A DNA stretch of 64,000 bases. It comes from Selaginella moellendorffii. Taxonomy: Eukaryota > Plantae > Lycopodiophyta. Location: positions 3,592,443 through 3,656,442 of the forward strand of contig NW_003314265.1 of the NCBI RefSeq assembly GCF_000143415.4, written 5' to 3'. Shown piece by piece: positions 1 to 64,000 of this stretch; position 1 is the first letter of the stretch; each line of letters opens with the position of its first letter. Below the pieces are notes generated by a model. That model was not told the origin of the DNA. It did not search any database and worked only from the letters and a program-made list of their open reading frames with translations. A program made the position numbers and the translations under genes.

Positions 1-1948
1 GCTTGCCTTCTTGATAGCCAATAGCTTGATTCAATTGCTGCCATTCGTCATCGGAGAGGCCTCTTGGTTCACCGCCCCCATCAGATTGGCCACCCCTGAG
101 AAAAAACGTCGAACGATTGATCACGTCACCAGAAGAGTACGTCGACCTTACCATCCGAACGGCCACCATCTTTTTTTAGCTTGTTCTTTCTCATGCTCAG
201 CATTCTCTCTTCTAGCTTGATCTGCCAGTGTATGCGCAATAGTTCTGAAAAATAATGGTAAGAGCAACAAAAGGAGAAATTAATAACTAAATAAAATCGT
301 ATCCACCTCCATTGAACAATAACATCCTTGTTGAGACTTGATTCAAGCTGTCTGATCCCATCATCATCATTGATTGAAATACGATCGGGATTTGCCAGCA
401 AACATTTTGCATAGCTAGACAGGTACTGTTTCCGCATACGTGCATGGTGTAAAAGCTGATCCCAGCTCAAATGGCCACTGCAAACCTCCCATCAGAGCTT
501 GCCAAAACATAAAGATGTTAAAATACCTGGCCTTCCTGTTCTTTTCTATTGTAGCTTTAATGGCATATTGCCACCAAGCTGCTGGATCTTCTGCAACTGT
601 AACTTTTGGGCGGTAATGTGCATGTTCTACACGCATGTTGAACGTCGAAATGTTGTCGAAAAGCGTCAATACATCCCGATATTGGGGCTGTTTAACAATG
701 CTGGTTAGCTTGCATATTAAAAAAAAATGTTACCTCTGAAAGACAAAGTGTAACATTTTCAAGCACGACTGCTGCAGTTTGAGCAGGTTTGTCCGCACTT
801 CTTTCGTCACGTGTGCCTAGTTTACTGTACCGTGCCATGCCATCCACGGGCTGTAAGAGAAACGCGTGGTGGACTTTCTCAGCATCCTCGCGAACACCAG
901 GTTCAAATGCCTGATAGTAAACGTCAAGCATACGTCCAAAAACAAAAACTACAAACATGCCTTGCTCCAGCCTTCAGGCGAAAGATTTTCAAAGTCCAAG
1001 TCCCATGGTTTCGACTTGCAATCGAAATAAAATGCTAGCCTTTTCAGCTCACCGGACTGCTCAGCGGCCAACATTAACGAAATATGGACACAAGAAAATT
1101 CAAATCTCTACCTTGTTGATTTTATCTAACGCGCCCCCGGAGACAAATAGCTCTTTCCCATTGTCATCAACAGTAACAGCAGCAAGTTTTTCCAGAGTAA
1201 CTCCAATGGCAAATGGCTGCTCAGGATTGCTAAAGAAGAAACGAATCAGGAGAAAAGTTCGAGAAAAATCCAACGTACCTTTCAGTGTCCTCAAATCTGA
1301 TGTGAATGTTTGTAACAGAAAGCTTTATATTGGAAATTATAGTTCCAATCAACGATCCCAGCCAAGAGTTATTCTAGAGTGGAAAACAAAAAAGATTCAG
1401 TACAGTAAACCATTACCAAGCTACTCAAGGTACGCACCATCTCGGTCTGTTGCTGCTGCCCTTGGTCTTGCGTAGAAGTGACAAGAGCGGTTTCATGTTC
1501 CTACAGCGATGACGAGAAAATTAAGGTCCAGATTTAGAGAAAGAGAAAAGGCAAAACGCTTGCCTTGATATACTGATATCTGGCTTCTTCAACCGCATCG
1601 TCATCAGCACCTTCGACTTTGAATGAAGGCTCCGCCAGCACAAATATGCGATCAAGAGTCACAATAACAGGCTCTTGTCCCAGCCGGCTCCACGGAACTT
1701 TCAATTTTACGGATCCCAGAAATCCAGCTTTGACTTTAATGGGGAGCTTCAATTCCAGTAAAGCTTCCGGTTTGAGCTGCATATTCGTGAGCTCCACATT
1801 TCCTGAGAAATCTCAAAGTCAAAAGAGGAAACCAAAAAGAAAACGGAGTACCTTGCCATGCACTGATCTTCAAGGCCTCCTTGGAGACCCCTTTGACGTA
1901 CTTCCCCAAATACTTTTGGAGATAGAACGCAACGTAGTCCTCCAACAT
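1..1948 (-). CDS. VPS13: VPS13 lipid-transfer protein, N-terminal chorein region; multi-exon, continues beyond window start
   Basis: ATG 1948: MLEDYVAFYLQKYLGKYVKGVSKEALKISAWQG|NVELTNMQLKPEALLELKLPIKVKAGFLGSVKLKVPWSRLGQEPV. Later exons PFAIGVTLEKLAAVTVDD, LLQPVDGMARYSK, WWQYAIKA, LNKDVIVQWR are typical VPS13 N-terminal segments. Confidence 0.95.
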
Positions 1949-2686
1949 GGTTGCAGCACCAAAGCGATTGCTCTCTAGCTAGCCCACATTACCTCCGATC
2001 AAGCGATCGTTCATCGACTAAATCTCTGCCAAAGCGATCGCCTCCTGCGATCGATTCGACTCGATAGCGCTCCAATAGGTCAAAATTTGAGCTGCGCATT
2101 CCAGCTCAATGCAAGCACTCTGGCAGCTACACATATGCCAAACCTAATCTAGAAGCAAAGCCCCCTCCCTGGACGATAAACACATAAGGCAAAATCCTCA
2201 ATGAACGGCACGGCCACGTAATACAAGTGACCGGCTGGTGGAGGTGGAGCGACCGCCACGGGGCACGTCCTCCACGTGGCGGCTCAACAGCAACTTGGCA
2301 TCTACCGTCATGCTGACGGAATATCCGTGGCACCGGTTTTAAGTGTAAGATAACAGATACCCAGTTAACAGACTACCTTTACAGTTTCCCCGCCATTTAT
2401 AACAAGGGAGAGAAGAGGGAGAGAGCTATGGCGAGTGTCACTCGCGAATCACACTCTTAGCAGCAGCAGCGTCACATTTCGTGCGCCATTGCTGGGGATA
2501 GATTCGCGGGGGCGCTCATTCTTTCAGTGTTGGGCTTATAGGGTTTTTGAGGAGGTCGGGATTTTCTGGCGGCCAGGAGCGCGGCAGGAGCTAGCGCAAT
2601 GAGTTCTTGCTGCTGAGCGCCCGGAATCGGCAGCGATTTCTTTGCGACTACGGCGAAGAATTCGTCACGGGGATGGGTATGTGTGT

Positions 2687-2694
2687 TTTCGCGC
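2687..2694 (+). promoter_or_regulatory. Canonical E2F site TTTCGCGC in the DP 5' region
   Basis: Exact match to the TTTSSCGS consensus, upstream of the DP ATG within a probable leader intron. Confidence 0.35.
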
Positions 2695-2833
2695 CCTAAC
2701 TTTTGGTTTTTTTTTTCTCGGTGAAGCTCAAGTTTGGTGTGTGTATGCTCCAGGATCTACTAAGAAAGGGATCAATAATTCTGGTTTTAAGACAGCTACG
2801 AGAAGTAGCACGAGGATCTCCGTGGACGATGTG

Positions 2834-4475
2834 ATGAACTTGCGCCCGCGCAATGGTGAGAACGCTACTTTCCATCAAGGTAAGCTCGATTGTCATACAA
2901 GATCTTTGGCTTACTTTGTTTTCCTTGTCAGGCGATCAAAGTCAGTTCTACGGAGGATCCGATCTTCCATGCAATAACAATCTTTCGCCAAGTACGTCCG
3001 GACGGTTTGCTGGTCCATCAGTCTCGATGGACAGTGGAAGCATGGGATCTCCTTCCCGATGCAGCGACGTTGCAATGTTTACTCCCGGATCAAATGAAGC
3101 CACCGGGAGGTTTTCACAAGCCGAGAGCTATGACGAGCCAGCTTCTCCAGACATGGTCGGGTATGTTAGCTTTGAGTCTTTTTTTCTCTCGAACCACTGA
3201 GGAATCACGTAAGACAGTAGAAAGAAGAAGCGTGGGCATCGTGCAGCGATTGGGGGAGAGAAAGGAGGCAAGGGATTGCGGCATTTTAGCATGAAAGGTA
3301 AAGCATCGATCTCTTATCGTTCCGAACGTATCACTGCAATGCTCCGCTATTCTTTCAGTTTGTGAGAAAGTCGAAAGCAAAGGCCGTACGACTTATAACG
3401 AAGTAAGCTTTCATCTCCTGTGTGTTTCTTTTTGTAAATTTCTGACACGGTGATCCGTCAGGTGGCCGACGAGCTTGTAGCCGAGTTCACAAATCCAAAT
3501 GGTCTAGTCGGCTCTCCGGACCAGGTGAAGCTTTCTTAAGCCAGTTTTTGCCAGTTTCTTACTGATGTTTTGGCTCTAATTTATCTCTCTTTACATTAGC
3601 AGTACGATGAAAAAAACATCAGAAGACGTGTGTACGATGCTCTGAACGTTCTTATGGCCATGGACATTATATCCAAAGAAAAGAAGGAGATCCAATGGAA
3701 AGGGCTCCCAAGCACCAGTTTCACCGATGCCGAGCAGCTGAAGGTAGGTTCCCATGCGGTTTTTCGATTAAGTTGAAGTAGTTTTATGACCTACAGTTCG
3801 TGCAGGAAGAACAGCTGCGCGTCCGCTCGAGGATAGAAAAGAAGAAGAAGTATCTACAGGAGCTGCAAGATCAGGTCCGCGGATTTTTCTGATTTATTTC
3901 TGGCTCACTGTCCTGACGTTAAAACTTTGTGGAAGATCGTAGGCATTCAAAATCTCATTCATCGGAATGAGAGAATGTACAACGGCACTGGGAACTTTCC
4001 TGCTGGAGGCGTTGCATTGCCTTTCATTCTTGTACAGGTAAGAGTTTTCTCTTCCCAGCGATGCTGTTTAAATGCTGACTCGCCCCTACAGACTCGACCC
4101 CAAGCAACCGTTGAAGTCGAGATATCCGAAGACATGCAAGTAGTTCACTTCGATTTCAACAGGTACCAAATAGCTTTGTCTTTTCTCGCGACTACAATCA
4201 ACTTTCTCTGTTCCAGCTCGCCATTCGAGCTCCACGACGACGCCTCCATCCTCAAAGCCATGAATTTCTGCGACCCGGGGTCCAAGCCTGGCGGGGGATC
4301 CAAGCACGAGAATGGAGGCTTCGACGCGAGCCCGATGGACGATGGCTCCTCCCCTCTGCCGAGCATGTATCACCACCACCACCACCACGGCCGGTCCCCC
4401 CGGATGATGAAAAATGGCCTCTCGCCGCCGCCACTGCCAGGAATTCTCAAGGCCCGCGTCAAACAGGAGCACTAA
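2834..4475 (+). CDS. DP: E2F dimerisation partner (DP) transcription factor, multi-exon
   Basis: [10 protein letters not shown]|[15 protein letters not shown]|[45 protein letters not shown] (DEF box), LPFILVQ|[30 protein letters not shown]; ends [13 protein letters not shown], stop 4475. Start ATG 2834 inferred from exon phase. Confidence 0.95.
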
Positions 4476-4628
4476 GTACCGAGGGAAAAAACATCATCAC
4501 CCAAGAACGTTTTTTGCAATAAGAGGTTGCAAGAGATTCTTGTTTAAGTCAACGGTCAACAGTCAAAATCTGTAGTCCATGATTTTTATTTTAGGGTTCT
4601 TGCATTCCCGTTAATTTTAGGGTTCTTG

Positions 4629-5911
4629 ATGGAGAATGTCTTGCCGTGGCTCGAGCCGCGCGATGTGGCAGCGCTGGCGCTTACTTGCAGGACGATGGCA
4701 GCGGCAGCAAGGGATCTCACATCGTGCCGTGCCGCGGATGCAGCGCAAGGGTTGGAAGGCTTCGCGATCCCGGTGGTGAATTGCGTGGACGAATGCCGCT
4801 ACCCTTACTTCGAGTACTCGCCGGTGTCTGTTCTTGCGAGGGAGAGGAGGGCATTTGCCTTTCCGAGATCCATTTCCGAGAAGAATGCCGCTGGTTTTGA
4901 TTACGGGCAGTTTGGAGGCGATGGTTGCCGCTGCATTGACTGCTGCCGAGGAGAACAAGAAGATCCAGGTATGATGAGAGAATTTCCTGGTTTCTTTCTC
5001 TTAGGGGCTGAAAGTTGTCAGGATTTCCTTCACAGGCACCGGATGATTTGACTAGCGCGATCGAACTTTTGGTAATTTTCTGTTTTCTCGTTCGTGCCTA
5101 AAGACTTTGATCCAGGATGAAGATGATGATAGCGACGAAGCACTCCCGAGCAAAAAGAAAAGGCGGCTCTCGTCCAGCTCCTGTCCCTGCGGTCGGACGA
5201 TCTTCGGCGAGCGAGCATACGATTCAAACTCTCCCAGGCTCTTGAGTTTCCAAAACCAGAGAGAAGAAGAAGCTCCAACTCCCGACGATCTTCCACTGAT
5301 CTACGAGTGCGGCCCTGCTTGCTCGTGCACCATCCAATGCTGCCACAGGCTCTCCCAGCGCGGCGCCTCCGCCGAGCTCAAGGTTGTGAGGCATCCAACC
5401 AAAGGCTGGAGCTTACATGCAGCGCAGGACATCAAACCGGGAGCTTTCATCTGCGAGTACGCTGGTAAGAAAGAAAAGTTCTTCCTTCTCTACTTATCGT
5501 GCTCCTTTGTCTCTTCGCGTTTGTGCAGGAGAGCTCTTGACGACCAAGGAAGCTCGGAAAAGGCACCAAACTTACGACCAATCCCCGAGAGCTACGAGCC
5601 TTTTGGTGGTGAGAGAACATCTTCCAAAGGGCGACGCATGCCTCCGATTCAACATCGATGCCACCAACGTAGGCAACATTGCCAGGTTCATCAATCACTC
5701 CTGCGACGGTGGCAATCTCCTCTCGTGCCTCGTCCGCTCAGCAGGCTGCTGCGTCCCCAGGCTGGCTTTCTTCACGCGCAAAGAGATCCAGTCAGGCCAA
5801 GAACTTACTTTCAGCTATGGTGTCGTCGAACCGGGACTAGAATCGAGTTCGAGGGCCTGTTTTTGTGGAACAAGCCAGTGCCGAGGAATCCTGCCTTCTG
5901 AAAAAACATGA
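4629..5911 (+). CDS. SUVR3: SUVR3/SDG20-like SET-domain histone lysine methyltransferase
   Basis: N-terminus VLPWLEPRDVAALALTC...DAAQGLEGFAIPVVNCVDECRYPYFEYSP resembles SUVR3. Pre-SET ECGPACSC, SET KGWSL...FICEYAGE...IDATNVGNIARFINHSCDGGNL...ELTFSYG, post-SET CFCGTSQCRGILP. Confidence 0.92.
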
Positions 5912-5983
5912 GCCTTTCTAGACATGGATCTTCTTTCGGGTATATATTGTCTGTAACTGTAAGAAACAAAAATGGTGTTTTGG

Positions 5984-7633
5984 TTACCTCTGCTTCGAGT
6001 GAACTTTGTCTTTGTGTTTCAACGGAAAGAGAACCTCGCCGAAGTTCCTTGCCATTCCGCTGTTGTATATATTTTCAGCTCTATCCGGATCGGATTTCCT
6101 TCTAGCACTCCAAAACCCGCAACCATTCCAGAGTGACTTCGACGTTTTGCCAGGATCTTCAGATTTACCATTAGCATCAGTGTACCATCTCGTGTAAGCT
6201 TCCCATTTGTAGACCTGTAAGTGCCAGTAAGAGCAAACGAAGAATCTAAAACACTGACCTCGTTTGTTGTGGTGTTCCTGGCTATCAAGTACAAGTGATA
6301 GACCAGAAAAGACGCCAGTAGAATGGAGACAACGAACAAGAACATGAGCAGGAGCACTTGATGATTGTAGAACGTTATCACCCACTGGCGTCAAACAAAA
6401 CATCAGAAAACATTAAATTCGGCGATACAAACTTTCATACCTGCACAAGATGTGGCAGCTTGTCATAGAAAGTGACCATTCCATAAACTGTAAAAACGAC
6501 TACTAGTCAAGCAGTTGAAGACCTGAAACTCACATGATAGCCTTTCCATGACTCCATATCTCATGACCTCTCCGGCAAGTATGGCTACCAACAGGCTGAC
6601 TCCGTAGCAGCAGAGTATAGAGTGCCTGACAAGAAAAGAAGCTAAGTTTTCAGTGATTTTGCTAGAATAATCCGGCCTACCAGATCAAAAAGAATACGAA
6701 GTATCTGAGATTGTTGGCGCCGATGCAAGTGTTCTGCAACAAGTTGAGGTAAGACGCTATGTTCGACCACAAACAACAGAACAAGAAAGCTCGTCTTCAC
6801 ACAAACATGATGCAGGACTGACCATCCATCCACAGTGGTGATCAAAACGGGCAATGCAGCGGTTACAAATGCTGCAGTGTTTTGATCTTGCTGGTCTGCA
6901 AACGTAGGTACATGTTAGATTGACTTCACAAGAAAGAAATCCGGCTCCCTCACCGTGGAATGTTGCACGTTGGACAGATCTTCTCCGTGTAAATGATGCC
7001 ATCAAAAGGATAGATGTCTTCGTGCGTAGCCAAGTTCGAAGCAGTGATTGTTCCAGGATCAGAAAAACTAGCTAGCAAAAAGATGGCGATGCCCACTAAA
7101 ACTGCCGAGGGTCCCAAAAATCTGATCGCAAAAATAACTTGAGAATGGTCACGAAAGAAGGGCTGCCATACCTGTGTATCGAGGAAAGAAATCTCCCGGG
7201 AATGTACTTGAACGAAGTGGAGTAGAAGACAGAGAAACCTCCAACGATAAGAGACAAGTAAAAGAGCTACGCACAAGAAAGACCGATCAATCGTAGCAAA
7301 AACTTATCGATCGAGAGAGAACAAACCTGCAAAATTGGATTTGGCCGCTCGCAGCAAATATGTTCTACAAATTCGTAGCCTCGGACACCTCTAGATCCGA
7401 GACAGAGCCGGAGAATTTCCCTGAAATGCGAGGAGTTAGCCATTCTAGAACCTAAATCATACTTACTGGACGCAGTCGCAGGCTCCTCCTCCGATCCAAG
7501 AATGCAGCGCACGAACAGGCGTGCGATCGAACACCGGCCAGTTGCCACACAGCAGCGCCACCAGCACGAACAGGAGAAACCCTAGATAGACGAGGAGGAG
7601 CCATTCCTCGAGGAGAATATCCACGAGCTCCAT
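5984..7633 (-). CDS. DHHC protein S-acyltransferase (PAT17/Swf1-like), multi-exon
   Basis: [15 protein letters not shown]|[24 protein letters not shown]|[32 protein letters not shown]; start [13 protein letters not shown] at 7633. Confidence 0.93.
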
Positions 7634-7746
7634 TCAAAACTCAAGCTTGAATAGTAGAAACATTATGGTCATGGGCCATGCATGCCCATGCCTGACCGGC
7701 ATGGTAATCCGCCGCGATGCACATCCATGACCAATGGGCTACATCC

Positions 7747-9006
7747 ATGGCAAGAGCCCTAATTCTCTTGCCAGCGCCGCGATGCCGCCTCCTCTCGCGA
7801 GCGTCGCTGAGGAAGGGGGGCAAATTCATCGTCACGACGGACAAGCGAGTGATCAATGTAAGCGAGCTCGGCGCTCTTCTAGCTGCGACAGGTAGAGATT
7901 CCTCTCTTTCTCCAGGATTTCGACGCGATCGTCGAAATGTAGGTCAGAATTGCCACCAGTTTCCACAGATTGCCGGCGATGGACGCGTCTCCAGGGTTGA
8001 CGATGCGAAGCTCCAGAGGGCTCTGGATTTCAGCGACATCGCGGTGGCGATCTACGTCAAGGGCCGATCAATCCCTGGCGGTGATTATATGGAAAGGACG
8101 TGGAGCGAAGCTAGGGAAGGAGTTTGGGACCGTCTAAACTCCGACAAAGCTCCCAAGTGCTTGGTAGCGTTTGGTCGTGCGGTGTCTGATAAAACACTGG
8201 CTGGATCCATCCACGACTTGGCGGTAAGTTCATCCCTTTCCCTGGCTGATTTCTTTGTTCCAGTTTTCTTTTTTCGACTTCCTCATTTTTTTCGCTCTTT
8301 GTCGCGATCACTTCCTCGACTTTGAGAATGCGACCTTTCCTTGTTGGTGTTCACGTACTGGGTATGTACTCATTTTGGCTGATTTGTTTGCTATACTTTC
8401 GTTCTAGTGTTTTTTTCTTCTCGACTTCCTCATCTTTCTTTCCTTTCGCTCTTCGCCGTGATCACTTCCTCGACTTTGAGAATTTGAGAATGCGATCTTT
8501 CCTTATTGGTTCACAAGTGCTCTTATAGGTTGCTCCTTCGATGCAAAGGCAAGGGCTTGGGCGTCATGTTTTGCAGCGGCTAGCACGGTAGAGTGTTTTT
8601 CTATTAAGATTATTTTGTTCTAAACTCGAGGCTTCTTTTTCCTTTGTCGTCTTCCACAGTTATATGTACTACACACTGGACATTGCAGACATCTCAGTGC
8701 TCACTCGACCTGAAAACATGTAAGGCCTCTTTTGTTTTGTTATTCCTTCGTGGGAAAAGCCTGCTACTCGTCCCTGTCCAATTGTGATATGGATCTCGAA
8801 ATTGCTAGCTGCTGCTTACCTCTTCCTCCTGCAGGCCTTTCTTCGCAAGTTGTGGCTTCAAGCCAGACGCGCTGTGCTCCACCTCTATGCTGTACACAAA
8901 GACGCCACCCGTGAACTCCAAAACTTACCATGAAGCTACCCGTGCGGGGAAAATGACCCTGCTCGTTCCAGCTCCTTCTGTCAAGGCAAGCTTTACCGCG
9001 TTCTAA
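7747..9006 (+). CDS. GNAT-family acetyltransferase, probably plastid-targeted (GNAT3/At4g19985-like)
   Basis: Transit-like MARALILLPAPRCRLLSR; NCHQFP...KLQRAL; LVAFGRAVSD..LAGSIHDLAV|APSMQRQGLGR (acetyl-CoA motif A QxxGxG); PFFASCGF; stop TAA 9004-9006. Confidence 0.85.
8272..8510. repeat. Imperfect tandem duplication (~150-bp period) in a GNAT intron
   Basis: GATCACTTCCTCGACTTTGAGAAT and flanks occur at ~8307 and ~8460. Confidence 0.7.
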
Positions 9007-9767
9007 ATCATTCTCTCGAGCTAAAGTTCGATCGGCCGATGCTCTCTCGCCGAGATTGTTGATACTCTTTCAAGTTTTTCCAGGACTCGCAGACACTTCG
9101 AAGTTTTACTGCCAGCCTGAAGAGATGAGATGGAAAAAAATAAAGTGTAATACAAGGACCGATTAAAGGTATATATGGAATCTCTATCGCTGTAGCTAAA
9201 GAACGAGTAGCTAACTTTCGAGAGGGCGGCCCACCAAAGACGCACGCCGGGTTGCTTTCCCTGGCGGGGCCTATATGACGGTTTGGACCACATGGTCTGG
9301 CACATGATGACTTGTGGCCCATGGCTCAAATGACGTGCGTGAGTTCGATACCCGAGAGTGACAAGACAGCTACGTACTTATAATCTGATAATCTGGGGAA
9401 AGAAAGAAAGCTGGGCCACTCTGTTGGGCCCCATGGGCCAGAAACAACTGAAAGGTACGGCAGTTTTCTAGTGGGCGCGCGAATCTTTGTTTTAGTAGGG
9501 AAGGGAATATTCACCACATAGAAGAAAGTGAGCGGAGTGAATAGGTCTTGTCGCGTTTTATTCTCTCTTCTCTCTTTGCTTTTGTCAATGGCGCGGCTGG
9601 CACGGCTGGAGACGAAGCTGAAATTTCCGTCCCTTCGCTCGCGAAATCCTTGAGAGTGCCGGGCGAGTAGCGGAAATCTGCGAGGTTCTTGGTCCATGGA
9701 GGTGGAATTGGGAGGTGATGACGAGGAGAGCAGTAGTTCTTGGACGCCCCGAGGCATTTCGAGGTAG

Positions 9768-11102
9768 ATGTGTTCTTGCGAGGTAGCATGAGCGTTCTGG
9801 CTGAGAATCTTATGGGGATCGAGCGCTCTTGCTGAGAATCTCGCGATCTGGCATGGGGATCGGGTCTCTCTGCTGAGAATCTGGCGAAATAACATGGGGA
9901 TCGGACGGTCGGGCTGAGAATCTCTGCGATTCAACCGGTTTCAAGTGTTCTTGCAGGGAAATCTCATTCATGGGACCTTTGTGATGCCGAGGGTCAAAGA
10001 CGCCGCCGACAGGCGAATCCAGCGACCTTCCATCCAGCGCCAAGCGAGATCTCTTCACGGCGGCAATGCAGGAATCGCTGTAAACCCCGTGGAAGGTAAC
10101 ATATTCCTTCGCAATCTCTAGAACTTGGGCCGAAATATTTTTTATTCTAGGTGCTATGAAGATCGTTCCTCAAAATCCCAAGCGACCGATCATGGATCAC
10201 GCATCCGACGAGGAGGATGCCATCGACGACGATCCAGGCGCGGGGCAGCAGCATCACATCGAGAAGAAGAGGCGGCTGAGCGTGGATCAAGTGAAGTCCC
10301 TGGAGAGGCACTTTGAGCAGGACAACAAGCTGGAGCCGGAGCGCAAGCTCCAGCTTGCCAAAGAATTGAGCCTCCAGCCCCGCCAAGTCGCTGTGTGGTT
10401 CCAAAACAGGCGGGCCAGGTGGAAGACCAAGCAGCTTGAAAAGGACTACGACGCGCTCAAGGAAAATCTGGACGCTCTCCGCGGCGACTACAAATCTCTG
10501 TTGAAAGAGAAGCAAGAGCTCGAGGCCGAGGTATGTCAGATATTTTTTCTTTTCGTCCTTTCCTTTGCCTTTTGATTTTCATCTCGGGATTCCTCCTCCA
10601 GGTGAATCGGCTTAACGATCTACTCTCGTCCAAGCAAGAGGAGACGAAAGTGGTGGACGTGGGTGATGGTCACAGCAACAAAACAAAGGAGAGTGAGGGC
10701 AATTCCGCAATCACGGTGACTGCCACTACTACTATTACTACTCCGACGATTGCCACCCGAAAGGATTGCTCGATCAACTCGTGGGATAGCGACGGCGGCA
10801 GTGAGATTGTGGACGATGATCCGGCAATCACTCCTCGTCCGGATCAGAGCGAGAGCGGCCGTTTCTCGTTACACGACGACGAGGATCGCGTCCTCATGAA
10901 TCCGTTGGAGTGTCACATTGCCGCAAACTTCGACGACACATACACGAATTCGATGGTTTACTCGTCGTCCCCGCCGCCACCTCCTCCCCCCGACGATCGG
11001 ATGATCCCCAAGCTCGAGGACACGGGATACGACAGTGCTACTGCTGGGGGATTCTTTGATTTGGATGATCAAGGCTCGCTTTCGTGGTGGGATTGGTCTT
11101 GA
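9768..11102 (+). CDS. HD-Zip class I transcription factor; start could be ATG 9768, 9984 or 10156
   Basis: Homeodomain EKKRRLSVDQVKSLE..FEQDNKLEPERKLQLAKELSLQPRQVAVWFQNRRARWKTKQLEKDY plus leucine zipper; Trp-rich AHA-type end SWWDWS*. Exon 9957-10095 is open and in phase with 10151 onward. Confidence 0.93.
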
Positions 11103-11495
11103 CGAGGAGAAATCGGGGATGGATGGATGGAGATGGGTAAAATTGAGAGTTCAAAGGTACAGTGTATTTTTCTAAGTTTTGGTTGATCAAACTTTAGTAT
11201 AAGCTAGGTAGAGAGAGAGAGGGAAAAAATATCAGGGCCGATGTCAAATGGCTCGGACCATGGAAAATGTACACAAAGATGAAACAAAGCAATAAAAGTT
11301 CTATAGGCCACTGTTAACCTTTTTTAAGGATATATTCCCTGTACAACTTTATTGAAATTCAAGAAGAAAAGTGTTTACTCCATCTCCTTAAATTGTGAAA
11401 GGCTAAAGTTTGAGTTATAACACAAGATTATAAGGTCTGGCTAACCTCCAGATTTGCATTTCCTTTTCTCTTTCCCTGTTCTTCCACATTGCTCC

Positions 11496-13230
11496 TCATC
11501 TTCGTCGTCTCACGCGCCTGAAGCGATCGAAATCGCCCATATGCGCTGCGTGGATGAGGCTGAGCATAAGAAAGTCAGGTATGGAGTGCTTGTCCTCTCG
11601 ACTAAGCTTGTTCTTCTCCATAACCTGGGGAAAACGCAAACCGCAGAGAAGAAGAATCACAAAAAAGAAGGATTTTCACGTACCTTATGAGCGTTCTTTG
11701 GAAGCGGCTGGATCGCTGGAGCCGTGGGAGCCCAGATCTTGACACTGTCGTCCATGCCGCTGGTGGCAAGAACGGTGACGCTGGGATGCGGCTCCAGACA
11801 ATTGACGACCTGGCGATCGCCCTCCATCATCGCGACGAGCTCCGCGCCTCGCTTCTTCCAGATGAAGATGTTGCCACAGTCGGAGCCACTGACCACGTAC
11901 TCGCAGTTTGGACCGAAAAAGTTGACGCCCTTGACGGTCTGCGCGTTCCTGTGGCCCTTGTAAACCTCGTACTCTTTCTTCTCGTTCTCCTCGTTTTGAT
12001 CTCCTTTGTCTCTTGCTTTTCCTTCGCGGTTGCCTTCCTCTTTGTTCTCTTCTTTGCTAACGTTACGCTTGCCTTCTTCTGCCTCGTTGGTGGCTTTGCC
12101 GCCTCCTTCGGCTTTGTTTGGAAACCGTGTGGCTGCTGCTGCTTCTTCCTTGGTGCTGGAAGAAGCGCTGGGACTTGGCGGAGAAGGGCCGAGTCCTCCA
12201 CCTTTGTCAAAGAGATAGATGAGCTCGTCGTTGTAGGAGATGAGGAGCTCCTCTTGCTGGGAGTACGCGACGCATGTAATGTGGACGTGCTGCTTGGTGC
12301 CGATGAGGTGCTTTGGAGCGAAGACGTCGACGGGGGAATCCACTTCGCCGCTGGAGCTGACCTTGCGGATGTCGTAGACTCGAGCAAACTCGTCGGATCC
12401 TCCCACGGCGAAATAGTTTGGGTTGCGCGGGTTGATGACAATGGCGTTGAGGTAGATCACGGGACGCCCCTTGCAAGTGACGATCTTCATGTTGCTGCCC
12501 TCTCGCAAATCGAACTGCAAGAGCCAAAATAAAAAGACAACTTTTCGAATGAAAACACCCCGAAAGGAAGAGAAAGAACGTTGGCTTACTTGACGAACAT
12601 CGCCATCTTCTCCACAGCTAAAAAATGTTCTCGGGCTTCCAGGCTCGATGGCAAGCTTGTGAGCTCGCCCTCGGTGCTGTGCCAGCTTCTTTGTGCTAAC
12701 ACAACCATTCTCAGGGATTACAGCATGCCTGACCTGTGAATGTAAAAGAGAAGAAAAAAAAAACAGAAGAAAAGAGCTTGGAAGCAAAGAACTTGAGAAG
12801 AATGTCACGTACTTGGCCATCGGCAGCACAGGTCACAACGCTTCGATCGTTGGAGAAAGGCATGATCCTGGCCTGGAACACATTGTTGTCATGGCCAGAG
12901 TTAAAAGAGAGTTTTTTGGAGCGAGCAGCCCAGTCCCAAAACACAATCTCTTTGTCGTCGGATCCAGAGACGAGAATGTCTCCGCTGGGATTAAAATGCA
13001 CAGTGTTGACGCATCCATCGTGGCCAGAGAGCTCAGCGTAGCGCTCCAAACGCTGGATTAAATCCTGGAGAGGAGGAAGAAGGGAGGATTGGTTTCTGGC
13101 AATGAACCTAGAAATCGATATGGAGAGGGAGATAAACCTTGCAACCGCCAATGTTTAAGGAGAATGCTCGCGGATGTATATTGCCAATCTGCCGCTCCCA
13201 TAGCTTGCCCAATTCAGAGCACTGTTTCAT
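11496..13230 (-). CDS. DCAF8/WDR42A-like WD40 protein (CUL4-DDB1 substrate receptor)
   Basis: LSGHDGCVNTVHFN..GDILVSGSDD, GHDNNVFQARIMPF, HRGRAHKLAIEPGSP, DWD-type RVYDIR, YKGHRNAQTVKGVNFFGPNCEYVVSGSDCGNIFIW, VVNCLEPHP. 3' end approximate. Confidence 0.92.
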
Positions 13231-13576
13231 CTTCTCATCGAGAAAAGACCTAATGGCATCATCTACAAAGATCACCCATCGTTAATAAATTATGTGTATC
13301 ACGTCACCATTATTGTTATAATTAGCTATGTTGCCTAGTCAGTAAAATATTATTTTGATTGTCATAATTTTGTTATATTAAAAATTAAATTGAAATAGTA
13401 TTAAAACAATAAATATTGTATTTCACTTTGAAAGAAGAATTGAGGGAATTATGTAACAAATGCTAGGTGAATATAAAAATCAATTCTTGTAAACTTGGAT
13501 AATATAAATATCTAGAACAAAACATATTCCTAGGCATAAGTAAGAATAAATATTCATTAATAAAATATTAGATATA

Positions 13577-13750
13577 TGAATGCTTGGAATATGGAAAGAG
13601 AATACAGAAAATGTGCATATTAATTAACCCAAAAACCCTAATTTATATACAGGAGCAAGTGGTCCAAATTGAAACTAATTTAACAACTATCAAAATCCCA
13701 CTACACTAATATTAGTATACGGCATCAGAGCCATACACTTAGCCCTCACA
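13577..13750 (-). repeat. 3' LTR of the Gypsy element
   Basis: TG...CA termini, adjacent to the PPT, about 85% identical to 17330-17498. Confidence 0.9.
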
Positions 13751-16700
13751 TCATCCCTCCTCTCAAAATAATGGAAAACCATTAGGGTTCTCTTGTAGTC
13801 GAGCCGAGATCTAGAGGAATATTAGGAGGAGGCATCGGCAGATTTATAGGTGGTATTAATTGCTCCTGATCCCTTTGTATGAAGCGTTTCAATCGTTGCA
13901 CATGCACAATCTTTGGAGGATTGGCCTATTAAACATCATGCCGAACCTCATAAATTTGTGGTCCAACTTGCTACAACACTTGATTCGGTCCTTTCCACTG
14001 CACAAGGAGCCCTTTAAATAAACCACGTATGTAAGATGGGGAAAACGGACTAACACCAAATCATCCACTTTGTACTCTGTAGGTGAACGATGATAAAAGT
14101 TATAGCGCCGTTGTTGTCCTACTTGTATGCAGCCTAAGTGTTCGGTAGACTCTGCTCAGATAAATGGAAGAATGCTCATCAAATACTGATCCCATAACTT
14201 AGCATCGGTAGCTCGCAGCAATCGTGAAGTTAAACCCAAGTCCATTGGTAATATTGGATCATGACCATATAAAAGTTTATATGGTGAAGCACCAACAAAA
14301 CTTTGCACCCCTATGATATATGCATACCGAAAAGATGATAAATAACCATCCCAATCCGAATGTTGAAAGTTCACATACTTCGCAATCATCTCTTTGAATG
14401 TCCGAATGAGTTGTTCCACCAAACCGTTTGATTATGGATGATAAGCACTCGTGAAAGTGTAGTGTATCCCCAACTGAGATGTCAAAACATGAAATGCCTC
14501 AATTATAAATGTGGGACTATTATCCGAAAAAATCCACTTTAGACAAGAATGCTGAAACACCACTCAATTGAGGAGGAAGTATTCAACAACAGTTGTAGAG
14601 GCGTTAGTAAGAGCACCAACTTCCACCCAACGAGTCAAATAGTTAGAAGTAATAATAATATACTTATTACCAGTAATCAACTATGGAAAAGGTTCCATAA
14701 GGTTAAACGCTACTAACTTAAACAGACAGGAAATTGCAATTGACTCCAACCATCCTTCCGCAGCACGAGAGGGAGTATTACGAGCTTGGCACCAAATGCA
14801 ACTACGCACATATTGGATAATATCACGTCGCATCTTCGGCCAATAGAAAGACATACACAACTTCTCAGTTACACGACGATGTCCCATATGCCCACCTAGA
14901 ACAAGAGAATCATGGTAGGCATGGAAAAACTGTGGAATAAAGACAAAAGGCACCACTAGCCATAAATGATCACCAGGATCCATCCTCATAAAATAAAGAA
15001 GGCTATCTTCAAAGTGATATTGAAAATGTAAATGCTGGAAAGGCAAGTCATTAGCAAGTGATGCAGGATTCACATACCCATCTCGAAGCCTTCGAATCCA
15101 TAGCTCAATTTTTTAAGTCTCGCGAACCTCATCAAAAGAAGGTAGATTTTGCTCTGTGTCTTGTGGACACTGAACGTTAAGTACAATAACCGCTGATGGC
15201 ACAGAATCCTTGTCTAAAAAATCCACAAATGCTAGAACAACAGACTCGTCAAAAACATGATAAAAGAGTGGAGAAGGAAGAGGAGCTCGAGAAAGGGCAT
15301 TAGCATCAGCCATAGAACTCCCTGGGGGATGAACAACATCAAAATCATATATCTGAAGCTTCAAAGCCCATCGAGTAGTACGCCCGATGTCTTGAAGCAA
15401 GTGTTGCACCCAAAATTTGGGATTTAGAAGGTCCTATGGTCAAGTCTTGTGGTACCAAGGGATGTTAAGAACTTGGAGGCTTGGTGTGCTTGGCTACTTG
15501 TGCCTGTGGGGAGTGTAACCGAACCTTAAATCCAATCTAACCCAGAAAGGGAGATTGGGAGAGATTTGGAAAATCTGTGGATGGATGGCTAATGCTCCAT
15601 TGCTTATGCAGTGAGTAGCTAAAATCAAGTAGGACCAAGTAAGAGTTGGTACAATAGACGGGAACCTTGGCGAGGGAATTTAGCTAAAGCCAAGGCAATG
15701 TTGGTTGGATAGACAAGGTAAGTTGGCAAATTGGAAAGGAAAAAATTGTGGCTTACAACTTGGCATGATTGCACTGCAACCAATCCATACCAAGAATGAG
15801 GTCAAAAACTTGACTTAGCACCACCCACAATAACTACAACTCAAGCTCGAGATCACTCACACACACAACCAAGTCTGCCTGATCCCATGCATATGCATGT
15901 GTATAGCCATTGCCATAAAGAATGAAAATTGGTTTTGCCGCACGACGCAAGTGTAGACGGCAACGTGTGGCAACACGTTGAGCAATAGGAGATAAACTCA
16001 AACCTGTATCAACCAACATGGAGAGAATAATAAAAGACCTCTTGTAATAAAAAGAAGCTTGGAAAGTAAACACTAGATGAACCGGTGCCAAGTGAACCCC
16101 TTGATGATACTCCTGAAAGAAAGATGGAGGGGTCATTGACTTATTTGCGCAAGGTCTCTCTGTTACTCGTGCGACTCTTTGTTTCCCGGATGCATCTCAG
16201 TGCCAGACCTTGAATTGCAGCAGCACCAACGGGACATTGCTAACACCAAGGTCTCCACCCAAGAAATGGAGGTTGCCAATCTGGAAAATGCCAACAATAT
16301 CAATAAGTATGACCAACTTCATCACGCGCCCAGTAACAAACATCATGGCCACAACCACGTCCTTGCCCTTGTCCTTGGACTTGAGCAACAGCAGCATTAA
16401 CCTCCATTGGAACAGGACCATCACCCATAGGAAGTGGAGCTGAAGGACGTGTAGCGAGAAGTGAAAGAAGTGACATCTCATAATGTTGTGCCAAGCGAAG
16501 AGCATCATCAATGGTGATGGGAGCAAGTGAATGCACAAGTCCGACAAGATCTTGACGAAGTGTTGGCCACAACATTTCTAGCTTGATCCGCTCCGACATA
16601 TTTGGCTCCACACGAAGCAAAAGACTTCGGAAACAAACGCCAAATTGCATCACCGACTCAAATAGCTCTTGGCAAAGATGATGGAATTGTTGAAAGGCAT

Positions 16701-17329
16701 CATCACAATCGTCAGCATGTCGGAAAATGCGTTTGAAAACGTCCGAGAGAACACTCCAATCCCCACGAGTGGCTACGCTCAAAGCATTGTACCACTACAA
16801 CGCTGTCCCTTGGAGACACGTGGGAAACTCACGCAAACATCGAACATCATCCTAAGAATGATATGTGGCAATCACCGTGAAGTGATCAAACCAATTATAC
16901 ACATCATCCCTAGGATTGCTGTGAAAGAATTCTGGCTGAACACGAGGATTGGCACCAAGAGTAAAAGGAGTTATACCACGTGCTATGAACACCGCTATTA
17001 ATTGAGTTTGGTTGTTCAATTGCAAGCCCATAGCATCAAACAATTGTACCAACTGCTACTCTAGAGTCAAAGGAGGAGATTGTTGATCTGCTATAAAGAT
17101 GAACAAAAAAGAAAGAGTAAAAGAAGAGAAATGACAAAAAGCTAGAAAGAAATAATAGATCTAGACAATGCAAAAAGCTAAATCTCAACTAAAATCTTGA
17201 AAGGAAAGAACAAATAAAAGGAAATGGAAAAAGTTAAATCTAAACAATGCAAAAGTTAGATTTAAATCAAAATCTCAAATCCAAGTACTCTTCAAGGACA
17301 ATCAAAAGTGCCCCTCACCTCCACCAATA

Positions 17330-17498
17330 TGAGTGCTTGGAATATAGAAAGGGAATACAGAAAATGTGTATATCAATTAACCCAAAAGCCCTAACTTATA
17401 TATAGGAGCGAGTGGTTCGAATTGAAACCAATCTGACAGCTACCAAAATCCCATTACATTAATATCAGTGCATTATAGTTGTACACTTGGCCCTCATA
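17330..17498 (-). repeat. 5' LTR of the Gypsy element
   Basis: Adjacent to the PBS; terminal CA mutated to TA on the + strand. Confidence 0.9.
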
Positions 17499-18697
17499 GA
17501 TACAAATAATTCTTTGGAAATATAAATAATTAGAAAAATATCTGACCTAGAAAAAATTAAAATGAAATTTCTATTATTATTAATATGTTATACATAAATT
17601 ATATTTTTACTTGGGATAAACTTATATTAAGATTTTATCAAATAAAAATGAAAAATCACTAAGATTAATTATTACTCATTTATTTCGAATATTTCGAAAA
17701 TAAAACAATAAAGTTTTATAAATATTAATATATTACTACCAAGATCAATTCAAGAAAATAATTACTAGCAAAATCTTTTGTAAATATATATGCTATAGAA
17801 ACTGTAATTCCATAGTATTATTTACTAATAAATTATAATTACAGTTAGGAAAAAGATTTCAAATATTACTGCTTAATTAAATATTGCATACAGTATCTTA
17901 GTTTTTCGAATAATGAGTTAGATTGTAAATAGCTAAGGCTACATATAAAAATATAATATATACTTCTATTGTTAAAATTGATTTGCTTTTTTGTATTAAC
18001 ACTTGAAACTTTGATCAGGATCCTACACATACATAAAACTAAGTCAACCCACATTTGATTTTGGGTTTCATATGTTATAGTGATATTTAGACCGGCCATT
18101 TATATAAAATATAGTTTTCTTTACTATATTTTTAAATACTGTTAAATTAAATTATAAAAGTTAATTTTGACCTAAAATATTCAAATATTATATTACTTTA
18201 TAAAACTAGGTAAAGTTGATTATTTTATTCATAAAGCATTAAAAATAAAGCTATTCACTTAAAATTAGATATTCACTCTCGAGTAACCTATTCAACAAAG
18301 TTCAAATCTCTAGTAGTTTTGGATTTTGATTTCGTGATGCAACCAAAAACACACATAATCTATCACCTCATGGATACAACTTGTCATGCAAGAGCATTGT
18401 GTATTACCATATGGATAGCCTAAAATCTTTTTATACCACACTTCTATCACTATAGCAGAACTTACTATTAGAGTCTAGCTAGCACTTAGCACCTAATGTC
18501 CCAATCTTTGCACCCATGAATTTACTTGGTAAAGAAAGTAAAAAACTTAGCATCATGATGACTATGTAGATCTAGCACAATGAGAAGCATGTAATCTACT
18601 CCTCTAGTGCCAGTGGCTGAGAAACTACATGTCAAGCAATTTTTCAATGTAATGGCCAACATAATCCTCCCAATGTAAAGATCACAAAGAAAGTTAC

Positions 18698-19190
18698 CAT
18701 CTAAGCATAAGCTCAAGCCAAGATTAATTGCCACAGCTATTGCTGCAAGATCTCACTCCACTTTTGCATTTTCTAGAGCTTGTGCTACCACCTAAAAAAC
18801 ATAAAAGAACTCTTAAAACTTCCATTGAAAGGAGAATAGCTTACTTTGTTGATTGCTTACTCATGGTTTAGATGTGCTACTAGAGGCATCACACCACTAT
18901 ACTATCGAAGAAACTTTGTGTTGAATCTAAAGAAACAAAACAAAATAGAATAAAAACAAAGAAGAGAGAAAAAAAAAAGTACTTGTGATCTTAGTGACTC
19001 TCCCAAAATCTTTCTATCACTAGTGACCTGATACAAAGTTTGAGAAAATGCAATCTCACTGCAAGAAAATCCACTTACAACAGCACCTCCAGTATTGTTG
19101 CAGCTCATCTCAATTCCCAAAACAGGCAATAGACCAGCAGCCATAGCAAGAAAAGAAAGGGTGCCATGCAGGAATTTGCGCATTTGGGAC
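18698..19190 (-). pseudogene. GCP1: 5' fragment pseudogene of organellar TsaD/GCP1 (t6A threonylcarbamoyltransferase), introns retained
   Basis: Spliced translation LPVLGIEMSCNNTGGAV|VTSDRKILGESLRSQ|KFLR*YSGVMPLVAHLNHE*AINK|VVAQALENAKVE*DLAAIAVAINLGLSLCL follows the TsaD pattern VLGIETSCDDT.AAVV...QYGGV.P...H...AL..A....DL.A.AVT.GPGL..CL; contains in-frame stops. Confidence 0.8.
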
Positions 19191-19457
19191 AAATATGAGA
19201 TGTTATTGCGAAGGATTGGCAAGGGTATGTGCCAGAGCTTGCAAAACCCCAAAATTTAGGGAAAGAGATTTAAATATAAAAACCTGAAGGCAATAATAAT
19301 CAGGCCCATTGTCATAGTAGACACTCTCCACTAAACTCTAAAATTTGCCCTCTTAATTTCAACAAGTCTCCATTGCAAAAGGTTTGAGTATCAATGCTAG
19401 TTAACACTTTATATGTAAGCACCTTCTTCTCTCACCCCAAGCAAACATCAATATGAT

Positions 19458-20172
19458 NNNNNNNNNNNNNNNNNNNNNNNNNNNNNNNNNNNNNNNNNNN
19501 NNNNNNNNNNNNNNNNNNNNNNNNNNNNNNNNNNNNNNNNNNNNNNNNNNNNNNNNNNNNNNNNNNNNNNNNNNNNNNNNNNNNNNNNNNNNNNNNNNNN
19601 NNNNNNNNNNNNNNNNNNNNNNNNNNNNNNNNNNNNNNNNNNNNNNNNNNNNNNNNNNNNNNNNNNNNNNNNNNNNNNNNNNNNNNNNNNNNNNNNNNNN
19701 NNNNNNNNNNNNNNNNNNNNNNNNNNNNNNNNNNNNNNNNNNNNNNNNNNNNNNNNNNNNNNNNNNNNNNNNNNNNNNNNNNNNNNNNNNNNNNNNNNNN
19801 NNNNNNNNNNNNNNNNNNNNNNNNNNNNNNNNNNNNNNNNNNNNNNNNNNNNNNNNNNNNNNNNNNNNNNNNNNNNNNNNNNNNNNNNNNNNNNNNNNNN
19901 NNNNNNNNNNNNNNNNNNNNNNNNNNNNNNNNNNNNNNNNNNNNNNNNNNNNNNNNNNNNNNNNNNNNNNNNNNNNNNNNNNNNNNNNNNNNNNNNNNNN
20001 NNNNNNNNNNNNNNNNNNNNNNNNNNNNNNNNNNNNNNNNNNNNNNNNNNNNNNNNNNNNNNNNNNNNNNNNNNNNNNNNNNNNNNNNNNNNNNNNNNNN
20101 NNNNNNNNNNNNNNNNNNNNNNNNNNNNNNNNNNNNNNNNNNNNNNNNNNNNNNNNNNNNNNNNNNNNNNNN
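19458..20172. other. Assembly gap (715 N)
   Basis: Run of n. Confidence 1.
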
Positions 20173-20279
<107 letters not shown>

Positions 20280-22153
20280 TAATATAGCAATTTTTTAGCC
20301 TATAAATATTTTTCAAATATTTTAGATATTATCTTAAGATATAATTATCCTTTTTTTGTTTAAAGAAATTTTTAAAAAATCTTATAAATTATGAATTTTT
20401 TTTAAACATCTTTCAATCTAATAAAAATAAAATTACCTTTAAGATTGAAGCATAAGAAATCAATCTTGCATTTAAAAGTGTCATCTTGAGTCTCTAGACT
20501 TCACCATTAATACTCAGAAATAGAAAGTTGTAATTAAAACTATTTAGGACTAAATAAACAAGTGAATAAGCACTTAAACCCTATCCTTATCTTTTTTGTA
20601 TTCCATCATTAATGCACATCCATATGCTCAAGATCCAAAGAATAATGCTAAGCCTATCCTTACTCACAATTTTGATAAGAGCTTTTTTATAGATTAAATA
20701 ATTTAAGTTGCTTTTCTTTCTCATCCTTTGTGTGTTTGTTTATATTTAATTTAAGAATTGCTATAATAGTGCATAAGATCAAACTAAGCAAATCAATCAT
20801 TCTTCTCTTTTATTTTCTTTTTCTCTTTCTCTCTCTTTTGCGATACAAATTTTTCGTTAGTGACCACAATTTTTTTTTCTTTAAAGATCATGAAGAATTC
20901 GAAAAGAAAAGAGTTGTCTTTATTTTCTTCTAAAGTAAAACAAAATTCCTTTGCCATGAAGTTCTTTATAATAATATTGATGATTGATTTTAGGCCCTTT
21001 ATGCTTTATATTTTATCCTCAATAAACTTATGAATTTTTTCTCTATCCTTTTACTCCTTCCCCTTTGAACTTTGTGTTTATGCTCACTAATATAAATTGT
21101 TAAATGAGTGTTATATAGTTAGTAATAATTTATCTTGGTACTGCAAATAGAATAATATTGTGGAAAGACTTTGTATTACAAACAACGTAATGATCTTTTA
21201 TTGTCACAAATATAACTTTGGGTATTGAAAGATATATATGTCAATCAGTCTTTATAAATAATCTCAATTTACTACCACAATTGTAGGAAATAAATATTAT
21301 TGTTTTACTTTGTTAGCCCCTATTGTTTAAGTGTTAGTAAAAGCTTTTGATAGGCTTGTGGACCACTCTTGAGCTCACAAGCTGAAGAGTTGAGTTTGTG
21401 AGTTAAGCTCAATTTTCAACTATAATTTAATACAATATTATAAACTTTAAGCTATTAAGGTTATGATGAACTTAATTATTTTAGAACTTTCTACACATTA
21501 TATAGATTAAAATGTTCTAAAGGACACTTCTTGTTATAAAAATTTAAATATTAATTATATGCCATAATAGGGATGTTTGTTAGAACATATAATAAGATGT
21601 TTGCAAAAAAATATTCTTGTCACTTTTTTAAACCTGTACTCTATGCTTGCTAGTTAGTAAATGTCAAGTTTTTCAGAATTAGAAATTTATTAAACTTGAA
21701 ATAAGATTCAATGTAAAATGTTTGGAAGGAAAAAAAAAAACTATTGATGTATATAAAAGAGACACTTAGTTCTTCTTTAGCAACCATCTCAGAATAATTA
21801 ATATAACTAAAGACTAATAAGAAATATTAACATAGACCTAGTCAATGAAGATGAATGTGAAAATAAACAAAAAATTTAATTTCTCATATGAACTCAGAAG
21901 AAGAAAATGATTTTTTAAGATGACAAAATGATGACAAAATTGAAAAACAAAAAAAATCATAATGAAATAAGGAAATTTCAAGAGAAGAATGACAAGAAGC
22001 TAAAAATCTTATCAAAATAGTGCAACAAGGCTGTAAGAAACAAATCCCAAAGCCCCAAAAGTGGAGCTGAAGGCTCATGTAATACTGCGGTGTTTCAAAA
22101 TATTCTCCCAAAGTCTTAAACTAAGAAAAGGAAGAAGAGCAATTCTTTTATAT

Positions 22154-22617
22154 TGTAGCACACTTTATCTCTCTCCCCTTAAACTAACTGGAAAGGGGGC
22201 ATTTGCTTGATGAGAGAGCCCTTAGTGGCTATTTTATCCCCATTTGTCCCCCAAGGTTCTAAAGATTCACGGTGACAATATATCCAAATCTCATCCCATG
22301 ATCACATGCGCTACACTTAACCCCCCTTTAGAGATCTCAATGTCCTCATTGACTATTGACTAATAACCTCTACTGAGCCAAGGGGAACCAGCACCTCCAT
22401 TTCCAACCCATTTCTTTATTTCCATCGAACCCGTGCCATTTGCTTTGATACCAACTGTAGTGCACCTTATTTCTCTCCCCTTAAGCCAACTGGAAAAGGG
22501 GCAATTGCTTGATGAGAGAGCCTTTAGTGGCTATTTTATCCCCATTTGTCCTCCAAGGTTCCAAGGATCCACGGTGACAATATATCTAAATCTCATCCCA
22601 TGATCACATGCGTTACA
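22154..22617 (-). mobile_element. TRIM (terminal-repeat retrotransposon in miniature), complete
   Basis: 162-bp TG..CA repeats at 22154-22315 and 22456-22617; 140-bp non-coding interior; minus-strand PBS TGGTATCAAAGC (iMet-type, one mismatch) and PPT AAAGGGGGG; perfect 5-bp TSD TATAT. Confidence 0.92.
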
Positions 22618-24299
22618 TATATAGTGATCAAGAATGCAATCATGTGACAAGGAAGTCCTAGAGGCAAATGGGGTGTAATGGTTAGACATATGGGCCTTGA
22701 CTTAGTGGTAGTGTTTGCAAACATGGCTGTGGATGGAAAGGGACTTGGTACCAAAAAAGGGATATTGGGGAAGGGTTTTCCTTATATTTATGAGCATTCT
22801 AAGGATGCTAAGGAATGGATGATCAATCATGGACAAATGGCTTAATCCTTAAAAGACGGGACTGTGATGTAGGTGGTGTTGGATCACCAATGTGACAAAA
22901 GTGAATAGACATAACCTTAGCGTAATGTGTTGATATGTCAATGGTAACTTTGGGTGTCGATTACAGGATCAAACATATGGAGCACTTGGACCAAATGAAA
23001 AGCTTGAGTGGCATAGATGCCATTTTCAAAGCTGGCAAGTTGCTAAGTCCGAAATAAGATTATGGAGATTGTGAGTAACACTCTTCCATATGGTTGAAGG
23101 TGTGGTTAAGTGATTAAAATAGAATGGAAACATCTAATTGCTTACAAGGACCTTTAATAATAAAAATCTAAAATAAAAAACAATTAAGAAATTGCAATCC
23201 AACCCTTAATAAAACATGAGAAGCAACCACAACTTATAAACAAAATTCACGAACAAAGTATCACTCTTACCCATATTTATTCTTTTGCATATCACCCCAT
23301 ATTTGAAGAACTAATTAATCAAAATTTGTCAAACACCAACATAAGCACAATCAACTCAAGTAAAAAAAAATAGCAATGCTTTAATTCATAAAATTAACAT
23401 TTAATCTAGTGACTTTGATAAGAATGTACCATGTATTCTAATCCAGATAAAAAATAACAAAATCCCTCAGAAAATAATTAATAAAGTTGCAAATATCACT
23501 ATTGTCAAATACTTAATATATAAAACAATAGAACTTGGACCAATTCAACTAACACTCTTCAATATAGAAATTGTTGACAAAAAAAATATATAACCATTTA
23601 GAATCATCTGAAATATCCTAATCAAGATCAAAGATTAAGAGTTCAATTTCAAAAGTAACTTTTATTATATTTAAGATAGTTAAAAAACAATAGTCTTATT
23701 AAATATTTTTTGGATAAATCTAGCTTAAGATAGCAAATGCAGTCACATACTACTGAAAGAACATAATCACCTTTGAGAAACATTAAAGTATTCCTTAACT
23801 CTCTAAAGTACAACAAAGATAATTCTGAAGAAATTCTGACAAATTATTATTGAATGTTATAATTGAAATGACAACCTCAATGATTATGAAGAAGTATAAA
23901 TCTTGAAAGCATATGCAAAATTAAAGTCCCTTTTTAAAGTTGATCTCAACTGAGTTATCCTAAACCCCAATTTACTCAATAAAATTTAAAATTCAAGAAA
24001 ATAAACTCAAGAAAAAGTTCTTGACTCAAAAAAATCTAACACTCAAAACTATACCAACAAATGCTTAGAAAATAGTGTGATCAATTGAGAATCAAATTTA
24101 AGCAACTCTAACCAATTTAAAAACAAATTAATTTCAAAGAAGAACTAACTATTTGATAAAAAAGATCTCAACTCATGCCAATTTTTAACCTTAAATAATT
24201 AATTGAATAAATTAACTTATGAATGGAAAATGATCTAAAGAAAGCTTTATATTGATAAAAATTTAGAGCATGAGGAAGCAATTGACATTCTTGATAAGT

Positions 24300-25700
24300 A
24301 CAAAGATGCTCTTAGACAAATTTGTAACAAATCCCTCCTAAAATATGCATACTCTAAATCAAACTTTTCTATTGAATTATAGCAAAGAAACAATTAACAT
24401 ATTGAATAAACCCCACTATGCAATTGAAAGTTTGATAATTTTGAGCAAATTAATTTCATTTACCTAATTCAAAATCCAAAATGGATATCACCACTAGTCA
24501 TTATTCTTAAAAATAATGGAAAATTTAGAATTTATATCAACTAACAAAAACTCAATGATGCAATATGAAATAACACATTTCTAATTCCTTTCTCTAATGA
24601 GAATTTGGATACAGTCACTAAACACAAAACATACACATTGCTCCATGATTTTTTATGATACAACCAAGTTCATATTACACCTGAAGATCAATATAAATAG
24701 TTTTTATCGGCCTATAAGGTGTTTATATTTATCTATGTATGCTATTTAGTCTTTCTAACACACCATTTACTTTTTAGAAAATCATTTTACCTTATTCATG
24801 CAAGTTTTCGTACATGACTTTAGCAATTTTAGGAATAAAAAACACAATCTCTAATGTCTCCAGAAATGGTTTGTCGAATGTTGAGAAAACAACATCATCT
24901 TAAATCCTAAATAGTGGACTTTCTTTATCAAAATTTAGAGTTTTACTTGGATATCTACAAAGAAAGCATCATTATCAATAAAGACAAAACCCTCACCATC
25001 AACACCATGCAACATCAAAAAAACATCACTGAAATTCAAATCTTTCTCAGCAAAATGGGATATCATTGATGATTTATTAAAGACTACATTAAAATTGCAA
25101 AACCACTAACCGAACTTTTAGAAATTAATCAACTTTATAAATGAACTCAAGAATGTCAATAATCTTTCAGCATAATCATTAATTTATTGACAAAGGCTCT
25201 AAAATTTGTTAATCAAACTAAAGAAAAGAGTTCAATATTCAAGTTGATACCTCCCTCTATACAATAGAAGTGATTCTTTCACAACAACAAAAGGATCTTA
25301 AAAATTAACTAATTTACTATGCTAATCAAACACTTAATTCAATTGACATGAAATATGTTACCACAAAAAAAAAAAAGCACTCAAAATGGTCTACACATTC
25401 TAGAAAATTTGACATTACCTATTTAGCAATAAAGTGAAGATTATAGTAGACTATAACCTTTTCAACAAAACCATCCTCACTAGTAAAATTGCTCAATAAT
25501 TTTTATTCCTTTAAAATTATAACTTTGAGATTATCCATAAATTTAGTAAACAACATGAATAAACTAACCACCTTAGCTACATTATAACAAGTGAACAACT
25601 AAAGTACAATATAAATATCTGACAACCCTAACTTTAATATTTTATTAGTCCATACTTTACCAACTTGAACTACAACTACTTAATAATAGCAAAGATACCA
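24300..25700 (+). mobile_element. Highly decayed Ty3/Gypsy pol (RT and RNase H); flanking AT-rich DNA ~23.2-26.3 kb is probably the same element
   Basis: From 24482: WISPLVIILKNNGKFRIYIN*QKLND...YNQVHITPEDQYK* (RT start). From ~25230: FNIQVDTSLYTIEVILSQ...IYYANQTLN (RNase H). Many stops and frameshifts. Confidence 0.85.
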
Positions 25701-26409
25701 AGCCAATACACTACTTTTGACTAATGCAAATATTTATCATGAGGATAATATCATATTTAGTTGTGGGAGGAAGATTGTACAAGATAGAAGAAGTCAAAGT
25801 ATCAATAATGATGGCAGAGTGGTGGAGACTTATGTTGGCTACAGTAAGACTACACCATGCGATCCATGAGGATTTTTATAAGGCACTAATATTCCTATAT
25901 TAGATCTATTTATCAAGTATTTTACTAACATGACTTCATATCATAAAAAACTGACATATTCCTAAGTAGATTAGAGATCAAATTAAGCCTCCTCCAGTTG
26001 AACAAGGCTTTTATTCTCCAAAAAAACCAACTCTAAACTATTGTTAAGGCACAAAACCAACAAAAGAGCCTCAATAAAATGTTTTCTTATACATGAAACC
26101 AACAAAGAGCAAAAAAAAGTCTTCACTAGGCCTCTTCTAATGACAAGTAGAAATTGGTGCCAAATAAGTTTGAGTTTTAAAGAGACCAATGATCCAACCA
26201 AACCAAGAAAGGTCTTCAATTTTCTCTTCATGTATTGATCAAATTATCTATATTCAGCTTAAATGTTAGATTTACAAACTTTAAACATTTTGTAAGCAAA
26301 TCAAAATAGATTAAAGAATATTCAGGAATATAGCTGAATATTTTAAGATTATCCACAAATTTTTTAATTTGTATTTTATCTCTCTAGATTGCTCCATCGA
26401 TCGAGCAAC

Positions 26410-26958
26410 TCACCCCCTCGCCGGCCCGGGCTGTGGAGGGGGCGGCGGCTGGTAGACGACGATGTCATCATCGTAGTAGAGCCTTTCGGGCCTCACTCCC
26501 AAATTAAGCAACCCTTTGCGCAAGCCCGATGGTCGGATCACCATGAAGCTCAAGCACAGACCTTTGCTCTCGCGCATTCCCTTGACGAGATCCGCGATGA
26601 GCACGCGCACGCTGCCAATCAGCTTGTCTCGCACCCACGCCTTGGTGTAGATCTCGATTGTCATGCCCGCGTTGATGCCGTGGCGCTCCACCAGATCGTC
26701 CATGTCCACGTAGAATGTGAGGATCGCGTTCCAGCTCGGGTTGCGCCCGCCCTTCCTGTCCACGGGCGTCGAGAGCTTGGTTTCGTGCTGTGAATCGATC
26801 CATGCCACCGCGTAGGCTCGCGTCCGCTGGAAGTATGACACCTTGGACAGCCTCTGGGCGGAGATGATGTGAATCTCCAGCGGCCTCTTCTTGTCCGGCA
26901 CCACTTTGGGCGCCCTTCGTGGAGAGGGCGCCATGACGATCTTGGGCCGGGATCCCAT
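26410..26958 (-). CDS. Single-exon C2-domain protein (SRC2/BAP-like)
   Basis: LEIHIISAQRL..YAVAWID..KLSTPVDRKGGRNPSWN..F..IEIY...RDKLIGSVRV..LSFMVIRPSG..KGLLNLGV. Confidence 0.9.
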   Translation of the reverse strand: MGSRPKIVMAPSPRRAPKVVPDKKRPLEIHIISAQRLSKVSYFQRTRAYAVAWIDSQHETKLSTPVDRKGGRNPSWNAILTFYVDMDDLVERHGINAGMTIEIYTKAWVRDKLIGSVRVLIADLVKGMRESKGLCLSFMVIRPSGLRKGLLNLGVRPERLYYDDDIVVYQPPPPPQPGPARG

Positions 26959-27892
26959 AGGAAATCCCTTGAAATCCCTCCCGATTCACCGGAATTGGTC
27001 GATATTTCGAGCTGGATCGATCGTATCGACCGTGAATTGGCCAGAGAAGCTCTTCTCTCTAGCGAAGAACACAAGAAAGGATTAGGGCTCCATGCATCCA
27101 GCCAAGAAGAGAGCAACGGCGCTTACCGAATCGAGCCGAAAATCTCAATCCAGGGCTCCAAGCGATGATTTCGCGAGGAATCTTCAGCACCGGATCCTCC
27201 TCCTCCTCCTGGTGATCACGATCGACCGGTGAATGATCGTCGCCATGCGCTCCTCGAGCACGCGCGGCGAGAAAATTCTCGTGCTCGTGCAATAGTGACT
27301 GGCGATCCACCGGCCTGTGCCAGTGACCTATAAGCCTTTCCACCGGCTGCTCACAGAGAAGATAATTACAAAATGTGTGTTTGTGTGTGTTGTGTGTGTT
27401 CTATTTGGTAGCTATATAACGCCCAGGTTTACGTTGGTAACCTGTTATTTAATACGCGGTAAAATCGAAAAAAGTAAGAACTCGGTTAGGAAAAGATAAA
27501 GACAATTGTTCTCCGCCTCTTGTTTAAGAGAGACTTAAGCCTCGGCCGTATGATTATGGTTTATGCTTTGAGAATCAGGCATCTCAAATCTCAGCCGCTC
27601 GATCAAAGCGAATATCCTGAGCTTAAACCCTAGAGTCGGCCTTGAATCTTGGCCGTGCGATCCTAAACCCTGGAAATATCTTCAGATATCTATGTCTGCT
27701 GTGGACGAGTTTGTTTCTTCGTTGCGTTGTTGGGGGCGAGCCCTAGGTGTGGCACAGCTAGGGTTTGGTGTGGCGCCGGGGCGCTCATCGCTGGGCGCTC
27801 CCACGCATTCTGTCAGCCAAGGCGCGGTATCGATCGATTCTTTGCTGCCGCGCTCATCCCTGTGAGTGATTTCCTGGCGAATTGGAATGGCA

Positions 27893-30800
27893 ATGGCGGT
27901 GCATTACAAGTTTAAGAGCGCCAAGGACTTCGACTCGGTGCCTATCGATGAGCATTGCATCTCCATTGGCAAGCTCAAGGAGAAGATTTTGCTCAAGCTC
28001 AAGCTGGGCAATGCGTCGTCGGATTTCGATTTGGTGGTTTCCAAGCCCGACACGGATGAAGGTTTGGATTTTTCTATCTTCTTGGCCCGCTGTTTTGATA
28101 TTCTTTTTGATACCAGAATACTTGGATGAAGAGTTTATGCTCTGGGAGAATACGTCCGTTCTTGTAAGGAGAGTTCCTCGAAAGGCGATCGTGCAGGAAG
28201 CTGCTACCGAGTAAGCTGTTTGTGGTTGCTCGTTTCTTTCTCTTTTTTCATTTCTAAACTTTTTTTTTTTTCTTCTTTTCCAGGGCTGGCAAAATTAGTC
28301 CAGTCTGTATTACATCCGAGGAGGACGACAGGATAAAGGAGTTCGTCGACTCCTCCGCTGCAGAATGGCTTCGGTCAGTTTTTTATTGAATGCTCTCCGT
28401 TTTTAGCAAGTCTAAAGGCAGCCAAAATTTGCAGACAGACGAATGAAAATCAAGGACCGGGTGGTTCAGGTTTGCAGTTTGTTTAGTTTTTTTCTTTTTT
28501 CTTTGTGATTTTACTCATGGTTTAGTTCTATAGGATCTAGTTTTCAAAAGAAGGTTCCACACCAGGGGTACATTTGCCATCGCTGTGGAGTTGCAGGTAG
28601 TAAAAAGCTCATGCATAGTAAATACTGGAAACATTGTTTCTTGTGGTCAGGCCATTTTATTCAGCATTGTCCAACGAACGGCGATCCTTCATATGACGTG
28701 AAGAAAATGAAGATGCCGAGCGGGATTCCTAGGACGATGCTCGTCGCAAATCCTGATGGGTCCTATGCCTTACCAACCGGTGAAGCGGCAGCAATGCAAC
28801 CAAACGAGTTCGTGCTTTGAATTGTCTACTATGAACTTATGCTAATTTGCTTGCTTCAGGGATGCTTTTGCAAAGGAGATTGAGGGAGTTATTCCTAGCG
28901 AACCTATTACGGACGTACCTTCTGAACTTCGCTGCCCTTTATGTCAAAATGCTCTCAAAGACGCGGTTCTTACTAGCAAATGCTGCTTTAAGAGTTATTG
29001 CGATACATGTAAGTTTGTTTCTGATGGTCATTGTGTTTTTTATGTTTTATGTTTGTTCACTAGGCATTCGTAACGTGCTTTTGGAGAAGACCACGTGTGT
29101 ATGTGGAGCCAAAAACATTCGAGCTGACGACCTGCTACCTAACAAGACATTGCGCGAGACTGTTGATCGGCTGCTGTCAGGGGCAGCTTTGCCTTTGGTG
29201 AACACCACGAAAGCTGAAAAGCCTCAATCGCAAGGTTGCTTTGTCCTACCTTTGTTGCTCAGGCTGTTTTACGTACTTTATACAGCTTCTGCAGATTCGA
29301 CGACAACGCATGTTGCTGTTGCTGATGGAAAAGCTGACGAAGGGAAAGATGAGTTCGAAGACGTGGAGGAGGTGGATTACGACGAGGAAGGTTTTGATGA
29401 TCTGAATATTGACGATTTGGACATAGACGGAGAGCAGTCTGAGAAGACTCCGGAGTCGGATGCTACGAAAGCCCTTGCTGAAGCTGTCGAGGACAAAAGG
29501 TCCCCTGATGTCGCGGTAAAATCGAAGGAAGAGATCCATGACCAGCCTGGTACGATATATTTTCCTTCCTTCAGTACGGACTTTGTAACTCAGTGATGGT
29601 TGATGCATGTAGAGACTAAAATGGAGATGGAGGGCGTTGAACCTTCGAAACGCTCTGGTATCTACTGGGAATGTTTGTGCTCGCTTTTGACATCGTGTCT
29701 TGTCGTTGTCAGATGATCGGCAGGTGATACCAAAGCAACGCTCCGACGGTCGTGGGAATCCTTATGCCGTGCAGTACGCAGGATACTGGTCGGCGTCCCA
29801 TATGATTGGGGATCCTGCTTGTAGACCTCCTCCTTATGGCTACGCTGGCTACTTTCCCGGATGCTTTCCGGCGCCCGCGCAATTTCCCTTTCAGCCGTAA
29901 GTCTCACATCGGTTCCCGCCTTCGACTTAACAGCTCTGTGCTTCCAAATGCCAGCTTTCCGGGGCCAAAATCGTCCAACAGGCCGCTGTCGCGGGAAGAG
30001 TTCGAGGCAAGAAAGGCCGACATCCAACGCAACCGCGGACACACGAACAGGTTTGCTCTTTCTTAAAGCTGCAAGCTCGTCCTCACTCTTTTCACGCAGA
30101 AACCGTGTCCGTGGCGAGGGATTTTACCAGGTAAGTAACTAACAAGCCCGGCATTTGTACCTATTAATACTTATGAGCAGATGCCCGATCGACGAGGCGG
30201 ACGTCACGGTCGCGCCTACAAGCCACGGAGCAAGAGCCCCCCGCGCCGGAGGAGGAGCCCGGATAGGCAGAGGCTCCAAAGTAGCAGTCCTCCCAGGCGA
30301 GAGAGCACGAGTCCACCCAAATCCAGGCCTCGCAGAAGCATGAGCCCGGCCAGGAGAAGCAGCCCCGCCAGGCGTCGCCAGAGTCCTGTGGCGAGAAGCC
30401 ACCACCACCACGACCACCACCAGCTGAGCCCGAGACTACGCTCCAGGAGCAAGAGCCCTCCTCGTCCTCTCCGGAGCGCGGGTATCAACAGGAGGCCGCC
30501 TCCTCACAGGGAGATGGATACAAGCCGGTGGAGTCCACAGCGGTGCCGACGCTACGGCGTTTCCAAGGTGGAGGAGAAGTTCTCGGCCAAGGAAGTTGTG
30601 AGGGAGAGTGCCTCCATGTCGGTCAGGGAGTGGCACGGCGGCAGCAGCAGGGGGTTTGTCGACTTGTCCCCCCGGAGGGAGCGGGAAATGATGGCCAGGG
30701 ATCTTTACGACGATGATGTCAGGCTTGTTGGCAGAGCGCCAGAAGAGCGCTACGTAGCTCCTTCAAAGGCGATGGTGGTGAGGCCTACGTACATTGACGA

Positions 30801-31749
30801 CAATGAGAATGGTCTGAGGCGTCCTCCAGTGGTGAGGAAGAAAATGGTGGCGAGGATGGCTCAGCGCGAGTCGTTTGGTGTGATGCGGAGGCCCGGTGGC
30901 GGCGTTGTGGACGGCATTTTTTATGGGATGGAGGTTCCAGCCAGGAGGACGAAGTCTGTTCTCCGGGCCGCGAGAGGGGCGTCGGCGGAGCTTCTGGACG
31001 ACGTGTTGGAGGACAGGCGGTATATTGAAGAGGAGGAGACGAGGCAGAGGCCCGTGGTGGCGCTCCAGCAGAGGATGCAACGAAAGAAGAGCTTGATGCT
31101 AGTGAGAGCCGGAGCCGACGACGAGGAGGATGAGGATGAGGTGCCTGTGACTGTCCAGAGGAGGGCAGTGTTTGCGAGACCAGATGGTCTCCAGCGGCAG
31201 AGGTGCTTGGACGAGGAGGAGGAGGAGGATGAGCAGTGGATCGTGCACAGGACTTCCAAGTCGTGCATGCCGAGAAAGAGGCAGCGGGCACTGGGACCCA
31301 GGGCGAAGGCAATGGCTCGCCAGAGGATGGCTCTGTTGGAAGAAGAAGAAGAAGAAGTTGATGGTGGTGGTGGCGAGGAGTATGATGAGTTTGATGAGGA
31401 CGATAATGGTATGGATGGCAATGAGGAAGACGAGGAAATGGAAGTGTCTCTTCCCATGAAGAGGAGGAGGTTGCTTGCAAAGCAGCGAGCACTCTTGCAG
31501 CAGCAGGCTGGGAATCTCGCCATGAGCAGGGGGAAAAGGAAGAAGATGAAAGCCGGGCAGGCGGTGAATGGTGGTGGAGCTCAAAACAACAACCAATGTA
31601 AAATAGTGAAAAGCGTTTTTGAAAGGATTAGTTTCACCAGCACAGCGAACACGAACAGGGCCGGGAAGAAGAAGCTTACCAAGTCAGGTGGTGGCGGTGG
31701 ATCGGGAGGAGGACCGAGAACGGTGGTGTTCTACGGGGACGTATCGTGA
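27893..31749 (+). CDS. RBBP6/Mpe1/PQT3-like E3 ligase (DWNN, Zn knuckle, RING) with a long RS-rich and acidic C-terminal exon
   Basis: MAVHYKFKSAKDFDSVPID...TSVLVRRVP (DWNN); PPPGYICHRCGVAG|HFIQHCPTNGDP (CCHC); ELRCPLC..LKDAVLTSKCCFKSYCD.|.IRN..C.CG..DDLLPNKTLRE (RING); PLSREEFEARKAD; SVFERISF near the end. Joining of the last exon is inferred. Confidence 0.88.
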
Positions 31750-33286
31750 TCATAGAGGTACTCGCTCCCTCTTCACTAAGTTTTTGGTTTATCTGTAGGT
31801 AGTTACTTCTCGGCCGCGAGCTCTGTTTATATACGATTAGTTCCGCTGCGTCTTATGTTCTGTGTTTTGTGTTTCAAGGACTTACGTAGGTGGATCGCTG
31901 GTGGCCGGCTGAGCTTGGGATAACTCGTTACGATTTATGATCTGCCTGCGAATAATTTCCTTCGCTTGCCTAGGTAGGGGAAAAATATATATCCTTTCTT
32001 TGTCCCGTTGAGGCAGGTGACAATAATGCAAAGATCTGAGAGATTTAACGAGCAAAGGTACCTTGTAGAAACGAGCCGGCCAGTGGCGCTGGCCGCTGCA
32101 GAGAGAAAGAAGATACGCATGCATAACAAGGGCGTACAACTTAGATTCCGATGATTACGTACCTGCGGTGAAAGCGAAGAGTTGCATAAGTACGAGTTGT
32201 GCACGTAAGGTGCGGGGTGGGACCTCAGGGTGATACTACTAAACGTACAGAATGATAGAAAGAAGTCTTTCTTTGTGGTGATTCCTACCTGCAAAGACAC
32301 AATCTCTGTCTTAGGACAGTTCTATATAAACTTCAAACCTTTCCACGATACGTGATGGAGTGGTCGGGCCGTTGTCATTATCCTTGCACGAAGAGGCTCT
32401 GGATTTTAAATGTATACCTTTTCTCTGGCGGACGACAGTTAGCTGCGCAGTTGACAAAGAAAAATAAAAACATACCCCCATTAACTGTCAAACCAGCAGA
32501 TTTTGTGGAGCCGTCTGTGTCGTCCAGCGAAGACAAAGTCACTTTTTTTTATAGTGAGCGCTCGGCACCTGGTTGGCTTCCCCTGGATCCACACACAGAG
32601 ACACCCACTTTAGTACACGAAAAAGGAAGTACACGGACATATGCCAGTGGAAAGGATAAAGATGACGATGATTAGCGGCCTGCGGTGAAAGCGATGTGCG
32701 TGTGTAATCCTTCGTACCTATGCACGTCCAGGAATCTTGCGCAACTCGCCGCCGCCGCCGCAACCTCCTTGACTGCGTTGATGTGTTCTATCCCGCGCAC
32801 GTCGCTCTGACCGGACCTTCCTCCCCAGATATAGGTGGGTCCTGCTTGTCCGCTAGCTTCCCCTTGCTTGGGAGCATAAAACAACGCACCTGGATACGCT
32901 CACGTGCACAAAAGAATAACTGCTGCTGGTGGTACCACACAACCTGCCTGCAAGAGGAGCAATCGCCACAAGTCAAAACCAAATCTGGAGTTGGCATTAA
33001 GTCAAGAAAGTGAGCCCTCCCTGCTTGCTTGCATTAGCTGGCCGGCCTTTTACGCCCCGGAATGTGGTACCTACACATCCACTACGAAAACAAGAAGACG
33101 ATGGATGGATGGATGGATGGATGGAAAGAAAAAAAGCGGCATTTATACTGACCTCGTCCTTTCTGAGTAATAGCCGGAAAATATACACAGGCCCTCTCGT
33201 CTCTGTAACCGTCTCCACGTGGTAGAAGTCCAAACGGCAGCCCAATGAATAACTACTTCAGCTGAAACCCCCAGTCCTGCATTGTG

Positions 33287-33293
33287 TATATAA
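33287..33293 (+). promoter_or_regulatory. TATA box upstream of the orphan ORF
   Basis: TATATAA starting 50 bp before ATG 33337. Confidence 0.5.
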
Positions 33294-33336
33294 GGGCTGG
33301 AGCGAGCTCTCTCGCCTCGGCCGGTGATGAAGCCTA

Positions 33337-34629
33337 ATGGGTCATATCAGGACCAGGAAGCATACCCGGAATTGCCCGTGCCCGAGGAAGCCGCCTATAC
33401 CAAAGACTGGAGGACCTTTGCACATCCGGCCATGGACGATATCTGACTTCCCCCACCGCCGGCGCCAGTTCCTGCTCAGAGAATCAAAGAGAGTCATTCC
33501 AGACGACGACGAGTACTTCGGCCAAAAGTGCACCGACATTACCGAAACACAGCGGCACCTGGTCCCGCTGCACGCGTTGCATCCCAATCTGCTCAACGCC
33601 CCGGACCCGTTCCACAACAGGAAGGTGACGTCCGTCACCGAGTACATCTCGCACATGGGAAAGCCGCGGACGGGACCTCTGATAACAACGGAAGCGTCAC
33701 CTTATCACGGGAACAAAGCAACGAGCATCACCGAGTACCTGAGGTATGTGCCTCCCGCACACCTGGGAAAGGATGGACAGGACGCCGTCTTGCCTCACTA
33801 CGGGATAAAGGCCACTGACGCCACTGGTGCGTTTGACGAGCGGGCTGAGCCGACCATCTTGACTTACATGCTGCCACATCGTCCGAAGACCGCACCCACG
33901 GTCGTCTTCCCGCAGCATGTAAGCCCAGCGGTCCTGGTCAATGCGATAGCGGAGAGAAGACGGATGTTCCTGGAGAAGCCGCAGCCGCCTTCCATGCCGA
34001 ATTCTGCAAGAGCACCCGACAAATCAGCACCAATGGGCGAAGCTTTGGTGAATACCGGTTGTAGTACTGCGAGGTCCGACGCGGGTATAAGCTATGGAGA
34101 TACGACTGCTCGCCCGAAGACTGCTTCTTCTCTCCCAGAAACAAAGCCGTCAGCTCCAATGAGCGCAAGGCTACCGGAGAGTTCCTGTCCCACTCCTCGG
34201 TCCGACCGTGCTGCTCCACCAACACCGAAGTCTTCTAGACCAAACACTGCAAATGATGCTCAAACGATGAGAACCATTGGCAAAACTGGTATTGACCAAA
34301 CACCGAGGACCCCAACCGTTACTGATGTAAGGACAGCACCTGGAGTGGCAACAACAGGCGGCATCCAGACACCTTGGTCTCCTGCTCGTTCCTGTGCCAG
34401 CACATCCAGGTCCAATGCCAGTGGCAAGTTAAGCTCAAACGGTTCCGAAACACCAGCATCTGTGTCAACTACACCTCTTTGCGGTGAGCCTTCAAGAAAC
34501 CAGAAGCCCTGCGGAGCTGAGTTGTTGTCCAAGGCTGCTGAGAAACTCGGACCGGACAAGATTCAGAGGATAACCAATTGGAAGGGCCTCTTTGCCGAGT
34601 CCAAACCAAGGATGGCATGGAGATGTTAG
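33337..34629 (+). CDS. Uncharacterised intronless 430-aa basic, Pro/Thr-rich repeat protein
   Basis: Long ATG-initiated ORF with an upstream TATA box, four copies of an aromatic-x3-K-x-T-[SD]-x-T motif and RP[KN]TA motifs. Confidence 0.75.
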   Translation: MGHIRTRKHTRNCPCPRKPPIPKTGGPLHIRPWTISDFPHRRRQFLLRESKRVIPDDDEYFGQKCTDITETQRHLVPLHALHPNLLNAPDPFHNRKVTSVTEYISHMGKPRTGPLITTEASPYHGNKATSITEYLRYVPPAHLGKDGQDAVLPHYGIKATDATGAFDERAEPTILTYMLPHRPKTAPTVVFPQHVSPAVLVNAIAERRRMFLEKPQPPSMPNSARAPDKSAPMGEALVNTGCSTARSDAGISYGDTTARPKTASSLPETKPSAPMSARLPESSCPTPRSDRAAPPTPKSSRPNTANDAQTMRTIGKTGIDQTPRTPTVTDVRTAPGVATTGGIQTPWSPARSCASTSRSNASGKLSSNGSETPASVSTTPLCGEPSRNQKPCGAELLSKAAEKLGPDKIQRITNWKGLFAESKPRMAWRC

Positions 34630-34679
34630 CCTAGGACGACCTGTACATTTACTGGAAAGGAAAAACTGAACCTTCTAGC

Positions 34680-36013
34680 TCAGTGATGCTTGAGATTCCA
34701 CTGGATATTGCATCTCGTTTTCAACATCCTCACAAGATGGCAGGCCTTCGGACTGTCATCGAGGACAAATCTGTAAAGCTTAAGGAGTTCCTGCATATCG
34801 CAAGTGTCAAAGAAGAGGCAACAAGATTGCTGGCAACAAGACTACCTGGATACAGCATTCCGAGGCTCTTGCGGTGAATTGGACGCCTGTATTCCTCTGT
34901 AAAAGCAGGCATATGAGAAACACGAACGAAATACCGTTGATACATACCTTTAAGAGCTCCCTCACATTAGCATCTATTCCCTCAAAGCGAAAGGCCAGGG
35001 TGATCGAGGACACGGCTAATGCTGCAGGCCTAAATCTGAGCATTTCGTATTCGGTGAGTGAGAGACACGCCAGGAACTCTGCGGTTCTAGCGATTTTGGT
35101 GCTCGCGTTGACGCCTTCAAGATAATACCTTCACAGCGGAGTACATTACATAAAAGAGAATTAACTCCAAAAAACCAAACCTTAGAAAGATCATTGCAGT
35201 TGGCACTTCACACTTGTAGCAAATCGCCTCCAGTAAAATGCGTTCGGCAGTAAGAACGTCATGGATCTTATAGCGAAAGAGCTCGCTGAGCTGAAGAACA
35301 GGCCTGATTTAACCAAAACATTAAACACCAAGTCAAGTCACAGGATTACTCACGAGAACTTCGCCTTGTTCTCTTCATATTTGATGGCCACGGCCATGCA
35401 TGCAACGGCAAATATCCCAAGTACGCTCTTCGCGATGCAGTTCTTCATAGCCAGTAAAAGCATATCCAAAAACGTCGTTGCGAGAAAAACTGTCTCGTTG
35501 TGTACTGCCATGCACTAAATGGAGCTAGACGAGTAGAAAGAAAAAGCTCTAGAAATTACATTAAAGTACCTGGAAGAACTTTACGACGATAGATCCTCTC
35601 GCTACGGAGTCCAAGCAACATGTATCATCCAAATATCCCCATAGAAGCGTCTGCTTCGCTTCTAGATGAAGCAATGCTTCCACATGGTCCAGACGGAGCC
35701 TCTGATAAACAAAGCATTAGAGAATTTCCAGCAGTAGCATCAAGAAATCGATGACCTTGTTGGCATTTTGGGATGTATCACTCGTAATACAGCTTCCATC
35801 GCTGCCGCTGCTGGTGCTACCACTGGCAGAACATTGGCCTCTCTTCCTCTTCTTCACAGGGACGAGAAGTTGAGCATCACGCTCTCTAGCGGACGGAATG
35901 CGATCGAAATCTACAAGACAACAGCGATTATCGTTACCAGGCACCACGATTTCACTGATTTCCAGCGCGATGTACCCGGCCGCCTCGAAAATCTTGCGCA
36001 TCGAGGCCTCCAT
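34680..36013 (-). CDS. Divergent cyclin, multi-exon
   Basis: Spliced: ARGSIVVKFFQ|CMAVHNETVFLATTFLD...IFAVACMAVAIKYEEN...|YKIHDVLTAERILLEAICYKCEVPTAMIFLR (cyclin N box); YEMLRFRPAALAVSSI...CIQ|ELLKLY (cyclin C box). Confidence 0.85.
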
Positions 36014-36929
36014 TGCAACTCCCAGGCGCCGGCCTCGCAGCGCGCCATTTTCCCTGCTCAAAAATCCCCCAAAACCCTAGCGAGCGGCTCAACGGACAGG
36101 ATCGCGTGAAGGGAGTCAACCATTTGAAAAACGCAACGCCCTTGGCGCCAGGCGCCGGCTGGCTATTCCAAACCGGAAGGCCGAATGGCCAGCTCATTCC
36201 GTTCCGGAATCCGCCAACCCCTTTGCTAGATACAGCGGCGACGCTAAAATGTGCCAGTGCTGCTAAAGCCATTGTGTGTGTGTGTGTAAGCATCCTTCTC
36301 GTCGCCCACAACACCACACACACACACTCACGACGCAACACTCTACGCGTCACTCATTGGCCCTCAAATCCCTAATTTCTCTTTGGGCGGGATGCTTGGC
36401 GCTTGGCGCTGGCTGCTCGAGCTGCTGGATTAGATGGAGGCGGCGGCAGCTAGCAGCTCCACAGATCAGGGGATGCTTCGTCGGCGAGAATGCTAGCGGA
36501 ACGCTTCCATAGGGGTAAGCTAGGGTTTTTCGCCGCGCGCCTGTGCGGGGAGCTAGGGCGGTAGCTCCGGAGGGCCCGAGAGCAGCAGTAGCAAGATCTA
36601 TCGCTGGCGTCGTCGCTCTAGGCTGTGGATTGTCGGCAATGGAAACCTCGGAGGCCGTGCATTTCGTTCGAGACGATGCCGTCGCGCGTCAAAAACCCTG
36701 GATAGGGTTTTTGTAGATTCTGGAAGGAGAGAGCTAGCGTCTCATCCCATCTCGGTCAATGCCTGAGGAGGAAAAACTAGCTCTTCTCACGATACTTCTT
36801 CTGGTAAGCTTATTCATTAATTTCCATGTTTTCTCTTCTTTTATCCTTCACCTGTAACTCATCTTCTTTCGGTTTTCCCTTTTTTTCCATTCAGATAAAC
36901 GAAAACATTTGGTGACAAGCGGTTTCTCC

Positions 36930-37197
36930 ATGTTTCAAAATGGTATGTCTGAAGAGGTTCAGAACTACTTTGTGCAGGAGGATGCTTCACCTGCTAGGCC
37001 ATACCGTGGTGATCAGGGAATTTTTCGGAATCAGTTTGTCGATGCGAGGACGCAGATGATGGGCCACCAGCATTTCTCATATGCTGGAGCTGCATTACCT
37101 CACAAGATCCCCAATGGGGATTTTTTCGATCCCAGGTTGCAAAATAGGGGACAGTTTCATCAACAACAACAGCAGCAGCAGTTCTTTGATCCTGTTC

Positions 37198-37232
<35 letters not shown>

Positions 37233-40200
37233 CAACAGTTCTTTGATCCTGTTTTACAGCATCACCAACAGCAACAGCAGCAGCATCAAGCTTTTTACGA
37301 CCAGTCCTTCCAAGCTATGCAGATGGAAAAGCTGAGGCACCAGGAGCTTCTCTTAGGCCAGGGACAGGGGCATGGTTTAGGAATCCAGCAGCTAGCTAGA
37401 GCTCATATGGGAACGCCTCAGGTAGACAGTTATCCTATTAGGAACGCTTCCATTCAGCCGGCACCACTCTACGGATTCCCGAACGACATGAATCAGCAGC
37501 GCCTCGTTGGAAAGCATATGGAGGCGTTCAATGGTGCCCAGTCGGAGAGTGAAGCTATCGATATGAACGATCTGTTTGGAGGAGTCGAGAAGCTTTTTGC
37601 TGACGATTCGGTGCAAGAGAGCAAGTCTGCGATTCCTGGTTTCGGTAGCTTGGGGGCATCTCTTATCAATGGTTGCGAGGCTGAGCTGTTTGGAGATGGT
37701 GGTACGCCTTTCTTCGGACGATGCATGCAGAAAGCTGATAATCAAGAAGCATTCCGGCCGGCCTTTTCTCTTGGTATGCAAGATAGTAACCACAGGCCGT
37801 CATCGGCGGATGGTGGTACACAGTTTTTAGGACGAGGCATGCAGAAAGCGGAGAGTCAAGAAGCATTCCGGCAGAACTTTCCTACTGGTATGCAAGATAG
37901 TAACCACAGGCCGTCATCGGGAGATGGTGGCTCATCTTTCTTTGGACGAGGCATGCCGAAAGCTGACACCCAAGAAGCATTCCGGCCGGCCTTTTCTCTT
38001 GGAATGCAAGATAGTAACCACAGGCCGTCGTCGGGAGGTGCTCAGGTTCGGTTCTCTCAGAATTCTTCTGAAGGTGGGCCTTGGTTGAAAGATACAACAG
38101 TTCCTACCGGAGAACTTGGCGGCAACAGGCCTGCTGCTCCTTTCAAGAATCCCGTCTCGAAACCAGCCTTCGCCACACGACAGTTTTTTCCAAAGGCTGA
38201 GCTGCGTTCGCCAGCTTTGGCAGACAACATTCGGCCTGCCAGTGCCCAAACGTCAGACAACTCAAACATATTTCAGAGCAAAGACAAGGACGAGGTGTTG
38301 GCGGCTAAAGTTTTTGAAAGCTCTGCACAGAGCAAACCAACGGGGGCTGGACTGATAAGCTCACCTTTGCCGTTGCAAACTCCGTCGCAGCAAGAAAGGC
38401 AAGTGTTGCAGTCCAGTTCGAAAAGGCTTGGCAGCGACATTCACCGGATCTCCAGGGATTATTCCTGGCAGACAACCAGTATGTTTGGACATGCTCAACA
38501 CAAGCCTGTAGAGTCTGATTCGATCTACGACGTGGTTCAGCTGCAGCATCAAAACCGTGTTTCTCCTGCTGCCTCGCAAGCCCCACCAGTTCAGTCGACT
38601 AAACCCCCAGAGCCTCAACTAAAGCAGATAACCGAGGAAGCGAATCAGCAAGGTGGTGGGGCTGCGTTGCCAGCTTCGAACTTTACGACATTGGGGCATT
38701 CCAAGCCAGCTACACCTCAGCAGCTTCTTCAGGTGCCCAAAGACATGCAGCCAGTGGATATGCAAAAGTCGCAAAACGTTTCATCTTCAAGCAAACCAGA
38801 CTTCAAAAGTACAGCTGACGAGCAAGCGGTGGCGAATCAGCATGGCGGGCAAATGCTTAGCGTGAGCACGGCTGCTTCAAGCTTTACGACAATGGCACAC
38901 TCGAAACTCATCGCACCTCAGCAGCTACAAGTTCCTAAAGACGTGCATCATGTAGAGTCGCAGCAAAGGTCGCAGATGCAAGTTCCTAAAGACGTGCAAC
39001 CGGTAGAGTCGCAGCAAAGGTCCCAGAACGCTGCAACTTCCGTTCAACCAGGCAAATCAGAGCCGCAGCTAACGCAGGACTTGCAATCTGCAGCAGACGA
39101 ACAACCTTTACCTGAGTTGGCAAATCAGCAAAGCGCGCAGTCGAGTTTTGGACATGAAAAGCTGGTCGCATCTCAACAGCTCCTTCAAGTTCCTAATGAC
39201 TTGCAACCTCCTCAGAAAGCTCCTCAGGTTTCTCTACACCAACAACGTGTAGAAGCGGCTTTGCAAGCGTATGCTTTGGCCAAGGGTGGTCTCGTACCAC
39301 AGGGATCCGAGCAAGCTGGAACTTCTACTATAGGACCCGGTAAAAGCAGCAGTGATTCCAATGCTCAAGGTAACGTTGGAGAAGCCATGAAACAACAGCT
39401 GCTCTTGAACTCCACTTTTGCGAGTTCCGTTCTCCCCAAAAAGAGAAAGGTTGAAGTTCCACCTTTGATTCCATGGCGGACAGCTATTTCTCAGTTGACG
39501 GGCGCCCTTCCTACGATCAGGTACTTCTTTATTTAATTGTTTCCAATTCCTGACTTTCTGTCTCATCAGACCTGCTGAGCTTCAATGGGCAACTGATACG
39601 AATCGGCTTCCAGAAAAGGTTTGTCCGATACTATGGTTCCGTTTGTTAATTGCTTTCTTGTGGTAAACAGGACATTGACGAAGAGTATTATGCCCAAGAT
39701 GAAAGCTTTCACTTCGTGGCCCGTGCTAAACAAAGACTAAAACTAACAACTCAGCTGATGCAGAATAGCTTACCTCCTGTACCAGCCGCATTGATGCAAA
39801 GTAGTTCTGTTGAAGATCGGGAATGTGCAATGTACGTCCTTGCACGTCTGTCCTTGGGAGAAGCTTGCAGGTAATGTTTTTGGCGTTTCCTTGTCTCCCC
39901 TTACACACCAGTTGGCAGGATCACCGCGAATGAGGATGGACCTCAAGCGAAAACTAACACGATAGCTGCAACCTCCGAGTTAATAGCCGAGGGATTCAAA
40001 GATAGGATCAAGTACCTGGAGAGAGTTCTACAAAGGTATAGTCGACATATTAACTTCGCATTTCACCTCGCGGCCTACTTTACTGTATTTGTAGATTGGA
40101 CACACTGCCGTTGACGCAAGAGTTCGTGAAGAACATGCAATACCTGGACAAAGTTTGTGTCACCAACCGGCTCATGAAATGCCATCAAGAGCTGTTTCCG

Positions 40201-40329
40201 GTGAACTTCACCTCCCAGAGACGCATCCAGCAAGTACAAAGATCCTGTCCCCAGCCATACGTGACAGTGATTCCAATGCCGAGCGCAGTCTTTCCACTAC
40301 CTGAAGAGTTCCAATTGGTCTCTCTTTAG
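36930..40329 (+). CDS. Q-rich protein with an At5g07940/70/80-family C-terminus ('dentin sialophosphoprotein-like'; recalled as SYS subunits of plant SWI/SNF)
   Basis: PKKRK...LIPW..|.AELQWATDTNRLPEK|...RAKQRLKLTTQLMQ..LPPVPA...YVLARLSLGEAC and terminal PQPYVT.IPMP...LSL*; polyQ N-terminal region. Confidence 0.75.
37695..38036 (+). repeat. Coding tandem repeat, 3 x 114 bp (38 aa)
   Basis: DGG..F.GR.M.KA..QEAFR..F..GMQDSNHRPSS units start at 37695, 37809 and 37923. Confidence 0.95.
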
Positions 40330-40768
40330 GATGTATTATAAAAGGTATGTCTTTTCTTCAAATTTCGACTTCGGTGGAATTTGTAAGTCCGTGTACAGGC
40401 AACGGAAACAATGCGCCAGCCTTACACGAGACGGCGTGTTTTTTTTTCTTTTAGGCACACTGACTCGCTGACTCGCAGCCTTGAATTTTCCACTAACCAA
40501 GGTTTTGCTCAAGCTCAGGTACTGGTCTGTATCTCGGTTTGGATTGATTGTTGGATGCGAGGCAGGCAGTCAACACGGATAGCTTTCGCATTGGTTCCGC
40601 TTTGCACAAGAGTAGTCATTCAGCTCAAGGTGAGAGAGTGCCTCGTGTTTGAAAAAAGCTTTGTTACTGACATCGTTCTTTTGGAATGGATACACAGGAA
40701 ACTCTCGAGAGATATGTTTCGTGCTTCCAGCGATGCCTGGAACTGCTATAGAACTTGGGCGATCGCCC

Positions 40769-41779
40769 TCAAATGGACGAGATCTGCCTGGGTGTGAGCT
40801 TCATCCTGTCGGCGTGGCCCAGGCTGCTAAAGCTGTGAGTTCTCACTTCCTCGCCCGCTAGATGCTGCGTGATGAGCTCGGGTGCAAAGCTGCAGGCGTT
40901 TTCGATCTCCAGATACGGGATGTGCTTGTCCTGCTCGCTGGTGTTGGAATACGTCCCGCAGATGGCTACGTCCTTTTTCCATAGGCCTTCGTACTTGGAG
41001 CACTTGTCGCCATAGTAGTAAATGCCTTTGCCTTCCTTCATGTCGTTCACGAATGAGCCTTTGTACAGATCGCCATTCACTGCAAGAAGGAAAAACCCAA
41101 GTTTTCAGAAGCCACAGCTTGCAAGCTCGTCGATACCCATTTTGAGTAGACCCACGCCTTCTCTCTTGTCATTCACCCATTGTCCATGGTAGACGTGGAA
41201 TCCGTTCGTTAACTGGCACCGATAGAACTGCTTGCCAACACCGTTGCGCAAGCCATACGCAAAGTTTCCATCGTAAGTTTCTCCAAAGGCACCATGTAGC
41301 AATCCGGGGCCCTGAGCAAAACAAAGAAAAAATCGTAAGCAAAGAATCCATTCCTCCAAGAATCGAGGAGCGAAGAACTTAACGTGTTTCTTGCCTTCCT
41401 TGTAATGCCCCTTGTAAACCACACGGTACTTGTCCACCTCCTCGTCGGCGAGATACAAAGTGCCATAGCCATCCCTCTTTCCATTCTTCCAATCACCCTC
41501 ATACCTTATCCCAGTCTTGTAGTTGTGGATTCCAGCGCCTGGAGGAAACGAACGCGCAGAGATTTAGACGATCCGGAAGCTAGAATCTGGGGACTCACCA
41601 TCGCGCTTGTTCTTGTCCCAGCAGCCGCGATACACATCGCCATGGACCCAGTAGACATTGTGGCAGTAGCCGTGCTTGTCCGCGAGCCGATCGTTGATCT
41701 GCCATAGCCGCTCCTTCTTCTCCTCCTTCTTGCCCTTGCCGCGATCGCTGGAGATCGTCGGGCTCGGCAGCATTTTCAT
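40769..41779 (-). CDS. MORN3: MORN3-like MORN-repeat protein (axonemal/radial-spoke type)
   Basis: LW..DRLADKHG....Y.VHGDVYRGCW..NKRDG|...YEGDWKNGKRDGYGTLYL.....YRVVY.G..; ends YEGLWKKDVAICGT...IPYLEI, following animal MORN3. Confidence 0.8.
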
Positions 41780-41969
41780 CGCTCTCACCGCGCACCGCCA
41801 TCCAGACCTAAATTTCAAGCAGCGCCAAAACCTTCCTTCTCCCTCCGAAATTTCAGGGAAAGAGTTGAGCTGTACGATGACGTGGTAAAAGGTCGCCACG
41901 TGTAAAGGTTTTAATGACGTGGTAAAGCTACTTGATGACGTGGTGAACTATGTAGATTAGGGCTCTTGG

Positions 41970-44792
41970 ATGATCGCATTGTCCAACGATCATGCCGCCG
42001 CGATCCGGTGGTGCTCCCTGTCGCGAAATATCGCCGAGGGAAGGCGCATTGACGGCGCGATCGTCAAGAGCGGCCAGAACGGGGATTGTTTCCTGTGCAA
42101 TCTCCTCATCCAAATGTATGGCCGATGCGGCAGCGTCGACGAGGCGCGATCGGTGTTCGATCGCATGCCGCGCAGGAACGACTTCTCCTGGAGCATCCTC
42201 CTCACGGCGTACGCGCAGAACGGCCGTGGCGCCGAGGCGCTGGAGCTCTTGGATCGTATGGAGGAGCGGCGGATCCTTCCCCACAGGACGACGCTGGTGA
42301 GTGCCATCAGCGCCTGCGCTAGCTCTGGTAATCTCGCGCGGGGGCGCCAGCTCCACGCCGCGGCGATTGCTCGGAGGCTGGACAGGGAGACCTTGTTAGC
42401 GAATTCGCTCATTGCGATGTATGGCAAGTGCCACAGCCTCGCGGAGGCCGAGCGGCTCTTCCACAGCCTAGAGCGCAAGGATCCAGTGACTTGGAACACG
42501 ATGATCGGGGCATTCACTCACAACGGCCAGCCTCGACTAGCTGTGGATCTTTACGCGAGAATGGGCAGCGGCGATCGCAACTCTGTCACCTTTCTTGGAG
42601 TTCTAGAGGCGTGCTCGGCTCTCGGGGATCTGGATCTGGGAAGAACAGTGGATTCTAGCATCGCCGGCTCGGAGTGGAGGGACGACGTCGTGGTTGGCAC
42701 GGCGGTGGTGGGCATGTATGGGAGGTGCCGCTCGATCGAAGAGGCGAGGCAGAGATTCGACTCCATGCCCGTGAAGAATGTGGTATCGTGGAACGCTCTC
42801 GTCACGTCGTATGCCCGGAATGGGCATCCTTGCGGGGCATTGCGAGCGCTCCGCGAGATGGACTTGGACGGGACCAAGCTCAACCCGGTAACTTTTCTCT
42901 TGGTCATCGAGGTGGCTACGCAGCTGGGAAGCCTCTCTCTCGGTAGAAGCATCCATCTGCGCATCACTCGCGGTGGTGATGGTGGTGGAACTCGTTTGGA
43001 GAATGCGCTGATATCCATGTACGGGAAGCTGGAGAACTTGGAGGAATCGCTCCGTGTTTTCGAAGTGATGGCAAACAAGGATGTCGTATCGTGGACTGCG
43101 ATGATCACGGCTTATGCGCAAAACGGGCATGAGAGACTAGCGCTGGAGCTTTACAGGAGAATGGAGCTCGAGAAGAGAGTGAGGCCGGACAGGGTGACTT
43201 ACGCAGCGGTTCTCGGTGCTTGCTCGGGACTGGGAGATCTTTCGACGGGGAAAGAAATCTACGCTAGAGTCTGCTCGAGTGACTTTGATGTCGATGCTGC
43301 TCTCAAAACGTCTCTTGTGGGACTCTATGGGAAGTGCCACTGTTTGGAGGATGCCAAGGAGGTGTTTGACAGTATCTCTAGCAGGGACCGACTGGCTTAC
43401 AATGCCATGCTAGCTGCATATGCCCAAAACGGGCATCCCGACGACGCCTTGAATCTCTACAGGCAGATGGTTGAGGAGCTCAAAGACGACGTCGATACAA
43501 TCACGTTCGTGACGATCCTGGCTGTGTGCTCGGCCTCGAATCTGCTAGAGCAAGGCAGAAGGATTCAAGACGATATCGAGAGGCTTGGCTACCAGCAAGA
43601 CGAAGTTGTTGGTAGCGCGCTTATAAGCCTCTATGGGACTTGCAAGTGCCTGGAAGAAGCGAGGGCCGTGTTCCAGAGTTTTAGCACCCGTTCCAGCTCC
43701 AATGCGGTGGTGTGGAACGCGATGATAACCGCACTCTTCAACAATTCTCACGAGGCCGAAGCAGTCGGACTCTTCCGTAAGATGGATTTGGAAGGAGTCG
43801 AGCCAACAGATACGAGTTTTGCCGTAGCACTTATGGCATGCACCGCATTGAAGGACTTGGTAACAGGAAAGTCTCTCCACGGAAGGATTCAGGTTGCCGG
43901 GATTAAGCTGGACGAGGTTCTGGCCACAACGCTGGTTGGATTCTACGGAGAAGTCGGGAGCCTGGAAGAGGCCGAGAGGATCTTCGAGCAAATGCCAGTG
44001 AAGGACGTGTTCAGCTACTCGGCGATGATCGGGGCCTATTCTCAAAACGGCTGTGAAGGGAGAGCCATGACGATCTACGCTGAGATGGACCAGCAAGGCA
44101 TCAAACCCGACGAGGTGGCCTTCATCAGCGTTCTAAGTGCCTGCTCCTCGAACTTAGCAACGGAAGTGCACACCGAGATTGTTCACGCCGGTTTCGAGGC
44201 CGATGGAGCTCTGGGGACGGCACTCGTGTGCATGTACGCGAAGTCCGGCAACTTGGAAGAGTCGAGACGGATCTTCGGGGCGATGAAGAGCCGAGACTCG
44301 GTATCCTGGACGGCGATGATCAGTGCTTTCGCTCGGCACGGCTGCGAGGCGAAGCTGCTGTTCCAGGGAATGGCTCTGGACGGGATCGACGCGAAAGGCT
44401 CCACTCTCACGAGCATGCTCGTCTCCTATAGCCAGTCGGGAGTGGACGCTGCTCGAGGCTTTTTCGTGGCGATGCAGGGAGACTTTGGGACTTGCCCCGC
44501 GGCCGAGCACTACTCGTGCCTGGTGGATCTCCTGGCAAGAAGCGGCAGAGTTGGCGAGGCCAAAGAGCTGGTTGACAGCATGCCGCTCGAGCCCGACTTC
44601 GTGCCGTGGATGACGCTGCTCGGCGCGTGCAAAACGCATGGGGATCTGGAGCAGGCCAAGAGCGCTGCTCGCGGCGTGCTGGAGGTGGATTCCCACAGCC
44701 CTGGTGCTTATCTGGTTTTGTCAACGCTATGCTCTGGATGGGGGACAAAGTTGGAAACCCCAAAACTACCATTTTATTATTCCGGAGGATGA
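41970..44792 (+). CDS. PLS-class PPR protein with E domain, intronless, no DYW
   Basis: Repeated L..MYGKC.SL.EA..VF..M...VVSWNA.I.AYAQNG units; HYSCLVDLLARSGR...SMPLEPDFVPWMTLLGACKTHGD...AYLVLS. Confidence 0.95.
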   Translation: MIALSNDHAAAIRWCSLSRNIAEGRRIDGAIVKSGQNGDCFLCNLLIQMYGRCGSVDEARSVFDRMPRRNDFSWSILLTAYAQNGRGAEALELLDRMEERRILPHRTTLVSAISACASSGNLARGRQLHAAAIARRLDRETLLANSLIAMYGKCHSLAEAERLFHSLERKDPVTWNTMIGAFTHNGQPRLAVDLYARMGSGDRNSVTFLGVLEACSALGDLDLGRTVDSSIAGSEWRDDVVVGTAVVGMYGRCRSIEEARQRFDSMPVKNVVSWNALVTSYARNGHPCGALRALREMDLDGTKLNPVTFLLVIEVATQLGSLSLGRSIHLRITRGGDGGGTRLENALISMYGKLENLEESLRVFEVMANKDVVSWTAMITAYAQNGHERLALELYRRMELEKRVRPDRVTYAAVLGACSGLGDLSTGKEIYARVCSSDFDVDAALKTSLVGLYGKCHCLEDAKEVFDSISSRDRLAYNAMLAAYAQNGHPDDALNLYRQMVEELKDDVDTITFVTILAVCSASNLLEQGRRIQDDIERLGYQQDEVVGSALISLYGTCKCLEEARAVFQSFSTRSSSNAVVWNAMITALFNNSHEAEAVGLFRKMDLEGVEPTDTSFAVALMACTALKDLVTGKSLHGRIQVAGIKLDEVLATTLVGFYGEVGSLEEAERIFEQMPVKDVFSYSAMIGAYSQNGCEGRAMTIYAEMDQQGIKPDEVAFISVLSACSSNLATEVHTEIVHAGFEADGALGTALVCMYAKSGNLEESRRIFGAMKSRDSVSWTAMISAFARHGCEAKLLFQGMALDGIDAKGSTLTSMLVSYSQSGVDAARGFFVAMQGDFGTCPAAEHYSCLVDLLARSGRVGEAKELVDSMPLEPDFVPWMTLLGACKTHGDLEQAKSAARGVLEVDSHSPGAYLVLSTLCSGWGTKLETPKLPFYYSGG

Positions 44793-44861
44793 GAGCGAGA
44801 CATCAACTACATGAGGCACATACGTTAATCGTCCCAAGCGTCAGCAGCGAAGAGGAATCTG

Positions 44862-46475
44862 TCATGCTTGAGCGAGACGTGCACGACGCTCCTCCGACAG
44901 CCATCGTGCAAAGCTGCAGAACAAGAGAACAGGAAACTTGAGCTCGGGATGCAACAAGACCATGGCTTCTCACCTCTGGACGGCCTCCTTGTTGGTGGTG
45001 GAGGCGTCGGGAATGGGCAGGAGCTTCCCGTTATCGAAGTCGACGCGGCGGAGGGGCTCGTCGAGGAGGTCCTTGCCTCGCTTGACGAGAGCTTTCAGAT
45101 TGTTGGGGCTGACGTCGTCCATGTTGGCGAGGCCATCGTCGAGAGGGGAGATCTGGATCCTCAGGAAGTTCTCCTCGCACAGGCCGGAGCGGAAGAGCAC
45201 GCACAGGCTGTGGTCCACCATGTCCGAGCTCGCGTTCATCAGCATGTCGATGAGCGGCGTCCGGTTGCTGTTGATCACCCAGCGCAGCGCTCCCCAGTTG
45301 GACAGCTCCTTGGCCTCGTAGCTGAAACTCTGCGTGCCGCAGCCGAGCGACAGGACGAGCAGGTTTTCAAAGTTCTGGAGCAAAGCAGGGATCATCCAAC
45401 AAGTTAGAATTCGAGCTAAGAAACGTGGACAGGACAGTCAACTCGAGGGAGAAAGTTTGAGAAGACACAGATCGAGAGAGGGAGAAACTTGGACAAGGGA
45501 GTCAAGCTAAAGGACTTCGAGCTGAAGATCAAGAGCTGCGAGATCAAGAGAGAGGACTATAGGAGAATGGAAAGACTGTTTACGCTGAAGAGGGAATTAG
45601 CATCCTCGTGGATCCGAAACGCCTCGGTGATGGCCAGAAACGAGGGATTGTTGGCGACGAGGCCGCCATCGACGAGGTGGAACTCGGAGTCACTCCCGGT
45701 GTTGAAAAACTTTGGAGGGAAGTAAGTCGGAGCCGCAGAGGTCCCCCGGGCAATGTCGCGGAGGTACGCATTGTGAGCATTCTTGGATTTCGCCTGTGTC
45801 ACACAACTCAACTCGATCAGTATGTTCTCGGCATCACTCCTTTCTCCTTCTTTCTCATTCTTTCCCATCTTTGGAAGATCTTTACCTCGACGGACGAGAA
45901 GAAGACTGGCTGCTGTAGCTTAGTGTCAAAGGTCGGGATGATCACGTTTGTGAGTGTGTCCTGGAGCCGGAGGTCTTTGAGGTAGCCGTGGAGGAGCTTC
46001 TCCAGCTCGTGACCCGAGTACTTTGGCCCAAACAAGCCGGTGATCCCTTTCGATATGCTGGAGAAGAAAAGCACGGTTGAATCTCTTGATCTTGGTCGCG
46101 CATAAGCAAGAACAACTTACTAGCCCTGTGGGAAGACAAACTTGCCCTTGTTCATGTAAAAGTCCGTCACCTCCTTGGCAGTGAAGAGCGGCCTGTTGTT
46201 CTCGCCCGGGGCCGTGAGGCAGATGGTTATCAATCCGCCGGTGCTCGTGCCCGCGATCACATCGAAGTAGTCTGCGAGACGCACATCCGGGCCATCCATG
46301 TCCTGCAAGGATCACGATGTTACATGGATCTTGTTGATGTTTTCTCGAGGATTACCTGCAAGCACTGCTCCAGATACTCGAGGATCTGGGCTGGAATGAG
46401 GCCGCGAATTCCCCCTCCATCCAGGCTGAGCACGCATTTGCGCTTGCCAGGAGTGCCTTTGGAGTACTTGGCCAT
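44862..46475 (-). CDS. Patatin-like phospholipase A (pPLA-II), multi-exon
   Basis: [27 protein letters not shown] (catalytic Ser), [20 protein letters not shown] (catalytic Asp), LSLGCG; last exon [16 protein letters not shown]. Confidence 0.95.
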
Positions 46476-47027
46476 GATCAGTGATACTTAGTTGTGGTGG
46501 ACTGGGCCTGGGTATGTAGATATATATCACGGCCTCCTTCTATACAGCTAACTTCAGTACAGTTTGATCTGTGAAACTTTCACAATTTTAACGTTTGTTC
46601 TGTCGCCATCAGCCATGTGATTCACGCTTACTGTAAAGATTACGGAAAGCTAATCTAGTGTCTATATAAAATTTATATATAAAAATATATTTAACTATTA
46701 TAACAAAACTATCATTGTTACTATGTTTATTGCTTGTGTATGGCTGCATGGGCAGTGCATCATGAATAGAATCATAGAAAAGAAAACTAAAGTATTTCCT
46801 ACATCTGATCCTTCCAAAATCAAAATTTATATGTGGAAATATTTAGTATTATTTACTATTATTATATTTATTTGCTACCTAGAAAATATTCCTGCATGGA
46901 TGCTTGCTAGCAAGCTGGCAAGCTGTGCACCGCCCAGAAGGTCCACGAGCTCATCTATCGTTATTGCTGGCTGGACAAACTTTGAACAAACAACGTGATA
47001 TAATAATATGCCTAAGATAGAGATTGC

Positions 47028-48635
47028 ATGGAGAGCTTGGCCACCGCTGATGAGCTTGCTAGCAAGCTGACAAGCTTCACCACTTCTAGGGATCTCAAGA
47101 GTGGCCAGAAAGTCCACGCGCTCATCTCCAACAGCCCTACACACAGCAATGATCGCTACCTTGCAAATCTGCTCGTGAGAATGTATGGCAAGTGTGGCTG
47201 TATTGCCGATGCGAGTGCCGTCTTTCATGGCATCCAGCAGCCGAACCTCATCTCTTACAACATTGCCATTGCTGCGTTTCTTGATAACGGAGATATCTCC
47301 AGTGCCAAGGAAATCTTCGACCACAAGATGCCACTTCATGACCAAATCACGTCCACACTCATTATAAGAGCGCTAGCAAGAGAGGGCCATCTTCACCACG
47401 CTAAAGCCGCATTTGATCGCGCACATGAACGCGACATTGTTGCCTGGACTTGCCTCGTTCAAGCATGTGCCAATAGCGGGCATTTCGTGCTTGCAAGGAG
47501 CCTTTTTGACCAAATGCCTTATCGTAGCATAATTTCGTGGGCAACGATAATTAGTATTTACAACACCAGTGATACTGTACATTTAGCTCAAAGCTTGTTT
47601 GATAGCATGCCCGAGTGGAATGTTGTAATATGGAATCTTTTGGTCTTCGCGTATGCTCAAACTGGCGATATGCTTGCTGCTTCTTTGGTCATGCAGCGTA
47701 TGCCCGAGAGGGACCTGGTAACATGGACAACCATGCTTCACGGATATACGCAGTGGCGCAACATAGATGGAGCCATATCCTGCCTCCATAAAATGCCGGA
47801 GTTGGATATGGTATCCTACACCGCCGCTATCCAGGCATATGCCCAAGACGGGCATGTCCGGAAGGCTGAGAATCTTTTTGCACGACTAGCTGAGAAGGAC
47901 CTCGTGTGCTGGAATACTATGGTAATGGGATACCTGGAATGTTTTGAATGCGAGCAAGCAAAGATCTTGTTTGATAGAATGCCAAGACACAATGTTGTGT
48001 CATGGAACGCGATGCTTTCACTTTACGGACAGACCGGCCACTTGGACGAGGCCAAGGGACTGTTTGAAATCATCCCCGAGCGGAGCATGGCATCATGGAA
48101 CCGGATGCTCCTCGGCTACGCCCAAAACTTCGACCTGGTTGGTGCAAAGGCGTTGTTTGATTCCATGCCTGACCACGATTTGGTGTCATGGAACACAATG
48201 GTGGTAGCATTTGCACATAGCATGCGATTTGAGAGCGCCACCCAGACCTTTTGGAGGATTCCAATGCCGGAGGCCGAGGCTTGGAACTCAATGGTGGCAC
48301 TGTGTGCCAAGTTTGGCCAAGGTGGGATGGCTATCACATTCTTCCACGAGATGCTATGCCAAGGGTTACTTCCGGACAAGCTAACTTTCACAAGTGTTCT
48401 TGCGTCCTGTGACCATTTGGGATTGATGGATGAAGCATGCCAGTATTTTCAATCAATGCTAATAGATTACGGTATGGATCCATGGAGGCAACACTACTCT
48501 TCCTTAGTTGGAATGTTGGGACGATGCGGCCAGCTTAAGAATGCGGAGGATCTGATAGAAAAAATGCCCTATGTGCCTGATTCAGTGGTTTGGGGAGCCT
48601 TTCATGGCACTTCTAGAATTCATAATGGAGGTTAG
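47028..48635 (+). CDS. PLS-class PPR protein with tandem short repeats and truncated E domain
   Basis: FD.MP..D.VSWN.M...YAQ.G repeats; HYSSLVGMLGRCGQL...MPYVPDSVVWGA. Confidence 0.93.
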   Translation: MESLATADELASKLTSFTTSRDLKSGQKVHALISNSPTHSNDRYLANLLVRMYGKCGCIADASAVFHGIQQPNLISYNIAIAAFLDNGDISSAKEIFDHKMPLHDQITSTLIIRALAREGHLHHAKAAFDRAHERDIVAWTCLVQACANSGHFVLARSLFDQMPYRSIISWATIISIYNTSDTVHLAQSLFDSMPEWNVVIWNLLVFAYAQTGDMLAASLVMQRMPERDLVTWTTMLHGYTQWRNIDGAISCLHKMPELDMVSYTAAIQAYAQDGHVRKAENLFARLAEKDLVCWNTMVMGYLECFECEQAKILFDRMPRHNVVSWNAMLSLYGQTGHLDEAKGLFEIIPERSMASWNRMLLGYAQNFDLVGAKALFDSMPDHDLVSWNTMVVAFAHSMRFESATQTFWRIPMPEAEAWNSMVALCAKFGQGGMAITFFHEMLCQGLLPDKLTFTSVLASCDHLGLMDEACQYFQSMLIDYGMDPWRQHYSSLVGMLGRCGQLKNAEDLIEKMPYVPDSVVWGAFHGTSRIHNGG

Positions 48636-48780
48636 AGGTAAATTGGTCATGTGAGTAAATTCTAGAAAATGTTTAAGAAATAATCTTAAAGTGTTTTATA
48701 TTTAGGCGAATTTAAATATTATTACGAGTAAAAGTTGAAGAACCCTAAAAGGTTGGCAAGAGGTTTGACCGAAATTAAAG

Positions 48781-49908
48781 TTACACACAGCATTTTCGAC
48801 CGCAAGGGCTGTGCTTGTGACCCCCGAGAGCCTTTCCAGTCGCAAAAACCCGGTGGCAGTTCAGGCACTTAAAACCTCCAGTCAACCCCTTGTCAACGCA
48901 CACCACCTCGTCCTCCTCGTTAACGCGGTCAGCAATAATGTCAACGGGCACGTTGACCACTCCTGGATCGCCGCTGCTGGGGGGCAAGGCGTCCTCGATC
49001 TTGGTGCTGATGATCTTGCTCTTGCGCGACATCTTCCTCACGCAGTGGTGGGCGGCCAGCGCCGTGCTCGATTCAAACGCGAGCTTACACCGGGAGCACT
49101 CGACAACCGCCGCTCCCCCAGTCGATTCTCCAAGACGGCAACCATCCCCTTTACGAGATCCCTCCGCCACAGTGGCGGCGCCGCCGCCGCCAGTCGGATC
49201 AAGGGCCCGGGAGGAGCACTTGATCCTAATCTTCAATGGCTGCCACTGCGGTAATGGATCGTCATGGATTACAACCTTGGAAGAATTCTCCTCCCCCTCT
49301 TCCTCCATGGCCACCTCCTCGACCATCAAAGCTCCCATCTTTTTCTTCTTTTCCTCCTCCTCCCTGGCCCAGTGCCGGAGATAGACTTGCTCCAGGCTCG
49401 TGTCGCTCTCGTAGTCGGGCTCCTCGATCACCTCCTTGATTTTGATCTTCGCGGGGCTGGGCGGAGCGATTGCGGCGGCGGCCCTCGCGATCCGCGACTC
49501 CGGATGGCATCGCATGTGTCCCGACAGGCCTTTGATCGATACGAACTCCTTGCCACACTCCGGGCATGCGTGATCCTTGCCCTTGCTGCTCAGCTTCTTC
49601 TTCTTGATCTGCTCCTCCGCAAACTTGAGGTTCTTCTTAGGATTTGCCCTCAGCGCATACAACCCATTGCATCCCCCGGCCTGCTGGACGTCATCGCCGG
49701 AGCTCCGATCGTCATCCTCGCTGTGATCGAGGTCTTGGAACAAGCTCTCCTCGACCAGGCAGTGCCGGAGCTGGGGATAGGCCTTCTTCCGCTTGGTGCT
49801 CCTCACCAGATCCTTTTCATGACGATCCTCACCCACCTTTCCATTCTGCTGCTGCTGCCGCTCATACTCATGCTCATGCTCCACGATCTTCCTCTTCGCC
49901 GATCTCAT
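48781..49908 (-). CDS. C2H2 zinc-finger transcription factor (DAZ1/ZAT-like), intronless
   Basis: YALRANPKK motif; finger CPECGKEF....LSGHMRCHPE; degenerate finger CSRC...LAAH; finger CLNCHRVFATGKALGGH. Confidence 0.85.
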   Translation of the reverse strand: MRSAKRKIVEHEHEYERQQQQNGKVGEDRHEKDLVRSTKRKKAYPQLRHCLVEESLFQDLDHSEDDDRSSGDDVQQAGGCNGLYALRANPKKNLKFAEEQIKKKKLSSKGKDHACPECGKEFVSIKGLSGHMRCHPESRIARAAAAIAPPSPAKIKIKEVIEEPDYESDTSLEQVYLRHWAREEEEKKKKMGALMVEEVAMEEEGEENSSKVVIHDDPLPQWQPLKIRIKCSSRALDPTGGGGAATVAEGSRKGDGCRLGESTGGAAVVECSRCKLAFESSTALAAHHCVRKMSRKSKIISTKIEDALPPSSGDPGVVNVPVDIIADRVNEEDEVVCVDKGLTGGFKCLNCHRVFATGKALGGHKHSPCGRKCCV

Positions 49909-50014
49909 GATCGATCGCGCAAGACCGAAAACCCTTTCCTCTTACAACGAATTAGGGCACACTTCCTTATGTTCCCGCCACAGCCAACTTGAATGAAAAG
50001 GTACTTCTATCACA

Positions 50015-50016
<2 letters not shown>

Positions 50017-50050
<34 letters not shown>
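50017..50050. repeat. (CT)n microsatellite between the zinc-finger gene and RKD
   Basis: Perfect CT run. Confidence 0.95.
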
Positions 50051-50053
<3 letters not shown>

Positions 50054-50230
50054 TGGTTAAAAATTAGAGGCGAACAAAAATTCTTCTCTATGATCGACTG
50101 CGTGGTTTGATCTCTCTTCCTTGCGAAATTCCAAAGCTTTGCTGCTGTTAGCTTGAAGGGGAGGAAAAAACAAGACAAAAAATGGTCACAAAATGGTCAC
50201 CTTTGGACTAAAGGGAGCCCCTGAATTTTT

Positions 50231-52032
50231 TCACTGCTGCTGCTCTTGCTGCTCGGTGGATCCATCGTTGTGGGAAGAATCAGAGTTTCCACCGCCGCTG
50301 CCACCGTTTCTACAGGGAGCTACCGCTCGCCGCCGCTGCTTGTAGCTGGCTTTGAAGATTGCCTGGCGGAACCGCTTGGTCCGATCGTCCAGCTCCATCC
50401 CCGGGCTCTCCTCCATCTTCTTCTTCTGCTTCTCCAGCTCGTGAACTGCGTGGATCACCGGGTTTGGAGCGTTTCCATCCGAATCCTTGGCTAACTCCTG
50501 GCAAGTAAAGCCAGAAGTTCACGGAAGAACTTTCGACCAAGAACAAGGAAAGAACACTAACCTGGCTCTTGTGTATCAAGCTCTCGAGGCTCTTGAGCTT
50601 GCGGTGAGGCCACCGGGGGATCCCAAACTCGCGGCACCGCTTCTTGAGCACGGTGAGGCCGACTTTGAGCTCCTTGGACGCCTGAGTGATCGGCATGGTG
50701 AAGTAGCGGGAGAGATCTTCGAGGCTTATGTCCATCATCCTCTCGGTTGGGCCGCGAAAGCCACTGCACGTCACCTTGTTGCTCACATCAACCAGGTCGT
50801 TTGCTCCGTCGCAAACGGTGACTATAGCACCTGGATTGGCGTTACCATCGCCACCGTCGCCACCACCCTCGTTTCGGTTGAATCCAATCGAGCCTCCCGA
50901 GGGACTCCCGACGCTCTCGTCACCGCAGTTGGATCTTTGCTGCTGCTGCTGCTGGGGCTGTTGTTCTTGCTGGCGGTGATGGTGGTGGTGGTGGTGGTGG
51001 TGGTGGTGAGGGTGACTGTGACTGTGACTGTGATGGTTATGGTGGTGGTGGTGGTGATGGTTGGCGTCAGAGTCGGCGCCGGAGATGCTAGCCCGGTTGA
51101 ACAAGCTGCTCACGCTTGACGAGGACGAGACGTCCAGGTGGTGATCGGATAAGTTATTTGCCTGAAAAGAGGACTGCTGCTGCTGCTGCTGCTCTGGTAG
51201 GTGATATTGTTGTTGATGATCTTGGTGATGGTCATGTTGTTCTTGATGGTGGTGATGTTGGTGATGAAGATTTTGTTGTTGCTGCCTAGGGACTAAGTTT
51301 TGCTGCTGCGAGCTATGGTGGCTTAAGTTCCTGATTGACACCGCACTTGACGTGGGACTTGGAATGGTCTCTAGACCTACAAAAGAAGATGGACCACATT
51401 GGAAATCTACAAGTCGATCGAGGAAATACAAGGTCACAAACACAAAACAACATGCACCAAAACGAGTGTTTTTCACAAGTTCCATGAAATCGGTCCACAG
51501 GCAACGCTTGGAAAACAAAAGAGAAACCCAAAGATCTTAAGCTCTAGAACCAATTGACAAACTAATTGTTTTCCAAGTTCCATGACGACTCTTGCAAGTT
51601 CGAGACAAACAAACGAGATCAAAAGAGAGAGAAATCGCACACGCACGCAACGCAAACTTAACGAGCAAAACGAAGAAAAAACAAGAAGAATTCGAACAGA
51701 GACTCGACAAGAATTCTTTGCGTACCTTGAGCGGCAGGAGCGGCACAACAATGCGGCTGATCCTTACTAGACGTCCACGACGAGTCCATGATACACGAGT
51801 CGAATCCACCGGGGCTGGCCAGCTCCAAATCGGATCCCCACACCGCGGCATCGAGCAAGAAGTAGGGACTGGATGCGAGCTCCAAATCCCCACCCCACCG
51901 ATTAAAGTGCTGCTGCTGCTGCTGGATCATCTGGACGTCCGGCAATTGGAATCCTGCTCCGCCACCCCCGGCGGCGCCGCCAGCTCCACCACCACCACCA
52001 CCACCACCCCCTCCTCCCTCGCAGTTCCACAT
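50231..52032 (-). CDS. RKD: RWP-RK domain transcription factor, RKD type; start and middle exons approximate
   Basis: ISLEDLSRYFTMPITQASKELKVGLTVLKKRCREFGIPRWPHRKLKSL, then |...PGMELDDRTKRFRQAIFKASYKQRR (RKD C-terminal motif); no PB1 domain; His/Gln homopolymers upstream. Confidence 0.92.
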
Positions 52033-53972
52033 CTGGGCGGTGAAGATAGAAAAGAATTCTTCCACGTCGCAATGGAGAATGCGGGGGAAAGAGCGAGAGC
52101 GAGAGAGAGAGAGAGAGAGAGCAAGAGAAGATAAGGACGGTCGTTCGCTTTGCTCGCTTGCTTCTAGCGATGGTCTGAGAGCGATGGCGAGAGCGATAGA
52201 GCCAAGAGCTGTGAGGGAGGAGGACGAAAACGATGGGCTGCGAGGGATTGGAAGCGACCCATCAAGGATCAGGGGGATGGATCAAGAAAACCATCACTTG
52301 GGTACGGAGCTCTGGGCGAATGTGATAAGCGACCACTGTGCTCGAATTCCTCGGACGAGAGAAAAGAGAAGCCAGCACAGTGATCTCTCGCTCGAAGAAG
52401 GAAGAATCATTCCCGTCTCTCTCCCTCCCTCTCTCTCGCTTCTCTCACTCTCACCGATCTCGAGCTCTCGCTTGCTGGCGATCGAAGCGCGGCATCACAG
52501 TGGCGCGCCGCGGAGCTCCCAGAGTGTTGGGAAGGAGCCCGAGAAAGAATAGGGAGGTGGCGGCGCCCTTCCCGGGCGAGGGGCCAGGGAAGAATTTCCC
52601 CAAGCGTCGATGGGGACAAAAGGGGACAACCAACAGCGGCCCAAAGATGGGTAGCGATCGAATCGTGGCCTCGCTGCTTCGCTGCCTCGCCACTGACCTA
52701 AACGGAATGCCCGCTGCCGCCGCGATCATCACTCCAGCCATCCATTGTCGCGCCCCGGGGGTCAATCGCGCCCTTCCAGCTCCTCGCCGCCGCCGCCGCC
52801 GCCAAAGAGGTGGTGTTGTCGCATTGCTCCCCAGGATAAGTACTACGTCGATCCTCGCCTGCCCGGCGACGCGGTGGATCGATGGTAGCTCCCCTTTACA
52901 CACGGGCGGATGGATCAGCAGTCCAACGTTTGGATGTCGCGAGAATGGGAGCAGGGTAGAAGAAGAGAGGGACTTTAAAGTGGAGACACACACAACAACA
53001 CACACAAACACAACGCACACACACACACACGCGCGCATGAATGGTGGGGATGCCCATGAGTACGGCAGATCTGGAATATGCCGTGGGCACCCCCGTACGG
53101 CACGCACGTTTCGTACGGAATGGCATATTCGCGTACGGCTGCCGCTGGAGTTTGGTTGGAACCTGCTCCTCGCGGTCGGAGCTTGGACGAACAGGGCATG
53201 TGTTTGCCCACCTCTCTCTCTCCCTCTCTCTCGCTCTCTCTCGGATAGATCGATCGCAGCTAACTTGGCGGAATGCTCGTATTCTTTGTGTTTTTCTTGT
53301 TGGCCATGAATGAATGTATCAATTGGGTTTCGTCGTGTCGATCCATCAGGAAGACCGTGCTTGTGTGTGGTGTACTGTGGATTCGAGAGGAAATATACAT
53401 ATCGAAAGGACGATCATCACTGAGGTTTCCAGTCCGTACGCCACTCACTTGGATCCCATAGAATAGTGGCATTGGCTTGGGACACTGATTATATTGGAGG
53501 ACAGGGCCAGCTTTTTCCGCTCAATAAGAAACTCAATCGACACTATTTTTCTAAGAGTTGTTAAGTGCTTCCTAGGCGCTACTTGTAGATTGATCATGGC
53601 ATGCTGCCCGGAAAATTTTCGTTCCCGGGCTGGGCAGTCAATCTCTGCAAAGTGACAACTTTAGGCCAGAAAACAAACATCTTTTCGAGGAATGAAGATT
53701 CCAATGCGGCAATGCCCCATGGAGAAAATGTATTTCCCAAAGGGGCCCGAAGTGAAAGCCTACAGTGACGAATCTTAGGCGAATAAACAAATGCCCGCTT
53801 TGTCATTGTCCAAAACACCAACATCGCCACCAAAGCCAATTGTCTTGTGGCTGTTGCTTTGACAAAAACTTTTGGTGTTGATCCACTTAGCTGTTGATCT
53901 TTAACCGAAGACGCAAAACTTATGACTTACATGTCAAGCAACGCTTGTAATGTGATGAAATCGAAGAAGAAA

Positions 53973-54046
53973 CACTCCCGGTGGGACTCGAACCCACAAT
54001 CCCTTGATTAGAAGTCAAGTGCCTTGTCCAATTTGGCCACGAGAGC
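53973..54046 (-). tRNA. tRNA-Arg(UCU)
   Basis: GCTCTCG-TGGCCAAATTGGACAAGGCA-CTTGA-CT[TCT]AA-TCAAG-GGATT-GTGGG-TTCGAGT-CCCAC-CGGGAGT-G folds as a cloverleaf with A and B boxes. Confidence 0.95.
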
Positions 54047-54155
54047 AAGTGCTATAGTCGTGGCTGCTAGCTTCGTTGAATCGATTCTTTGATTATTGTT
54101 AAGATGAACGTAACGAAGTTGGTTTGCGACAACGAGTATTCTTTAGTTTTCAATT

Positions 54156-54592
54156 TCATCTACTCGAAGAGGTTCTTGAGGGATTCAATGCGCGGGTGAT
54201 GGCTTCCTTGTTGACAGCAGCCTCTTTGGATGGATCGGCTTCATCTCGTACGTCCATTCGACCAGCGTCTGCGCATCCCCGCCGTCCCCTTGGCTGGAGA
54301 GCGCCAACATAGCTGCGCCAGAGCTTGTTAGCATCCACGCGATTCTTCCTCGAACTCCAACAGCCTCTCACTAGCATAGACGATCTTGCTCCCATCCGGC
54401 TGCTCAACCGTGAAGCGCCTCACGCAGCCTGGAAATTGGCGATTCCCCGTGCGTGACCGTCATCTCCAGGCCGGGGAAAGAGAGCGCTGGCCCCGCCCAG
54501 TCTAGAATTCCAGCAAAATCACGCGTGGCATTCCATACCTTGTCGATTGGAGCTCGGATCGCTGCAGAAGCTCCTCCTCGCCAGATCTCCAT
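54156..54592 (-). pseudogene. Frameshifted, deleted duplicate of the SRPBCC gene at 55130-55606
   Basis: MEIWRGGASAAIRAPIDKVWNATRDFAGILDW..., frameshift near 54434, several deletions, C-terminal DEADPSKEAAVNKEA retained; upstream region also duplicated. Confidence 0.85.
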
Positions 54593-54906
54593 CGTGGGAA
54601 AACACTCCTCCCGTGCGCCAAGTTTTGTTCTCGCGGCAATTTGTCCTTTCCTGGGCTCCTCGATTACACTAGATTTTGGCGCGAAAGGTTTTTTTAAATT
54701 TGCCATAGCCCTAAAAAATTTAAGTAACCCTAGTTCTGGTTCGCCATCTCACTAAACGAGCTTAGCCAATCCTCGCTAAGCTTGTCCATTTCTTCTCTCG
54801 ATATTTCGGAGATTCCTCTCTTTATATTTCGGGAGAAATCCCTGCCCCACCTTGGTCTCTGAATCTCGGGTTCGATCCTTCTTTATAGATAAAATAAAGT
54901 AAGGAA

Positions 54907-55192
54907 TATTCATGTCTAGATGGGAAGAAAAGGCCTAATTTCACCCAGCCACTTACTTTTTGGGACAAATAAAGTATCTGCCAGTCTTACTCGAGGATCT
55001 TCTTGAGGGATTCGATGCAGGGGTGGTATAATCCCATAGCTTCCTTGTTTATTCATGTCTAGATGGGAAGAAAAGGCCTAATTTCACCCAACCACTTATT
55101 CTTTGGGACAAATAAAGTATCTGCCAGTCTTACTCGAGGATCTTCTTGAGGGATTCGATGCAGGGGTGGTATAATCCCATAGCTTCCTTGTT
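54907..55192. repeat. Near-perfect 143-bp tandem duplication of the SRPBCC gene 3' end and 3' UTR
   Basis: 54907-55049 matches 55050-55192 with a few mismatches. Confidence 0.93.
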
Positions 55193-55606
55193 GACAGCAC
55201 CTTCTTTGGATGGATCGGCTTCATCTGCCGGGATCTCGTACGTCCATTCCAGCAGCGTCGCTGCATCCCCGCCGTCCCCCTGCCTGGACAGTGCGAAGGT
55301 CGCGACATAGCCGTCCAAAACCTTGTGATCATCCACGCGATACTTGAACCTGTGCTGCTCCTCGTCGAATTCCAGCAGCGTCTCGCGAGCCAAGACGATC
55401 TTGCCCCCATCCGGCTGCGGGACCGTGAAGCACCTCACGCAGCCTGGAATTGGCGGTTCGCCGCTCGTGATCGTCATCTCCAGGCCCGGGACCGAGAGCG
55501 CTAGCCCCGTCCAATCTAGAATTCCAGCAAAGTCACGGGTAGCTTCCCATACCTTGTCGATTGGAGCTCGGATCACTGCCGACGTTCCTCCTCGCCAGAC
55601 CGCCAT
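55130..55606 (-). CDS. SRPBCC/Bet v1 polyketide-cyclase-2 family protein (lachrymatory-factor-synthase-like)
   Basis: W.G..SAVIRAPIDKVW...DF...W.....GEP..PGCVR...ARETLLEFD....F.Y.V....GYVATF...LEWTY. Confidence 0.85.
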   Translation of the reverse strand: MAVWRGGTSAVIRAPIDKVWEATRDFAGILDWTGLALSVPGLEMTITSGEPPIPGCVRCFTVPQPDGGKIVLARETLLEFDEEQHRFKYRVDDHKVLDGYVATFALSRQGDGGDAATLLEWTYEIPADEADPSKEGAVNKEAMGLYHPCIESLKKILE

Positions 55607-55772
55607 GGTCGCAAGAACACAGCCGTCTGCGCTAAAGTTCTACTCGCGGCAGAATTGTCGTTTCCGGGGCTCCTCGATTCCTTCTCGCAAAATGTTAAAA
55701 TAGAGTGGCGCGAAAAACCCCTAGTTCTAGGGCTGACGTCAGTACCATCTCAGGTAGAAAGCCCTAGTAGCG

Positions 55773-57506
55773 ATGGCGACGACGGTGGGGCTTGTGGCGG
55801 CGGCTCTCATCGCCGGGGGAGGATCCGGAGCCAAGATCTTCACGAAATCCAGCGCCAGGTAAGTGGTTTCCTTCACGCTCTAGGATCTGAATGGAGCGCG
55901 TGGTAGCAGGCTAAGATCTTTGCGGCTCGACCAGCAGCTATGGTGGTGTCTGGCTGTGATCTCGGTCGTTGCGATTCTGGGCCAGGAGGTGGCGCGGACA
56001 TCCGCGTTTTCTCCAGTCCCTGGCAGTGGGGCGACCGATTTCGATGGCTTTGGAGACGAGCTGGATGAGGAATTTGATGGAGAAGCGCCGATTGTGGTGC
56101 CTCCACACGCCGTAAGACGTCCCGGCTTCGAGACCGACCGCGGGCCTCCGGCAGCTCATCATCCGTTCGAGAAGCCGGAAGTGGACCGTGAGGAAAGAAT
56201 CCAAGAGCCTGTTGCGAGCGTGGAAAAGCCTCGGAGGCAGCAGGAGCAGTGGGACGAGGATGAGTTCGAGGGCTTGCCGAGTGAAGATCCGGAGCCGGAA
56301 GAAGCTGCTCCTGCAAAGACTTCGCCAAGCCCGAGTAGCAATCGCCGAGCTCCCAGCGGTCCTCAAAACTACTACATGGAGGCCTTCTCGGTGGTGTTCT
56401 TGGTGGCTTACGCGGCGAAGTACTTTTTTGGAAGGAAGGAAAACGAGAAGATTGCCTTGGCCTGGGCTGGCGAGTACGCAGGCAAAGGCAGCATCTTCGA
56501 GAAGAACTTTAGCTTGTTGGGGATCGGAGAGGCGGAGGATGCGGCGCTACTCATGAAGGAAGGGCAGAACGTTTTCAAGTTCTACGCTTCTGGGAGGAGG
56601 TACTGCCAGGGAATGCTCGCGACGATGGAGCTTAAGAACAGGCAAGACTTAATCTCTTGCCTCTGGTACTACGTGATGCCGGCGAAAGACGAGATTACCA
56701 TCCAGGTCTTCATGAACGACGAGAGCATGGACAACGTTGTCGCGGCAGTGGCACGTCGAAAGAATGCCAAGGCGATGAGCAAAGACGTACGAGATTTGCA
56801 GCAGTTTGCGACCATCTTGACGCCGTCCTCGCGAGGTAAATCCTTGTCTGAGGATCTCGCAGTCATTGCAGAGTCGCGGGAAGTCTCGAACGATTTGCTC
56901 ACCGACGCGGTTTTGGATATGGTACGTAACCATCTATCATGGTTTTTCTTTTTCTTTCTATAGATTTCGATTATTCGAGATGACAGAGTATGAATTTGGC
57001 AGGCCCTTGGAGAGAAGACGTTCAAAGAACACGGAGCCAACTTTGTTTCTCTTCACTTGTCGGATGTGTATCCCCTCGGTGTGCACAGGAAGCTCCTCCA
57101 GTTCAAGTTTTATCTCCCGCCTGCAAACCGCATGGGAGAGATTTCTCGACTGATCCAGATGGTTCCTCATTTCATCGATGCAGTTGGCCGCTACAAACTT
57201 AGTCCACAGGTGGTAGTTTCTTTCGAAGTTTCCTGCTAAACGTTTCAATTTCTCGCTTTGTTTAATTCCCTGCAGGCTCGGGCGAAAGTCGACCCGGCAA
57301 GGCAAAAGTCGCAGCAGGAAGCGTTGAAGCAGGCCCAAAACGCTCGCCACGAAGCCATGACTCGCAAGCGAGAGGAGAAACGAAGGGCCGCCGAGGAGCT
57401 CGAGTCGCGCTTGAGCCCCGAGGCCCTCCGCAGGAAGGAAGAGAAGGAGCGCGCGAAGCAGCTCAAAAAATCCATGCCAAAGATGAGGATGACCCGAGCT
57501 CACTGA
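55773..57506 (+). CDS. CCDC47: CCDC47 / PAT complex subunit (DUF1682), multi-exon
   Basis: WDEDEFEGLP, TM segment, GRKENEKIALAWA, FEKNFSLLG, FKFYASGRRYC.GM..TMELK.RQDL, coiled-coil end KKSMPKMRM. A 51-bp intron 55859-55909 joins ATG 55773 in frame. Confidence 0.9.
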
Positions 57507-58672
57507 TCTCGATCAAACGCGATTAAAGTTGAACCAACGAAGTTTCCTGGTGTGTCAAAAGGTACCATACTCTTGTATTTTTCATTGGCAAAGCATACGT
57601 TTTCTACGCCATGTGGATCATGACTCTTTTTAACTTTGGATCCAGATTCAGTCGGATTTGCGCACTGAGGTATCAAAAGCCGCGCGACCTTTCTTTTTTT
57701 CTCTTTCTTTATTTTCCGCCCGTGATGCTTCAAATGTGGAGTGCTCCAAAAAATCAAAGGTCAAACCCATGGTGCTGCTTGTTTGATAAGATTGGCGATC
57801 GATGATGCGACGATAACAACAATCCATTTTGATTCTCAACTCTCGCCGCGCGAATGGCTCAAACTTGGATCTCAATAGATGCGTTACACGTGGAAGTGAT
57901 CCGGCCGGTCGTCCCCGGCGGCTGGGATGCGTCGTTTTTTATCCGCTTTCTATTTCGGTGGGGCAACGGCTGGATCACAGACACGTGTGTATCCACGTGG
58001 ACGGCATGAATCTGTCACTACGCTTGCTAGCGGCGTCAGTCAAGTGCCTGCGCGGCGCGCTGACGCCGGCAATCAGGCAGCCTGACACAAGCGGAATATT
58101 TCAGGTCTGTGTAGCTTTGGAATCCCATCCACGAACCTTGCGTCCGGGCCTAGCTCTTTGTACCGGACCTTATTGCCGAACCTTTCACTCATGCCTCAAT
58201 TATTTGCACCGAACCTTGCCGCAGCCGCCGCTCAAACACCGTATCTGCCCGCCTCCGAGCCTGAGCCGAACCTAGCTACCGCGCCGTTGTACCGCCCGGT
58301 TCACGGAGTGGACACAAGTTACCGCTTGGGTAATTGCGCGGTTAGACGCGTAGTTAGCTAGCGAGATTGGGGGCCTTCATATGAAAGGGGGCGGGGGAAG
58401 GCTTGCTCTCTCAGTGTGTTCTTGAGCTGGGGAATGATCGAAGCTAGGGGTGTTTTTTAATCCTCCGGAGGAGCTGCCTCTTGGCACTCCTATCTTTTTT
58501 CGCCGCTAGCTTTTGCCATTGGATCTTCCTTCCGCATCGGCGGCATTGCGCAATTCGAGGAATCTTTGCCCGTAATATCTCGTTCTTGCCATCGATCCGA
58601 TCGATCCATGCAAGGATTTCACGATAATCTTTGATCTTGATGCAGGAATCGCCAGAAATCTCAGCGGAGGAG

Positions 58673-61629
58673 ATGGCGTCGGCCGACAACAGCAGCGCCG
58701 ATTCGCTGGTGGCCACCAACGGGAATGGGATCCCGAATGGCCTGTCCAAGATCAAGACGCACAAGCACCGCGATGTTTGCACCGATGACAGCGTCCCGCC
58801 GATCAAGGTCCAGAGCCTGGACGAGCTCCACTCGCTCCAGAAGAAGAGATCGGCTCCGTCGACGCCGATTAAGGGGACGACGCCCAAGGGAGCCACCACT
58901 CCCAGAGGCGGCGCCATGTCTCCCTTTGGAGAGAGGCAGCAGATGGAATCCATCAGGTGATCGTTCGTTCCTTCCCATTTTTTATTCGTGGTGGTCATTT
59001 TCTTGGCTAATCCCTCTTTTTATTGTGTGTGTAGTGCTTCCTTGGCTTCTCTCACTCGGGAAAGAGGCCCTCAGGTCGTCCGTGGTGATCCCGAGAATAA
59101 AATCGAGAAGCCTGTCAGCTTGGTCCCTGTGAGGCCGAATATCAGTGACAGTGCCCTCAAGTTCACTCATGTGCTCTACAACCTTTCGCCAGCAGGTGAT
59201 AAGCACTGTTCCATTCGATTGTTTTTTTCTAGCTATTTGCTTTCTGTTGCTTCGATTCTATCTAGGACGTAGCTTAGCTTTAGTTCTTTTTTCCGTTCTT
59301 CGTGAACTTGGTAGCCACACGAGTTGTACGTGTTGGGTTTTGTTCCTGGTTTGGTTTGGTTGTTGTGGGTTGGCAGCTGATTGCATCCACCTTTGATTCT
59401 TTGCTCGCAAAGTTGTTGGTTTGTCATGTTTCTCTCGGCTGATGTTTAACGTGATCTTCATGTGTGTGGTGGCAGAGCTGTATGAGCAGGCTATCAAGTA
59501 TGAGAAGGGCTCGTACATTACGTCCACTGGTGCTCTGGCCACCCTGTCTGGAGCTAAGACTGGACGCTCTCCTAAAGACAAACGCGTTGTGCGAGAGGAG
59601 ACGTCCATGGACGACCTGTGGTGGGGAAAGTAAGCTTTCGAAACAAAGTTTTGCAAAAATCTAATCCTTGCCTTTCACAGAGGTTCTCCAAATATTGAAA
59701 TGGACGCGGAGACTTTCTTGATCAATCGCGAACGAGCTGTGGATTATCTCAACTCTCTGGAGAAGGTGACTTGTGCTAGTTTCTCAAGTCGTGGTGGGAT
59801 TTTGACGTGTTTGCGTTCGCAGGTGTTTGTCAATGACCAGTTTTTAAATTGGGATCCCGAAAACAAAATTAAAGTCCGAATCATATCAGCACGGGCGTAT
59901 CATTCCTTGTTTATGTACAACATGTACGTATCTAAACCCTTTCTCTGCCGTGTGTGTGTGTTACTGGGCCAGCTGCTTGCCTGTCTACCGGACTAGATTC
60001 TAGTGTAGAAGTGCTGAAAGTATGGGTGTCAGGTGTATTCGTCCGACTATTGAAGAGCTCGAGGACTTCGGTGCGCCCGACTTCACAATCTATAACGCTG
60101 GCCAGTTTCCCTGCAACCGGTATACACACTACATGACGTCGTCCACTAGTGTAGATATTAATCTTAAGAGGAGAGAGATGGTGATCCTGGGGACGCAATA
60201 CGCCGGAGAGATGAAGAAGGGTCTATTCAGTGTGATGCACTACCTTATGCCGAAAAGAGGAATTTTGTCGTTGCACTCCGGTTGCAATATGGGAAAGTCC
60301 GGGGATGTCGCGTTGTTTTTTGGATTATCAGGTATTGTATTGGGTCCTAGCTTAGTGGTAGGACGTGTCCTCCTTTTGCTTTTCTAATCGCTTCCTTGTA
60401 CTGTTCTTGTCAGGTACCGGAAAGACCACATTGTCGACGGACCACAACCGGTACTTAATCGGTGACGACGAGCACTGCTGGAGTGACAATGGTGTTTCAA
60501 ACATCGAAGGTGGTTGCTACGCAAAATGTGTGGACTTGTCACCGGAGAAAGAACCTGATATCTTCAACGCTATCAAGTTTGGCACTGGTAAGTTGATACT
60601 TTAATTATTCAGACTACGGGCTCAATGATCGGTTTTTGCAGTGCTGGAAAACGTTGTCTTTGACGAGCACTCTCGGGAAGTTGATTACGAAGACAAGGGT
60701 GTCACTGGTATGTGTTAAGAAGTTTTTCTTATGTGTTTCTTAATACTGTGCGATATTTCGTAGAAAACACTCGAGCCTCATATCCAATCGAGTACATCCC
60801 CAATGTCAAACTTCCTTGCGTCGCAGGCCATCCCAAGAACGTGATATTACTTGCGTGTGACGCGTTTGGGGTCCTCCCTCCTGTCAGCAAGCTCGACTTA
60901 CCGCAAACAATGTACCACTTCATCAGTGGATACACTGCTTTGGTAAGTCTACGTCAAGAGAAAGTATTGATTGTTACAAGTGCGTTGAATTCTTCCAGGT
61001 TGCCGGAACCGAAGATGGAATCAAGGAGCCACAGGCGACTTTCTCTGCCTGCTTCGGGGCGGCCTTTATTATGCTCCATCCCACTCGCTACGCAGCAATG
61101 TTGGCGGAGAAAATGAAAACTTATGGGGCCACGGCATGGCTTGTCAACACCGGCTGGACGGGTGGCAGGTACCTTGTCGCGCTTCTCTCGATGATGCAAA
61201 TAATCTCACACTGTCGTGGCATCTTGTTTGTTTTATCAGCTATGGTGTCGGGATGAGAATGAAGCTGGCCTACACTCGTAAGATCATCGATGCCATCCAC
61301 AATGGCTCGCTGCTGGAAGCAAACTACTCGGAGACTCCAATCTTTAAGCTTCACATTCCAGATCAAGTGGAAGGTGTCCCGTCCGAGTTCCTCCATCCAG
61401 AAAACATGGTAAGAGAAGCTCTTGTGTTTTTTTCCTCGCTTTCTCGTTTCTCGTTCTTTCCATACTCACGAGGCTTTCAATTATTTGGCAGTGGTGGGAC
61501 AAGAAGGCCTATTTCGAGACGCTGAATCGTCTGGCGGGCCTGTTCAAGAAGAACTTCGAGAACTTTACTGACCAGAACGTGGGGAACGCGGACCTGACCA
61601 AGGAAATCCTTGCAGCTGGGCCCGAGTAG
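58673..61629 (+). CDS. PCK1: Phosphoenolpyruvate carboxykinase (ATP), multi-exon
   Basis: [55 protein letters not shown]|GTGKTTLS (P-loop), [33 protein letters not shown]; stop TAG 61627-61629. Confidence 0.98.
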
Positions 61630-62035
61630 CCGCGGAGAAAGATTGGGCAGAAATTCCAGAGCTCCGATGGAGGTGATGGAGTGGAAGAAGTATCGAGGGT
61701 ATAGTTTTCTTTAGATTGTTTGTGTCTCTCCCAGGCTTCTCTTGTCATCAAGGTTACGTACACTCGGTGCTTCTTCGTTCCCTCTCTTGCCATAACTTTC
61801 TTCGTCCCCGAAAACTTTTTACTTTCTACCCTCCCTGTACATTTCTTCTCACCAACAACCGAGCTATTTAAACAAAGGATGATGACGAAATTAAAATATT
61901 TTATATTCACTAGTATATTCTCCTTTACGACTTTAAGGCGTCCTCGTTGCTCTTTCTAGGACGACTCGGGTATTCCTTCTGGCGCTCCAATTTGGCGGCC
62001 AAGGAAGAGGCTAGGCCAAGACTTCCACGCTCAAG

Positions 62036-62850
62036 CTAGCAGGTCTGGAATTCCTGGTATGTAACGTGCTCTAGAATCGTTTCGATCGTCCAAACTTCTC
62101 GTGCAATACGAGGGATGCAGTCAAGCGTTGGCCTTTGGCAGCAACAAAACGCTCCGGTCATAGCGACGGGAAGAGACGGTCTCGCAAGTTGTGCTACGGC
62201 TCTGATGTGGCCGTTTCCAGCGTCATGATCGACATAAACGTCCGAGTTTTCGAGGGGACATACGCTCAAAACAGTGAAGCCAAGCTGGCCTTGGTTTAAT
62301 TCTTTAGGAGAGTTGTGTCAATCCAAGAGCCGTTCCACCTGTTATCTGGAAGCATGGGTGAAAGAGAAGTTTCGGACCACTTATGCGCTTCGATGCTACA
62401 AAGTTTTCCATGGTCCTCAAGGGATGCTTTACATATCCTGATCCTTATCAGGTCAGGGCAGACTGTGGAGTGGAGTGATAAAATTTGCAATGCCAACAGT
62501 TCCTCTTCCGAGCATGAAGTCTGGTCCACCATCCGAGCTCCCTCTTTGTTTGGCCCCTTTGCTTCCGCTTGTCCATAGAGGGACTCCTGGTCGATCTTCC
62601 GATTCTTCCACTGGACAAATCCCCTGATATTCACGTCACCATAGCACCTGAGAGACAGACATTTCTCACCTGAAAGCAAATCTGATTTCATTGGTCCATT
62701 TTCCACATCTTTAATACTCAGCTCTGCAGGAAGAGATCTAATGCTGTTTTGATAGTGTTCTGGTGCCCATTCTGAAGCATGAGACTGATGAATGCAAAAA
62801 TGCAAGTGTGTTGTGAGTTGCTGGGAACCTTGCTCCACTCCTCGATCCAA
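62036..62850 (-). other. Possible unidentified gene or pseudogene
   Basis: 184-codon and 77-codon open frames of protein-like composition beside an AT-rich block starting ~63240; no domain recognised. Confidence 0.3.
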
Positions 62851-64000
62851 AAGATCTTCATGCTTTAAGCTTCATACTCGATCTTCTTGTTCTTTCAGTG
62901 GATGGAAGTAGTGTGGGTGGAAGTTGGAGGACTCCTAACTTGACATAAGAAGAGACTACTTAATATATGAAAGACAACAAGAGAAAAAGCCTTTCTGCTT
63001 GGACTGCTGAATCTGTAAAATGGTCTCAGTCGCCTCATCACTGAATGGCCAATGTCTACCTTGATGGTGCTTGGTGTTGTTGTGGCTTATATAAACTGCC
63101 AAAACAAACTGGAGTTGCTAGCATTCAGAATACAAAACCACAAAGTGTACACCTAGTATCCCCTGAGGCCTTAAGGTGATCACTGCATCACTATCAAATT
63201 GCCTTGGTAACAATATTTGTCCAACTGTGCTTTTATATACATAATTAAGATTCGGATAATTGTTAATAAAACTAAACCCTTTAAATTATGTCTTAAAATA
63301 TTTAAAAATATAGTTTTTTCATAAAAACAAATTTTATTATAAAAGTTTAGGTTCTTAATCTTTGAACTACAAAAATTTTAACAAATGAAAATAAAAATTA
63401 TTTAAGGTATATAAAATCTTTTGATGATTGTTTTTGTTAGGAATCATTTAGTGTGTTGGATAAAATAATTCTAAAAAAATATTTATAATTTTAAATATAT
63501 TTTAACAATTATAATGGACTTTTAAATTTCACTTAGCAACAGTAAGTAACAAAATAAAACACAAATAACTTTATAACTCATTTATTTTAAAATATAATTA
63601 GTGTTGAGGCAACCTTGATGTAGCCAAAATTATAACTTTTTATAGAAATTTTTATAAGTAATTGTGTATGATATTTTGAGAGAGTCAAGGAGTCATTAAT
63701 AAAATTGAACCTTTTAAATTATATTCTAATATATTAACTTTTCCATGTATTACTTTTACTATAATATAGAAATATTTTTTTTTTCATAGTTTCTTCCATA
63801 TAAAAGTTTATGCTTTTAAATTTTAAACTATCATAATTTTTAAACTAGAAGAGTAAAAACTAACTTTTAAAAAGTTATTTTTAAACTATAAAAAATCTTT
63901 TATCTTCAAGCTGATTGAGCATATATAAAGAGAGTGTTAATTAAAAATTTATAATAAAAATTTTATCTTTATAAATATATTTAAATATTATAAAGGTTTT

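Follow-up and report, generated by a model that had tools for sequence, protein, structure and literature searches.

The Mn motifs of SAXO/MAP6 proteins are short lumen-targeting helices, the repeats of tau, MAP2 and MAP4 span 31-32 residues, a length compatible with the period of the tubulin lattice, and the microtubule-binding repeat of the MDM1/CCSAP type reads (S/T)EYxxx(F/Y). Very little is known at the molecular level about the structural proteins of the land-plant spermatozoid, above all those of the spline, of the multilayered structure and of the axonemal parts peculiar to plants. The Mn-like motif has been defined as a stretch of 15 aa whose sixth position is a conserved T/S and whose twelfth is a conserved F/Y (Dacheux 2012), and genuine SAXO orthologues have already been reported in Physcomitrella and Chlamydomonas.

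We analyzed a Selaginella moellendorffii locus within a 64,000-nucleotide stretch of genomic DNA (the window) that contains an intact open reading frame of 430 aa plus stop codon, encoding a protein with a pI of 9.9 (Table 1). The preliminary description had presented it as an intronless gene with a TATA box, encoding four repeats about 30 aa apart and a basic S/T/P tail with RPKTA, RPKTA and RPNTA motifs, and all of these features were found as claimed. In the second haplotype the identical 430-codon frame is present with 11 substitutions and no indels, and none of the 20 gaps that distinguish the haplotypes across the 13-kb locus falls inside it. The public models SELMODRAFT_428110 (354 aa) and SELMODRAFT_406044 (317 aa) both contain predicted introns in the tail. 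Since the repeats, the RPxSA motif and the C-terminal motif are conserved and most genes of the family are intronless, with single-exon orthologues in Marchantia, Riccia, Diphasiastrum, Ceratopteris and Adiantum, both models are, judged by sequence conservation, mis-spliced and wrong at their 3' ends. The haplotype frame, the C-terminal match to Diphasiastrum and the single-exon orthologues thus favor the intronless structure over the public annotation, and the 430-aa model replaces, and thereby corrects, both Selaginella reference gene models.

Table 1. Features of the Selaginella locus (window positions; aa, residues of the 430-aa protein).
Feature	Positions	Strand	Remarks
AACCGTC	33207..33213	+	-130 from ATG; DUO1 consensus RRCSGTT on the opposite strand; both haplotypes
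TATATAA	33287..33293	+	-50 from ATG; same in both haplotypes
Complete intronless CDS	33337..34629	+	Frame intact in both haplotypes; C-terminal motif kept; orthologues single-exon
Repeat 1, aa 60-79, YFGQKCTDITETQRHLVPLH	33514..33573	+	Y60, G62, T69 and P77 family-invariant
Repeat 2, aa 92-111, FHNRKVTSVTEYISHM...	33610..33669	+	Y-x-R-K-A-S-S-I-T type; degenerate or lost in liverworts
60-nt stretch skipped in one contig	33679..33738	-	CT..AC ends (GT..AG on minus strand); run X5, depth 3.6
Repeat 3, aa 123-142, YHGNKATSITEYLRYVPPAH	33703..33762	+	Best-conserved unit; R136 and P139 invariant
Repeat 4, aa 154-173, HYGIKATDATGAF...	33796..33855	+	VTDP type; about 31 aa beyond repeat 3 in almost all members
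Post-repeat segment, aa 176-212	33862..33972	+	RPKTA, PQHV and amphipathic helix aa 197-212; conserved in the family
Basic S/T/P/A-rich tail	33973..34518	+	Fast-evolving, presumably disordered; RPxTA at aa 259 and 301; S/T-P-x-K/R sites
C-terminal motif, about aa 395-417, L..KLGP[DE]K..RI..W.G	34519..34587	+	Conserved; Diphasiastrum match E = 4e-06

An exhaustive HMMER search (single-sequence phmmer) over 1.84 billion representatives returned 11 remote homologues with E values of 5e-19 to 6e-05, all of which align over residues 57-290. All named homologues belong to liverworts, lycophytes or ferns (Marchantia, Riccia, Calypogeia, Diphasiastrum, Ceratopteris and Adiantum), and Logan homologue proteins were obtained from the runs SRR33208241, SRR33208242 and SRR33208280. 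No seed-plant or angiosperm homologue was present among the 1.84 billion representatives searched in this way, nor did the same search detect the family in mosses, hornworts, Ginkgo, cycads or streptophyte algae. All of the latter groups have flagellate sperm, so that the fit of the family to motile sperm is imperfect; non-detection in them may stem from fast divergence, the exhaustive search being a single-sequence one. Loss in seed plants is common to many gene families unconnected with sperm. Further word-index profile searches, which were dominated by low-complexity words or length-restricted and returned proteins of at most 354 aa, added two fern paralogues and, within that length, no moss, hornwort, gymnosperm or algal members.

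In the family tree, the Selaginella protein is placed in subfamily A on a long branch. A fern subfamily B has the same repeats but acidic, neutral or RGG tails, so that the repeat module is not necessarily restricted to a single partner. No Pfam family matched the Selaginella protein at E<=10, a scan of 12 members likewise gave none, and every family member is annotated as 'hypothetical protein'. Six gene identifiers from Selaginella, Marchantia and Ceratopteris were without mention in the literature searched. The proteins form a previously undescribed land-plant repeat-protein family, which agrees with the earlier view of the gene as belonging to an undescribed plant family. Its designation as an 'orphan' is not quite right because the 11 remote homologues exist.

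The N-terminal part of the Selaginella protein contains four copies of a motif of about 20 aa, with spacings of 32, 31 and 31 residues between their starts. The loose pattern [YFH][FHY][GN]xKxTxxT occurs four times in the protein; among 20,000 shuffles, 19,995 gave no match and five gave one. The repeats are conserved in the homologues, where the consensus YFGRxxTDVTDxLRxxPPxH, in its fuller form [YW][FY]G[RK]xx[TS][DN][VI]T[DE]xL[RK]xxPP[SA]H, is found in three to four N-terminal copies about 30 residues apart, some members carrying one more copy at the very C-terminal end. If the YFGR-repeat family is defined by at least three units in the N-terminal 200 residues, the Selaginella protein has four. 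The invariant positions of repeats 1 and 3 (Table 1) hold across 14 sequences, R126, L135, P140 and H142 of repeat 3 are nearly invariant in the family, and the spacing between repeats 3 and 4 is 28-31 residues in the 12 members in which both were found. AlphaFold2 modeling of residues 1-220 with a 14-row alignment predicted disorder (pLDDT 55, pTM 0.19; a model too poor for fold comparison), with short predicted helices at residues 68-72, 98-105 and 131-137 directly behind the repeat cores; the helix of the post-repeat segment was the sole confidently modeled element. When the Selaginella protein and the repeat domain of Ceratopteris were queried in the ESM Atlas, no feature match was usable, and the structural neighbours were disregarded, all having TM<0.5 on a model with a pLDDT of 0.38.

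The preliminary description had likened these repeats to the Mn motifs of SAXO/MAP6 proteins. As in SAXO/MAP6, the proteins are basic and largely disordered, carry tandem short motifs in which Ser/Thr is followed by a hydrophobic residue six positions on, have short helices predicted at the motif, occur only in organisms with flagella and show male-gamete-associated expression. The [TS]-x5-hydrophobic register with its predicted helices and the shared confinement to flagellated organisms would suit a divergent SAXO/MAP6 (STOP) member with true Mn motifs, a reading that is nevertheless extremely improbable. The Pfam STOP model (PF05217) was matched neither by the Selaginella protein (E<=10) nor by any of 12 members (E<=1), and full-length, domain and single-repeat profiles found no match at E<=10 among 177,635 distinct PDB sequences, axonemal MIPs included. 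Six positions beyond the conserved T/S, 27 of 59 pattern matches (from 14 proteins and including a few off-by-one duplicates) have Leu and the remainder R, E, A, D or S, while F/Y is not among the six commonest, so that Leu at motif position 13 stands against the conserved F/Y and the conserved register is [TS]-x5-L as opposed to the [TS]-x5-[FY] of the Mn-like motif. The first 30 residues contain two Cys in Selaginella and none or one in the other 13 members, which leaves no conserved cluster of the kind of the N-terminal SAXO Cys motif, missing in most members. The family further differs in its additional aromatic-x-Gly-Arg head and PPxH foot and in having three to five repeats where SAXO/MAP6 proteins have 6-12, and, with genuine SAXO already present in plants (Physcomitrella), it would constitute an extra, unrelated family. 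On these sequence grounds the protein is not a SAXO/MAP6 member, and the proposed Mn-motif relationship was not upheld. The only PDB match of the single sequence, to serum albumin (E 0.35), was rejected as chance.

A resemblance in architecture was observed to tau, MAP2 and MAP4, in which three or four imperfect repeats, each 31-32 residues long, likewise sit in a basic, Pro/Ser/Thr-rich disordered protein with many proline-directed phosphorylation sites, the latter being predicted from sequence in the present case. This is resemblance and not membership: the foot of the repeat is PPxH as opposed to the PGGG of tau, tau-family repeats are metazoan, sequence similarity is lacking, and the tubulin-binding repeat model PF00418 matched neither the Selaginella protein nor the 12 members scanned. 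Repeats 2 and 3 of Selaginella also carry TEYISHM and TEYLRYV, superficially like the MDM1/CCSAP repeat; this TEY is a peculiarity of Selaginella, since the consensus of the family is T[DE]xL, and the resemblance therefore fails at family level. In its occurrence in spermatozoid-forming plants and not in seed plants, together with male-stage expression in Marchantia, the family is similar to other male-specific spermatogenesis genes of seed-free plants identified by phylogenetic profiling, for example the divergent BLD10 described by Koshimizu et al., which differs in having an algal and an animal orthologue (CEP135), none being detected for the YFGR-repeat family. The family is absent from the phylogenetic-profiling text and text supplements of Koshimizu et al., likely because no Physcomitrium member exists or is detectable.

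Julca et al. (Supplementary Table 3) list the Marchantia orthologue (Mp2g03000.1) under 'MARPO Male 765', the male-specific genes. A gene counts as specific there if its SPM is among the highest 5%, and isolated sperm are among the male samples; this male-specific assignment comes from one atlas, whose 'Male' class is broader than sperm alone. The orthologue identifier is absent from the text supplements of Koshimizu 2021 and Hisanaga 2019. Two Selaginella RNA-seq runs of unspecified tissue contained zero reads over 32335-34840, while the upstream gene reached a depth of 40-90 and neighbouring genes were covered in both. Neither the Marchantia assignment nor these two runs indicate vegetative-only expression, and a sperm role for the family is likely. 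Of the three observations that the preliminary description had named as refuting it (orthologues retained in angiosperms, vegetative-only expression, unconserved repeats), none was made in the searches and data sets covered.

The only coverage seen came from low-depth contigs that span 32845-34004 and are joined at 33081>33153 and 33678>33739 with CT..AC (minus-strand) ends, which suggests that a weak, spliced antisense transcript runs across the 5' half of the open reading frame. These contigs reach upstream of the TATA box. Assignment of the coverage to a cyclin 3' UTR was rejected, as the contig of the cyclin gene stops at 34653 and depth is zero throughout 34005-34505. No sense transcription was seen in the Selaginella runs, whose tissue is unspecified, and this, the exclusively minus-strand joints and the long Selaginella branch would be compatible with a decaying relic or chance open reading frame whose real product is the weak antisense non-coding transcript. 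Such a relic is very unlikely given that the 430-codon frame is free of indels in both haplotypes, that all family-invariant residues are kept, as is the C-terminal motif some 390 codons past the start, and that a sperm-specific gene is expected to be silent in ordinary RNA-seq. The Selaginella gene is real, functional and constrained in its repeat module.

Beyond the repeats, the full-length alignment has R182 as an invariant and P183 as a nearly invariant position, R182 being the start of the first of the three RPKTA/RPNTA motifs. The hallmarks of subfamily A, namely the RPx[ST]A-PQHV segment, the basic S/T/P tail and a C-terminal LxPEKxxxxxW, are all present in Selaginella, with residues 200-430 consisting of 13% S, 12% P, 12% A and 11% T. 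Throughout subfamily A the pI is 9.6-10.5 and the tails contain 26-38% S+T+P and 12-15% K+R. In three close species pairs identity was 22-33% in the tail versus 71-80% in the repeat domain, and dN between Marchantia and Riccia was 0.54 in the tail versus 0.22 in the repeat domain; the synonymous rate for this pair was saturated and gave no estimate. Basic S/T-P-K/R tails suit chromatin proteins as well as MAPs.

The high pI, the tail composition with its several [ST]Px[KR] sites and the NLS-like basic N-terminal patches (e.g. KLKKKK in Marchantia) would all be expected of a male-germline nuclear or chromatin-condensation protein whose tail binds DNA in the manner of SPKK-type sperm histone tails while the repeats mediate protein contacts, and the male-specific expression in Marchantia fits such a protein equally well. 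We nevertheless regard this role as distinctly unlikely, since the conserved part of the family is the repeat module and not the rapidly diverging basic tail, fern subfamily B keeps the repeats with acidic or neutral tails, and no histone H1 or protamine-like domain was found by Pfam in Selaginella or the 12 members. Protamine-like proteins have K+R contents well above those found in this family. Unlikely, too, is a male-reproductive, intrinsically disordered protein that has to do with neither microtubules nor chromatin and serves as a scaffold or regulator, for instance in docking or condensate formation in spermatids or antheridial cells, or as a hub of substrates for proline-directed kinases. 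The disorder predicted by both AlphaFold2 and the ESM Atlas model, the RGG tails of the fern paralogues, the lack of any similar known cytoskeletal family and the extension of the atlas 'Male' class beyond sperm are in line with a scaffold of this kind; the strict spacing of about 31 aa and the invariant aromatic, Gly, Thr and Pro residues suggest docking on a periodic surface as opposed to generic disorder, and the distribution fits taxa with motile sperm.

The occurrence of the family only in plants with swimming sperm, its male-specific expression in Marchantia and its regular repeats invite a lattice-binding hypothesis. We put at about even the chance that the protein is a structural component of the male gamete whose repeats dock on a periodic lattice, most plausibly the microtubules of the spline/multilayered structure or axoneme. 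In spermatids or spermatozoids it would be a structural protein, extended and for the most part disordered, and its regularly spaced motifs would attach to such a lattice in the fashion of tau repeats or short-helical MIPs, with binding possibly modulated by the basic, probably phosphorylatable tail. Microtubule binding at the spline or axoneme is plausible, though conjectural, in view of the repeat architecture. The absence of detectable similarity to solved axonemal or other microtubule proteins or to Pfam families counts against a microtubule reading. The more specific proposal of a land-plant invention, a tau- or MIP-like 'staple' with repeats of about 31 residues tracking the tubulin lattice of the spline/multilayered structure or axonemal doublets, is possible but doubtful; if true, it would give the cytoskeleton of the embryophyte spermatozoid its first specific molecular component, one that seed plants lost along with swimming sperm. 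Since the Marchantia orthologue Mp2g03000 is single-copy and intronless, the hypothesis is directly testable genetically.

The AACCGTC heptamer upstream of the gene, put forward as a fit to the DUO1 motif, is present as described, but enrichment of the DUO1 motif across the family was not found. Seven sites in 7 kb were counted in eight promoters versus a background of 0-0.9 per kb, and the first 500 nt of upstream sequence contained none in Marchantia, Riccia, Calypogeia, Logan8 and Logan12. The Marchantia orthologue identifier is also absent from two text supplementary files of Higo et al. 2018. In Diphasiastrum, the same heptamer occurs in the same orientation at -186, the probability of an exact match to AACCGTC by chance being about 1.5% and that of any variant within 250 nt about 21%.

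An uninterrupted Selaginella moellendorffii reading frame of 430 codons encodes a protein with a pI of 9.9, in which four repeats of about 20 residues, spaced 32, 31 and 31 residues apart, precede a C-terminal half abundant in S, P, A and T (see the table of features). A loose pattern covering all repeats occurred four times in this protein, while 20,000 composition-preserving shuffles gave no occurrence in 19,995 cases and one in the remaining five. The preliminary description of the ORF, its repeats, RPxTA motifs, tail, TATA box and AACCGTC heptamer was borne out throughout, as was its claim of an intronless gene, which contradicts the public annotation. The latter offers SELMODRAFT_428110 (354 aa) and SELMODRAFT_406044 (317 aa), spliced models that both place introns in the tail, match the ORF over their first 245-332 residues, continue in other frames and end in out-of-frame peptides. 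The second haplotype (GL377663.1) carries a 1,293-nt frame identical in extent, with 11 substitutions and no indels; haplotype divergence around the ORF amounts to 1.7% plus 20 gaps over 13 kb. A C-terminal motif, L..KLGP[DE]K..RI..W.G, located well past the frame exit of the public models, matches the Diphasiastrum homologue (E = 4e-06) and is discernible in ferns and liverworts as well. Since the gene span equals exactly (aa + 1) x 3 nt in the Marchantia, Riccia, Diphasiastrum, Ceratopteris and Adiantum homologues, these genes are also intronless. Because the haplotype frame is intact, the C-terminal motif is conserved and the homologues are single-exon, the correct gene model is the ORF without interruption, and judged by these sequence comparisons it is the conserved product, not SELMODRAFT_428110 or SELMODRAFT_406044.

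Features in and around the repeat-protein gene
Feature	Window position	Strand	Offset (nt)	Residues
Repeat-protein ORF	33337-34629	+		
Repeat starts				60, 92, 123, 154
RPKTA, RPKTA, RPNTA				182, 259, 301
C-terminal motif				about 395-417
TATATAA	33287-33293		-50	
AACCGTC	33207-33213		-130	
(GGAT)n microsatellite	33094-33138			
DWNN/zf-CCHC gene, 121-nt intron	31756-31876			
Biallelic sites in RNA-seq reads	31695, 31918			
Cyclin gene (Cyclin_N/Cyclin_C)	~34653-36050	-		
AT-rich block	18000-26000			
(TA)52 array	20173-20277			

A Pfam search with the Selaginella protein gave no match at E<=10, and a word-index protein search returned only the two near-identical public models. Because the proposal of an orphan sperm flagellar protein hinges on whether relatives exist, we carried out an exhaustive HMMER search (single-sequence phmmer, 1.84 billion representative proteins, E<=0.001). 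It yielded 13 matches. Eleven are remote, sharing 30-36% identity at E values between 4.8e-19 and 6.1e-05, and in each of these the repeat region aligns. The homologues, named by exact look-up or by names from later searches and all termed 'hypothetical protein', belong to the ferns Ceratopteris richardii (three loci) and Adiantum nelumboides, the lycophyte Diphasiastrum complanatum and the liverworts Marchantia polymorpha (Mp2g03000 / MARPO_0075s0061), Riccia fluitans and Calypogeia fissa, while three more are proteins from public sequencing runs. Profile searches added two fern paralogues, from A. nelumboides and A. capillus-veneris. The named homologues from the 1.84 billion representatives and the profile searches include no moss, hornwort, alga or seed plant; as the exhaustive search was a single-sequence phmmer, the apparent lack of members in mosses, hornworts, Ginkgo, cycads and charophytes is provisional. 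Angiosperm orthologues, which the preliminary description regarded as contrary to its proposal, did not appear in the exhaustive search. The family is undescribed and, as far as detectable by such searches, confined to liverworts, lycophytes and ferns. In a maximum-likelihood tree built from the repeat domain, two subfamilies separate with moderate support (92/91, under the 95/80 star threshold). Subfamily A unites Selaginella and Diphasiastrum with the fern A copies, four sequences from liverworts and one from a public run; subfamily B holds the fern paralogues and one public-run sequence.

The repeats, whose conservation among homologues the preliminary description had made a test of its reading, are shared by the family and follow the consensus [YW][FY]G[RK]xx[TS][DN][VI]T[DE]xL[RK]xxPP[SA]H (59 pattern matches, including a few off-by-one duplicates). 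Over 14 sequences Y60, G62, T69, P77, R136 and P139 are invariant and H79, R126, L135, P140, H142, P153, V162 and T163 nearly so. Repeats 3 and 4 lie 28-31 residues apart in the 12 members in which both units were found, repeat 2 is decayed in liverworts, and several members carry an extra copy at the extreme C-terminus. After the repeats comes an RPx[ST]A-PQHV stretch, whose R182 does not vary across the full-length alignment, and RPx[ST]A recurs in the tail of most subfamily A members. Three close species pairs show 71-80% identity in the repeat domain versus only 22-33% in the middle tail, and Marchantia-Riccia dN is 0.22 in the domain and 0.54 in the tail; by this contrast the repeat module is the constrained part, while the tail retains composition but not sequence. 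In subfamily A the tail is basic, with a pI of 8.8-10.7 and 26-38% S+T+P, whereas in subfamily B it is acidic or RGG-rich; a sperm chromatin protein is a less favoured rival reading of the family. AlphaFold2 with the family alignment predicted disorder (mean pLDDT 55, pTM 0.19), with short helices at 68-72, 98-105 and 131-137 immediately after the T..T[DE] cores and a single confident helix at 197-212; a disordered scaffold of non-cytoskeletal function is another less favoured rival reading.

Variation in architecture was also observed. Two Adiantum subfamily B proteins (P0018 and P0019) combine the repeat module with RGG/GRG-rich C-termini typical of RNA-binding/condensate proteins, so the module is reused with very different tails. 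A 714-aa relative on an SRR33208280 contig (P0012) has an N-terminal repeat module, two added C-terminal YFG/WFG..TYVT[ND]P units and three internal RPLG..P.GxM.DYVP motifs absent from other members.

The repeats had been likened to the Mn motifs of SAXO proteins. Dacheux et al. 2012 (PMC3280300) define those proteins by two hallmarks, an N-terminal Cys-rich motif and 15-aa Mn-like repeats in which T/S is conserved at position 6 and F/Y at position 12, and report true SAXO orthologues from Physcomitrella as well as Chlamydomonas (FAP257); the Mn motif is a small lumen-targeting helix (Gopal et al. 2025, PMC12228683). In contrast to the SAXO F/Y, the ORF family mostly has Leu, not an aromatic residue, six residues after the conserved T/S, and its N-terminal Cys cluster is not conserved. 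The Pfam STOP model was matched by no family member tested, and full-length, domain and single-repeat profiles found no chain at E<=10 in the PDB, which includes axonemal doublet structures. On these four grounds SAXO/MAP6 membership is unsupported; a true but divergent SAXO is highly improbable. The remaining likeness is one of analogy, namely evenly spaced short helix-forming motifs in a basic disordered protein. Repeats of tau, MAP2 and MAP4 are spaced 31-32 residues apart, the same as in the ORF. Through their even spacing the repeats might bind the lattice of spline or axonemal microtubules, a proposal we hold tentatively.

A role of the ORF product in spermatids or spermatozoids appears fairly probable. 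Julca et al. (bioRxiv 10.1101/2020.10.29.361501) place Mp2g03000.1 in the row 'MARPO Male 765' of their Supplementary Table 3. They call a gene sample-specific when its specificity measure ranks among the highest 5%, and isolated-sperm RNA-seq forms part of their Marchantia male class. The Marchantia orthologue is male-specific, and not expressed in vegetative tissue only, which the preliminary description had seen as contrary evidence. For Selaginella, raw reads from two RNA-seq runs of unspecified tissue, together with a pair of contig sets, were mapped on positions 31500-36500. Both raw runs had zero reads over 32335-34840, with depths of 40-90 over the upstream DWNN/zf-CCHC gene and 10-18 over the gene past the cyclin, and no sense mRNA of the ORF was seen in the raw runs or contig sets. 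A silent relic in Selaginella is an unlikely rival reading; the gene itself is real, intronless and constrained. The contig runs gave only low depth (0.6-6) over 32845-34004, with joints at 33081>33153 (71 nt) and 33678>33739 (60 nt) whose CT..AC ends correspond to minus-strand GT..AG introns, and one contig reaches upstream of the TATA box. Because of these splice ends and this extension, the weak transcription is probably antisense, from a spliced transcript that spans the promoter region and the first half of the ORF. The 71-nt skip covers the GGAT microsatellite, which precedes the ATG by about 200 nt and was left out of read mapping as a repeat, and length polymorphism is an alternative reading to an intron. 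The DWNN/zf-CCHC intron is backed by 70 spliced reads (22 + 48 in the two runs), and both alleles at two nearby sites occur in the reads, consistent with expression of both haplotypes.

AACCGTC fits the DUO1 consensus RRCSGTT (Higo et al. 2018) on the opposite strand, and the Diphasiastrum promoter has the identical heptamer in the same orientation at -186 (chance of the exact match about 1.5%, of any variant in 250 nt about 21%). No DUO1 site lies within 500 nt upstream of the ATG in Marchantia, Riccia, Calypogeia or two public-run loci. All promoters together contain 7 sites in 7 kb versus a background of 0-0.9 per kb. At the level of promoter sequence, DUO1 support is weak and lycophyte-only.

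The cyclin gene is convergent with the repeat-protein gene; six of its short introns (50-55 nt) are backed by contig joints, and the contig that covers the 3' end of the cyclin gene terminates only some 25 nt past the repeat-protein stop codon. Elsewhere in the window, a strongly AT-rich block (GC 0.21-0.34 versus about 0.50 elsewhere) includes a perfect (TA)52 array.
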